Source of the DNA: TPA_inf: Saccharomyces
Taxonomy: Eukaryota
Assembly (NCBI GenBank): GCA_000146045.2
Contig: BK006949.2
Location: 576,001 to 640,000, forward strand
Reading direction: 5' to 3'
DNA length: 64,000 nt
The notes below the pieces were generated by a model. The model was not told where the DNA came from. It made no database searches and saw nothing but the letters and a program-made list of their open reading frames with translations. Position 1 is the stretch's first letter. Each line of letters opens with the position of its first letter. A program made the position numbers and the translations under genes. Of the stretch, positions 1-64,000 are shown piece by piece.

Positions 1-551
1 GATAAAAATTGGATGCTGATAATGGAAAGGAGACATGTACGGTATGTACGGCAAAACCTCGGCGGGTTTTCGCCGCTAGCTCATATATTCTTTCGTTAAA
101 TTTTAAAATTTCTTATTCTAAATCTTCTTTACATGTTTGGAAAGAATTTATTGGAGAGAAAAATCTAGACCTGCCAAGCCGATAAACGAATGCCTGCGAA
201 GAAATAGTGTAAATATTACTCCTGAAGGTAGAGTCATCTAGGCGGAGACGAAAACAAAGTTTAGCTTTTCGTGAAATTGCCCATTTCATGTTTATCAACC
301 ACCAAAGGTTAAATGGAGGTTTGACAAAAGAAATTTTCTTGCTAAAGGTTAGCATTTTTTTTGGAATTTTTTTTCCTTCGACTGGCTGTAGTTGTCCTTC
401 TATATTACGTACAACAAAAACTTTCTTGAATGAAGAATTAGTTCTATCATATAGACCATAAGAAAGAAAACGCACTTGGATAATTTTTAACAAAGAAGAG
501 GGCAAACTGACGCTCACCAAGCTATTGGTTTGTTTGGATCAATCGTCAGAT

Positions 552-1358
552 ATGAAGCCGAACAATCGAACTTGTGATGTAATTACCAACAAAGATGAAT
601 CTCTTCCTGCACTTTTGCTGCCTGCACTGAACAGTTACACCTGTGACGATTCATTGCTAAAAGGACAAATTTCAAGCAATGGCAGATATCAACCATTCGG
701 GTTTTCTGATTGCTCTTTACTGCCAAAGCGTTTAAACATTCAGGCAGGGCAAGGATCTATGCCAGTTTCTTCGATTCAATGTGCAGACCACAGTTATAGT
801 AATTGGCAAAAAGAATCCGAAAAGACTAAGCTTCCCAAGCTTGGTTGCCCAACAGAGTACACTGAATACTATAAAACTGTTTCTTCCGGCGAAACAACCG
901 ATTCAGCGGTTGTTTCATCTATAGCAACGAACAGACTCAAAAGAAAACGTCAGAGGGACGGCCCAAGTTGTGACTCTTGTAGGATAAAGAAAATAAAATG
1001 CAATGCAACAATCATTATCTTTTTACAGGATAGGAACCTAATTTCATCAATTTCTTCAAATTTGCATTATACACTTTCCCAAGACGACATAAACCAGTTT
1101 CGAATGAAGTTTTTCAGGAAACTGCCTGACGTGATGGGCACATATGAAGTCATAAAACACCTTGATAAAATAGTCCTTTTCAAAGCCTGCACCTCTTGCA
1201 GTAGAAGAAACCAAAAAAATGGAAAGTGTCTTTTTTCGAGAGGATTTACAAAATCTGATATGAACGTATTTCCCAAGATAAATAGTAAACTTAAAGACAA
1301 AAGTATCTTCGAGATGACTGTCGATGATTATGTTGCCGCTGGCTTCCAAACCCTTTAG
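552..1358 (+). CDS. SUT2: SUT2 (YPR009W), sterol-uptake Zn2Cys6-type transcription factor, 268 aa
   Basis: Track ORF 525..1358 starts at TTG. The first ATG is at 552 (MKPNNRTCD...), giving 268 aa. It contains CDSCRIKKIKC (CX2CX6C) and a distal CTSCSRRNQKNGKC half-cluster. Gene order upstream of RPA135 matches chrXVI. Confidence 0.85.
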   Translation: MKPNNRTCDVITNKDESLPALLLPALNSYTCDDSLLKGQISSNGRYQPFGFSDCSLLPKRLNIQAGQGSMPVSSIQCADHSYSNWQKESEKTKLPKLGCPTEYTEYYKTVSSGETTDSAVVSSIATNRLKRKRQRDGPSCDSCRIKKIKCNATIIIFLQDRNLISSISSNLHYTLSQDDINQFRMKFFRKLPDVMGTYEVIKHLDKIVLFKACTSCSRRNQKNGKCLFSRGFTKSDMNVFPKINSKLKDKSIFEMTVDDYVAAGFQTL

Positions 1359-1584
1359 GTTTCATGCATGTAATTTCCTCCTATGTAAAATATAGGAATA
1401 TTAATAAAACGCACCAATAATAAGTTAGATATTTTTCTGCAAGATATAAATTTGTTTACTCATACATATATATTCTATTGCGGGGCGCTCTTGTATAAGT
1501 AATTCAATAAAAAACCTCTATATGATACAATTGACCAAGCCTTCATTTACCATTCTATATCAATTTGGAAAGAAGGGTATTTCT

Positions 1585-4500
1585 CTATTTGGGCTCTACA
1601 TTATAACGCAATCTTATACCCATTGCGGATAGCTCAGAGTCCAAGTACTTCAACACAAATGGTATGGCCACCGTAGTTGTTTCATTACCACCAACAAATT
1701 TGTTACCTTGTCCATCTTCCCAAATTTGAGAGTCGTCAATAAAAATTTTCTCTCCATCTTCTGATTTAGTCAATAGCTTCTTTGCATCTTCGAATCTCAT
1801 GGAACAACGACGGCAACAAACGGTGGAAATCGAACCAATTCTTGGCACACTCTGTTGCGTGGTCAAAATAGAACCACACTCGCGACATACGGATGCCTGT
1901 GTGTAGTCTGATGAATTTAGCAGACGATCTTGTAATAGAAAAGATGTACCATGCCCAATCAAAGCATCTCTTTCCATTTCACCGACACGAATACCACCAT
2001 GTCTCTTTCTACCTTTGACAGGCTGCATAGTCAAACTATTCACAGGACCAGTGGAACGAACTTGGAACTTGTCATTGACCATATGACGTAATCTTTGGTA
2101 GTAGACAACACCAACATAAATATCTGCCCTTAATTCTTCACCAGTAGCACCTGAGTACATTGGCTCATTACCATGGTAGTTGTAACCCGCCTTCGCTAGT
2201 TGCTCACCAAAGTAATCGGCTGGGGTATCGTCCTCGTTAAAGATCCAAGGTGTAGAGTCCTGTGCAATACCATGCAATGCCCCCGCTTTACCTGCTAAAG
2301 ATTCGACGAACATACCAATGGTCATACGCGAAGGGAAAGCATGAGGGTTAATGATGATGTCTGGTTGGATACCTGTTTCGCTAAAAGGCATATCAATGGT
2401 TGGCCATTTTCTTGAACAAACACCTTTTTGACCGTGTCTAGAAGAAAATTTATCACCAATTTGAGGCGTTCTTCTAATACGATATTTTATGCTAACAGTT
2501 TGTAGTTCTTGGAACTTATTGGATTCATCACCGATTAAATTTACCTCTTCGATATATGCTGGTTCAGAGGAGTGATATGTCTTGATTTTGGTCTTATTTA
2601 AAGTATCGTCAAAGTATGCGCAGATTGGATCACCCTCTTCAACATAAGTGCCAATGTATGGCAAACCATCCTCGTCTAATTTCTCAAGCCACTCCTTTGG
2701 CCATTCGTCATTCCCGAAACCAAAATGCTGTGTAATTGGGTCACCACGGTTTCTGTTAAGTGCTAAATCCACTTTCTCAGTCTTATACATAGTACCATAA
2801 CCGAAACCTCTTTCATCTGCTGATTTGTTTATAATCATTGCATCATCCATATCATAACCAGTATACGAGATGACCGCAACAACAGCATTAAACCCGTTTG
2901 GAAAGTTATCCATGCCATAATCATCATATAAATTAGCTTTTACGATAGGCGTTTGACCTGTTTGCAACCTATACAGCTTATTGTCGGAACGATGGCACAA
3001 AGCTACACCCGGAGTACCCATTGTTTGTTTACCCATCTGACATTGATACATGTTTCTTGGAGACTGGTTGAAATCAGAAAATGGAGTCAAATTAGCCAAA
3101 ATAGAAAGAATATTTGTGGGCGTAAATTCTACGTGTGTATGAACGTTATTTTGAATTTCTTGAGGAGTGACAGCAATGTTCATGTACACTTGCTCAAAAG
3201 GTCCAACAATGTCTTCTTTATCCAAAGGCAGGTAACGAACAGGACGCAGCATCCTAGAATGACCACCAAATAGGTAGAGACCTGGATATTGACCACGAGT
3301 TGAGGGAGGAACATATCCAATTTCTAGATCAATCGGTAACCCAGGCGTCTTGCCTTCAACTTTCCAATATCTCAATGTATCCGCAATGATCTTACCTTGT
3401 TCATGAGAGACCCAGCCAATAATTTTACCATCAATTTGAACACAACACAGAGAAGGACCAGCAGCAAAGGTGTGAGATGCCGGAGCAACACCAAGTGAGT
3501 ATAATATAGAAGGAATTCTTGAGACGTCAGATTGCTGAGTTGATATACGACACTTGTGCGCAAAATGGTTTAATAAACCACAAGGAGAACCATCTGGTGT
3601 ATGAACAGGGCACAGGAATCCCCACGACTCAGGTAGCAACTTTCTGACTGTGGTAGTTTTCAATTGCGCAAAAAAGGAGCCTCTATGAACCATTCTAAAA
3701 TGAGAGATAAAACGGTAGAAGTTAATTTTTTCTGCAACCACAGTATAACCAGAAACTTGTTGTAAATCTAACCCAGACTGGGACACCAGGTTACCAGTTG
3801 ATAAAAAGTATTGCATTTTGGAACCAATGTTTTCATTAACCCTCATTAAAACTCTTGACATGTACCTTTTGTCTTTGAAATTAATGGCCATACCACGGTT
3901 AATATCCATCCTGACTTGAGCAATAATATTCTGTAAGTACTCATCAATCTTTTCTTTTAGGATCATACCATATAAGAAACCACCCAAAAGAACTTCTTGA
4001 TGTTGCGTAGCATCTGGGTTATCTGGAGAACATTCGCCTGCAACCAAGGAATACAACTTTCTGATCATGAACAATAACATTCTGAATTTATCCTGGCTGC
4101 CATCCTTACCCAAATGCACGAGAACGATGCGATCAAGGACTTCTTGTCCGACTTCTAAATCAGATTGATCAGGGGAAGCTTGAAAGACAACACGAAATTT
4201 GTCTCCTAAATATTGCAAGACTTGTGTGCGATTTTGTAAATGAGGATATCTTTTCTTAAAACCACGTAACAGTAATTCTAAACGATCGGTCAAAAAGGAA
4301 TCCTTAACGTCATTACCAATAATACCATCAAAAATTTCCCTATCGCTGGTATGACACAAGGCTTTTAAAATCATAACAACAGGAACTAAATATTCATTTT
4401 TTCTCCAAGAAAATCTAAATGTAACTTGACCGTCATTTAAGTAATGCAAAACATTAGTTTGGGAAGTTTGATCCGGCCTGACAGATCTAATTTGAATACC

Positions 4501-5196
4501 GTAATGAGAATAGGATGCACCCCTGTTAGCGAAGGAAGGTCTGATGATAGCCATAGGATGATTTCTACGTTGCACAATCAGCATTCTAATAAGCTTTTCT
4601 ATACCGTTAACAATGAAATAACCACCTATTTCATCGGATTCTTCCTTGTGTTGTACCAGTTCATATGGTGACATCTTGTTCAAGTGACATCTGTTACTCT
4701 GTAGCATAACTGGTAGACCACCACAATCTCTTACTTCAAATAAGTTCTCCTCGCCATTGTTCACGGACCACTTCAACTTTAAAAGTAATTTACCTCTGTA
4801 AGAAGTAAGCCTTTGTCTTGACTCACTTGGGTAAACTTTTCTCTCTACTGCAGAAGAAACACCATCGTTAGACATTGGCTTCGCAATAGACACTTGTTCC
4901 ACACTAACAGAAAGCTTATTCCCGAGGTATCCGCTGTTGGATATTTCGTCTTCAGAATTGAGTGGTTTTCCATCAAATATAACTTTTTCACCGATGTCTT
5001 TAACACCAAGATTTAACAAACCTCCATCCGGACCTTCTGTTAATGCGTTAAAAGACCCAATATGAGGTTGAACAGCTTCCTGTAATAGTGGAAATGCTGA
5101 TTTATCCTTAGGTGGATTGATGAACCTAGATTCACGTTCTAAGGTACGGAAATCAGCAGTTCTGGCTTGGCCAGGCGGCTTAATCACTTTGCTCAT
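1585..5196 (-). CDS. RPA135: RPA135 (YPR010C), RNA polymerase I second-largest subunit, 1203 aa
   Basis: Full 1203-aa ORF with rpoB/Rpb2-like motifs (GDKF..RHGQKG, GEMERD). C-terminal Zn ribbon CRECGS...CCRRC. The ATG at 5196 was checked on the minus strand (cat at 5194-5196). Confidence 0.95.
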   Translation of the reverse strand: MSKVIKPPGQARTADFRTLERESRFINPPKDKSAFPLLQEAVQPHIGSFNALTEGPDGGLLNLGVKDIGEKVIFDGKPLNSEDEISNSGYLGNKLSVSVEQVSIAKPMSNDGVSSAVERKVYPSESRQRLTSYRGKLLLKLKWSVNNGEENLFEVRDCGGLPVMLQSNRCHLNKMSPYELVQHKEESDEIGGYFIVNGIEKLIRMLIVQRRNHPMAIIRPSFANRGASYSHYGIQIRSVRPDQTSQTNVLHYLNDGQVTFRFSWRKNEYLVPVVMILKALCHTSDREIFDGIIGNDVKDSFLTDRLELLLRGFKKRYPHLQNRTQVLQYLGDKFRVVFQASPDQSDLEVGQEVLDRIVLVHLGKDGSQDKFRMLLFMIRKLYSLVAGECSPDNPDATQHQEVLLGGFLYGMILKEKIDEYLQNIIAQVRMDINRGMAINFKDKRYMSRVLMRVNENIGSKMQYFLSTGNLVSQSGLDLQQVSGYTVVAEKINFYRFISHFRMVHRGSFFAQLKTTTVRKLLPESWGFLCPVHTPDGSPCGLLNHFAHKCRISTQQSDVSRIPSILYSLGVAPASHTFAAGPSLCCVQIDGKIIGWVSHEQGKIIADTLRYWKVEGKTPGLPIDLEIGYVPPSTRGQYPGLYLFGGHSRMLRPVRYLPLDKEDIVGPFEQVYMNIAVTPQEIQNNVHTHVEFTPTNILSILANLTPFSDFNQSPRNMYQCQMGKQTMGTPGVALCHRSDNKLYRLQTGQTPIVKANLYDDYGMDNFPNGFNAVVAVISYTGYDMDDAMIINKSADERGFGYGTMYKTEKVDLALNRNRGDPITQHFGFGNDEWPKEWLEKLDEDGLPYIGTYVEEGDPICAYFDDTLNKTKIKTYHSSEPAYIEEVNLIGDESNKFQELQTVSIKYRIRRTPQIGDKFSSRHGQKGVCSRKWPTIDMPFSETGIQPDIIINPHAFPSRMTIGMFVESLAGKAGALHGIAQDSTPWIFNEDDTPADYFGEQLAKAGYNYHGNEPMYSGATGEELRADIYVGVVYYQRLRHMVNDKFQVRSTGPVNSLTMQPVKGRKRHGGIRVGEMERDALIGHGTSFLLQDRLLNSSDYTQASVCRECGSILTTQQSVPRIGSISTVCCRRCSMRFEDAKKLLTKSEDGEKIFIDDSQIWEDGQGNKFVGGNETTTVAIPFVLKYLDSELSAMGIRLRYNVEPK

Positions 5197-5292
5197 CTCA
5201 CCAAATGCGTAATTCTACGTTTATTTGTCAATATTCTTGAGGAAGACTTGCTTGAATATTACGAGACAGCTGAAGTAAGTTTGAATAATTAA

Positions 5293-5333
5293 GAGATGAG
5301 ATGAGTCTCTAAGATGCGCTTGAAAAATTTTTC
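5293..5333 (-). promoter_or_regulatory. PAC-like (GATGAGATGAG) and RRPE (GAAAAATTTTTC) ribosome-biogenesis promoter motifs upstream of RPA135
   Basis: aagagatgagatgagtct at 5291-5308 and tgaaaaatttttc at 5321-5333 sit about 100-140 bp upstream of the RPA135 ATG. The PAC/RRPE pair is typical of RiBi regulon promoters. Confidence 0.5.
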
Positions 5334-5338
5334 ATACG

Positions 5339-5365
5339 AAAAAAAAAAAAAAAAAAAAAAAAAAA
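5339..5365. repeat. Poly(dA:dT) tract, A27
   Basis: Uninterrupted run of 27 A in the RPA135 5' intergenic region. It is likely a nucleosome-excluding promoter element. Confidence 0.9.
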
Positions 5366-6061
5366 CACTCGCAAGAGTAATCTCAATAATAATTTCCGTC
5401 ATTAGCGATTATAGCATGAAGGGAGGCCGAGAGGCCGCTTCTGCGGTATGATAATTAAGTGGTAGTGCAGAGACTCAAAAGGGCGCTGAGAATCTATTAG
5501 AAATGCCATTAAGTGCTTTGAACTCTTGTAGCATGTCTGCTTCTGTAGATATAACACTCTGATGCAGATTTATGAATAATTTCATCACTCGATGTCATCA
5601 GCGTCTTCCTTCATTTGATGCTTTTTTGAAGTTTTCATGGCATGATTTAGCATTTGAAATATAATGAGAAAAGAGCCCTTTAACTTACAGAAGTAAATGT
5701 ACAAAACTTAATCGGAGGAAGAAGCTTAAACATACAAAAACAACAGCAGGATGACTACAAAGAAGCCGTTAAACAAATCTTTTTGTCTCCGTTACTAATT
5801 CACTAATATAGTAATTTTGCTAACCTCTATCGTCATTGAAACTGATTTGTCCTCGAGAAGGCAACAATCAAACTGCAAAAGAAACGTAAAGCAACGACTT
5901 GAACAAGTAATCGCTAACCACATATTGAGATAAGCAGATAATCGCTGTTAAACGTCGTTGATACAGTCAGTCAATATGAATAGTGTAGTATTTTATCGTT
6001 AGGTTCACCTTCCAAATATTCGTTAGATAAAGATGTTTCGGTTTTTTATTTCAACAAAAGA

Positions 6062-6134
6062 GCCTTGTTGGCGCAATCGGTAGCGCGTATGACTCTTAAT
6101 CATAAGGTTAGGGGTTCGAGCCCCCTACAGGGCT
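6062..6134 (+). tRNA. tK(CUU)P: tRNA-Lys (anticodon CUU), tK(CUU), 73 nt, no intron
   Basis: GCCTTGTTGGCGCAATCGGTAGCGCGTATGACTCTTAATCATAAGGTTAGGGGTTCGAGCCCCCTACAGGGCT. A box TGGCGCAATCGG, B box GGTTCGAGCCC. The anticodon CTT lies in the loop gactCTTaatc. Confidence 0.95.
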
Positions 6135-6137
6135 TTC

Positions 6138-6143
6138 TTTTTT
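6138..6143 (+). terminator. Pol III terminator T-run after tK(CUU)
   Basis: TTTCTTTTTT lies immediately 3' of the tRNA. The run of 6 T is at 6138-6143. Confidence 0.7.
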
Positions 6144-6372
6144 ATTGCATGGTCTATCATCAGGTTCCCTTAACCGCTGCCAAGAAAGAGCACGTGTAAA
6201 AATGGAATGATTATACATCAATTAAACATATAGTCATGGTGGTGTTGACATGTATATAATATACATTAGTTTTGTCATATTTGAAGAATAAATAATATTT
6301 CGATTTGTTCCCGACAATTATTGAAAATGTTTTAAGTGTAGATATTAATATAACAAATCATCAACATGGTTT

Positions 6373-6734
6373 TTAATCCTTATCTTTGGCAAGGACTTCA
6401 TCTAAACTAGATAATTCTGGGTTACCTGTCAATCTCAAAGTCTCGTCAGTTCTTAATTTCTTATATGTGAAGTATGTCCCAGAGCATAAAGCTACACCAA
6501 CAGCGAGAAATAACGGTGTTAATTCGACGGGTATTTTGTAGCCACCAGATGTTTTTTTCTAGTTTTTTGTTAGTATAATACTCTATAATCTTGTAGTTAG
6601 CATTCATAATCAACATAATTGTTTTCTTAGAAAGCATCAAGTCAGAATGAACGCATGATTATCCGTTTGTCACAATAAAAAGAAAATATCCCTTAACATA
6701 CAGCTGTATTCAACAGTAACTGTGCTGGTCTCAT
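6373..6734 (-). CDS. YPR010C-A: YPR010C-A (I believe named MIN8): spliced small mitochondrial membrane protein of 72 aa, complement(join(6373..6558,6702..6734))
   Basis: Minus strand. Exon 1 is ATGAGACCAGCACAGTTACTGTTGAATACAGCT ([11 protein letters not shown]), followed by GTATGT. The TACTAAC branch point is the complement of gttagta at 6569-6575. The 3' splice site is TAG at 6561-6559. Exon 2 runs AAAAAAACATCTGGTGGC... ([61 protein letters not shown]) to the TAA stop. It has one predicted TM helix. It is not in the ORF track because each exon is shorter than 60 codons. Confidence 0.85.
6559..6701 (-). other. YPR010C-A: Intron of YPR010C-A (143 nt; GTATGT...TACTAAC...TAG)
   Basis: Canonical yeast 5' splice site, branch point and 3' splice site were read on the minus strand. 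Splicing restores the reading frame between the exons. Confidence 0.8.
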
Positions 6735-7061
6735 TTTTCTATATTTTTCTTTTTTTAAAGTATTGTCAGAAGTCGTTCAGGAAACTACCAAAATTAAATA
6801 AGTCTCAAAACAAAGTTAGCTTATACTGGTATGGGAAGAGTTATAGTTGCTTTTGAGGAGATGGCGATGCCTTTAAAGTCTGTTCTCATGCTCATCATAA
6901 AGTACGGGAAATCCCCCGCTTTGTACGATATGATTGGCCCATACTGCAAGACCGATATAAAGAAAAATAGACAAGTTAATGCTATATACAGGATGTCGTT
7001 CTTCAGCGGAGGGATCGCGTCATTACTTGGTTTTCGCTGACCCAAGCCTGTCACCTCAAGC

Positions 7062-8042
7062 TCACCAATTTCTTACAGAATCACATACAACTTCGTAAAC
7101 TAGCCAACTCACTGCAGTTGAAGGAACAACTTTAAAAAGGTTTGCAGCTAAGCCTTTGTAGTAACCGCTAACGCCTTCTGCTCTGCCGATTGTCACGAGC
7201 GCATCCCAGACACTCGTGTATCTAAATCCCAGTTCATTTCCGCCCATTGCGAGAACTTGAAATCTTCTTCTTAGCAGATCAAAGGGATAAGTGATTGTTT
7301 GCGCAACCCCTCCACTTATGGCGCCAATTGTTAATTTATAGAGGTTACTTTTCCAGGAAGGCTGAGCATCGGAGGAATTGACACCGAATTCTCTCAATTG
7401 TTCGTAAACTGCAAAGTTTAGTGCTACATATGGAACAACACCAAGACTCGTTGGCCATACACCCCTATATAATCCCCTGAGACCGCCTTCGAGTCTGTAA
7501 GTTTCGCTTAGTAATTGCCAGATCCCCGGAGGCTTTGATATACTTTTTGCCTTTGAGCGGTTTAAACTGCTCAAATTTGCTGTCTGAATCGATAGTCTTG
7601 TTTTGATCAAGTCCAACGGGTAAGTAGCCACCACACTACAACCACCACACAATGCACCACTGAATAGTCTTTGGGTGTTCGTTAGTTGTTCTTGTCCATT
7701 ATTGCCATTTACATGGAATAACTTTTTCTTACAAGCTTCGTATACTACAAACTGGACTGCACTATAGGGAAAAATTCTTATGCAGTTCAAACCATTTCCT
7801 CTGAATAAACCTTTGGTTCCCTCCTCATGGTAAACCTGCCGTATAGAGCTAAAGATACCTCGGTTATAAGAAGTGGTTGAACTTTGAACTTGCAGCAGTA
7901 TTTTAACTCTCTCAAAAGGTGAAACAACGGTTCGGGAAACCGCGCCAGCTACTCCACCAGCTAGAAACGCAATATTTGAATCCTGCTTGAGAAAATCTTT
8001 AATTGAGTTCGGCTGCTCGAGGACGGTCAGTACTTCTGCCAT
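7062..8042 (-). CDS. YPR011C: YPR011C, mitochondrial carrier family protein (three Mito_carr repeats), 326 aa
   Basis: Track ORF is 363 aa. The first ATG at 8042 (MAEVLTVLEQ...) gives 326 aa. It has a tripartite carrier repeat with PFERVK, PLDLIKTRL and PFDLLRRRFQ signatures. Confidence 0.9.
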   Translation of the reverse strand: MAEVLTVLEQPNSIKDFLKQDSNIAFLAGGVAGAVSRTVVSPFERVKILLQVQSSTTSYNRGIFSSIRQVYHEEGTKGLFRGNGLNCIRIFPYSAVQFVVYEACKKKLFHVNGNNGQEQLTNTQRLFSGALCGGCSVVATYPLDLIKTRLSIQTANLSSLNRSKAKSISKPPGIWQLLSETYRLEGGLRGLYRGVWPTSLGVVPYVALNFAVYEQLREFGVNSSDAQPSWKSNLYKLTIGAISGGVAQTITYPFDLLRRRFQVLAMGGNELGFRYTSVWDALVTIGRAEGVSGYYKGLAANLFKVVPSTAVSWLVYEVVCDSVRNW

Positions 8043-8631
8043 GTTAGCGAAATAACGATTAAAAAATTTGAAAGTCAATACTATGAAACAAGGAAACGAG
8101 CAACTTGGTATACTTCCCTCACCTTTGTTAAATTCACTTGGCCTTACTGGCAATCATAATCATTTTGACGAACTGCGGACATCGAGAGTACCCTGCAAAT
8201 ATATCTAGAAAAAGAGGTAAAAAAATATTGAAGGGTCAACCTGAAAAAAATTGAAAAGTGAAAATAGATCTGCTGATAAATAATGCACGGCTTGCATCAA
8301 GTGATCACATGGAACTTTCCCAATACCTCAACTACGCATTTTCCCTTGCATATTATATCATCATCCATCTTCTTTGCCTCTCATATATTTACGAAATAAT
8401 ACATAAACATAAAAACGTCTTTGTGCGTCCAAGTAAACTTGAAGACGCACTCCCGTTATATAAAACTGGGAAGAACACTAACAAAGAAGGTGACTTGCGC
8501 TTAATTAGTTTTATTCCCTTGCTTCTAAAGTCCGTAAAACATTCTATTAGAGTCTATACATAGTTTTGCCTTACCTTTGAATATGAGTTCTAAAAATTCC
8601 ATTGCAATAAAGCTTTCCGTTCCTATTGTTT

Positions 8632-9585
8632 CTATGTAGTGTTTAAGACTTTGTTTCTTTTCCTTTCATGGCTTTTCAAATGTCTCAGCATATTGCTTTT
8701 CACATTGAAGGATTTTGTGCAACCCTCCCAAGTACATTTGAAAGGAGTATCTCCCGTATGAATTAAGTAATGTGTCTTCAGCGTTGAGGGCCTCGAACAA
8801 ATTTTTCCACATACTGGGCACTGCTTTCTCAGCTTTGTGGATGATATTCGGGTGTCAGTTTTCCAATCAGAAAATGTTGCTGAACCGTTCAACACGGCAC
8901 CAGGTTCGCTTTTTGTTCTGCCGTTACTGGCTTCCTGCATGGTTGGAAGTACGCCATACCCAGGTGGGACTGATTTTGGCCTATCGTGGCATAGCTCTAA
9001 GGCAGCGTTTGGGTGACTCGCCATTGATATTGCAGTGAAGTTAGGTTCGGAGGCAATTGTTATTGGTTCTTTGTCGTATGGTGTCAATGGTTTATATACT
9101 GTTGGGACCATGACTGGCATCATCAAGGGAGCAGAGGAGGTCAAATGAGGAGACTGGCTATGTGGTATTGGTTGCTGACTTTCCGTATAGTAGATAGGAT
9201 ATTGATCAGATGTTGCGTTCATGGAAATTGGGGTGTAGATCTCATTAACAATGGGTACAACATTCATGCTTTGATAAACTTGCTGTGGAGGGAATTGAAC
9301 CCTTGAATCTACGTTAGGTGGTGTATTATTTTCAAAATTAGGCAAAAGGGATGAAATTGGTGGTAAGTTTATTTTCGTACTATTATAACATTCCCGTTCA
9401 TTTTTGTAGCTATTGTGGCCATAAAATTGAGTCCCCTTACCAGTGCTCAGCTGATCAACTGCGGACACTTGAAGGGGGAGGTTCGATTTATAATTGACTG
9501 TACACATTCCTATATTAGGAGATCTTGACTTGTCTGTATATGATGATTGTTTTTCTGAACTTTGCTTTGAAAGGGAAAAATTCAT
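8632..9585 (-). CDS. CMR3: CMR3 (YPR013C), C2H2 zinc-finger protein, 317 aa
   Basis: ATG verified at 9585. The C-terminus has two C2H2 fingers: CPVCGKICSRPSTLKTHYLIH and FKCTWEGCTKSFNVKSNMLRHLKSH. Confidence 0.9.
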   Translation of the reverse strand: MNFSLSKQSSEKQSSYTDKSRSPNIGMCTVNYKSNLPLQVSAVDQLSTGKGTQFYGHNSYKNERECYNSTKINLPPISSLLPNFENNTPPNVDSRVQFPPQQVYQSMNVVPIVNEIYTPISMNATSDQYPIYYTESQQPIPHSQSPHLTSSAPLMMPVMVPTVYKPLTPYDKEPITIASEPNFTAISMASHPNAALELCHDRPKSVPPGYGVLPTMQEASNGRTKSEPGAVLNGSATFSDWKTDTRISSTKLRKQCPVCGKICSRPSTLKTHYLIHTGDTPFKCTWEGCTKSFNVKSNMLRHLKSHERKRNKVLNTT

Positions 9586-12500
9586 GTAATTTACTTTAGT
9601 GGCGTTTACTGCTATTTTTCGAAGGTAGGTGATGAACTTGTGTTATAACTAAGAAGCTCAAAACTAAAAGTATACTAATGTTTGAGGAATTATTGTGAAG
9701 CCATAGAACAATAAAAAGCTAACAATTGTATCTTTCGTTCAACTTGTCAAACCCTGACAGGCATATAAAAGAGGTATTTTGAAACATCAACATGTAGTAG
9801 TCACATATATAGCAAAATAGTAAGTAAGGAAAAAAAGAAGGCACAGAGAATACAACAATAATGATGAAGGCACACGACTGCCCTTTCCGGGCCACCTGCA
9901 GATCTGTAAGGTAGTTCAAATGACGTTCTCGCGCGGGTTTCTTACTTATGAAACTTTAGGGACATAAGTCGGGAACCTGATGCATCATTCTTTATCTTGT
10001 TTTTTGTTGTTGTTTGAGTTTCTTGTACAGAATAATACGCAGAATTAAAGCGGAAGTTAAAAAACAGATCGTCTTGATCTGCCCTCAAAACCAGTATCCA
10101 CTGAAAACCTTATTTCCCACCGTAAATGGCAATCACTCGTAGCTCAAGGTGGAATGCTCCCGTAAGGATATTTCCTATATGAGATAGTCCCGATCCTGAG
10201 AAGAGGGATCGCCGTCATTTTATTCTTTAACCCCGAGAAACGGCATCTCTCACCTGATTGTTCTCAAGATTGCTGCAAAACCCAGATATACTTTTAGGTA
10301 CGGAGCGTACGCGATGTATATGGATTGATTTTCACATGTATCGTTTATGAGTACTTGACTGCACCTCGTGTCGGAAGATTTTCCAATCGGGCTTTTTTTC
10401 AATCTTGAAGGCCCTCCTTTTCATTTCCATTTGCTCTGACATTGCGGCTATGCATCACAGGCAAAAGCTGAAAAGGAAATTTTGTAGCGTATCGGTTTAC
10501 TGCACAGTCTCAGACCCTTTGTAGTACTGTTACCTGGAAGAATAGTAGGTGCGTACAACAGTGATTATGTAGTAGTATCTACTGAAGAGCCTACGAGCGA
10601 AAAAAAAAAAAATTATCGGCTACATTACGTTGTTTCCTACGGAGACAAGAACCAATATAAGCTGCAAAAAATCTATGAGCATTTTAAGTTTCCGATACAA
10701 CAAGATGTATGCGTACTATTCACGTCGTGTTATATTGCTCACGTAACAACTTCTATGACAATAATAAAAAATAACCTTTCCATTGTATCATTAAGGTTAT
10801 CTACGGAGGATTGTCAAACCTAGCGGATATGAAATGTACTTGATTCCTAATTCGGGTTTATTTAGAGTTCAGACTATGTGGGTCATTTCTTATGCTAATA
10901 ATAGGCACTGAGGTAAGTCAAAATAGCGACACTCAATTACTGTTGAATGGGAAGAAAAAACCGAGAAAGGGATACAGAGATCTTGCCCACGCCTTTTTTT
11001 CAAAAAGAGCCCTTCGCAAGGTTGCTCAACGGGATTGTCATAGAAAGAAAAAATCAAAGCCAATAACTACAAGGCCAAAAGTAATGGTAGGGAGCTACTA
11101 CAAAGTGGGCTCAGCCTACCTGAAGAAAATAAACAATTAATGGACAAGATCTGTTAGCGGACATACAAGAGATCAAATTACCTTCTGGTTAATGCTGTAG
11201 GCGAAGCAAACCATTCAATTGAGGAAACCTTATTCCCAATTGCGCTTTTGCTCCCTGGAAGCCTATAACAGCGTGTGGGCAAATAAAGTTGTTTTTCGCC
11301 CTCAGCGACTTTACTTCGGAAACTGAAGAGCGGCTAGAAATTTCGCAGAAAAGATTTTCCTTTGAGGATAGAAAAATGAAAAAAAGAAATTTATCTTTTT
11401 TCACAACAGGTGCTGCTTTTTCCTCACGTATGCACAGAATGCAAAGTACAAGATTTGTAATACGCGACTCCGCGCAGCTGTACTCTACTCCCAAGTCAGC
11501 GGAAAAAATGCAAGACATACAGAAAGTTGCCGCTTTATTGGCTATTTTTTTGGGCGACAGCCCTGGCTAGCCTCCTCATTGGGTTGTAGAGGAAACAAAA
11601 CTGAGATGTCTTTGGACTAATGTCAGCAATAATAACTCGTAAAATCAAGTCAGAATTTCTATCCATTCAATAGGTATTCATTGTTTATGAAACTAAGAAA
11701 CGAATGTAAATAATTCTGGGATATAACAAATAGTTCCCTTTGGATTACTTAAAACATAGTACTGCAGCTAAAATTTGTAAAAATGTTAACGTTTCTTTGC
11801 GTTGAGTAACTTGACCTTCACACGTAGTTGCAAGTACCGATGCAAAATTTTTACACTGGTGACAACCTTAATGGTATAATCCAATTAGCGACATCACCGA
11901 GAAAGTATCCAAGTCGATTTGATGAATAAAATAATAACTTAAACATTCAACGCCGTTTGTTAATACTGACACCTGAAGGAGAGTCAAAAAGGCAAACTTT
12001 CTTGCAACAATCATAAAGCTAAGGCACCGCTAGAGCTTACGATATTGGCCGCAAAAATAACTATTACACTTTTTCGTTTCTGTGGAAATGTAGGGTGATC
12101 AACTGGCTAATTGCTGCCTTTTAAGATATGCGGAGGAGATTGTGCAGCCATTTTCATTTTAGCGACTCATTGATGGAAGTATTCAAGTCAAGATCACTTG
12201 TTTAAATTCAAGACTACTGTTTAAATTCATAATTTTTTATTGCTATCTTTTTTTTACCACAGATCTGACCGACACTCCCGCTTATCGCCCATTGCGGCAT
12301 ATACTTAGGCAAGTCAAAAGCCGAGGACAGCAGTTGAAGACAGGCTACAATTTCTATAGTAGCTTTTTTTCGTTCCTAATTTCTCCAAACACTTTAAGTT
12401 TCTTGAAACGTAAATGATACTGCGAAAAATTTGATTTCGTTCTGAAGATACTATCAATTAAACGTGCACTAGGTGCTGTTCCCTCGATGAGCTGCCGCGC

Positions 12501-14282
12501 TAACCCGTACCCCCCAATTTTGAGCGATTTTAGTGAGTTGTGTTATATAATCCAGGGGTACTCTGCTCCGCGATTTGTGTGATAGCAGCCATAAATGCCC
12601 CACGCCAAAGTTCCACGTTCAAATAAAACTTACATCAAAAATTCTTTCTCTTTGAAGTAAATATGCGTGGGGATTGCTGAATAAGCAGCCCAGTGAACAT
12701 CAGCGCTTTCTGTAAATCATTTATCAGCTAACAATAATTACATAATATAAACCTCCAATAACTGTCCTGCTAGTGGCACGTTGTTGGCTGTCAGAAACGA
12801 AATGTGGGTCCTATTTACCCCTTGGTTTTAGTATGGGAGCACGAATGGTAAACACCTTCTCATAAAATAACTGATAACGTCTTAAAGCGACCAAATACTT
12901 TATTGTTGCGGGCAAACATTATTGTTAAATGCGTGGTCTAGAAGTAAAATTTTCTGCATAGTTCACTGTTATGTAAATTTTGAACTTGAAATCTTTTCTT
13001 AGAAAGAGTCTGTCATCCTTGGAAACATTGCTGACCAAGAATACGATATTGTGAGAAGACATTGTACCCAAAAAAAATTTTTCATTCCTATAGTTTGGAT
13101 TGGAGATGATTCAAACACAGCATATTCATGTGTTACCTTCCCGGTTATGCACGAGGTCAATGAGACCGTTCCCTTGTGTTGTACCAGTGGTAGGGTTCTT
13201 CTCGGTAGCTTCTCCGCAATAAGAATGATTGAATCATATTGTAACATTAGATTTTGGCCTTTCACTAATTACCGTAGGTAATTTTGTTGGTTAAACTGAC
13301 AAAGAATAAGAGTTTAACCAACAAAATTAAGTCTTGGTGCATTGAATGGAAGAAAAGATGATACAACGCCAACCTAAAGAGTGGAAAGCGTTCTTTCAAA
13401 TGAGGGTAGTAGGAAATTCAGCGGGAAAGTTTGAAAATGTGGTGGTAAAACAATAATCCTGGTTTTTCTTTGTTATCCGATAGGAAATTTATCCCCTTCT
13501 ATGTTCCACTAATCACTTCATGGGTTGACTATCACTAGCGCATGAACTCCTTTTGACCAATAATAAGCACAATACTAAAGGTTGTGGTAATTGATAAATA
13601 AAGACTTCCATTGAAATGACAGAAACGATATGTATGAATCAGAATATCAAGCATGGATATATCATTGCGCTCAAACTTAGTCAAATTCCTTTGTTTTCTT
13701 AGTTTGTTATGACTCCCTTGACGTAATTATTCTTGCATTAATTTTGAGCTTCTGTAAACTTCATTGTTCCAATGGATCATTATATATTAACAACGTTGGC
13801 ATATACGTGACCGCAATTTGAACTACCTACATTTAACATACTTTTGTAGAGGAAAGAGGCTGTTTGTTCTTTAACCATGATTATACCAATTTAACCTTTT
13901 TTTTTTTTTTGATAGTGAACTGCATACTAGTCAGGTAATTGAATTCCTGGTACAGAGATTCATCAAGACATCCGTGTCGGCAACGTTGTACTAAATGAAA
14001 AGGTCCTTTGTCTTACGAACTAGACAGAATAAAATGTATCGTGCGGCAGTATAGAACCGTATTACAAATGCTGATGCATTCGCAAACAAATTTCTTGTAG
14101 AAATTATAATTCGAACAAAAATCCTCTCACTATTCAAAAATCGGAAGTCAGTAAAAATTGATTGTTGGCTACATGTAATATATTATATGGAACTAATACA
14201 TATCTATACTCATTTTACTTGGTAAAAAGTGTCACACCTACATCAAAATCACACTGAAAACAAAATATTCTAAACAATGCTT

Positions 14283-15026
14283 TCACTGATGTTTTTTCTT
14301 TGCTATTTTCTTTTGATGGGTTCTTAAATGCCTTAACATGTTACTCTTGACATTGAAAGATTTGTTGCAATGCTCCCAAGTACATTTGAAAGGTGTGTCT
14401 CCCGTATGTATTAAGTAATGAGTCCTCAGTGTTGAAGGTCTCGAACAAACCTTCCCACAGATAGGACATTGTTTCCGTAGCTTTACCACAGCGCGCAGTT
14501 GCTTTTGTATAAGATCTAAGTCGGTTTGTGTTTGGGATAATAGCGTCCCAGGATTTTGCCCTATATGCACATTCGGGAGGGAGTACTGCTCGTTGCTCAC
14601 CGCTCTGTGGTTTTCCTCCTGAAAATGCTGCATTGATGGAGGTACAGATTGGGCAGTATAAGAGGAAGCTGCCGTTGAATAAATAGGGCAACAAGATTGA
14701 CGTTCAACGAACGTTAAAGGGAAAGGTTGCGGTGTTGCTATAACCGGCGAAAAGATAATAGAGTTGGGACTTGATCTCCATACGGGATCCTCTGTCTGAT
14801 GCAGAGAAGAAGGTGCGTAATGGTAAGCGGGAGGTGGTAGTGCGGCCTGGTTTATTTCAGGAGTAAGTGGAGCGTGCATAATCGACGAACAAGGTGGAAG
14901 ATGCACTTCCCTTTTGGTCGTGTTCGAGACTTCCTTTGAAGATTGCGCATAGGATCCCCCTATGTTAGACGATGAACATTTCATTGGGCTACAAAGCATA
15001 GATTCTAGCGTTTTTGTTCTCCACAT
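14283..15026 (-). CDS. YPR015C: YPR015C, C2H2 zinc-finger protein and paralog of CMR3, 247 aa
   Basis: ATG verified at 15026. The C-terminal CPICGKVCSRPSTLRTHYLIH and FKCTWEHCNKSFNVKSNMLRHLRTH fingers are near-identical to CMR3, including at nucleotide level. Confidence 0.9.
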   Translation of the reverse strand: MWRTKTLESMLCSPMKCSSSNIGGSYAQSSKEVSNTTKREVHLPPCSSIMHAPLTPEINQAALPPPAYHYAPSSLHQTEDPVWRSSPNSIIFSPVIATPQPFPLTFVERQSCCPIYSTAASSYTAQSVPPSMQHFQEENHRAVSNEQYSLPNVHIGQNPGTLLSQTQTDLDLIQKQLRAVVKLRKQCPICGKVCSRPSTLRTHYLIHTGDTPFKCTWEHCNKSFNVKSNMLRHLRTHQKKIAKKKHQ

Positions 15027-15720
15027 TTAATTAGTGTTGAAGATGAAAATTTATGTATATTAAAAGTTAGAAACGGGTCAATGAAGACGTTTGCTTATCG
15101 TATTGGATCCTTGCAATGCCCTCCAAAAAGAAGAAAAAAGTTGGACCAAGAAAACAATTATAATTTTGTAATTTGAAATATCTACCAATGAGGTCAAAAG
15201 AGCGACAACAACTAGCGCTTATATAATATAAAGAATTCTTGGGACTGTATCTCATGGCAACCAAATGCCGTTCATATTTAGGGTTTCAGTGGGAAAAGAT
15301 TTCCGGTGCTTTACGCTCCTTGTACAAACAAGTGCTGCGAAACTTTCTGTGGAAATCGTGCCTTTTAAACCATTAGTGAAGGCTCCAGATAGAGTTGTCA
15401 CAGAAAACAGCGTGGCGGACTTATTTTTTTGCAACGATTTTCTGGAAACAATAGAGGAAGAATTTTTGGCGTACGAAAAGGAACGATGCCCCCAACACCT
15501 CAACAATACTACGGAAGTTTCTTCGAGCGGAAAAACATCGAAATACTAGCTGTTTCTGGATATGAGAGTGGGTATGCGTGGCAATGGAACTCAGGGAGTT
15601 GTTGCTATTTCAGTGAGTACGATGGATCAGGGTGTTTATATCTCAAGAACTACCAAGTTGAAGAGATGAAACGTAGTTCGCTTGATAGCACATAAATGGA
15701 CGGCTGACTTGTTGTACACC

Positions 15721-15743
15721 ATATATATATATATATATATATA
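15721..15743. repeat. (AT)11 dinucleotide microsatellite
   Basis: atatatatatatatatatatata lies in the YPR015C upstream region. Confidence 0.9.
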
Positions 15744-16331
15744 ATTTTACGGCTCACTTCTGTACCGCTTGTGAAAATCTTACCGCACAACCCCCGGTGT
15801 TCTATTAGCTTTGTTCGATTTTATTAATCTTTGCCAAGAGATACTACTCTCCGGGTTCTGGTGGAGACAATAGTATGTCCTAGCAGCTAGACAAAAAAGC
15901 CTTCAAATGGTCTACGTGCGGTGCAATTTTTCTTGGAGAAGTTCTATATTGTCTAACAGATACTTGGAACTGAGCAAGTTGTCAGAATAGTCGGAGAAGC
16001 GGACGGAAAATCCATATTATGCAAAGAATTTGCTTAGAAACCCGTTACATATGCTTCGAACAAAGTGACTACATGTTACAATTAAGACGCCTACTTAAAC
16101 TGCAATGAATAGTCACCCATAGGTATAAGAAAAAAAAAAAAAATAAAAGAGTACATAATATACATACAACTAAAATTAAAATGCATAGAAACCTAAGAAA
16201 AAATATTTGTTATACCAAAAAAAATACCACAAATGATACGTAAGAAGATTATTGCAACATGGGGACTCTTTCGCATACAACTGTAAACAGACTTGAGGAA
16301 GGAGGGGAATCCCCTCAGGAGTACCTGACAT

Positions 16332-17069
16332 CTATGAGTAGGTTTCAATCAAAGTATCACGTAGGTTACCTGAAATGGATTCTGGTTGGGCATCTTGCAA
16401 GCGGAAAATACTTTCAATAACACTCAATTCTGGGGCTGTAGTATCCAGACCTGTAACTGCCAAGTAATCGTTCACAACCATACCGGCACCGACAACTGAA
16501 CTACCACGGTTAACGGTACCAGCCACCAAAGGAACTTGTAATAAGGAGGACAATTCTTCTTGATCTTGGACACTTGTTTGTGGATGCACTAACCCACCTT
16601 GATTACTTAAAGAACAATATGACCCAACTAAGATATTACCTGATATGGTTTGACGGAAGACCTCAACGCCTAGTACATCACTTATCAATTCTTCAGTTTC
16701 TCTGTCGATATCTGGATGCACTAAAGCAACGTAATCATTACAACAGATGACGTTACCCAAGGCAGATAGTCTTTCCTCTACCCTTTGAATCTTAACGGAA
16801 TCCGGCAAACTATTTCTTAAATGTTGTAATTCTTGATCAGTAGTTTGGGTTGGAACTAGCAGACCTCTACGGTTACCCGCGGTCATTCTACCGATGATAC
16901 GCGTACCAGCAATAGTGGTATGAACGATGGGAATAGCATCTCCTAATTCAGCTTCAAATGCAGAGTAAAAGTTTTCAGAACCACCAACAGCAACCAAACA
17001 GTAAGTATTCGTTAATTTGGAGAATACACCGATTTCATTGGAGTTTTCAAATTGAGTCCTGGTAGCCAT
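16332..17069 (-). CDS. TIF6: TIF6 (YPR016C), eIF6 60S subunit biogenesis and anti-association factor, 245 aa
   Basis: [35 protein letters not shown]... is a full-length eIF6 fold. The ATG at 17069 was verified. Confidence 0.95.
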
Positions 17070-17255
17070 TATTGTTTTCTAGAGTTAGTTGAATTATGCT
17101 CTTGTTCCAAATACTCTGTCGTATTGCTTCTTGTAATTATACTATAAGACCAACGAGGGATGAGGCTTCTTTTAATTATGCAATATTGAATATTGCGTTA
17201 CATACAGTAAAAGAAAAAATCTGCACAAAGGAATATGGGTTTAAATCTTTAATTA

Positions 17256-17313
17256 ATAAAAATTTTCCGAAAATTTTCGTTTGGCCCTCGGAAAAAACGG
17301 GTAATGCTCATCC
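17256..17313 (-). promoter_or_regulatory. Tandem RRPE (AAAAATTTTC, twice) and PAC-like (GGATGAGCA on the minus strand) motifs in the TIF6 promoter
   Basis: ataaaaattttccgaaaattttcg at 17256-17279 and tgctcatcc at 17305-17313 lie 190-245 bp upstream of the TIF6 ATG. This is the RiBi regulon signature. Confidence 0.5.
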
Positions 17314-17485
17314 ATTAGGATTTCGTCCAGAATGCCTATATTATTACATAAAGTGATGCTAGTAATGTAAACCAGAACTACTTCTATAGCTTGTTATAGG
17401 TGGCCCATGCCAGTGAAATAGGTGGTTGGTTACTCTTTTTTTTTTCTGGTGGCGGCAACCTATTTTTGTTCTAGTGCCTACCAAA

Positions 17486-17917
17486 CTAATTCCTTCCCAT
17501 AATTTGAAGGCTTCGCAAGCTTAGTAGATGCAAAACTCTTTCTTCATTCTTTGTCTGATCTTGCACCTTACATATTATTCCAATAGGACCTTTATCACAA
17601 TCAGCGCATATCAAATATTTCAAGCACTTTTTAATCTTCCAGCTGGAATTACCATACTCAAAGACAAAATCACTCTTATCACTCAAATCCCCTAATATAG
17701 AAGAAGGAATTTCTCTAGATACACCAACATTATCAAAGTCCCAAACATCAGGGACGACCAAGAAGTTGCTCTCGCTGGGGGTAGCATCTCGCATAGTTCT
17801 GTTTTCCAGCAACTTGAATTCGCTGTGCACCTGCTCTGGTAAGTTTATTATGTTATCATCGTTGATGGTAATAACTGCACTATGACAGCCCTCAAAGGAA
17901 CACGTAGCCTTGCTCAT
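17486..17917 (-). CDS. DSS4: DSS4 (YPR017C), Mss4-like guanine-nucleotide exchange factor for Sec4, 143 aa
   Basis: 143-aa ORF with Mss4-like Zn-binding cysteines (CSFEGC...CADCDKGPIG). ATG verified at 17917. Confidence 0.9.
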   Translation of the reverse strand: MSKATCSFEGCHSAVITINDDNIINLPEQVHSEFKLLENRTMRDATPSESNFLVVPDVWDFDNVGVSREIPSSILGDLSDKSDFVFEYGNSSWKIKKCLKYLICADCDKGPIGIICKVQDQTKNEERVLHLLSLRSLQIMGRN

Positions 17918-18240
17918 GTTCTCTGTTATTCCCCCATTTTTCCAGCCCTTTTAATTGAACTTTCTACTCATACCAGTCAAGTTTTTGATATGTACTTCAT
18001 TAATTAAAATGATCGATATATAATCGTTCAGTACGACAATGACGATATTCACAGTACTACTAAACTAGCGGGTCCCCGGCGCCCAGTCAGCCTTTACGAA
18101 GAGAAAGGAAGAATGATATGGATATGCTGAAAAGTATTTTGATACAGAAGAAGGGAGTTTTGAGTTGTCGGGCTCATCGTGCTGGATCAAGTGGTTCCCT
18201 ACCTGGCGCGATCTATAGTGTCAGACGGCTTGCATATATG

Positions 18241-18260
18241 CTCACGCGTTCGGACGCGTG
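18241..18260. promoter_or_regulatory. Two MCB (ACGCGT) MluI cell-cycle boxes in an inverted-repeat arrangement upstream of RLF2
   Basis: ctcACGCGTtcggACGCGTga. The ACGCGT cores are at 18244-18249 and 18254-18259, about 220-230 bp upstream of the RLF2 ATG. The 8-bp arms TCACGCGT and ACGCGTGA are perfect inverted repeats. Confidence 0.6.
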
Positions 18261-18475
18261 AAAGGCTTCAACTGAAAAAAAGAAAGATCTACATCGTTAA
18301 ACCAAAAGGTTTGCGAACTGACTAAAAAATAAAATTCTTATTGGTTCCACTTCTTGAAATACATCATTTTTCCAGCCAATTCGTTGAGGAGAAGAACATT
18401 CTGTTATTGCTGTTACAGAGAATTATATGTTTTAGTGAACCTCAAGACAGAAGAGAATCGAAAGGAAAAGGGAAA

Positions 18476-20296
18476 ATGGAGCAACATCTCAAATCAATTC
18501 CTCTACAGGACGACACTAAGAAAAAAGGCATACTATCTTTTTTCCAGAATACAACTACGGTAAAGAGTAATAAGTTTCTCACGAAAGAGAAGGATGTCAT
18601 CACTCTAGATGATCCTAAAGAGGATGTCAGTGGACCTATGATAGAAACTGTTAAACAAGAAACCATGAAAAGCATCAATAAAGAGTGTGCAGATGAAATG
18701 AAAACGACACCTAAGAAGGCCAATGCTGAAGACAAGCTTTTATGCTACAAAAATTCACCCATACAAAGTACAAAATACGATAGAAACACCAACAAACAAG
18801 TACCCAATGGAAATATAATAGCTATCGAGACAAAAAGCAGAAGCTCTTCTCCATGCTCTAAGAGAGAACTTTCCTCATCGAAAAAGGAAGAAGCTAAAAG
18901 AGAAAAGGAACTAAAAAAGCAGCAACGTGCAGAAGAGAAACACAGAAAAGAGTTATTACGACAAGAAGAGAAAAAGAAAAAAGAGCTAAAGGTAGAAGAG
19001 GAAAGACAAAGGCGTGCTGAGCTGAAAAAGCAAAAGGAAGAGGAAAAGCGTAGAAAGGAAGAAGCCAGATTAGAAGCCAAAAGAAGAAAAGAGGAGGAAA
19101 GATTGAAAAAGGAGGAGGAAATACGTTTGAAAGAAGAAGCCAAGGAAAGAGCACAATCCCGTATTGGTAACTTCTTTAAAAAACTAAGCGATTCTAATAC
19201 GCCTGTGGTTGAAAAGTCGGATTATGAAAAATTTTTTCTACCTTTCTATGCTAAAGATGGAGTTAGAGTCAGTAATAAGTGGAAACTAACAAAAGTGGAG
19301 CTGGAAGGTAGCAAAAGAAAAATAGATGATGAATTACTGAACAGTAAAGATAAAACAAGTAGTGACGACTTATTGAATTGGTTACAGTCTAGAAGATTAC
19401 CTAGAGGACATAAAATTAAACGTAAAGCTGTTGACGTTCTACAGCAAATGCCTTTGAAGGAGAAAACAGACGATGAGCTCCAATCTTTACTTGCACAAGT
19501 TCCGCACAAATATATAAAATTCTACGAAAATGTTAGACCTCCGTTTATCGGAACCTATTCTATGGACTTTACTTTGCCACCAAACGATCCCTTTTCTACG
19601 AAAGGTACTGGATTCAATTATGATTACGATTCTGACGTTGAATGGGTTAATGAAGAAGAAGAAGGCGAAGTCGATAACTTAGAAAGTGGTGAAGAGGAGG
19701 AGGAGGAGGAAGATGATGAAGACGTACCTAGCGAAGGAGAGTTTGACGGGTTTCTAGACAGCGAAGAAAACAGTGATTTGGATGGCCTACCCTGCGCCAA
19801 GAGAAAATTTGTAGGCCCATTGATACCAACAATATGCCTAAAATCCAATTTTGAAAACTTATCAGAGGAAAATAAACGATACTTACAACAACTCAAGGCC
19901 GAAGTTATCATAGAAACCGACGGGCCAATCGATCCATTCAAAGAACCCAAAACATCGTCTCTACCATCCAAAAGAAGTAATTCCGACTTACAGGCACAGA
20001 CCGCTAGCCAATCTCAAAGTCCCGAAAAGAAACAAAAAGCAATGATTACAGACCCCATGGACTTACTTCGACTTTTTGATGGGGTTCAAGACAGCACGTT
20101 TTCTTTGGGTACTGTGACTGAAATAGCACAGAAAAATTTGCCGCAATACAACAAACAAACAATTAAAAACACCATAAAGGAATATGCCATAAGAAGTTCT
20201 GGAAAGGGTGATTTGCCCCGCAAATGGGTAATCAAAGACGCACAAAACTGGGAGAATCTTCGAGCCAATGCAAATATGCCAACCCCGTCTTTGTAA
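18476..20296 (+). CDS. RLF2: RLF2/CAC1 (YPR018W), CAF-1 large subunit, 606 aa
   Basis: Track ORF is 651 aa. The first ATG at 18476 ([11 protein letters not shown]...) gives 606 aa. It has a K/E/R-rich coiled region (KER) and an acidic E/D block ([24 protein letters not shown]). Confidence 0.9.
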
Positions 20297-20749
20297 CTTG
20301 AACGGATCTTTAGTATATAGAAACATACAGATAAACTGATTATTTATTGGTATACATGAAAAAGGCGACAACACTACGATCGACAGTCAAGCCTTTTGGA
20401 CTTTGAATAAAATCCAGCACTTCTCGCATGCAACAAAAGAAAATCTTCTATATAAGCTGAACTACATTTATCTGTGTCAGCCAACTGCATGTTTTATATC
20501 ACTTCTTTTTGGAATATTACGAGTAGATTCATGAAAACGCAAACACTTGGTTTACTCTTTCGGGAAATTTAATGCTAGTTCGCCGCCTCGAAAATGAAAA
20601 GAGAAGAAGAGACCAGAAGAGCAACTTCGCATTGGCACTGTTTATTTCTTTAAGAACATCTTCAATACTAAATAAGACAACCCATCTTCAGTTATTTTTA
20701 CTCTTGGTAGAGCCCAACTTAGGATCCTTTTGAACCTCAAGAACTTAAA

Positions 20750-23551
20750 ATGTCTCAACAGTCTAGCTCTCCAACAAAAGAGGATAATAACTCCAGCTCC
20801 CCCGTTGTGCCTAATCCTGATTCTGTTCCACCACAGCTTTCTTCCCCAGCTCTATTTTATAGCTCCTCTTCATCACAAGGTGATATCTATGGTCGCAACA
20901 ATAGCCAGAACTTAAGTCAGGGAGAGGGAAACATCAGAGCTGCTATAGGTTCTTCTCCACTAAATTTTCCATCTTCTTCCCAAAGACAAAATTCCGATGT
21001 TTTCCAATCTCAAGGCAGACAGGGCAGAATTCGTTCTTCTGCGAGCGCTTCTGGAAGGTCTAGATATCATTCTGATCTGAGAAGTGATAGAGCACTGCCT
21101 ACTTCTTCCTCTTCTTTAGGCCGTAATGGTCAAAACCGTGTACACATGCGAAGAAATGATATTCATACATCTGATTTATCCTCTCCAAGAAGAATTGTGG
21201 ATTTTGATACTAGATCCGGCGTGAATACTTTGGATACTTCTTCTTCTTCTGCTCCTCCATCGGAAGCCAGTGAACCCTTGAGAATAATTTGGGGTACCAA
21301 CGTCAGTATCCAGGAATGTACAACTAATTTTCGTAATTTTTTGATGTCTTTCAAGTATAAATTCCGTAAAATATTGGATGAAAGGGAGGAATTCATTAAC
21401 AATACTACCGACGAAGAACTATACTATATCAAGCAGCTTAATGAAATGAGAGAACTTGGTACCTCTAATTTAAACTTGGATGCTAGAAACTTACTTGCTT
21501 ACAAGCAAACAGAAGACTTATACCATCAACTATTAAATTATCCTCAAGAAGTGATTTCTATCATGGATCAAACTATCAAGGACTGTATGGTTTCCTTAAT
21601 AGTAGACAACAATTTGGATTACGATTTAGATGAAATAGAGACCAAGTTTTATAAAGTAAGGCCTTACAATGTAGGTTCTTGTAAAGGTATGCGCGAATTG
21701 AATCCAAATGATATTGATAAATTGATAAACTTAAAGGGTCTTGTCCTGAGATCAACTCCGGTTATCCCTGATATGAAGGTAGCGTTTTTCAAATGCAACG
21801 TCTGCGATCATACAATGGCAGTGGAAATTGATAGAGGAGTTATACAAGAGCCCGCTAGGTGTGAACGTATTGATTGTAATGAACCCAATTCCATGTCACT
21901 GATTCACAACAGGTGTTCATTCGCAGATAAACAAGTCATTAAGTTACAGGAAACTCCAGACTTTGTGCCTGATGGACAAACGCCTCACTCTATCTCATTA
22001 TGTGTTTACGATGAATTAGTGGATTCTTGCAGGGCGGGCGATCGTATTGAGGTGACTGGCACGTTCAGGTCCATCCCCATTAGAGCTAATTCCAGGCAAC
22101 GCGTACTAAAGTCGTTGTATAAAACATACGTCGATGTGGTCCACGTTAAAAAAGTTTCAGATAAGAGGTTAGACGTCGATACTTCTACTATTGAACAAGA
22201 ATTAATGCAGAACAAGGTAGATCATAACGAGGTCGAAGAAGTAAGACAAATTACTGATCAGGATTTAGCAAAAATTCGCGAGGTTGCGGCAAGAGAAGAT
22301 TTATACAGTTTATTAGCCCGCTCTATTGCCCCAAGTATTTACGAGCTAGAAGATGTCAAGAAGGGTATATTACTTCAGCTATTTGGCGGCACGAATAAAA
22401 CCTTTACCAAGGGTGGCCGTTATAGAGGTGACATAAATATTTTACTTTGTGGGGATCCTTCTACTTCCAAATCGCAAATTTTGCAATACGTTCACAAAAT
22501 TACTCCTCGTGGTGTGTATACTTCGGGTAAAGGTTCATCTGCCGTTGGTTTAACTGCTTATATTACAAGGGATGTCGACACAAAACAACTTGTTTTGGAA
22601 AGTGGTGCATTAGTATTGTCTGATGGAGGTGTTTGTTGTATTGACGAGTTTGATAAAATGAGTGATTCTACAAGGTCCGTCTTGCACGAAGTCATGGAAC
22701 AGCAGACTATTTCAATCGCAAAAGCGGGAATTATCACAACACTTAATGCCAGAAGTTCTATTTTGGCCAGTGCTAACCCAATTGGTTCACGCTACAACCC
22801 CAATTTGCCTGTGACTGAAAATATTGATCTACCGCCCCCACTACTTTCGAGATTCGATCTGGTCTATCTTGTCCTTGATAAGGTTGATGAGAAAAATGAC
22901 AGAGAACTAGCCAAACACTTAACAAATCTTTACCTGGAAGATAAGCCCGAACATATTTCTCAAGACGACGTGCTACCAGTTGAATTTTTAACGATGTATA
23001 TTAGTTATGCAAAGGAGCACATACACCCAATAATCACCGAGGCCGCTAAGACTGAGCTTGTTCGTGCTTATGTAGGAATGAGAAAGATGGGTGACGATTC
23101 GAGATCCGATGAGAAGAGAATCACAGCTACCACAAGACAACTTGAAAGTATGATTCGTTTGGCTGAGGCGCACGCCAAAATGAAATTGAAAAACGTCGTA
23201 GAGCTGGAGGATGTTCAAGAAGCCGTTAGATTAATTAGATCAGCCATAAAAGATTATGCAACAGACCCTAAAACCGGTAAAATCGACATGAATTTAGTTC
23301 AAACAGGTAAATCAGTTATTCAGAGAAAACTACAGGAGGATTTGTCAAGGGAAATTATGAATGTTTTGAAGGATCAGGCATCAGACTCAATGTCATTCAA
23401 TGAGCTTATAAAACAAATCAATGAACACTCTCAAGATAGAGTTGAGTCTTCTGATATCCAGGAAGCCTTGTCAAGATTGCAACAAGAGGACAAGGTCATT
23501 GTCCTTGGCGAGGGTGTAAGGAGATCAGTTCGCCTGAATAACCGTGTCTGA
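20750..23551 (+). CDS. MCM4: MCM4/CDC54 (YPR019W), MCM2-7 replicative helicase subunit, 933 aa
   Basis: Ser/Thr-rich N-terminal tail. Zn motif CNVCDH...CERIDC. Walker A GDPSTSKSQ. Walker B/MCM box CCIDEFDKM. Arginine finger SRFDL. Confidence 0.95.
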   Translation: MSQQSSSPTKEDNNSSSPVVPNPDSVPPQLSSPALFYSSSSSQGDIYGRNNSQNLSQGEGNIRAAIGSSPLNFPSSSQRQNSDVFQSQGRQGRIRSSASASGRSRYHSDLRSDRALPTSSSSLGRNGQNRVHMRRNDIHTSDLSSPRRIVDFDTRSGVNTLDTSSSSAPPSEASEPLRIIWGTNVSIQECTTNFRNFLMSFKYKFRKILDEREEFINNTTDEELYYIKQLNEMRELGTSNLNLDARNLLAYKQTEDLYHQLLNYPQEVISIMDQTIKDCMVSLIVDNNLDYDLDEIETKFYKVRPYNVGSCKGMRELNPNDIDKLINLKGLVLRSTPVIPDMKVAFFKCNVCDHTMAVEIDRGVIQEPARCERIDCNEPNSMSLIHNRCSFADKQVIKLQETPDFVPDGQTPHSISLCVYDELVDSCRAGDRIEVTGTFRSIPIRANSRQRVLKSLYKTYVDVVHVKKVSDKRLDVDTSTIEQELMQNKVDHNEVEEVRQITDQDLAKIREVAAREDLYSLLARSIAPSIYELEDVKKGILLQLFGGTNKTFTKGGRYRGDINILLCGDPSTSKSQILQYVHKITPRGVYTSGKGSSAVGLTAYITRDVDTKQLVLESGALVLSDGGVCCIDEFDKMSDSTRSVLHEVMEQQTISIAKAGIITTLNARSSILASANPIGSRYNPNLPVTENIDLPPPLLSRFDLVYLVLDKVDEKNDRELAKHLTNLYLEDKPEHISQDDVLPVEFLTMYISYAKEHIHPIITEAAKTELVRAYVGMRKMGDDSRSDEKRITATTRQLESMIRLAEAHAKMKLKNVVELEDVQEAVRLIRSAIKDYATDPKTGKIDMNLVQTGKSVIQRKLQEDLSREIMNVLKDQASDSMSFNELIKQINEHSQDRVESSDIQEALSRLQQEDKVIVLGEGVRRSVRLNNRV

Positions 23552-23869
23552 TGCTGTCTACTACAATCATTCCCTGCGTAACAATTAATAAATACTAATT
23601 AATTATAGCAAGTTTGTATTTTTTACATCCTTATGCTTTGTAACACTATTCAATACTGTATGTAGGCTCGATTGAGTGGGCGGCTTTTTTCTTATTCCTG
23701 ATTGGCTGAAAGAAAATATTGTTAAACGCACTAAATTTATCCCGAAGGATGATTACATTTAAAGACCGAAAAATGAAGATGCAAAGATCCCTCATATTTT
23801 CTACTCCAGTCCAAATCGACAAGATAAACCTGCCGATAAATCATATTTCAGAACGCTAATCAATTCATC

Positions 23870-24217
23870 ATGCTAAGCAGGATCCAAAATTATACCAGTG
23901 GGTTGGTTTCTAAAGCAAATCTTTTGTCATCAAAGGCTTTATACTATGGTAAAGTCGGTGCCGAGATTTCAAAACAGATTTATTTAAAAGAGGGTCTTCA
24001 ACCACCAACTGTTGCCCAGTTCAAATCAGTGTATTCGAACCTTTATAAGCAGAGCCTAAACTTTGCTCTAAAGCCTACAGAAGTTTTATCGTGTTTAAAA
24101 AACATCCAAAAGAATGAACTATTAAAATATGGCGCATATGGTATTCAGTTGATAGGGTTTTATTCTGTCGGTGAAATAATTGGAAGAAGAAAATTAGTGG
24201 GATATAAACATCACTAA
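23870..24217 (+). CDS. ATP20: ATP20 (YPR020W), mitochondrial F1Fo ATP synthase subunit g, 115 aa
   Basis: 115-aa ORF starting MLSRIQNYTSGLVSKANLLSSKALYYGKVGAEISKQIYLKEG. The C-terminus has a GxxxG-type TM (GIQLIGFYSVGEIIG). Confidence 0.9.
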   Translation: MLSRIQNYTSGLVSKANLLSSKALYYGKVGAEISKQIYLKEGLQPPTVAQFKSVYSNLYKQSLNFALKPTEVLSCLKNIQKNELLKYGAYGIQLIGFYSVGEIIGRRKLVGYKHH

Positions 24218-24648
24218 GCTTTTTAATTCTATCTATTCGCAAAACCCTTGTATATTCGTTAATTAAATTAAATCAATGTACAAATAGAACAAAACTAGAA
24301 AAAAGAATATATATTCATCTCAATTCTATTTATTTTCTTTTCATGACATACAATGGCATTAAAAGCGATATCGAGTTATATTACATTAGCTTCTTGCCGC
24401 CAGTTATTTATGAAATAGGCCAATATAACTTTTCTGTAAAAAAGAAAACTTGACCTCAGAGCTTTCATTACACTTATTAAGAACAACATACTTGTTGCAC
24501 TATAGTAAAAACTACAGTGAAATTGATCTCAGGATCATTAGTAATTTTTCTCACTATAAGAAAAAAAAAAAAACATATATTTTGCTATGAATTATAATAA
24601 GTAAATATATACATATATATGTACAGAGAAACTGACGAAGAAAATAAA

Positions 24649-27357
24649 TCACCCGTTAATGCTTCTTAGGTGCTCTTGAAAGTTTTTATAAACTGAAGAG
24701 TCAAACCTAGAAAAGTTATTGTCCAAATCAATGAATGTTTTCGCAATTTGACAGCTTTTATAGTAATAATTGGCATGTTTTCTATCATCAGAGTAAAACT
24801 TTTGCTGTGGGAGTTCACCGTTACTATGAACTACTGTCTCTTCATTGCCTGCGTCGTCATCGATACAAAATCTCTTCCTACCCTCTCTGCTTTTTAATTT
24901 GTTATCGGGGGAGGGAATAAAGCCCTTGAATAATTCATAGGCGGCCAGAGTGAACCCAAATTGGGGAGAACTTCTTAGGACACGGGCTCCACCACCTTTG
25001 AAAAAGCTTCTAAAGCTCTCTTCCTTTAAGATAGTTCGGATAGCATGAAATATACCGTTATACTTTGTCTCACCTTTTCGAGGATCTATCTGGAGCCTTG
25101 TTTTTATAACATCAAAAGGAGTAGTCAAGAAGGCAGCTGGCATACCAGCAATGGCACCGGCAGTTAAAAGCTCCCATGTTTTTAATCGATTCCTCTTTGT
25201 TTTATCATTTGGATCAAAATCAAAGAGATCTTTTTTTAAATGTGCATAAGTGGGAAAATAAATAGCAGAGAATGGAACATCTCTCATTAAACATGCGGCT
25301 ACACCATTGTACAAGCCCCTCAGTCCTAATTTTTTGACTATTTGAGTGGCAGTTTCATTGGCTTGTTGTATGTTTTCACCAACATAGTCGGATTGGACCT
25401 GTAGCCTAATTTTTACAATCTCTAACGGATTAGTAAATATAACTTGACATGCACCAGCTGAAGCGCCAGAAATAATTTCAGGAAAAAGGCTTAGCTTGCC
25501 GTTTTTATCAGTCAACCTGTTTCTCATAAAATCATTGACAGTCAATTTTATCGCCTTTTCAGGAGCAACTCCTATTAATTGTGGCCCTAAGCCAGAGTAG
25601 AGACCTTTTATTCCTTCGCGGGATATAATCTTCAACAAACAATCAATTGAGTTTTTGTATTGGGCTAAAGATCTTTGGGCTTGCATCCTTGTTTTTATAA
25701 AGTCTATTGGGTATACTACAGTTGCACCAATACAACCCGCAATAGAACCCAAGGAGAAATTGTACAACGAATCGAAAATTGGATAAAAGTAGTAATTAAT
25801 ATACAATGACTCATTTTGATTTTTTTGCAATTCCATTTGGTGAACTAAGTCGTTCAGGTAATTTGGGTTCAAAATTTTCATGAAATCTTCAATTGTTAAG
25901 TCAGAACGCATCGTTGCTTTATCTTTTTTACCTCCAAATACAGATTCAAACAAGCCAGTACTCGCTTTTGAAGCTTTTTTAACACCAGAGTCTTGGTCAA
26001 ATCCATCCGAGAGATCATGATAATAGTCATTAAAACTTTCTAAATTTTTTCTGGATCTGCTTACTCCATGCAAATACTCATTATGGATAAAAAAATCAAT
26101 ATCTGAATCATAATGGTGATCATTTAATAGCTCGTCATCTCGATCTTGATTTCTCTTTCTTAATCTTCTGTTTTCCTTTGAATTTGCGACGATAGAAAAT
26201 AGTAGGTTGATTTGGGAAGGAGAGAACTCAATGATATTGTTTACTTTGTTATACTGGGCGTTTAAAACTGTCATAAAGTCATTTTTAGTAACTATTTGTT
26301 CCCTAATATCCTGCTCATTCAAATTATTTTCAGTAACATACTTGTGAAATATTTGGTTCAGTAGGTCAAAATTTTGAAATAAATAAAATATATCCTTGAA
26401 TACATTGTACGGAATGGAATTATTGTCCGCTTTTAGTAATTCGGTGTTTGATAGATTCAAGGAGGAAAATATATCTGCAGACACCCTGTGAGAGTAAAAT
26501 AACCTTAGAAGATAGGTGAGTTGATTTTTGCTTAGGGCTAAACGATGCCCTTGTGAGTCCATCTGTGCCAACCTATCAAAACCTATAAATATTTTTTCAT
26601 TCTTAAGATCATTTTGTAAAATCGTGACCAGAGAGTTTAAACTCAAATACTCTTCATTTTCATGATAACATTTGTAAAATTTCAGAAATCGAAAGTCATT
26701 CCAATCAAGTAGTAATTTGTTATCTTTAACAAAATTATCATCAATAGATTCGTGCAACAGGCGGATAGTATCTTTGAATTGGTTCAGATTCAAAAGAAGA
26801 TCATCAAAGCTTAGAAATCTGTTACCATAATTAATTGACTTAATTCGATCATCTGCAGCCTTTAAATTAAACGACGAACTACCAAGCTCTTTTTTTTGTT
26901 TTGCCTTCAAATTCTCTACATCAAATTTCCTAAAGAACTCATATAGAATAATGAGATGATAATTATCATATTCTAATAAATTATTAAAATAAAACCAATC
27001 ATTAAGCGTCAGATATCCCTTGTTTTGTTCATCAATAGCGAAGAAAATACACCCGAAAACGTTCTTGGGTATCTGGTTCAAATTGAACGAATGGTCCGTA
27101 AACTTCGAATAAATAGTCTTTGAGCTAGATATCAGTTCAATGAAATCGTCGTATGTTAAAATTAGTTCTCCTGTAAGCTTCTCCGTGTCAGGTTTCCCAT
27201 TTCCTGCTGTGAGTTTACTGGAGTTCACTGTCGGCATATCTAACATACCATTACTGATACTAATAGGCTTGTCCTCTTTTGTAAGGACACTTGCAAAATA
27301 TTTGAATACTTCCAATTGTTGCTTCTTTTTTCTACTGTTCGAATTGATTTGCTCCAT
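24649..27357 (-). CDS. AGC1: AGC1 (YPR021C), mitochondrial aspartate/glutamate carrier with a long N-terminal extension, 902 aa
   Basis: Track ORF is 913 aa. The first ATG at 27357 (MEQINSNSRKKK...) gives 902 aa. The C-terminal 300 aa hold three Mito_carr repeats (PIDFIKTRMQ, PLEIVKIRLQ, PFDVIKTRLQ). Confidence 0.9.
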   Translation of the reverse strand: MEQINSNSRKKKQQLEVFKYFASVLTKEDKPISISNGMLDMPTVNSSKLTAGNGKPDTEKLTGELILTYDDFIELISSSKTIYSKFTDHSFNLNQIPKNVFGCIFFAIDEQNKGYLTLNDWFYFNNLLEYDNYHLIILYEFFRKFDVENLKAKQKKELGSSSFNLKAADDRIKSINYGNRFLSFDDLLLNLNQFKDTIRLLHESIDDNFVKDNKLLLDWNDFRFLKFYKCYHENEEYLSLNSLVTILQNDLKNEKIFIGFDRLAQMDSQGHRLALSKNQLTYLLRLFYSHRVSADIFSSLNLSNTELLKADNNSIPYNVFKDIFYLFQNFDLLNQIFHKYVTENNLNEQDIREQIVTKNDFMTVLNAQYNKVNNIIEFSPSQINLLFSIVANSKENRRLRKRNQDRDDELLNDHHYDSDIDFFIHNEYLHGVSRSRKNLESFNDYYHDLSDGFDQDSGVKKASKASTGLFESVFGGKKDKATMRSDLTIEDFMKILNPNYLNDLVHQMELQKNQNESLYINYYFYPIFDSLYNFSLGSIAGCIGATVVYPIDFIKTRMQAQRSLAQYKNSIDCLLKIISREGIKGLYSGLGPQLIGVAPEKAIKLTVNDFMRNRLTDKNGKLSLFPEIISGASAGACQVIFTNPLEIVKIRLQVQSDYVGENIQQANETATQIVKKLGLRGLYNGVAACLMRDVPFSAIYFPTYAHLKKDLFDFDPNDKTKRNRLKTWELLTAGAIAGMPAAFLTTPFDVIKTRLQIDPRKGETKYNGIFHAIRTILKEESFRSFFKGGGARVLRSSPQFGFTLAAYELFKGFIPSPDNKLKSREGRKRFCIDDDAGNEETVVHSNGELPQQKFYSDDRKHANYYYKSCQIAKTFIDLDNNFSRFDSSVYKNFQEHLRSING

Positions 27358-27910
27358 AATAGTATAATAATTCTTTAAGGTCGGTAGCAAAGCTGCATAC
27401 TTTCAAACTACGCTATGAAAGTTATGTACTTTTCCAGTGAAATATGTTCACAAAGAAGGGATCAGGCTACTTCGAAAATTATGGCAAACGCGAGGTTGTG
27501 AGATAAAACTTGAAAGTCTGGTGAGATTAGATATCAAATCTTAACATATAAAAGACAGGTTCGTCTTGAGGTATTTATCTATCTTCGAAATATTTTTTTC
27601 TTTGCTTCGAATACTGGTTAATTCTGAGATTCAATATATGTTTCGAGATGTTTTTCCAACATGCCGGCAGTACTCCCCTAAAGCGATGCTGCAGAAATTT
27701 TTCATAACCGCTTGCAGTGGGATGACCAATAAAGAAAGCTCTTTCTCCTACGTAAAACATAGATCATACTTACATGTAAAATATGAAGCGCAATTATATA
27801 CAGTGTCGATTTTATTTAACAATTTCACAGCTGGCAGTTTACAAATGTTTTCATAACCATTTCATTAATCTAACAATAAATATGATGATTTACCAATATA
27901 CGAATATAAA

Positions 27911-30900
27911 CTAAACATCAAACATGTTATGACAAGTGGGTGACGTTTTCCCTAGGCTCCTTTCCAAACAATTATCGAAGAGTTTTCCGAATTCGCGCCC
28001 TAAATCCCAGTAGCTCTTGTTGAAAATATCTCTCATAAACTGCATCATCCCGCATAGAAAGTGGGTATTAGAAATATGTTGAAGTAAACTCGCTTTTGCC
28101 CAAACGTCATTCTGAAAGCTAACTACATCGAGTGAGCTATCCACATATAAGTTCCGATACATTCTCAATAGGTAAACTTCAAAACTTTCTATTGGAATGT
28201 AATTGTTCTTTTCCTTTAAATTGTTGTTTGCAATCGTCGATCCATTATTATCAGTATTGCCTAGAATGTTTCCACCATTGCTGTCATCTGGTTGAAAGCA
28301 TTCATCCTTTGAGGCTTCTGTATTATCCCATATGCTAACTTCACAGCCATGTAATGCAAAATTACAAGACCAAATTAGGAGTGAAGTTAATGCAATCGCA
28401 TAGGGTCTAGTAATCACAGGATCAGAATTTATATTGTAGCTCTTCACTACGGTTGGAACGTTATTTTCCTTAATGATAAACATTTCAAATAAGAACTGGA
28501 AGGCATAGACTACAGCTACACCCCCATTGTAGGGGTCCTTAGCGAACTGGAGAATCCTGCGACTGATCATGTCATATTCATCGCGACCAATTGGTACATT
28601 CATTCTCCAAGGTGCTCCTGCATATATGTAATAATCATGATGAAGAATACGTAGGACAATTTGAGAGATATGAATAACGGGAATTTTACAATTTGACGGA
28701 TTATCGGAGGAAAGCAAGTCCAAATCATCATCACATAGTCCATCTCCATTATCCTCGTCAATTTTTCTGTTCGTTAGTGTCTCCTCAGATGGAGTACTTA
28801 TCCTACATGCTTTCGGATCAGTGCAGCTTTTCTGAACTTCGTGAAGCCAATAGTTCATTGCAAATGATAAAATATCTTTCCATGAAAGGCCTAAATGATC
28901 AGTGATTCCGCCCCTAAAGTTAGTAATGAAATAGTCACCATTAACTTCCTCTTGACATTGAAATAAGATCGAAATTATCCCCGCCAAAAGAATCTTTTTA
29001 CCAAAAAGACTCTGAATATTCCAATCTGTAGTGCTTTCCAAGTCTGTAGGGGTACTCTCTATTCCACCATTGTTGACTTTGTTTCTCCGTATATTATTAT
29101 TTCGTAAGATTTGAATGACATTTTTCATTAATTGCATTAACGCAGACAAAAATGTATTATTCTCATCTCTCTTTGTGCTGCCATACCCATGCTCCATCAG
29201 AGTTTCATAGCTCAAATCATAAGATTCCCACACTTGATCTGGACAGGGTAAAGTTAGTTGAATCTGATTGCTATTAATAAATAAATTCCAGTATCCAAAC
29301 ACTACAGCATGTGTAGTGTCCATATAAAATGCGTAGAAAGCTATTCTTTTCAACATTTCAAAATCAATCCATCTTTTATAAACTTCTTGTGGGTCTTGAA
29401 TTGAATTTTCCCCAGAGGTTTTGCCGGTTTTGACCATTAAGGGATGGCCGCCTAAAGAGGGCGTTCGCCTTAGCAATTGAATGGTCGTTCCGTGATGTAA
29501 AAAAGACCTTTCATGTAAATACCTGTTCGTACTTGTTTTTTCATATCCTTCGACTAATAATAAACTTTGAATGATGTAGGTTTTAGAAGGTGGTTGAAAA
29601 TCAGCATGAGAAAAAATTATCCATCTTAGAGGACCACAAATTGGGTCACTAATCTGTTCACGATACTCGCTTCCCAAAAAACTTGCGCCAGTCATAATTA
29701 GTGCCAAATTCAAAATTGCAGGCTGTTTATCAACGTGAAAAGAGGGTTTGTGAAGCAGACCGTATTGTGGATGGAAGTTCAACCAGAAGGATTTTAACGA
29801 TTTGTGTATAGATTCAATAGAGACATAGCGTAATTCTGGAACAAATGAAAACATTTCTTGACATTTTTCTTTTGATATCTTATACTTTGTTAAGGGATCC
29901 GGATGGAAAAATGACGGGACACTTTTCATAGAGTGACGCAACTGTTCCTTGTAGTTCAGAGAGGAATTGTTTCCTACTCCTGAATCTTTAGATGATCTCC
30001 GTTTTAGCTCGTTGATATTAAGCTTCTGACTGGAAAGATTGTCCTTCACTGAAGTACTGGGGTTATCGTTGAACTTCGGTTGTGCTTTGGGAATTTTAAT
30101 GTTATCTTGTGGTAACTCAAACATAACTGGAGGATTCTGGAACCCTTCGTCTTGTTGAACAGGTTTTTCATTAGGTGGGATTGTATTCTTGTCAGAAAAT
30201 GTATCTTCAATACTTACTTGCGGGGCTTCAGAAAGTTCTTGCATGAAAGATTGTAATGGGTCGCTGTTCAAAAAATTTGTAGAAAAAAGGTCCTGCATAA
30301 CTGACAAATTAGCACCGCTAGAGGAAGATGTTAATGGATCTCCAAATGGATTCTGGGGTGGTAATTGTTGTTGTTGTTGTTGTTGCTGTTGCTGTTGCTG
30401 TTGCTGTTGGGCAAGCTTTTGCTGCTGAAAGTACTGTTCCTGTTGTTGATCCTGGGTAAGTGGCTGGAGTGGCTGCTGATATGAACTACTTGCAAAATTT
30501 CTGTCTTGATATCGTTGCTGCTGCACGGCTGGATTGATATTCATATTTTGGTCATTGCCATTACCGTTGTTATTCGCTGCATCCACTTCAAAACCATTAA
30601 CGCCTGTACGGTTATCAAATATCAAATTAAAAAATTGATTACCATTTTGACCGTTGTTCCTTATTCGAGGATCATACGATGGAAAAGTAGGACTTGCTTG
30701 CTGTGGATGCATTTGTTGCTGCAACATAGGTTGTTGCAATGGTGCCCGCAGTTGCTGCGGGAATTGAAGTTGCTGCAGTTGTTGAATTTGTTGTGGTTGT
30801 TGTGATTGCTGAACCTGTTGAGGTTGTTGAGCCTGTTGAAGAAAAGGACGAAATTTTGATTCTTGTGTGATAGATGGTGGTGGATTCACAGAATTTTTTA

Positions 30901-31312
30901 TTAAGTTAATCGTAGAAGTTCCACTTTGCGTAGAAAGGGGTACTTCACTGGGATTATATGGTGCATTTTTGGAGAAGTCCTTATTTGATGAGGAAATCTG
31001 GTCCTTGCTTGGCCGACTTAATCTGTTTTTCACCTTTGAATGCCTCTTTTCATGTCTGATCAGTAAATCTTTCCTTACAAACGTTTTATTGCAAGGCGCA
31101 TTTGTAGTAGGAAGCACGTAAGAACAAACATATATCTCTTTCGGCCAGTGGTTTAGCTTGTGTCTTGATAAATGTTCCTGACGTGAGAAAGTTTTATTAC
31201 ATTCGGGATGTGGACACCTAAATCTTTCAGCAGGAGAAGAGCTTGAATTTGGTGATAAATCGTTATCATTTTCCCTTTTCCGGAGCCTGCCAGCCAACTC
31301 TTTGCCGTGCAT
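27911..31312 (-). CDS. SDD4: SDD4 (YPR022C), C2H2 zinc-finger protein with a Q/N-rich region and fungal transcription-factor middle domain, 1133 aa
   Basis: The track start at 31321 is TTG. The first ATG is at 31312 (MHGKELAGR...). It has two N-terminal C2H2 fingers ([23 protein letters not shown]; [18 protein letters not shown]) and a Q16 run. Confidence 0.85.
30365..30412 (-). repeat. SDD4: (CAA/CAG)n trinucleotide repeat encoding Q16 in SDD4
   Basis: The plus strand reads ttgttgttgttgttgttgctgttgctgttgctgttgctgttg, within a broader Q-rich block spanning 30180-30850. Confidence 0.9.
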
Positions 31313-32825
31313 TTTTGCCAATATTAAGAGCTAGCTTCACTGCTTTATTGGTCACTTTTTATAATTATAAACATAGTAGATGAGTCCTAGAATCTCAATA
31401 CAGCCTTTAAAACTATTAAAGAAGCTGTTCGCAACTCACAAAAAAAATAAAAAAATAAAGCAGAACGAAAAAAAAAAAAAACAAAAAAAACAGTTAACTA
31501 TTCTAATTACTTAGAATCTTTAAAAGTCTTACTGTAATTCGATCAGTGGAGAAGGAAAGCGCACATGTGATATCTCGCAATTTCTTCTCAAACTACCTTG
31601 ACAGTAATTTTTCTTAAAAACGATTGGCTCCTACATGAAATCCACGAAAAAGCACGGTAGTCTTGTTAGAGGACACTGATATACGAGGAAAGAATTGATA
31701 AAGCGGAAGGTCTTTGGAAACAATTCAAGACCGATGACATAACTTTTAAGAGGTAGGTGGGGAAGCCCATATGGAGAATTTTAAAAGCAATAGGGTGCTC
31801 GCTTCCAAGCAAATTAGTACTTTTTTTTTTTTTTTAGCAGGAGAATAAAGCTTCAAGCTAATGCACTAGAGTTCGAGGTGCATCATTTCAGTTTTTTTTG
31901 CTAGGGCATAATTGATCAGCCTGTTAAACTCATTGCATAGTCAGTAAATTTACAATCCCCGAAAATAATGGTTCCCTTAAATAAGCGAGTTAAGGACTTT
32001 TTTTTTTTTTTACAGCAGTAGACCAACCTGTACATGTTTCATAGTCAAGTAATAGCCTGACGAATATCAAACGTTTCCTCTTTTTCATTCCTTTCCTTCA
32101 AATGCCTTGGGTTGAAAGGATAGACGTGTATTTAATGCAAGCTCTATCTATAATGAGTGTTATTACAATTGTTATGCTTCTGCATTGAGCGATGAATAAA
32201 TATAAACAACTCCTTTTCGAACAACTTGTAATTATCCTACGCTTTTGCCTGAGGTCCTTTTTAGCCATTGACAACAAGCAAGTGTCTTTCTGTATGAAGT
32301 AAACCCTGCATAAAGTTGTTTTTTGCTGCGTCAGAGGGTTAATGACTTCGAAAGACCCTTTTCTCATATAAGACGCGCCACAGAAGAATGCGCACGACAA
32401 CGGACTATTTTAGATTATATAATGGCGCGTGTGATGCTGCTTTAATCATGTTGCATAGACCATGCAATTACACTAAAAATATAAAACAAGGAGCCCTGGA
32501 CAGAACTTGGTAGTGTGCAAACGAGTAAGTGAAGATGATAGTACATTATATACGAAGCTCTTAGTAAGCTCATACTAGATGCGAAACGATGGATACGTCA
32601 GAAAAATAACAAAAATAAAATATAATCATTAATGATGTTTTAACTCGACAAGCCCCTTTCAGAGCTGCCATTACCCTAAGAACCTTGCAAAGAGAATAAA
32701 CTTGAATTTCGTAAAGTGCCACGAACAGTGTCCATATTCTTACACGAGATATTCTGTGAAGAGTTATTGCATAAATACGGAAGAACTAAATACTAGAAAT
32801 AATCCCAAGCTAGAATATAAACGTC

Positions 32826-34031
32826 TCACATACCTAAAGCCACTCCTTCGTATTGGCTAGACGTATTTACATACAGAGCATCGTCACTTCTATTTGGATC
32901 CTTGTCATTGAAGTATTCGTCCACATGCATCAACAACCAAACCAAGAAGTCTTCGGTTTGTTTGATTAAAAGCTGACAGCTTTGTAGATCCATTGTAGTA
33001 GACGAGATCAGCTCTGGTAAAACACTTATCAACCTTAACAGATGGATAGCCCCATAAATTCTAATTGGTACTAGTGGCTTTTGATCCTTCGATGATTTTT
33101 TCAGAAGTTCGTCATATTGCAGCCGTTCCAACCTATATAAAAGCATATTACCCAGGCACTTGTCAAAATACAACTTGAGACCGGCACAGTATTCGCTCAA
33201 CTGTGACTGGGACCCTGGCGATTCCAATTCTTGACTCACTTCATGTTCGTATTTATTCAGTACCATCTCTACCGTCACATCAGCGGGTAGTCTGCAAATT
33301 TTTTTGTCCTTCGTTACGTATTCCCAATCGTCGACTAACACGCTCTTCAATTTTATGGGAATTTGAAGGGAAATCTTGGGGGTTGGATAGCCGGCAATAT
33401 GATGTAGCATATTTGGCGATAGCGAAGAAGATCTTCTGCGGTCATCATTCCCATTTTGGTCGGATGACGAGCGCAAAGAGCTGCCAGGATGGAGGGAATT
33501 AGCGGAACTTCTTCCGCTTTTCCTGCCGCTCACTGAAGATGTTAAAAAACTCTGTGAAGTGCTCTTACTTATACTAGCATTCGAGCGGCTGTCTCCCTTT
33601 CTTTTTCCACCATTACTAGGCCCTCCCAGACTAGTGGAGAGCTTCTTTTTTTTCTGCTGTTCCAGTAACGATTTCTTAGCTTCTTTCGCCTCGTTCGCCA
33701 GTCTTTTTTTCATGGCAATATTCTCTTCATTGTAGGCCCGTATCCTATCATATCCAACCCACTCATCCCAACTCGACTTCCAGCCTTGGTAATGTATGAA
33801 AAAACACTTCCCATTAATGATCTCTTCTGGAATGCTTTCATCTTCTCCCAGCTTTTGTGGCTTTATTTCCTTAGTTGCTTGTGAACTACCACCTGGCTTG
33901 TCATTAGGAATGCTGGTATACATTTTCGAAGATGGATCCCATATTTTCAAGATCTTTGCTTCATACATAAGAGGACCATGGAATGCCAGACACCGCCCAC
34001 CGAGCGCAAATTCCTGCTCCAAATCAACCAT
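32826..34031 (-). CDS. EAF3: EAF3 (YPR023C), chromodomain/MRG subunit of NuA4 and Rpd3S, 401 aa
   Basis: Track ORF is 415 aa. The first ATG at 34031 (MVDLEQEFALGGRCLAFHGPLMYEAKILKIWDP) is the chromo barrel. The C-terminus has an MRG domain. Confidence 0.9.
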   Translation of the reverse strand: MVDLEQEFALGGRCLAFHGPLMYEAKILKIWDPSSKMYTSIPNDKPGGSSQATKEIKPQKLGEDESIPEEIINGKCFFIHYQGWKSSWDEWVGYDRIRAYNEENIAMKKRLANEAKEAKKSLLEQQKKKKLSTSLGGPSNGGKRKGDSRSNASISKSTSQSFLTSSVSGRKSGRSSANSLHPGSSLRSSSDQNGNDDRRRSSSLSPNMLHHIAGYPTPKISLQIPIKLKSVLVDDWEYVTKDKKICRLPADVTVEMVLNKYEHEVSQELESPGSQSQLSEYCAGLKLYFDKCLGNMLLYRLERLQYDELLKKSSKDQKPLVPIRIYGAIHLLRLISVLPELISSTTMDLQSCQLLIKQTEDFLVWLLMHVDEYFNDKDPNRSDDALYVNTSSQYEGVALGM

Positions 34032-34480
34032 TATACGTTCTTCAATAGGGTAAATCCAGTGACGAGGCCTCACAGATGCTAATGCAAAATGCTATATGCT
34101 TTTAACGACTGTTTTGCAATATACCCTTTTACGTTTCTGGTCGGGATTTCGGATGCATCTTTATTTTCATCTTTCGTGAAATGCGATATGTGGCGATCGC
34201 CGGAGGAACGGCCCCCAATCTTCGCCACCTTTTTCTATCAGCATCGGTTGGTTAGTAATCTCGAATCACATGGTACCTCTTTCTTCGAGGAGTGGTAGCT
34301 CCTGTACGCTGTAGCGGTAGTGAAAAGGCAATATATCGGAGTTGGTGAAGTGAGTTAAATCTCTACCTTGCGTTTTTGATAAGTAAAAAGCAAGCACAGC
34401 TTAAAGGATAAACAGGATTTTATTGAAGCAATTTTTAATTATAATACATTGTGGATAGAACGAAAACAGAGACGTGATAG

Positions 34481-36724
34481 ATGAACGTTTCAAAAATACT
34501 TGTGTCGCCCACGGTCACGACAAATGTTTTACGCATATTTGCTCCCAGGCTACCTCAAATCGGTGCTTCTTTGTTAGTTCAAAAAAAATGGGCCTTAAGA
34601 TCAAAGAAGTTCTACCGTTTTTATTCTGAAAAGAATAGCGGTGAAATGCCTCCTAAGAAGGAAGCTGATAGCTCTGGAAAGGCATCCAATAAATCCACGA
34701 TATCTTCAATCGACAATTCGCAACCACCACCTCCATCGAACACTAATGATAAAACCAAACAAGCGAACGTAGCTGTGTCACATGCTATGCTAGCAACTAG
34801 AGAACAAGAGGCCAATAAAGACTTAACGAGTCCTGATGCACAAGCAGCCTTTTACAAACTTCTCTTACAATCAAACTACCCGCAATACGTGGTCTCTAGG
34901 TTTGAGACCCCCGGTATTGCGTCATCGCCTGAATGCATGGAACTGTACATGGAGGCCCTGCAGAGGATAGGCAGACACTCGGAGGCTGATGCCGTTAGAC
35001 AAAACCTACTGACAGCCAGCTCTGCTGGCGCAGTTAACCCATCATTGGCGTCATCTTCATCAAACCAGTCAGGTTATCATGGTAACTTTCCATCGATGTA
35101 TTCTCCGCTTTATGGATCTCGCAAAGAGCCACTACATGTTGTCGTATCTGAATCAACTTTTACTGTTGTATCGAGATGGGTAAAGTGGCTGCTTGTTTTC
35201 GGTATCTTAACCTACTCTTTTTCTGAAGGTTTTAAATACATCACAGAAAATACAACGCTACTAAAGTCGTCAGAAGTAGCCGACAAATCAGTTGATGTAG
35301 CTAAGACAAATGTTAAATTTGATGATGTCTGCGGTTGTGATGAGGCCCGTGCGGAATTGGAAGAAATTGTTGATTTCCTGAAAGATCCAACTAAGTACGA
35401 GTCCTTGGGTGGTAAACTACCAAAGGGTGTACTGTTGACTGGACCTCCTGGTACAGGTAAAACTTTGTTGGCTAGGGCCACTGCCGGAGAGGCTGGTGTA
35501 GATTTTTTCTTTATGTCAGGTTCTGAATTTGATGAAGTTTACGTCGGTGTTGGTGCTAAACGTATCCGTGATTTGTTTGCTCAAGCGCGTTCTCGTGCAC
35601 CAGCTATTATTTTTATTGATGAATTAGATGCCATCGGTGGTAAGCGTAATCCAAAGGACCAAGCTTACGCCAAACAAACGTTGAATCAGTTATTGGTCGA
35701 ATTAGATGGTTTCTCACAAACAAGTGGAATTATTATTATTGGTGCCACAAATTTCCCTGAGGCTTTAGATAAGGCGTTAACTAGACCAGGTAGATTTGAT
35801 AAGGTTGTGAATGTGGATTTGCCAGATGTTCGTGGTCGTGCTGATATTTTAAAGCATCACATGAAGAAGATTACATTGGCAGACAATGTGGATCCAACTA
35901 TTATTGCGCGTGGTACCCCCGGTTTATCAGGCGCTGAGCTGGCAAATTTAGTCAACCAAGCAGCAGTTTACGCGTGTCAAAAAAATGCTGTTTCCGTTGA
36001 TATGTCCCACTTCGAGTGGGCTAAGGATAAGATATTGATGGGTGCTGAGAGAAAGACTATGGTCTTAACAGATGCAGCCAGAAAGGCCACTGCTTTCCAC
36101 GAGGCTGGACATGCCATTATGGCCAAATACACCAATGGTGCTACCCCGCTATACAAGGCCACGATATTGCCTAGAGGTAGGGCATTGGGTATTACTTTTC
36201 AATTGCCAGAAATGGATAAGGTCGACATCACCAAAAGGGAGTGTCAAGCCAGACTGGACGTGTGCATGGGGGGCAAAATTGCAGAAGAATTAATTTATGG
36301 TAAAGATAACACCACAAGTGGTTGTGGGTCTGACTTGCAAAGCGCCACCGGCACAGCAAGGGCTATGGTTACTCAATATGGTATGAGTGATGATGTAGGT
36401 CCCGTTAACTTGTCAGAAAATTGGGAATCTTGGTCTAATAAGATTCGCGATATTGCTGATAATGAAGTGATTGAACTTTTGAAGGACTCCGAGGAAAGAG
36501 CAAGAAGACTATTAACTAAGAAAAATGTTGAGCTACATAGACTTGCGCAAGGTCTTATTGAATATGAAACTCTAGATGCCCACGAAATCGAACAAGTTTG
36601 TAAAGGTGAAAAACTGGACAAACTGAAAACTTCCACCAATACAGTCGTAGAAGGACCAGACAGTGATGAACGTAAAGATATAGGCGATGATAAACCCAAA
36701 ATTCCTACAATGTTAAATGCATGA
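34481..36724 (+). CDS. YME1: YME1 (YPR024W), mitochondrial i-AAA protease (FtsH family), 747 aa
   Basis: Walker A GPPGTGKT. Walker [10 protein letters not shown]. Second region of homology (SRH). Zn-metalloprotease motif HEAGHA. Confidence 0.95.
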
Positions 36725-37376
36725 TTTTATTCTAAGAAGTTAAACGTATGAAGGAACCTACCTCAAGACCGAGAATGCTTTGTTCTTTTCTGGTCGGTTT
36801 CGCTTTTGCTTCATAACACCAGCAATGAAGCATGATCGCGGGAAACTTTCAGAATCTACATCTTCTCCTGGTCAGCTTGAAACTTCAGATTATTCGTAAG
36901 GAGAAATTATAATATTATTTCTGTGATAAGAAAAGAGGCATTAAGCTTGGGTATTTGCGACAAAATACTTCAGGATAACCGATGATCGCAAGTGGGTTAT
37001 TAATTTCTTTCATCCCTTAACCAACCGTCGCTTTCCCCCAGTGACAAGCCTTAAAAAAGTCACACCATGGAACGGAGTATCGTTGATGATTAAACCAATC
37101 ATTAATCTTTCATAAAAGTTAAGATAAAAGCACTTGTTGATATATATAGGTACATGTGTATCAATACGCCATACATTGTAAATAGAATATTCAATGGATA
37201 AACGTGTGTAGCAAAAATAATCACATTGTAGCGCTAGTTAGCAATTTACTCATTGTCACATTTTTTGCAGTATATATTCATGGCATGAAATAATATAAAA
37301 TGGCGCCGGTCTATATACCTATGCATCTTAATCTATATATATATATAAAACAGAAACCTACGGTAACAGAGCTGTT

Positions 37377-38558
37377 TCATGTTTTTTGCTTTTTCTCAAC
37401 GGTGGACGAAGTATCTTCTCCATTCAACTTCCTTTTTAATTTCTGAATCAGTGTTGATGGATTTTGACAATAATAGTTTTTTGCCGCAATTTTCTTGGCC
37501 TCTTCAGTACTCGGAGGTTTACAATCTTCAATAATACTTTTACACTCGCGTATTATGGTTAGTAACTTCGCGGAGTCTATCGAATATTCTTCGCTCTCTG
37601 TGGACTTCTCTTTGTTTTTCTCAGTTGTACTGGCATCATTTTGTGGTTCTTCTTTTTCGTTTCCCGGTACTGATTCCTGGCTACCTTCTCTGCTGGGAAA
37701 TTTTGTTTCTAAATACCTTGTGACCAAGGCTTCATCCTCAATCAATAATGTTGCTAGTGTTATTTGGGGTGGAGTGTAGAAATATACGACATCGGTTAAT
37801 AATGCGGCAGTTATTCTCTTCTTACACCTATCGTATATTTGGCCCATGTAATTTAAATCAACCTTACCATAAAGGACGTTCTGGATATCTAAGAAAAACC
37901 CATGAAGCGGTTTGTAAGGATGATGGTTCAACAGTGAAAATTTCAATGATTCTAACAACTTAAACTCGAATTTGAGAACACTATCTCTAGTAGATTTGGC
38001 CTTTTGAGCAAACGAGTCCACGCTAATAAAATAGTTCTCCGATTTGCAGGCTAGAAAGATAGTAGTATGTACAATACTTTTAGGATCTATTTGCATAACA
38101 GAATTTTCTAAGAAAAAACGCCTAAAAAAGGATATCGCAGTGGCCACTACTTCGGTTGGCAAATTTAGATGCTGTGCTATTACCTGAACTTTTTTTGCGT
38201 AGAAATTCACCAAATCGAGTTCTTCTTCCATTGTCAAAGGGATAGCCTTTGCTTCTAGTACTTTTATTTCTTCTTCTGTTAAATTGTGTGCTTCTCTAAA
38301 TTTTAATAAATTTTCCTCAATGTAAGCAATCGCTCGGGCATTGGTATCTACCCTTTTCTCCTGAAGTTGATCTTTAGTGTATGACCACATTCTATACTGA
38401 GAAGAGTGCCTATATAAATCATCGTCAGAAATTCTTTTGTAGTTCGGTGGCTTGTTATTCTCATCAGCCGATTTTAATTTTGCCTCTTTTTCTTTTGCTG
38501 ACATGGTAGCAGAAGGAGTATCTAATGTACTCTTTCCATTTAGTTGAATATCCGTCAT
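37377..38558 (-). CDS. CCL1: CCL1 (YPR025C), cyclin partner of Kin28 in TFIIK/TFIIH, 393 aa
   Basis: 393-aa ORF with a cyclin H-like fold. ATG verified at 38558. Confidence 0.9.
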   Translation of the reverse strand: MTDIQLNGKSTLDTPSATMSAKEKEAKLKSADENNKPPNYKRISDDDLYRHSSQYRMWSYTKDQLQEKRVDTNARAIAYIEENLLKFREAHNLTEEEIKVLEAKAIPLTMEEELDLVNFYAKKVQVIAQHLNLPTEVVATAISFFRRFFLENSVMQIDPKSIVHTTIFLACKSENYFISVDSFAQKAKSTRDSVLKFEFKLLESLKFSLLNHHPYKPLHGFFLDIQNVLYGKVDLNYMGQIYDRCKKRITAALLTDVVYFYTPPQITLATLLIEDEALVTRYLETKFPSREGSQESVPGNEKEEPQNDASTTEKNKEKSTESEEYSIDSAKLLTIIRECKSIIEDCKPPSTEEAKKIAAKNYYCQNPSTLIQKLKRKLNGEDTSSTVEKKQKT

Positions 38559-39257
38559 TCTATCAATATCTGTGCAGCACAGTATTTTCCTCTCTTAAAC
38601 TTAATATTCACTCATTTGTTTGAGATCTTTCTTAATATAAAAACTGTGTTAAGATCAAATTTATTACCCGGATTGTGAACGGCTTAAACAACGAAGGGAT
38701 ACCGCAGGAAATGAGAGGCCCTTTCTTCTCTGGATGGCAAACAGTTCGTGCTATCAAAGTCTGTACCAAGGTTATTTCACTCTTCAAGCCAGCAATAACT
38801 ACTTTCTTTCAGGTCACCTCTCAGCCGTCACGTCTCTAGCTGAAGCTTTGTTATTCTCGCTTCACTAAAAACAAGTGTATCTACAATATTTACCAGTCTA
38901 TTCGTATATCCCTTATCATTCTTTTTCAATAAGGGCAAATACTTCGGAAAAAGAAAGGAACATTCATCTTGATTCTAGCCGTAAAGCTATCACGTTCACT
39001 CTAAGCAAGCGGAAAGTTGAGCAAAATCAACGAACAATCTGAGTCAGCAAGGCAGTACAAGCATCTCTTCTTTGCCCCTCAAAATTTATTTCCTTTTTGG
39101 TATAGTCTTACTTCCAAGTCCAAGCAAGCACTACGTATCACGACAAACCAACAGCCGCGCCGTTTTTATATTCGGAAAGAGAATTCTTGTCGTTATTGAA
39201 TAATAATAACAAAATTTCTCCACTTTTCACCATATTACCACTCCCTTTTTTTCAAGT

Positions 39258-39274
39258 AAAAAAAAAAAAAAAAA
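39258..39274. repeat. Poly(dA:dT) tract, A17, in the CCL1-ATH1 divergent promoter
   Basis: Run of 17 A about 105 bp upstream of the ATH1 ATG. Confidence 0.9.
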
Positions 39275-39378
39275 GAATCTTATTGCTCCTTAAAAAAGGA
39301 TTCATCAGTCCTTTATGAGAGCCTGCTAGTATCACCTAATATTGCATCTGTTTTTACCGAAATTTCCTCATTCCAATA

Positions 39379-42300
39379 ATGAAAAGAATAAGATCGCTTT
39401 GGTTCAATGCGGAGGCTTCTTATTCAAACCTTAACAATTCTCCTAGTTTGAGGAACAAAAATAGTACCGGTAATAACTCTCGCTCTAAAAATTATCGTTC
39501 TTTCTCAAGGTTTGACTTGATCAACTCTATACTTTTACTGATGATGCTATTTTTATTAGCTATCTTCGTCACTGCATTATATTTAACAAAGAGTTCCAGG
39601 CTTACATACTCACATGCCTCGAGGGCTGCCCTATTTAACCCTCTGGGTGTGATATCGCCGTCATTGGGAAATCATACGTTGAACTACGATCCAGAAGCAA
39701 GGGAATCTTCTAAAAAACTTTATGAACTCCTTTCTGATTTCAACACGGCATATTATGATGATGAGAACATGATTTTGGGAAGTAACTTGTTCTCAAAGAA
39801 TACATACTCGAGACAACCATATGTTGCTAACGGTTATATAGGTAGTCGTATTCCCAATATTGGGTTCGGCTATGCCTTAGACACCCTGAATTTTTACACA
39901 GACGCACCAGGCGCTTTGAATAACGGTTGGCCCTTAAGAAATCATAGATTTGCCGGTGCGTTTGTATCGGACTTTTATTGTCTACAACCAAAACTAAATT
40001 CAACAAACTTCCCAGAATTGGATGATGTAGGATATTCCACTGTCATTTCATCTATTCCACAATGGACCAATCTACAGTTCTCATTAGTGAATGATTCTAA
40101 GTGGTTCAATCCACAAAATGTTACGTTGGATGACGTAACTAATTATAGCCAAAACTTATCAATGAAGGATGGTATCGTAACTACGGAGTTAGATTGGCTA
40201 AACAGTCAAATACATGTTAAAAGTGAAATCTGGGCACATCGGCACATTCATCCACTGGGAGTGGTTTCTTTGGAAATTTCCCTGAATACGGACCATTTAC
40301 CTTCGGATTTTGATTCATTAGATGTTAATATATGGGATATACTTGATTTCAACACATCACATAGGACTGTTCTACATAGCACGGGAACAGACGAAAAAAA
40401 TAATGCGGTTTTCATGATTGTTCAGCCAGATAACGTTCCATCTTCTAATTGCGCTATTTACTCAACGTGTACTGTAAAGTATGAAAATTCCACCAATCCA
40501 ATAAATTCTAGTGAATCTTTTGAAGAAAAAGATGTTTCTTCTAATATTTATAATGTTATTTTGACAGAGGACCAACCCAAGATAATCGTTCATAAGTATG
40601 TTGGTATTATGTCTACTGAGTTCAATAAGAACAAAGAACAACAAGACAATACTAATATTGGTTTGGCCAAAATGATAGCTCTAAACAGTAAAGGCAATTA
40701 CGAGAAGCTTCTGTCAAGTCACAAACGTGCGTGGTATGACCTTTACAACGACGCCTTCATTGAAATTCCTTCTGACAGTCTTTTAGAAATGACAGCAAGA
40801 TCGTCCCTATTCCATTTACTAGCAAATACAAGAGATTACAATGTCTCGAGCGATAGGGGTCTTCCCGTGGGAGTTTCTGGTTTGTCATCAGATTCCTATG
40901 GTGGTATGGTGTTCTGGGACGCAGATATATGGATGGAACCTGCCCTATTGCCTTTCTTCCCAAATGTGGCTCAAAATATGAATAATTACAGAAATGCTAC
41001 ACATTCGCAGGCAAAGTTAAATGCAGAGAAATATGGATACCCCGGAGCAATATACCCCTGGACATCTGGTAAGTACGCTAATTGTACTTCTACGGGACCT
41101 TGTGTCGATTACGAATACCATATTAACGTTGATGTCGCTATGGCCTCCTTTTCCATATACTTGAATGGACACGAAGGGATTGATGACGAGTATCTGAGAT
41201 ATACTACATGGCCAATTATCAAAAACGCAGCCCAATTTTTTACTGCTTATGTTAAGTACAATTCTTCCCTAGGATTGTATGAAACATATAATTTGACAGA
41301 TCCCGACGAGTTTGCTAATCACATCAATAACGGGGCTTTCACGAATGCTGGCATTAAAACACTTCTAAAGTGGGCAACAGACATTGGCAATCATCTCGGC
41401 GAGGTCGTTGACCCCAAATGGAGTGAAATTTCCAAAGATATTTATATCCCTAGATCCTCATCTAACATCACTTTGGAATATTCTGGTATGAATAGCTCAG
41501 TGGAGATTAAACAGGCGGATGTGACTTTAATGGTTTACCCACTTGGATATATCAATGATGAATCCATATTGAACAATGCAATTAAAGATCTTTATTATTA
41601 TTCAGAAAGACAGTCTGCGTCTGGGCCTGCAATGACATATCCGGTTTTTGTGGCCGCAGCTGCTGGTCTGCTGAATCACGGCTCTTCTTCTCAAAGTTAC
41701 TTATATAAATCGGTTCTTCCATACTTACGGGCTCCTTTCGCTCAATTTAGTGAGCAATCAGACGACAACTTTTTAACAAACGGATTAACCCAGCCAGCAT
41801 TCCCCTTTTTAACAGCTAACGGTGGATTTCTACAGAGCATTCTGTTTGGGTTAACAGGAATCCGATATTCTTATGAGGTTGATCCAGATACTAAAAAAAT
41901 TAACCGTTTGTTAAGGTTCAATCCAATAGAACTACCGTTGCTCCCTGGTGGTATCGCTATTAGAAACTTCAAATATATGAACCAAGTTTTAGATATAATA
42001 ATTGACGACCACAATGGTACGATTGTTCATAAATCAGGAGATGTTCCTATTCATATAAAGATACCAAACAGATCTCTAATACATGACCAGGATATCAACT
42101 TCTATAATGGTTCCGAAAACGAAAGAAAACCAAATCTAGAGCGTAGAGACGTCGACCGTGTTGGTGATCCAATGAGGATGGATAGGTATGGTACCTATTA
42201 TCTTTTAAAACCGAAACAAGAGCTTACAGTCCAACTGTTCAAGCCTGGCTTAAACGCAAGAAACAACATAGCGGAAAATAAGCAAATAACAAACTTGACG

Positions 42301-43014
42301 GCCGGCGTTCCTGGTGACGTTGCATTCTCTGCTCTAGATGGGAATAATTACACGCATTGGCAACCCTTAGACAAAATTCACCGTGCGAAGCTATTGATTG
42401 ATTTAGGTGAATACAACGAGAAAGAGATTACCAAGGGAATGATTCTTTGGGGGCAGAGGCCCGCAAAAAACATTTCCATATCTATTTTGCCTCATTCTGA
42501 AAAAGTCGAAAATTTATTTGCGAACGTGACAGAAATTATGCAAAATTCGGGAAATGATCAACTTCTTAATGAAACCATTGGTCAGCTTTTAGATAATGCC
42601 GGAATTCCTGTCGAGAACGTTATTGATTTTGATGGCATAGAACAAGAGGATGATGAATCTTTGGATGATGTGCAAGCCTTATTGCACTGGAAGAAGGAAG
42701 ACTTAGCCAAGCTAATTGAACAAATACCCAGACTTAACTTTCTAAAAAGAAAATTTGTGAAAATTCTGGATAACGTGCCAGTGAGCCCAAGTGAGCCATA
42801 CTACGAAGCAAGTCGCAACCAGTCGTTAATCGAGATATTACCCAGTAATAGAACGACTTTCACTATTGATTATGATAAATTGCAGGTGGGTGATAAAGGG
42901 AACACAGATTGGAGGAAAACAAGATACATAGTTGTGGCAGTACAAGGAGTGTATGATGATTATGATGATGATAACAAAGGAGCTACAATCAAGGAAATTG
43001 TTCTCAATGATTAA
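39379..43014 (+). CDS. ATH1: ATH1 (YPR026W), acid trehalase, glycoside hydrolase family 65, 1211 aa
   Basis: 1211-aa ORF. N-terminal signal-anchor TM ([19 protein letters not shown]). GH65 central catalytic region. Many N-glycosylation sequons. Confidence 0.95.
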
Positions 43015-44424
43015 ATGAAATGATGCATATAAGTAGCGCTTTTTTTAATATTATAAGTTTGGATAAAAGTTACCAATTTTTTCGTAGGATATATATTTTA
43101 AAGGCACTATATTGAAAATATCATGCATGCTTATATAAAAGCTTTTTTTTTTCTATAGGGTGACATTTAGGAGCAATAATTTTTACTACAAGCTTTTTTT
43201 GCACCTTATATAGTAGTGACCTTGAAATTGGTCTTTTGCACCAGCGTACTTTAATTCCACTAAGTACTGTTTAGCAGCCTGTTTTCCAGAGCCCACAACA
43301 GTTTTCTATAAAATTTTCACATGCATTATATAGACATGATCTACCTACCAATTTGATCTTCCTGCCATTGAGATCAGTTCTTTCATTACATTGATTGCAC
43401 ATTTTTAATTGGCGCCTTTTCTAATTTTTTGTATGAGTCCATATTAAAAAAATAGACTTCAAATTCCTACTAGACGATTCTGATTCCATCGGGATTACCA
43501 CCAGATTTGATATTGGCTCTTCTCTCGTCAGTAGGGTTTGAACAGAAATATTCCTAAATTTCTCGCAACTTAAATTAAATTTGCAACGATAATGTTTGCA
43601 TACATTTTTATATTCTAGATTCAATACATTAGAGGTAACTTGATGTAGCGCCAATCTGAAAATACAGAAGCCTACTAGGCAAATATTTAAAGCTCTATAT
43701 ACTATTCACGAAAGAAAAACGTACTTTGTATAAATTGAAGAAAATGAGTTTGTGTTAGTTGGGTCCTGCCATTTGGTATCCTGAAGGTTTTCTCAAGGTG
43801 GGGTGGGCTAATCTACAGGAATAGTTTATAGTAATTGTGTGTTAAGAAGTATTTTGGCTTTAAATGACGTCCCCCACAAATTTATTACTTCAGGTGTATA
43901 ATGTATTCACAAATATGTTCGTTTCTTTTTTGCTCTTCATCGTCCCCAGTTTTTCCTCACCCTTACAAAACAAAAACGGCAGGAAAAGGGTCCTATGTAA
44001 ATTAAGCAAACACTGCGGGGTAGAACCTAAATTTTAATGTATTTTTTTACAATCCAACCAAGATTAAACCAATTGCCGAGCTTTTTCCTTTCTCGGTGAA
44101 ACAAACCTTTACAAAAGATACGCCAGAGTAAACGCATTCCTACAAAAAATGAAAGATCTTCATTATTTACACTCTTGTAGCCCACTAATCAATTGGTTTC
44201 GCAACATTGTTCAAAGGCAGTGGTTTCTTTTTCCCTGAGTATCCTACTATAGTACAAAAAAAAAAAAAAAGAGTGAAAAAATCAGAAGAGAAAATTATAT
44301 CGATTATAAATTTTTCAAGTACATCGTCTATCGAAGCTAAAGACTTGAATAATTAAATTTCTGGAAATGGGACAAGTGTACTTATCAACAACGAATAAGG
44401 TATAGCAAAGTTTAGAGAATTATT

Positions 44425-45258
44425 TTAATTATCCCTATAAAATGAAACCGATATTTGAGATTTGTTTGGGCCTTTTTCTCTCCCATGAGCAGTGAAGCCT
44501 ACAGCAGAACCGTCCCAATTTTCGTCGGTGATTTTTTCTGAAATTTGATAAAGCTGAGACTTAAAATTACCTGATATTTTTCTAATGTTTGATATTTTCT
44601 GGAAAACGCCATTAGCAATTCCTTGGCTGTTTTCGTTTAAATTGCCCTGTATGTCCGATAATTTATAATTTGTGAACTCATTTGAAGCGCCTTTTGTATA
44701 ACAAATCTGCTGGGCCAAGCCTGGGAAAGGCAGAGCCGTCTTCTCGCCAAGTTTGAGAATCAAACAGTTTTGGTTTAGTTCACTTCCTGAAGTATTCATA
44801 TTTACTCCTAAGTATAGGTCGAGAGGTTCAAATGTTGTTTTGATTTTTTCATTCACATAATTTGAAGGTAGCTCGACGTATTTTGGTTTAATTAGGTCAT
44901 ATAACCTTTGCGGTTCATTGATACCATCATTTTCGAGCTTGTTGATAAGCTCGATGATTAATGAAAACATTAAGATTACAACTCCTAGCCCACAGGATAT
45001 CATATTGGCCGGATTTTCACCTACAGAAAAACATGATACCATAGTTTGAATTACTTGAAGTGTTAGTTTAGTGTCATCCAGTTTCTTTTCACTAACAGAT
45101 TTTGTAGCGGCAGGTGCAGGTGCAGTAGAAGTTGATGTCACCGTTTCATATACAGTTTTGATGATTGTAACAGTATCTATCATGTCATCATCATGGAATG
45201 CAAAAAGAAGACCCAGGAGTGGGACGAACGAAGCAAGTATTCTGTAAATACCAACCAT
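44425..45258 (-). CDS. YPR027C: YPR027C, uncharacterised membrane/secretory-pathway protein, 277 aa
   Basis: 277-aa ORF with ATG verified. N-terminal hydrophobic segment ([15 protein letters not shown]) and a second TM ([16 protein letters not shown]). Isolated between 1.3-1.4-kb intergenic regions. Confidence 0.8.
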
Positions 45259-46539
45259 TTCTTTTTATCTGGCGCTTTATATGTTTATGAATAGTACGTT
45301 ATGATGATTGTTTTTTTACAAATGTTTGTGAATTACACTAATGGTAATTCCCTCTTTAGTTAGAAGTAATGGAAAATTAGTACTTTCTAATTCTTGTGAT
45401 CAACGCTTTTTCAACGTTGCCATCATCAACAGAATCTCGATCTGCTAGCCAACATCAAAAAGTTGTTTGCCGCACATCATGTAACCGAACTTTCAGTACC
45501 ACAAAAACTAATATGCACGGCGCTTGAAAAGTGCTTTAATTTTGTAAACTATTTTGTTTTGTAAATTTCTAGGCAGTTGAGGCTACCGTCGTGACCACAG
45601 AAAGAAAACATCTTCAAAACACTTTAGTGACTGTCCATATAGCCGCCGAAGTTAGTCGCTGATATAATTTGAAACCTACATTATTATTTGTTCGTTTGGA
45701 AGACACGTTAGGTTTAGTATCAATAAACTTCCCATCCGAAACACTTATTCTACTAGTGTGTTTCATAATGCGTAAGCCAGCACGTATATATTCATCTCAA
45801 TTTGTTACACACTTAACATACTATATAATTCCTGAGAAAATGCCCAGCTCATAAACATCGGTAGTCCAATTCAAGAACGGGGGAACTGAATTTGGGAGTA
45901 ATCAAAAAAAAAAAAAGACGTTACTTCATCGTTTTTGTTGTCATTGTACACTTCTTTCATTTCTTTTCAGATTTAACTTCTCTGTCCGTAGTCGGCAAAT
46001 AACGGTCCTTTAAATGCAAGGGATCATCAAGAGATTTTGAAAAACTGTGGAGCCAGATATTTATTTGTCAACTTTGGACATCTACCTTAGTCTGTCTGCT
46101 TCCCTCTTTTTGACCTCTTTTAGTAAACTCTGAGGTGGGATGACTGACTCTGACGGAGAAAGTATGTAGATATCTCAAGAAAGTATCAGTCCACGATATA
46201 GTAGGAAATATTATACAATACGTAATGGAAGCAAAGTGTGCTTCCATGAGTTTTAGACAAATTTATGTCCCTAAAACTTCGAACTTTTAACGGGAACAAT
46301 TTTGGCCGTGATAAATTCTTTTCCAACGCTTATATTGATTATCCGTTATTGGTTTTTTGTTGGAGACATTAAAAGATGGCCAATGGCGTAAGAAAATTTT
46401 GAAAAAAAGTCAGACATTCAAGTTGAAAAACTCCTTCATCTTCCTACTTGAGTCTATATTTTCATTGATATTTCCATAAGAGAAGGAGCAGTCAAGTTCA
46501 AGAACCAACTTTCCGCAGTTGGCAGGTCGAAAAAATAAA

Positions 46540-46631
46540 TGCGAATTCTGTGGATCGAACACAGGACCTCCAGATAACTTGACCGAAGTTTTTTCTTCAG
46601 TCTGGCGCTCTCCCAACTGAGCTAAATCCGC
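46540..46631 (-). tRNA. tF(GAA)P2: tRNA-Phe (anticodon GAA) with a 19-nt intron, 92 nt
   Basis: Minus strand reads GCGGATTTAGCTCAGTTGGGAGAGCGCCAGACTGAAG[AAAAAACTTCGGTCAAGTT]ATCTGGAGGTCCTGTGTTCGATCCACAGAATTCGCA. This is the classic yeast tRNA-Phe. The intron is at about 46576-46594. A Pol III T6 terminator lies on the minus strand (plus-strand A6 at 46530-46535). Confidence 0.95.
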
Positions 46632-47526
46632 ATATCAGAATGAAATAAACAAGCATTCTTGTGCTTTATAAATGGTCCAAGCGTCTAACTTTTAAAGAGT
46701 ACATTCTAAAAGTAAGAGACGAAGACAACATTATAATAATTTTCTCAAGACATATATGTTTCACCGGCACGTTTTGTTTTGTCCCCTTTTATTTTGAGCC
46801 TGAATACTATGCTTTATAAAACTTTAATGCGCTCAACAAGTGCACCTTCCAACGGAAAAAAAGAAATTCAACAGGGAGCGATGCCATCATCACATGCACG
46901 TTTTCAAGTATTTATAAGACTTGCTACTTGCTCGTCCATTCATGACTTTAATGAGGTTCTAATTTATTGGTGCAACTCTTCAAACTAGCTGCCCAATCAG
47001 TGCTGGAATGAGTGCCAAGACAAGCGACAAACCCTGTCAATCTCCTGAAAAACAAAAATTAAGTGCTTGAGAAGACCTTCAGAAGAGTTGCATAGATAGG
47101 ATGGGTGAGCGCAATTACTAGTTACGCAGTAAGTAGGTTATATGGCTGCTGGAGGGGCAGTACTGATTTAATCACAATCCGGATTAAACTTCCTCCTGAA
47201 AAAAAAAAAACTACATCAAGTCAAAAGATTTTCATTCACTCTTTGGAAGGCTGTGTGGCATTCTAACCTTTATTTTTTTATCACCATTCTCGAATTTTCG
47301 TGGTTCGCTTTCTTAGCGCCGTTATTCTCTCTTCTTGTCCACGTCAAAGGGAGTATGCGTAACCCCTTTCAAGGTTGAACGAAAAAAAAAAAAATATGTC
47401 CTTCAAAATTTTTTTTGATTTAAAACTAAAAAACATTCCCTTGAAGCTTGTTATTCCGAAAGAAAGAATCTAAAATTGCAATTGGTAGTGAAAACAAATA
47501 AACAAAGACATAACCGCACTCCAATC

Positions 47527-48202
47527 ATGTCCGAATATGCATCTAGTATTCACTCTCAAATGAAACAATTCGATACCGTATGTAAGATGGTTTTATTGGT
47601 TCCATCGTCATCATGGTTCAAACAGCCAAATGACCCGACACACGTAACCGAAGCAGTTATACTAACAAGAAAGCTAATTTTCACCCTCCTTGCTACATTT
47701 TTTTCTACAGAAGTACTCTGGTAATAGAATTTTACAGCAATTAGAAAATAAAACTAATTTGCCTAAATCTTATTTAGTTGCTGGTTTAGGTTTCGCTTAT
47801 CTCCTTTTGATTTTTATTAACGTCGGAGGTGTAGGTGAAATTCTTTCCAATTTTGCTGGGTTTGTGTTGCCAGCATATTTATCGTTGGTTGCTTTGAAGA
47901 CACCAACGTCCACCGATGACACACAACTCTTGACCTACTGGATTGTCTTTTCATTTTTGAGTGTCATTGAATTCTGGTCCAAGGCAATTCTATATTTGAT
48001 TCCATTCTACTGGTTTTTGAAAACCGTTTTCTTAATCTACATTGCCTTGCCTCAAACTGGTGGCGCTAGAATGATCTATCAAAAGATCGTAGCCCCATTG
48101 ACCGACAGATATATCCTAAGAGATGTTAGCAAGACAGAAAAGGATGAAATTAGAGCTTCCGTCAATGAGGCTTCTAAGGCTACAGGTGCTTCTGTTCATT
48201 AA
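47527..48202 (+). CDS. YOP1: YOP1 (YPR028W), reticulon-like ER membrane-shaping protein (DP1/REEP family), 180 aa, join(47527..47577,47711..48202)
   Basis: Exon 1 encodes MSEYASSIHSQMKQFDT, followed by GTATGT at 47578. Branch point TACTAAC at 47659-47665. 3' splice site CAG at 47708-47710. Exon 2 encodes KYSGNRILQQLENKTN..., reproducing the 180-aa protein. Confidence 0.9.
47578..47710 (+). other. YOP1: YOP1 intron (133 nt; GTATGT...TACTAAC...CAG)
   Basis: Canonical yeast splice signals. The two track ORFs (47476..47724 and 47690..48202) are the unspliced fragments. Confidence 0.85.
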
Positions 48203-48468
48203 GAGGCAACTCACCTATATCCTCAAATCAAACTCTCGTTTTTGTTCTCTTTGTTATCTATTCTATTGAGAGCATATAAGTACATATGTTATTAGTTGTT
48301 ATATATCGCTACTTAACATATAAAATATTTTGGAGTCGTTTATGGTGTCCCAGAAGATAGCATTTCTATTCATCGTGTTGTGTCGTGACGTGTCTCTTGA
48401 TATGCGCGACAGACCATCCAACGCAAGGTCATTAATCATGTTATGTTCTGTAATTTTAAAGGCATTTT

Positions 48469-50967
48469 TTATAGAGTTTCATCGAATTTGTGATCGAACT
48501 GTTCATTGGTGATAGATGAAGAGCCATTTAAATGAAAATCCAACTTAACTCTTAACTTCAGTTTCCCAGATCCAGAAATTTTCAATGACTGCTTGCAAAT
48601 TTGGCTGGCGTTTATTGTGGAAGATGGATATAACTGGCCTAGTGTTAGCTTTTGAGCTTTAGGAACGGCACAGAAAGTTTTTAAGTCAGATATTAAAGAC
48701 TTTGCCTGAAAATATAAATCCAAATGTGCTAATCCAGAGTTTGCAGAGAGCAAGGAAGCATATACATTCAGTGAGGAACTGTCATATATCTTGTTGGCAT
48801 CCAATGGTAAGGTGACACCTGAGTTTGCCTCCACTGCCGACGAATGATTGATTGATTCTTCCTTGTTCGCATTTTTGGGCACCTGAGCAATGTCATTCTT
48901 CTCTCCAAAAATCTCTTCTAATATGTCAATTGGTTTCACATTGTCACCAGTAGAAGCCTTGCTTTCAGCCTTGCTATCCTCACCCAATAAATCTGACAGC
49001 AGATCAACTGGTTCGTTGGAGATAAGGTTTTTCGATAGAGCTTTTCCATTATCCTGTTCCTCGGTAATTTTTTCAAATTTAGGCATTGTTTCTAAAATGA
49101 TCTTCTTCACAGAAATTGACTGATTGAAAAATATCTCGTATTGATTGCTTTTCATTTGCAGTGATAAATCAGTGGAATCCGTGTAGCTCAATATCAGTTG
49201 TCTTAGTTTTTCAATATTTTTCGCGTCATGGAACCTCACAGATAATTTTAATGCTGCTGTTAAAATGTAATTGATTATCTTCAGATTCGTTGCTGTGTAG
49301 AGTTCTTGCAAAGTTAGTAAGTAATCAGTAATAGATGACTCATTGATTATGTCTGCACCATTTTTATTGCCCTCGTTGAGTACTAAATCGCCATATTCGC
49401 CAATGCACCAAATCAAAACCAACTGCCAACCAATATTTTCCTCGGAAATCTCCGCTGATGTTCCATTTAGTGAAATTGTCAGCATTTTCCGTAAAAATTC
49501 AGATTTGTCGGATAACTGGCTCGTATTATTTATTATGATTAGAATATCATTAATTTTTTCATAGTTGATAAACGATCCCACTAATTTTAAGATATTAAAG
49601 AAAACATCTAATTTCCAGCTTTCATCTTTGACAACGCGGGTATCAAAAGTGTCAATTAAGTGATCTATAGTGTATATTATGAGATCTTTTGAATCTTCAT
49701 CCTGTTTTGCCAAAAATTTCATCAATTCGTTAACCAATTCCACTAAATTTGAATCGTCCAAGATGGCGAAGCTCAACTCTAACGCTCTCATGCGGATCGA
49801 CACATCGGTATCCTGCAGACAATGAGAAATGAATTTTCTATGCCTTTGTACTGCGGTAGGCTCTTGGGGAACAACTTTTAATAAGGTGTTTAATGAAACG
49901 TATTTAGTATTATTATCTTTTCCTGCAAGAAACTTGGCCAAGATGTTAATACCAAGGACACGTAGAGGCTGGTTCAAATCCAACGAAAAGATCGTCTTCA
50001 CGGTCTCATAAAGAATGGCCTGTCCGCTGTTTTTCGTTGAATCCGTATTCGTCGCAATACGAGTCAATAAATCGCAGAAATTATCTTTGTAGTCCAAAAC
50101 ATTGTTCGAATTTAAGAGCTCACCAACTTGAAAGTATAGTTTTAAAGTGTAAATTATTTCACACTGCAGAAATGGGTCACAAATACCTTGGACATCATAT
50201 CCAGGTTCAATATTTTTAGAATTCATATTTTCCAAACGAATGAAAAAATCACGCAAAAGTAAAGATAATGGAGACAAGATGTCATTGCTGTAATCAATAC
50301 CGTCTTCATCTTCATCCTCATCTTTTTTTCTGTTCAATCCAATTAACAAAATAGATTGTATGATTTTCGTAACGCCTAAAAGTACACCGTGAGTACATAT
50401 TGAATGACTAGACAATATCTTAGTAATGTCTTCGATGTTGAAGATTTCTAAAAGTGAAACGTCTTTGAAAATTAGTTTGGCAGCACATTGAAGCGCTTTT
50501 TTCAAGAGGAAAGGGTCTCTTGAATTTTTGATGATATTTTCGACGTCTGGGTATAAATCTCTGGCTAATTCAGGGGAGCTCAAAAAGCCTAATGAGGTTA
50601 GTGCAAGTGACACTGCATATTTGTTGGGATGATGCAAATCGTTGTTCAACATGTTCGTTAAGAGTGTCAATAAATCTTCAGATTCGTCCAACAATAAAGT
50701 TGCGGCCAGATAGCCTAATCTTTTATCGACAAAATCGTCAGAAGCAATTAAATTGATAGACTCCACCTGACCGAAATGTGTCTTTTCCCCTAGAATGTAT
50801 AGATACAGAAGTTTCTGGATATTTACTCGCCTTTTTTCATGTGGTAGATGGTCATCTCTCAATTTTGTCCTAATTTTAGCAGATTGTTTCGTTATAATTG
50901 CCCTTTCATCTGCCAGTGTTTTGGCACCACGAACGTCTTTGATAAAGCTTCTCAACGAAGAGCCCAT
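48469..50967 (-). CDS. APL4: APL4 (YPR029C), AP-1 gamma-adaptin large subunit, 832 aa
   Basis: 832-aa ORF. N-terminal adaptin trunk (HEAT/ARM repeats), C-terminal ear. ATG verified at 50967. Confidence 0.9.
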   Translation of the reverse strand: MGSSLRSFIKDVRGAKTLADERAIITKQSAKIRTKLRDDHLPHEKRRVNIQKLLYLYILGEKTHFGQVESINLIASDDFVDKRLGYLAATLLLDESEDLLTLLTNMLNNDLHHPNKYAVSLALTSLGFLSSPELARDLYPDVENIIKNSRDPFLLKKALQCAAKLIFKDVSLLEIFNIEDITKILSSHSICTHGVLLGVTKIIQSILLIGLNRKKDEDEDEDGIDYSNDILSPLSLLLRDFFIRLENMNSKNIEPGYDVQGICDPFLQCEIIYTLKLYFQVGELLNSNNVLDYKDNFCDLLTRIATNTDSTKNSGQAILYETVKTIFSLDLNQPLRVLGINILAKFLAGKDNNTKYVSLNTLLKVVPQEPTAVQRHRKFISHCLQDTDVSIRMRALELSFAILDDSNLVELVNELMKFLAKQDEDSKDLIIYTIDHLIDTFDTRVVKDESWKLDVFFNILKLVGSFINYEKINDILIIINNTSQLSDKSEFLRKMLTISLNGTSAEISEENIGWQLVLIWCIGEYGDLVLNEGNKNGADIINESSITDYLLTLQELYTATNLKIINYILTAALKLSVRFHDAKNIEKLRQLILSYTDSTDLSLQMKSNQYEIFFNQSISVKKIILETMPKFEKITEEQDNGKALSKNLISNEPVDLLSDLLGEDSKAESKASTGDNVKPIDILEEIFGEKNDIAQVPKNANKEESINHSSAVEANSGVTLPLDANKIYDSSSLNVYASLLSANSGLAHLDLYFQAKSLISDLKTFCAVPKAQKLTLGQLYPSSTINASQICKQSLKISGSGKLKLRVKLDFHLNGSSSITNEQFDHKFDETL

Positions 50968-51879
50968 TATGGTGTTCAGGTCTTTCTCGTTGCTAAATCA
51001 AGATGGTCAATATTTCTTCTCCAATATTAGCAGTATAAAATCTCGAAAAAGTATGATTTAGTTGTAATTCTCATATGGCCAAGCCCACTAAATTCAGTGA
51101 ATACAAACAGCTAAGGACGTCAAAACTCAGAGTCGGGTAATCTTCATTTGAATTTTTTTTCTCTTAAGGTAGATAACACCAAAGAAAAGCAATCAGTAGC
51201 AAAATATGGACTTTAACGCTGTCAGTTCCAATTGAGAAATATCGTAAAGAAAGTTAGTTGTTTTCACTCGCAACCTCTCTACCTTCGTGGCCTAAAATAG
51301 ATTTAAATAATCGAATAAACGGTTTGTTCTTATATGTGATACCCTCTTTCACCACCTTCCTGTAGCCCCAGTTGGTATTACTTGTCCCAACCTCATTCCT
51401 CTTTCCATTATCAATTAATCGGTTTGTGTTGTTCGTAGCAGGACCACACTTCCGGAATTATATACATTTACATGTATATAGAGAAGAAAGCTTCGGCGGC
51501 TAAAGAATAGAACCATCTATTACCCGCTCGCCCGGTCGTTTGGATGCGTGGGTGGTATAGTTTCTTTTTTTTCATTTTAAGGGATACCGCTCCCCACGTA
51601 CCCCACGACCAGCCCTAGTGGAATAAGAAATGCAAAATCCGGGGTTGGCGCAGCGATTCTGCACGGCCAAACCCTGGGCTTCTTTATTTTGTAGATCTGC
51701 CAAATGATGGCTATGCCTTACTCGGTATCACATGGAAAAGACCCCCGGCTTATTGAATCCCGTCTCCCGTTCCCTGCATAGTTGTCACGGTTTGGACTAT
51801 ATATATCGTCGTTTCTCTGTTTTATTTATTATGATGGCTCTCCAAGGGTAATCAGTCAGACTAGTAAGCAAAGTCAATC

Positions 51880-54800
51880 ATGCAATCTACTGTCCCAATA
51901 GCAATTGCGAGCAACGGCAACAAGAGAGATGTCGTCCAGAACGTTTCTGCAGGCGACGAGGGTGATATATTGCAAAGGCTAGCCCGTAACAGAGAGATGA
52001 TTTCTACCTCCCTCTCGCCACAAAAATCGTCAGGATTTAGTGGTAGAAGGAGGTCATCTAGTGTTAGGGACGCCCTTTCTTCTTTTTTTGGAACTGGTAA
52101 TAGTCCAACATCTAGTATGGACGATTATTCCAATTTGATGAACCGTAACTATTCTACCGCATCAACTGCCATGTGTAGGGGGAACAGTTTTCCTTCAGAT
52201 GTTGGCACTAAGGCTTACAATATTACGGGATCTTACCAACCGGATAGGCACAGGAATTCTGTTCCGTATACCACCATAGACCAGTTACACACAAGGCAAG
52301 ACACCGGGTTGAGGAGAGAGTCAGATCCAGTCGCGGCAAAACAAATATCTAGTAATAATGATATTGTTAGGTCATTCATAACACATCATGCTAGTAATAG
52401 CACTATGTTTATTAATAGGGTGCTATCGGACTATTTAGCGGATCGTGGTTTCATCAAGCAAACACCGTTATATAATAAGAAAAGTGTGCTGGAAATTTCC
52501 ATTGCAACAAGTGCAGAATCAGTTTTCTTGCCAACTACAAAAAGTGATGAAACAGAGTATCTATCACTGATTCATGGTTCTTTAAATCAGGCGCGAACAC
52601 AGCCTGTCGGGTCCACTAACACTGCAGAAAGTGATTTCCTCCCTTCATGTCCTACGATGGACACTTTGAATGAAAACAATGATTTATCACTATTTCCGTT
52701 ACATACACAGCGAACCAGCCCCTCTAATACAGCAAGGACAGGTAATGCTATGGATACAAGCAATTCTGATCGTGCTTCTCCGGCCTCGAACAATAACACA
52801 ACAGATGCGGATTCCTTTGTTGCGAGTGGCAATAACAACCCTATGAATAATAACAATTCTCCCGCGAGAAACAGACATCCTAATTCTCACTCGCGTTCTC
52901 TTCCTAATGCTTGGAATAGCCAAATGCCTTCATTCAGCTTTGCATTGATATTTTCCCTGAATAAATCAACTACCCTTTCTGATATTAAAGTAGAACTCAC
53001 TTCTAACGTGAGAGTGGTGTGGTTCAATGGTCTTCCCCCTACCAAGAATGTTAACGAGGAATGCTATAATATAGGTTCTTTGGACTGGACCTTAAATGCA
53101 GACAACTTTAATCTTTTCATTCCGCAAGGCGCAAAGTCTCCTCTTGATATCGTTGAAAATCATTCCAATAACAGGAAATTGAAAGTGCTCCAGAAATTAT
53201 CGATGAGGAAACGCCGTTCTTTCTCGAATAAAGCAGTTCTTAGGGAAAATATATTAAACAATTTAAATGCCTCGAATTCTACGAACAAGTTAAATGCTGG
53301 TGTTTATGTCTTTACTATCCCCATAGTGCTTGCCAGTCGTATTCCTGAATCGCTTTACTACCCATCAGCGAGGGTATCCTACAGCTTAAGATTAGCGACA
53401 AAATTGAAGGATGAACATACACAGTTGGTTGCATCACGGCCACGTTCTTCTTCTATCTCTTCTCCTCAAAAACTGCGTTCATATTCCTGTTCTGATTCTT
53501 ATGAATATTCTCAAATTGATGACACCATAGAAGGAGAAACCTACAATAACGACAAAAATTCTACTGGAAAAATCGCATTTCCCTCCTCATGGTTAAAAAG
53601 TGCGAAGGGGCGCTTAAAAAGGAATAATTCTAACGGAAGGTCAGATAATAATGGCGCATCTTCTAGTGGTTTAGCGATGCAACATGATTCTGAAGACACT
53701 ATAAATTTACAGTACCCGCTTAATTTGGTGAGAACTCCGCCAGAAATCTCTGTCACTACAGCAAATAAGCCACTTTACATTAACAAGGTTTGGGAGAATT
53801 GTCTTTCTTATGAAATTTCATTCGCCCAAAAGTATGTGCCCTTGAATGGTGAAATTCCAATCACAATTAAAGTGGCACCTCTAGTAAAAAGTCTTAGTGT
53901 CAAGAGAATTCGTGTTAGTTGTAGAGAAAAAATCTCCTACAGGAGTAAAGACTATCAATATGATTTTGACCAGTTGGATCCATTGGCTTCAGATCCTTGC
54001 AATCCCTATCATATGAGATATTTAGTGAGAAAAAAGAAGGACAGAAGCTTGCCTCTATTTGAGGTGGCCTCTAAATGTACTAGTGGGCCTTCTATTAGAG
54101 AGGAAGTTGTCACCAATACAGTTGATGATAACTTATTAGCCTACACTTCATCAAAAGAAAACAACAAAGATATCCCATTTTCTGAGTCCTTTACTGTTAA
54201 AACGAAGTTAAAATTTCCAAAATATTGTGAAGTGGACGCTACCAAAGCTGCAAGTCTACCACCATATGGTATCGATCTTTTCGACCCAATAAAAGATCCA
54301 ACTCAGAGTGAGAACACCTCTAATAACGGCAATGTATTGGGCTTTCTAGTGGGTCGCCCTAACAGGGCTTCCAAGACAGTTCATAAAATACCGCAAGACA
54401 AGAATCATAATGAGGTCAATGATACAAATGGAAACTCGAATACATCTTTGCAAACTAGCTCGAATGTTCCCATTCAGCACTACACACGGTTGAATAAACC
54501 AAGACGCGGTTTATATTTGGACAGTATGCATTTTAAGAATATCCAATGTTCTCATAAATTAGAAATCGTCTTGAGGGTTAGCAAAACTGATAGTGGTAGC
54601 TCAAAAATCATAAGGCATTATGAAGTAATTGTTGATACACCAATTTATTTGATTTCTGACCTTTGTAACACTTCAAATATAGACTTACCGACTTATGACA
54701 TGGCCACCACTGAATCTTCTAAAGTCCTGCCACCAACTTTTGAAGAGGCAACATCAGTTTCAGCATCACCAAGATCTTCTGTATCTTATTATCCCGATGA

Positions 54801-55245
54801 CATTTCCATGCAACAGTTGAATTTGTCTAGGTCGACTTCCCTCGCAAATGGTTACCTGTCAACCTTACATCCAAAAACAACCGCTGTTTCGGACTCGTCT
54901 AACGGTGCCCCAATCCGGGACCAGCAAGAGCAACAAGCACGCCCCTTGAGGACTGAAGATTATGCGCTACAAATGGGGAATGAAAATAACGCCTATAGCA
55001 ATATGGACGGTTTGCTTTCGCAGGATATCTTTGAACAGGAGACCGCGGCCACGCTATTTAAAAGAGACATTGTCACAATGAACTTTAACAATAATATATT
55101 CACACCACGGTATAGTCCGCGCACTTTTACCAATACCGACTACAATTATAATGATAATGATAATAATGATAATGATACAGAGGGGCCTGGTCCAATAATT
55201 CATCCGGGTCCTGAACCACCAAGATATGACGAGATTTCATCATAA
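51880..55245 (+). CDS. CSR2: CSR2/ART8 (YPR030W), arrestin-related trafficking adaptor, 1121 aa
   Basis: 1121-aa ORF with an arrestin fold in the middle. PY motifs LPPY (54256-54267) and C-terminal PPRY (55216-55227) for Rsp5 WW-domain binding. Confidence 0.9.
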   Translation: MQSTVPIAIASNGNKRDVVQNVSAGDEGDILQRLARNREMISTSLSPQKSSGFSGRRRSSSVRDALSSFFGTGNSPTSSMDDYSNLMNRNYSTASTAMCRGNSFPSDVGTKAYNITGSYQPDRHRNSVPYTTIDQLHTRQDTGLRRESDPVAAKQISSNNDIVRSFITHHASNSTMFINRVLSDYLADRGFIKQTPLYNKKSVLEISIATSAESVFLPTTKSDETEYLSLIHGSLNQARTQPVGSTNTAESDFLPSCPTMDTLNENNDLSLFPLHTQRTSPSNTARTGNAMDTSNSDRASPASNNNTTDADSFVASGNNNPMNNNNSPARNRHPNSHSRSLPNAWNSQMPSFSFALIFSLNKSTTLSDIKVELTSNVRVVWFNGLPPTKNVNEECYNIGSLDWTLNADNFNLFIPQGAKSPLDIVENHSNNRKLKVLQKLSMRKRRSFSNKAVLRENILNNLNASNSTNKLNAGVYVFTIPIVLASRIPESLYYPSARVSYSLRLATKLKDEHTQLVASRPRSSSISSPQKLRSYSCSDSYEYSQIDDTIEGETYNNDKNSTGKIAFPSSWLKSAKGRLKRNNSNGRSDNNGASSSGLAMQHDSEDTINLQYPLNLVRTPPEISVTTANKPLYINKVWENCLSYEISFAQKYVPLNGEIPITIKVAPLVKSLSVKRIRVSCREKISYRSKDYQYDFDQLDPLASDPCNPYHMRYLVRKKKDRSLPLFEVASKCTSGPSIREEVVTNTVDDNLLAYTSSKENNKDIPFSESFTVKTKLKFPKYCEVDATKAASLPPYGIDLFDPIKDPTQSENTSNNGNVLGFLVGRPNRASKTVHKIPQDKNHNEVNDTNGNSNTSLQTSSNVPIQHYTRLNKPRRGLYLDSMHFKNIQCSHKLEIVLRVSKTDSGSSKIIRHYEVIVDTPIYLISDLCNTSNIDLPTYDMATTESSKVLPPTFEEATSVSASPRSSVSYYPDDISMQQLNLSRSTSLANGYLSTLHPKTTAVSDSSNGAPIRDQQEQQARPLRTEDYALQMGNENNAYSNMDGLLSQDIFEQETAATLFKRDIVTMNFNNNIFTPRYSPRTFTNTDYNYNDNDNNDNDTEGPGPIIHPGPEPPRYDEISS

Positions 55246-55514
55246 ATATTAATATCTTCACTTTTTTTATAAACCTCACACACACATATATATATACATT
55301 TGTACAAATATGTACCTGTCCGAACTAACTTTTTTTTTCGTGTAATATACGTAGAATATATGTCTTTCGGCTCATCGCAAATTGTAGCACCGAAAAAAAT
55401 GGAAGACGATAATAATAAACAAGTTTGAAAGTTTGAAAGCCGTGCAGTTTTTCAACGTATTAGGTTTTTTTATTCAAATAACTTTGACAAGGGCGTTGTA
55501 CGACTTAGCACCTA

Positions 55515-57761
55515 ATGAATAGGGGATCATTAGATGATGGGCCTAAACTACGTGAAGAAAAGCACTTCCAAGATTTTTATCCTGATCTTAATGCCGATAC
55601 TTTACTGCCGTTCATCGTTCCCTTAGTGGAAACAAAGGATAACAGCACCGATACTGACTCAGATGATATTTCAAATCGGAATAACAGAGAGATCGGGAGT
55701 GTCAAAAGCGTACAAACTAAAGAATTGATTTTCAAGGGGAGAGTCACCACTGAACCACTAGTACTGAAGAAGAACGAAGTGGAATTTCAAAAATGTAAAA
55801 TAACTACGAATGAGTTAAAAGGTAAGAAAAATCCATACTGCGTTAGATTTAATGAGAGCTTTATATCCAGGTACTATCATATAAACAAAGTAAGAAATAG
55901 GAAGAGTTATAAACAACAACAAAAAGAATTCGATGGTGTGGAGGCACCCTACTTCACCAAATTCTCTAGTAAAGAAGCCCCGAATATTACTATTTCGACG
56001 AGTACAAAGAGTGCAATTCAGAAATTCGCTAGTATTTCACCCAATCTTGTTAATTTCAAGCCTCAGTATGACATGGATGAACAGGATGAATTATATTTGC
56101 ACTACCTTAATAAGAGGTATTTTAAAGATCAAATGTCTCACGAAATATTTGAAATTTTAATGACTACACTAGAAACTGAATGGTTCCATATTGAAAAACA
56201 TATACCCTCAACGAATAGTCTGATTGCTAGGCATAATATTCTAAGGGACTGTAAGAATTATGAGCTATATGGTTCTGATGATGGAACAGGTTTATCGATG
56301 GACCAGGCGTGTGCAGTTTGTTTAGGCACAGACAGTGACAATCTGAATACAATTGTCTTTTGTGATGGATGCGATATTGCTGTGCATCAAGAATGTTACG
56401 GTATAATTTTTATCCCGGAAGGAAAATGGTTATGTAGACGATGTATGATCTCAAAAAATAACTTTGCCACTTGTCTAATGTGTCCAAGTCATACAGGTGC
56501 ATTCAAACAAACAGACACCGGTTCTTGGGTACATAACATTTGTGCTCTATGGCTTCCAGAGCTATACTTTTCAAACTTACATTATATGGAACCTATAGAA
56601 GGCGTTCAAAATGTTAGCGTATCACGATGGAAACTTAACTGCTACATCTGTAAAAAGAAGATGGGTGCTTGCATTCAGTGCTTTCAAAGAAACTGTTTTA
56701 CAGCATATCATGTCACGTGTGCCCGTCGAGCTGGTCTCTACATGAGTAAAGGGAAATGCACTATTCAAGAATTGGCCTCTAATCAATTCTCCCAAAAGTA
56801 TTCAGTCGAAAGTTTCTGCCACAAGCATGCACCTAGAGGATGGCAAACGAGTATAGAAGGTATTAATAAAGCTAGAAAATACTTCTCTCTACTCTCTACA
56901 TTACAAACCGAAACTCCTCAGCATAATGAAGCTAATGATAGGACAAATTCAAAATTCAACAAAACAATTTGGAAAACACCTAATCAAACGCCGGTAGCAC
57001 CACATGTTTTTGCTGAAATATTGCAAAAGGTCGTTGATTTTTTTGGCTTAGCTAACCCACCAGCAGGCGCATTTGATATTTGCAAATATTGGTCAATGAA
57101 AAGGGAGCTTACAGGAGGTACCCCATTAACTGCCTGTTTTGAAAATAATTCATTGGGGTCCTTAACCGAGGAACAAGTGCAAACAAGAATAGATTTTGCC
57201 AATGATCAGCTCGAAGACTTGTACCGGCTCAAAGAGCTGACTACTTTGGTGAAAAAGAGAACACAAGCTTCAAACAGCTTGTCCAGATCCCGAAAGAAGG
57301 TTTTTGATATAGTTAAATCGCCCCAAAAATATCTTTTAAAAATCAATGTACTGGATATCTTTATAAAATCTGAACAATTCAAGGCTCTTGAAAGATTGGT
57401 TACTGAACCTAAATTATTGGTTATTTTAGAAAAGTGTAAACATTGTGATTTTGATACTGTCCAAATTTTTAAGGAGGAAATTATGCATTTTTTTGAGGTT
57501 TTGGAAACTCTACCCGGTGCATCAAGAATACTCCAAACTGTCTCATCAAAGGCAAAAGAGCAAGTAACAAATTTAATTGGGCTCATAGAACATGTAGATA
57601 TTAAGAAGTTGCTATCCAGAGATTTTATAATAAATGATGACAAGATAGAAGAAAGACCATGGAGTGGCCCGGTGATTATGGAAGAAGAAGGTTTAAGCGA
57701 TGCAGAAGAACTGAGTGCAGGGGAACACCGTATGCTGAAGCTAATCCTTAACAGCGGATAA
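55515..57761 (+). CDS. NTO1: NTO1 (YPR031W), PHD-finger subunit of the NuA3 histone acetyltransferase complex, 748 aa
   Basis: PHD ([31 protein letters not shown]...CRRC) plus an extended PHD ([15 protein letters not shown]...HNICALW...[14 protein letters not shown]), a BRPF-like architecture. Confidence 0.9.
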
Positions 57762-58110
57762 AATAAAGGTTTTAATATTGCATTATGTATAATGAGTATG
57801 TATTTTTATGCTATTCTTGTAAAAGTTTGGCTTATTATTTACTTTCATGGAACACTTAGTAAAAATAACTTAGAAAGGTCGTCTTTTCTTTATTCTTTAG
57901 CATTTCAATACCGAACTAAATATCCGTTTTTATAGTTTAGTTGGTTTTGTTTAATTTCTAGAATCCTGTTCGGCGCTTTTGTTAAAAGTAAAAAATGAAA
58001 ATTCAAACGAAATGAACCTAATCACGTTAGAATTTAAATCTTGGAATATGTTAAATATAAAACAAGAAGAGCAAGCAATACTATTTCTGACTAATTCTCT
58101 ATACACATAA

Positions 58111-61224
<3,114 letters not shown>

Positions 61225-61378
61225 ATACATACACTAATTCATACAGGGTAATGAGCAACTTCCTTCTATACTTATTTTTTTTTAGTTCTATATGCTTTAT
61301 AAATTAATTTGAATCGATTTATTTTTCATTATACATGTCTAGTTTTACGAAGGTTTGTAAATACATGAGCTATCAAGT

Positions 61379-63019
61379 TTATAATCCTTTAATTAAACGA
61401 GTGACCTCATTTAGACCATCTTCATGAATTTGTGATAACTTTTCTTGAACAATAGGAACAATGTCAGCCGCACTAACCAATTCACCATCATCATCGGCAA
61501 ATTCTTGGCCCAATCTTTTGACACGTAATTTACCTTCTAAGTACTCCTCCTTACCGAGGATTACGGCAATGTGACAACCCGCTTTTTCAGCAGCATCGAA
61601 TTGCTTCCTAGGATTAGCCTTGGCCTTATAGACATATTCAGCTTCAATGCCAGCATCCCATAATTGCTTAGTAACCTTCATTCTTTCGGGTAAATAACCA
61701 GTCCAGTCCTTACCACCACCAAAAGCCATAACGAACACCTGTGTAGCCGTTGGCTTTATAGTTGTAGAGGAATTAATTCTTTGTTTGATCAAAGAAAATA
61801 TTCTTTCAACACCAAATGAAATACCAACACATGGAATTTGAGTAGATTTTTTGCCGGAAGCTTCAGAGAACATGTTGACCAAATTATCATATCGACCACC
61901 GGCTGCAATAGAGCCGACACCAACGAATTCTGACGCGTCTTCTGCAGATTTGGCCTTCTTCTTCAATTCTGAAGCATTCTCTGGTGGAGCAGATGCAGAA
62001 GTAACAACTTCATAGATCAAACCTGTATAGTAATCCAAACCTCTTGCAAGAGAAAGATCAAAAGAGATGAATGAGTCAATGTCAAATGCTTCGGTATACT
62101 TCATCAAAGTAGCAATATCATCCAAACCTTGTTTAGCCTTTTCGTTTGAAGTAATGTTGGCATCTGCGGATAGAACAGCGTGAATTTCCTTCAAAGAACC
62201 ATTTAATTTAACATACTCACCGATTTTATCAGCAGTTTCTTCGGATTGACCTTTTTCTTCGGTCATTTCCTTCTTGACTGCTTCCCATGGAGATTTGTCC
62301 AACTTATCGACAGCAGAAGAGATTTTCCTCACATCCTCATCTTTAACACCAGCGATTTGGAAGATCCCATCAAGAATCTTCCTGTGATTCAATTTGATTT
62401 TGAAATCTTTGATTCCCAAACTGGTCAAACCTTCCACTAAAATGGACAAACATTCGGAATCAGGAACCATAGATTCGAATGTGCCTGCAACGTCAAAATC
62501 ACACTGGTAAAATTCTCTCATACGACCCTTAGTCATGGCTGGTTGGTCTCTTCTGTAGACTTTTGCAATGTGATACCTCTTGATACTCTGAATATTGTTC
62601 ATGGCAACGTACCTGGCAAAAGGAACGGTCAAATCGTAACGTAAAGAACATAATTCACCACCCTGGTCCTCCAAGTTGTAGATCAGTTTGGAGTCCTCAC
62701 CATACTTGCCTGCTAAAATTTCTCTTAACTCGAAAACAGGTGTGTCGATAGTGACACCACCATGCTTCTTGAATAGGCCAGATAAAGTGCTAAAAATGGC
62801 TTCTCTGATAACCATATCACTATCAGCCCAATCCTTCGTACCCTTAGGTGTTTTCAAAGACACTTGTAGTTTACCTTTCTTTGGAGCCTTTGAAGCTTTT
62901 AGAGCATTAGCAGCATTAGCAGTAGGAGCAGAAGTAGCAGCAGCGGTAGCGGATGACATCCTGATTATCGAAGACGACTTTATAGATGTGACTACTTTAT
63001 TTAGTGATCTACTAAGCAT
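61379..63019 (-). CDS. HTS1: HTS1 (YPR033C), histidyl-tRNA synthetase (mitochondrial and cytoplasmic isoforms), 546 aa
   Basis: Class II aaRS motifs. N-terminal presequence [20 protein letters not shown], then a second in-frame ATG (Met21, codon at 62957-62959) that initiates the cytosolic form. Confidence 0.95.
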
Positions 63020-63524
63020 TAAGCAAGAGACGAGCAGAAAGGAACTATTCTAAAGTAACACATTGGGCCGTAAGACTCATTTAAAAGCCCGGTCGATCAA
63101 GGCCATAAGTCATCTTCGAGCTGGTTAGAATTGAAGAAAAAAAAAAACTTGATAAAAAATTTCAAACAAAAAAATTATCGCCTTACACGGAAACGAATAG
63201 ATTTACTTATTACACAAGAGAGAACAGTGATTATAAGGAAAGAAAGAGATATATACAATATTTCCATCAAAGACGTACGCATCACGGCGTTCATATAAGT
63301 ATATCATCGGCAAGTCTTCACACCTTTCAATACTTAGACTTGTTCACCTTGAGTGATCCTGAAAAAAAAAAATGATGGCCGCGTTTCGAAGAAAATAAAG
63401 AAAAAATAAAGCAAACCTCAAACAAGAAAACAAAGCGGAAAATGGTAAACAAGAGAGATAGAACAGAGTAGTAGGCTATTAGCAAAAGCGCGAGAATTAC
63501 TACATTATAAAGGATCTGTCAAGA

Positions 63525-64000
63525 ATGACATTGAATAGGAAGTGCGTAGTGATACATAACGGATCGCACAGAACGGTGGCTGGATTTAGTAACGTTGAAT
63601 TGCCACAATGCATTATACCCTCTAGCTATATTAAAAGAACAGATGAGGGGGGGGAAGCTGAGTTTATATTCGGAACCTACAATATGATAGACGCTGCGGC
63701 AGAAAAACGCAATGGTGACGAGGTGTATACATTGGTAGATAGCCAAGGGTTACCGTACAATTGGGACGCATTGGAGATGCAGTGGAGATATCTGTACGAC
63801 ACCCAATTGAAAGTTTCACCCGAGGAACTGCCACTGGTGATTACGATGCCTGCCACCAATGGTAAACCGGACATGGCCATATTAGAGCGCTACTATGAGC
63901 TGGCGTTCGACAAATTAAATGTACCAGTATTCCAGATTGTAATCGAGCCATTGGCAATTGCCCTATCCATGGGCAAGAGTTCTGCATTCGTGATTGATAT
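63525..64000 (+). CDS. ARP7: ARP7 (YPR034W), actin-related protein of SWI/SNF and RSC, 5' partial (first about 158 codons; runs off the window)
   Basis: MTLNRKCVVIHNGSHRTVAGFSNVELPQCIIPSSYIKR... with the ATG at 63525. The ORF continues past the window end. Confidence 0.9.
   Translation, partial: MTLNRKCVVIHNGSHRTVAGFSNVELPQCIIPSSYIKRTDEGGEAEFIFGTYNMIDAAAEKRNGDEVYTLVDSQGLPYNWDALEMQWRYLYDTQLKVSPEELPLVITMPATNGKPDMAILERYYELAFDKLNVPVFQIVIEPLAIALSMGKSSAFVID

Follow-up and report, generated by a model that had tools for sequence, protein, structure and literature searches.

The genes CMR3 and YPR015C of Saccharomyces cerevisiae are already annotated and described as a pair, and the similarity of their zinc fingers has been on record since the 1990s. 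Deletion of both genes alters 426 genes, more than 80% of which are unchanged in either single mutant, and these data point to a partly overlapping function of the two proteins (PMC2386056). PBM-derived position weight matrices exist for CMR3 and YPR015C (PMC3566590), JASPAR MA0435.1 is mentioned in PMC3575287, and a promoter model assigned the YPR015C motif to the consistently repressive class (PMC12188188). The C2H2 repressor Mig1 carries a repression domain at residues 481-504, DSQVQELETLPPIRSLPLPFPHMD (PMC10163088). What is added here is a test for gene conversion, a dating of the duplication by synteny, the assignment of the YPR015C finger as the derived copy and a short N-terminal motif shared by both proteins.

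The gene pair and its DNA similarity

Both genes are contained in the window, that is, the whole stretch of 64,000 nucleotides that was analysed (Table 1). Exact protein look-up identified the 317 aa ORF as Cmr3p of S. cerevisiae S288C and the 247 aa ORF as YPR015C. The two minus-strand ORFs lie exactly where the preliminary description had placed them, and the separation of about 5.7 kb given there corresponds to an offset of 5,648 bp in register in the blastn alignment. The genes are adjacent, co-oriented and mutual closest relatives in the genome, as is characteristic of tandem duplicates; the searches with either protein returned no other S. cerevisiae protein at E<=1e-10.

Table 1. Coordinates of the features of the CMR3/YPR015C locus, counted from the first nucleotide of the window
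Feature	Position	Strand	Basis or remark
CMR3 / YPR013C ORF, 317 aa	8632..9585	minus	ORF list, exact look-up, Pfam
CMR3 side of the sole DNA-level match, finger block	8658..8836	minus	blastn
CMR3 residues 72-82, INLPPISSLLP, short linear motif	9340..9372	minus	alignment, shuffling, pLDDT
Spacer between the genes, 4.7 kb	9586..14282		upstream region of CMR3; short ORFs only
YPR015C ORF, 247 aa	14283..15026	minus	ORF list, exact look-up, Pfam
YPR015C side of the sole DNA-level match, finger block	14306..14484	minus	blastn
YPR015C residues 165-183, predicted helix directly before finger 1	14478..14534	minus	AlphaFold2, alignment
YPR015C residues 41-51, VHLPPCSSIMH, same short linear motif	14874..14906	minus	alignment, pLDDT

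No convincing ORF is found in the ORF list for the spacer, the Rfam scan of the window yielded two tRNAs only and no RNA family match in the spacer, and blastn detected no similarity between the upstream regions of CMR3 and YPR015C. The length of the spacer is 4.2-5.2 kb across all six Saccharomyces species compared (S. cerevisiae, S. paradoxus, S. mikatae, S. kudriavzevii, S. arboricola and S. uvarum), and blocks that do not vary among the six species are situated at 9911-10141, 10274-10373 and 11393-11472. With the finger block as tblastn query one other C2H2 match was obtained in the window, at 31022-31222; being only 31% identical and belonging to an unrelated C2H2 protein, it was rejected as an extra finger copy. 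Extra or decayed finger copies were likewise not found by tblastn in the window and in 12 loci from relatives.

At the DNA level the two genes share a sole match. When 7900-11500 was compared with 11501-16500 by blastn (word size 7), a 179-bp ungapped HSP with 79.3% identity, 37 mismatches and E=1.5e-40 was obtained, whereas the remainder of the ORFs and their flanks was at chance level. The similarity, which exceeds chance by far, is confined to the finger block; upstream, it reaches about 3 nt beyond the conserved KLRKQ. The finger DNA had been described as near-identical and as conserved at nucleotide level. The quoted 21-mer is indeed present at 8725 and 14373 and the quoted 10-mer at 8751 and 14399, but the identity over the whole match is too low for that wording. 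At the protein level 50 of the 60 residues of the finger block are identical, and BLASTP gave 66% identity over 85 aa (E=1e-39).

A module of two C2H2 fingers had been claimed for the C-terminus of each protein and was recovered as two stretches each of Pfam PF00096 (zf-C2H2, E=5e-10 and 1.4e-11). Both proteins contain two C-X2-4-C-X12-H-X3-H units: C256-C259...H272-H276 and C284-C289...H302-H306 in CMR3 (at about 8668-8820), and C187...H207 and C215...H237 in YPR015C (at about 14316-14468). The linker that joins the fingers reads HTGDTPF in both proteins, which agrees with the conserved H-T-G-x-x-P-(F/Y) pattern, and does not vary among 23 family members. In the AlphaFold2 models of both proteins the fingers form two beta-beta-alpha units (pLDDT 72-95). 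The helix predicted before finger 1 of YPR015C (pLDDT about 63-77) is situated within a 30-aa stretch that is invariant across the genus, and the CMR3 model lacks an equivalent. In the alignment, helix positions -1, 2, 3 and 6 are alike in both proteins, with R, S, T, T in the first finger and V, S, N, R in the second. As all canonical base-contacting positions are identical, both proteins should, as a prediction from the sequence, read the same core DNA site.

Silent sites and gene conversion

The preliminary description had suggested that gene conversion could be the reason for the high DNA identity of the fingers, and had named saturated synonymous sites as the observation that would speak for an ancient duplication without conversion. 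In such a process, ongoing or recent conversion would homogenise the finger-encoding 3' ends and leave the 5' halves free to diverge. The confinement of the DNA similarity to the finger block fits this explanation, as do a 21-nt identical run and a core with 45 of 48 identical nucleotides in the S. cerevisiae pair. The synonymous sites of the 60-codon finger block are, however, saturated: pS is 0.73 in the S. cerevisiae pair (dN 0.085, JC-corrected dS about 2.6) and 0.82-0.87 between the paralogs of the other five Saccharomyces species. Identical codons at identical amino acids (27/50) are within the expectation from codon usage (21.8±3.3, P=0.076), and the 21-nt run exceeds by a small margin only the length expected for sequences encoding the same peptides with yeast codon usage (P=0.03, uncorrected). 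S. cerevisiae CMR3 and S. arboricola YPR015C, a cross-species pair for which conversion is impossible, have a comparable 20-nt identical run. The 79% identity of the finger DNA is very likely due to the conserved amino acids and the shared codon usage, and not to conversion.

The comparison across species leads to the same result. In the finger block 142/180 bases are identical within S. cerevisiae and 128-142 in the 35 other cross-paralog pairs; the within-genome value is equalled by two cross-species paralog pairs and surpassed by the comparison of CMR3 with its Kazachstania africana counterpart B01990 (143/180). Eleven finger residues are paralog-specific, all of them fixed across the six Saccharomyces species, and an NJ tree of the 62-aa fingers groups the sequences by gene and not by species (bootstrap 99% for YPR015C and 77% for CMR3). 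Since the fingers group by gene, the 11 residues are fixed and the within-genome pair shows no excess of identity, gene conversion is not supported, and we regard an ongoing or recent homogenisation of the 3' ends as extremely improbable. The 11 diagnostic residues of YPR015C were found only in Saccharomyces YPR015C orthologs, and the CMR3 finger states are common to most family members; judged by these residues, the finger of CMR3 is the conservative copy and that of YPR015C the derived one.

A more restricted event could be envisaged, namely one very short conversion of some tens of bases from CMR3 to YPR015C, which would have occurred in the S. cerevisiae lineage only and would have affected part of the 16-codon core HYLIHTGDTPFKCTWE. 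With 45/48 identical nucleotides the S. cerevisiae pair ranks at the top of 36 cross-paralog pairs for this core, the other 35 having 36-43 and the next best 43 (best-window P 0.029, uncorrected for the choice of window and species). Moreover, YPR015C of S. cerevisiae and of S. paradoxus differ silently at five positions of this core, and at four of these the S. cerevisiae gene matches its own CMR3. All four matching changes are, however, transitions, and the twofold sites at which they occur show homoplasy across the genus. The silent differences at I23, D27 and T28 fall inside the tract, so that the event would have to be split into tracts of about 11 and 21 nt. Sequences of 79% identity are also a poor recombination substrate in yeast. 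Even such a short conversion is consequently considered quite improbable.

Age of the duplication

The order TIF6 - YPR015C - gap of 4-5 kb - CMR3 - mitochondrial carrier is kept in S. paradoxus, S. mikatae, S. kudriavzevii, S. arboricola and S. uvarum, all of which have two finger genes from TIF6 to the carrier. K. africana and K. naganishii likewise carry two finger genes at the TIF6-carrier locus. In the non-WGD yeasts Zygotorulaspora mrakii and Torulaspora delbrueckii there is one finger gene, directly after TIF6, and tblastn revealed no second finger relic within ±10 kb. Z. mrakii also has a 238-aa gene in the interval from TIF6 to the finger gene; it was considered as a decayed second copy and rejected, as it is fingerless and of low complexity. 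This distribution, with a single gene in the non-WGD yeasts and two in Saccharomyces and the two Kazachstania species, bears out the local tandem duplication that had been proposed. A third K. africana copy adjoins MCM4-RLF2 on the sister track from the genome duplication, which sets the tandem pair apart from that event. CMR3 and YPR015C were rejected as a WGD ohnolog pair because TIF6 and the carrier flank both of them on a single track.

We propose that a single ancestral gene, whose product would have been a small two-finger transcription factor of the C2H2 type and which would have been situated between TIF6 and a YPR011C-type mitochondrial carrier gene, was duplicated in tandem as a whole before the Saccharomyces radiation. 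Probably the duplication also predates the Saccharomyces-Kazachstania split. Alternatively, the tandem pairs of the two genera could be the result of parallel independent duplications, the one in Saccharomyces being younger and yet pre-genus. The deep nodes of the finger tree (bootstrap <=28%) do not separate one from two duplications and give no support for joining YPR015C to K. africana B02000 or K. naganishii D02280. The restriction of the YPR015C diagnostic residues to Saccharomyces, the inversion of one K. naganishii copy and the single copy beside the carrier in V. polyspora and N. bracarensis would also agree with separate events. On the other hand, K. africana and Saccharomyces share the gene order and a spacing of about 4.5 kb, the silent sites between the copies are saturated in both genera, and in both the carrier-proximal copy is the conservative and the TIF6-proximal copy the divergent one. 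Parallel duplications thus appear the less likely course of events, to which we nevertheless assign some weight. It is far less probable that the duplication was limited to the finger-encoding 3' segment, which became joined to unrelated 5' coding sequence, in which case the N-termini would never have had a common ancestry. The end of the DNA similarity next to KLRKQ and the failure of the N-terminal profiles to align (hhalign probability 0.2%) could be taken in favor of such a fusion, which we nonetheless hold to be very improbable: both N-termini contain the motif LPP(I/C)SS(L/I) in colinear position, it is also found in the outgroup genes and in the sister-track copy of K. africana, and positional orthologs across genera have N-termini that are equally unalignable.

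The N-terminal parts

The N-termini of both proteins are predicted to be disordered, and the profile-profile comparison between them gave no signal. They had been described as completely diverged, which is correct as far as alignability is concerned but overlooks the one short colinear motif left in both (Table 1). INLPPISSLLP of CMR3 and VHLPPCSSI of YPR015C are each invariant in the six Saccharomyces species. The motif is present in 46 of 83 family members, compared with 0.02 expected from shuffling, with the family consensus (V/I)xLPPISS(L/I)(V/I)P, and the order of motif and fingers is the same in the single-copy outgroup genes and the sister-track copy. L74, P75 and S78 of CMR3 are invariant in the MAFFT alignment, as are L43, P44 and S47 of YPR015C across 23 aligned family members. 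At the motif the pLDDT reaches 61 in CMR3 (surroundings <50) and forms a bump of 58 in YPR015C. Between the Saccharomyces and Kazachstania copies, blastp of the N-termini recovered the short motif only, and positional orthologs align no better across genera in this part than the paralogs do.

The proposed comparison of dN/dS in Saccharomyces gave an omega of 0-0.016 between orthologs for the finger block and of 0.13-0.27 for the N-termini (0.19-0.27 in CMR3 and 0.13-0.16 in YPR015C). Both N-termini are under purifying selection. The neofunctionalisation of the N-terminal halves suggested in the preliminary description is not supported by these values, nor by the equally unalignable N-termini of positional orthologs across genera, nor by the overlap suggested by the double mutant.

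As a whole, an old tandem duplication followed by purifying selection, with no gene conversion, is very likely the origin of the present pair. Since the duplication, strong purifying selection has kept the 60-codon DNA-binding module nearly unchanged, and the disordered N-termini have drifted beyond alignability apart from LPP(I/C)SS(L/I). Where a short domain is under strong constraint, 79% DNA identity and identical runs of 20 nt can arise without conversion, and a comparison of paralogs across species quickly exposes such conversion-free similarity. Beyond housekeeping, the result for CMR3 and YPR015C is of little weight; the shared LPPISS motif, however, provides a testable lead on how two poorly characterised transcription factors act, namely by corepressor recruitment.

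Comparison with known systems

The pair resembles cases of concerted evolution by gene conversion in that the paralogs are adjacent and co-oriented and their similarity is limited to one segment, but it differs from them by lacking low silent divergence, an excess of within-genome identity and clustering by species. With regard to the fingers, the 62-aa block matches solved C2H2 arrays (ZNF568 5v3m, YY1 1ubd, WT1, KLF4) at E values of 1e-37 to 1e-11, although CMR3 and YPR015C have two fingers only and the family itself has no structure among the listed matches.

Concerning the mode of action, Mig1 is the system for comparison. Cmr3 and Ypr015c are not close relatives of Mig1, as neither protein search returned any further S. 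cerevisiae protein at E<=1e-10, and their recognition-helix residues are probably those of a different family. The motif, too, is located differently, at the extreme C-terminus in Mig1 and N-terminal to the fingers in Cmr3 and Ypr015c. Like these two proteins, Mig1 has two classical C2H2 fingers, the second with C-X4-C spacing, a long disordered remainder and a short proline-leucine motif, ETLPPIRSLPLP (core TLPPIRSL). LPPI(R/S)SL, preceded by T in many family members, amounts to 7-8 residues in common with the Mig1 domain, which is too short for statistics.

By analogy, both proteins may be repressors that recruit a general corepressor via a retained Mig1-like motif, and they would compete for or share sites while differing in their regulation and in the remaining N-terminus. 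Corepressor recruitment by this motif is put forward tentatively; the repressive class given to the YPR015C motif in the promoter model (PMC12188188) is an indirect hint at repression. Equally speculative is the wider reading in which the whole Cmr3/Ypr015c family in the Saccharomycetaceae consists of dedicated repressors and the paralogs bind the same site with identical base contacts, dock the same corepressor and have partitioned their regulation. The invariant helix before finger 1, specific to YPR015C, would be one sign of partitioned regulation in such a repressor family. If true, a Mig1-like repressor family of this kind would explain why the double deletion has a much larger effect than the single deletions.

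Identity and architecture of the two finger genes

Exact-sequence look-ups identified the two open reading frames on the minus strand, which lie exactly where the preliminary description had placed them, as CMR3 and YPR015C (see table). The window therefore belongs to yeast chromosome XVI, where both genes are annotated. The pair is an ordinary and already known feature whose members have been studied together before: as far as it is cited in PMC2438615, a classification of 1997 noted the similarity of the fingers. In the single deletions 79 and 185 transcripts were changed, compared to 426, mostly new ones, in the double deletion, suggesting overlapping roles (PMC2386056). Overexpression of YPR015C causes a G2/M delay through RAD9 (PMC2438615).

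Features of the window and their coordinates
Feature	Position	Strand	Basis or remark
CMR3/YPR013C ORF, 317 aa	8632-9585	-	exact-sequence look-up, Cmr3p of S. cerevisiae S288C
YPR015C ORF, 247 aa	14283-15026	-	exact-sequence look-up, YPR015C
Motif INLPPISSLLP, CMR3	9340-9372	-	invariant across the genus
Motif VHLPPCSSIMH, YPR015C	14874-14906	-	invariant across the genus
Modelled helix, YPR015C residues 165-183	14478-14534	-	AlphaFold2 model
Invariant spacer block	9911-10141		six-species comparison (Saccharomyces)
Invariant spacer block	10274-10373		six-species comparison (Saccharomyces)
Invariant spacer block	11393-11472		six-species comparison (Saccharomyces)
tRNA, 92 nt	46540-46631	-	Rfam only, absent from ARAGORN output
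tRNA Lys (CTT)	6061-6135	+	Rfam and ARAGORN

At the C-terminus of both proteins lie two classical C2H2 fingers with an HTGDTPF linker between them. AlphaFold2, run on family alignments, predicted two beta-beta-alpha units in each protein (pLDDT 72-95) and disordered N-termini (pLDDT mostly <50). The BLASTP alignment of the two proteins was limited to the C-terminal 85 residues (66% identity, E=1e-39), and the sole DNA similarity between the two loci, flanks included, was an ungapped match of 179 bp (8658-8836 and 14306-14484). The identical strings that had been quoted are real (a 21-mer at 8725 and 14373, a 10-mer at 8751 and 14399), and the similarity itself is genuine, far beyond what chance would give; however, to call the finger DNA near-identical was an overstatement, given 79.3% identity and 37 mismatches.

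The window also codes for a third C2H2 protein, in a large ORF of some 1136 aa (27911-31321, minus strand; fingers near 31022-31222). With only 31% identity between its fingers and the CMR3 finger block (E=8e-4), this protein is not closely related to the pair.

Silent sites and gene conversion

The finger block, i.e., the conserved C-terminal segment with both zinc fingers, comprises 60 codons, and 50 of the 60 amino acids are identical between CMR3 and YPR015C. Nei-Gojobori counting gave pN=0.08 and pS=0.73, so the silent sites are at saturation, the very outcome by which, according to the preliminary description, gene conversion would be refuted. As codon null, codons were drawn independently for both peptides with the usage of 16 long ORFs in the window. 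At the 50 identical residues 27 identical codons were observed compared to 21.8±3.3 predicted (P=0.076); under the same null, the longest identical run of the S. cerevisiae pair (21 nt) and its best stretch of 16 codons (13 identical) each have an uncorrected P of about 0.03.

Gene conversion between the fingers had been proposed, and we compared the loci with their orthologs in S. paradoxus, S. mikatae, S. kudriavzevii, S. arboricola, and S. uvarum. The pS between the paralogs was 0.73-0.87 within single species and 0.69-1.06 across all 36 combinations of CMR3 with YPR015C. S. cerevisiae CMR3 is identical to its own YPR015C in 142 of 180 bases; the same count was found for S. kudriavzevii CMR3 with YPR015C of either S. 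cerevisiae or S. arboricola and for S. cerevisiae CMR3 with K. naganishii D02290, and S. cerevisiae CMR3 shares 143 of 180 bases with K. africana B01990. An identical run of 20 nt even connects S. cerevisiae CMR3 with S. arboricola YPR015C. Since pairs unable to exchange DNA resemble the pair within one genome, gene conversion is unnecessary and unsupported, and we reject it. The 11 residues by which the finger blocks differ are fixed throughout the Saccharomyces species compared, and a neighbor-joining tree of the 62-aa block groups the YPR015C fingers at 99% and the CMR3 fingers at 77% bootstrap. The only residue of doubt is a 48-nt core with 45 of 48 bases identical in the S. cerevisiae pair versus 36-43 in other pairs; this core is broken by three silent differences, and its matching sites are homoplastic twofold transitions.

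Origin of the pair

Gene order is the same throughout the six Saccharomyces species, running from TIF6 through YPR015C, a gene-poor spacer, and CMR3 to a mitochondrial carrier gene. The K. africana locus has the same layout, and K. naganishii has two copies, one of them inverted. In Zygotorulaspora mrakii and Torulaspora delbrueckii, which lack the whole-genome duplication, a single finger gene directly follows TIF6, and one copy beside the carrier is present in V. polyspora and N. bracarensis. K. lactis KLLA0F22319g has been described as related to Cmr3 and Ypr015c alike (PMC13050194). One gene in Z. mrakii and T. delbrueckii versus two in Saccharomyces supports the tandem duplication claimed earlier, which certainly predates the genus Saccharomyces. 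A third copy in K. africana adjoins MCM4-RLF2, on the sister track from the whole-genome duplication, so the tandem pair goes back to a local duplication of its own. The neighbor-joining tree of the short finger block does not separate a duplication shared by Saccharomyces and Kazachstania from one that happened twice.

At the Z. mrakii locus (L007, 8679-9395) a 238-aa gene is annotated between TIF6 and the finger gene. Its product is of low complexity, rich in cysteine and arginine, with neither fingers nor a Pfam match; the gene call appears spurious. At the T. delbrueckii locus (L010, 7676-8182) a called 168-aa product adjoining DSS4-TIF6 matches the Pfam Cas12f1-like/TnpB family and possibly represents part of a TnpB/Fanzor-type element.

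Upstream of CMR3, the spacer (9586-14282) measures 4.7 kb, which is unusually long for yeast. Its length is conserved, with about 4.6 kb in K. africana and 4.2-5.2 kb in the six Saccharomyces species; in V. polyspora and N. bracarensis, about 9 kb upstream of their copy are free of genes. The last of the three invariant blocks falls inside a 109-aa ORF (11189-11518, minus strand) that is probably no gene. Elsewhere in the window, the 92-nt tRNA probably contains an intron, because it is reported by Rfam but not by ARAGORN.

Constraint on the fingers and the N-termini

Between orthologs, omega of the finger block is 0-0.016. Conservation is nearly as strong in the single-copy genes of distant yeasts: the CMR3 block shares 90-92% of its amino acids with those of Z. 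mrakii or T. delbrueckii, but only 83% with its neighbor YPR015C. When the 11 differences were polarized against 81 family members, the YPR015C states were confined to Saccharomyces YPR015C and the CMR3 states were carried by most relatives; by this polarity the CMR3 finger is ancestral and the YPR015C finger the derived copy. According to the alignment, helix positions -1, 2, 3, and 6 are the same in both proteins (R,S,T,T in finger 1; V,S,N,R in finger 2), so both should recognize the same core DNA site.

The N-terminal omega is 0.19-0.27 for CMR3 and 0.13-0.16 for YPR015C, and both N-termini are under purifying selection. Overall, the earlier observation was partly confirmed. That the N-termini had diverged completely holds insofar as profile-profile comparison of the two found no similarity, but a short colinear motif is kept in both. 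In the window and in the homologous loci fetched from other yeasts (L006-L010), the form (V/I)xLPP(I/C)SS(L/I)(V/I)P recurs in the disordered N-terminal regions of the two paralogs and of most Saccharomycetaceae relatives. Of 83 family members, 46 have the strict pattern, compared to 0.02 expected from shuffled sequences, and most of the remaining ones have degenerate forms. MAFFT aligns the motif on its own, and in both models it falls on a local confidence bump within the disordered region. Being shared and colinear, the motif argues for a duplication that covered the whole gene and not just the finger segment, with later drift of the disordered region.

YPR015C additionally has a stretch of 30 aa just before finger 1, GQNPGTLLSQTQTDLDLIQKQLRAVVKLRKQ, which is almost invariant in the six species (a single T/S change in S. 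mikatae) and has no counterpart in CMR3. It is modelled as a helix (residues 165-183). Its role could be an extension of the DNA-binding domain or a part in pairing.

A full-text literature search for LPPISS brought up no paper on yeast. A promoter-model study counts the YPR015C motif among the consistently repressive ones (PMC12188188). The shared N-terminal motif bears a resemblance to TLPPIRSL, the core of the Mig1 repression domain as mapped, DSQVQELETLPPIRSLPLPFPHMD (PMC10163088). Corepressor docking is taken as a lead and not as a finding.
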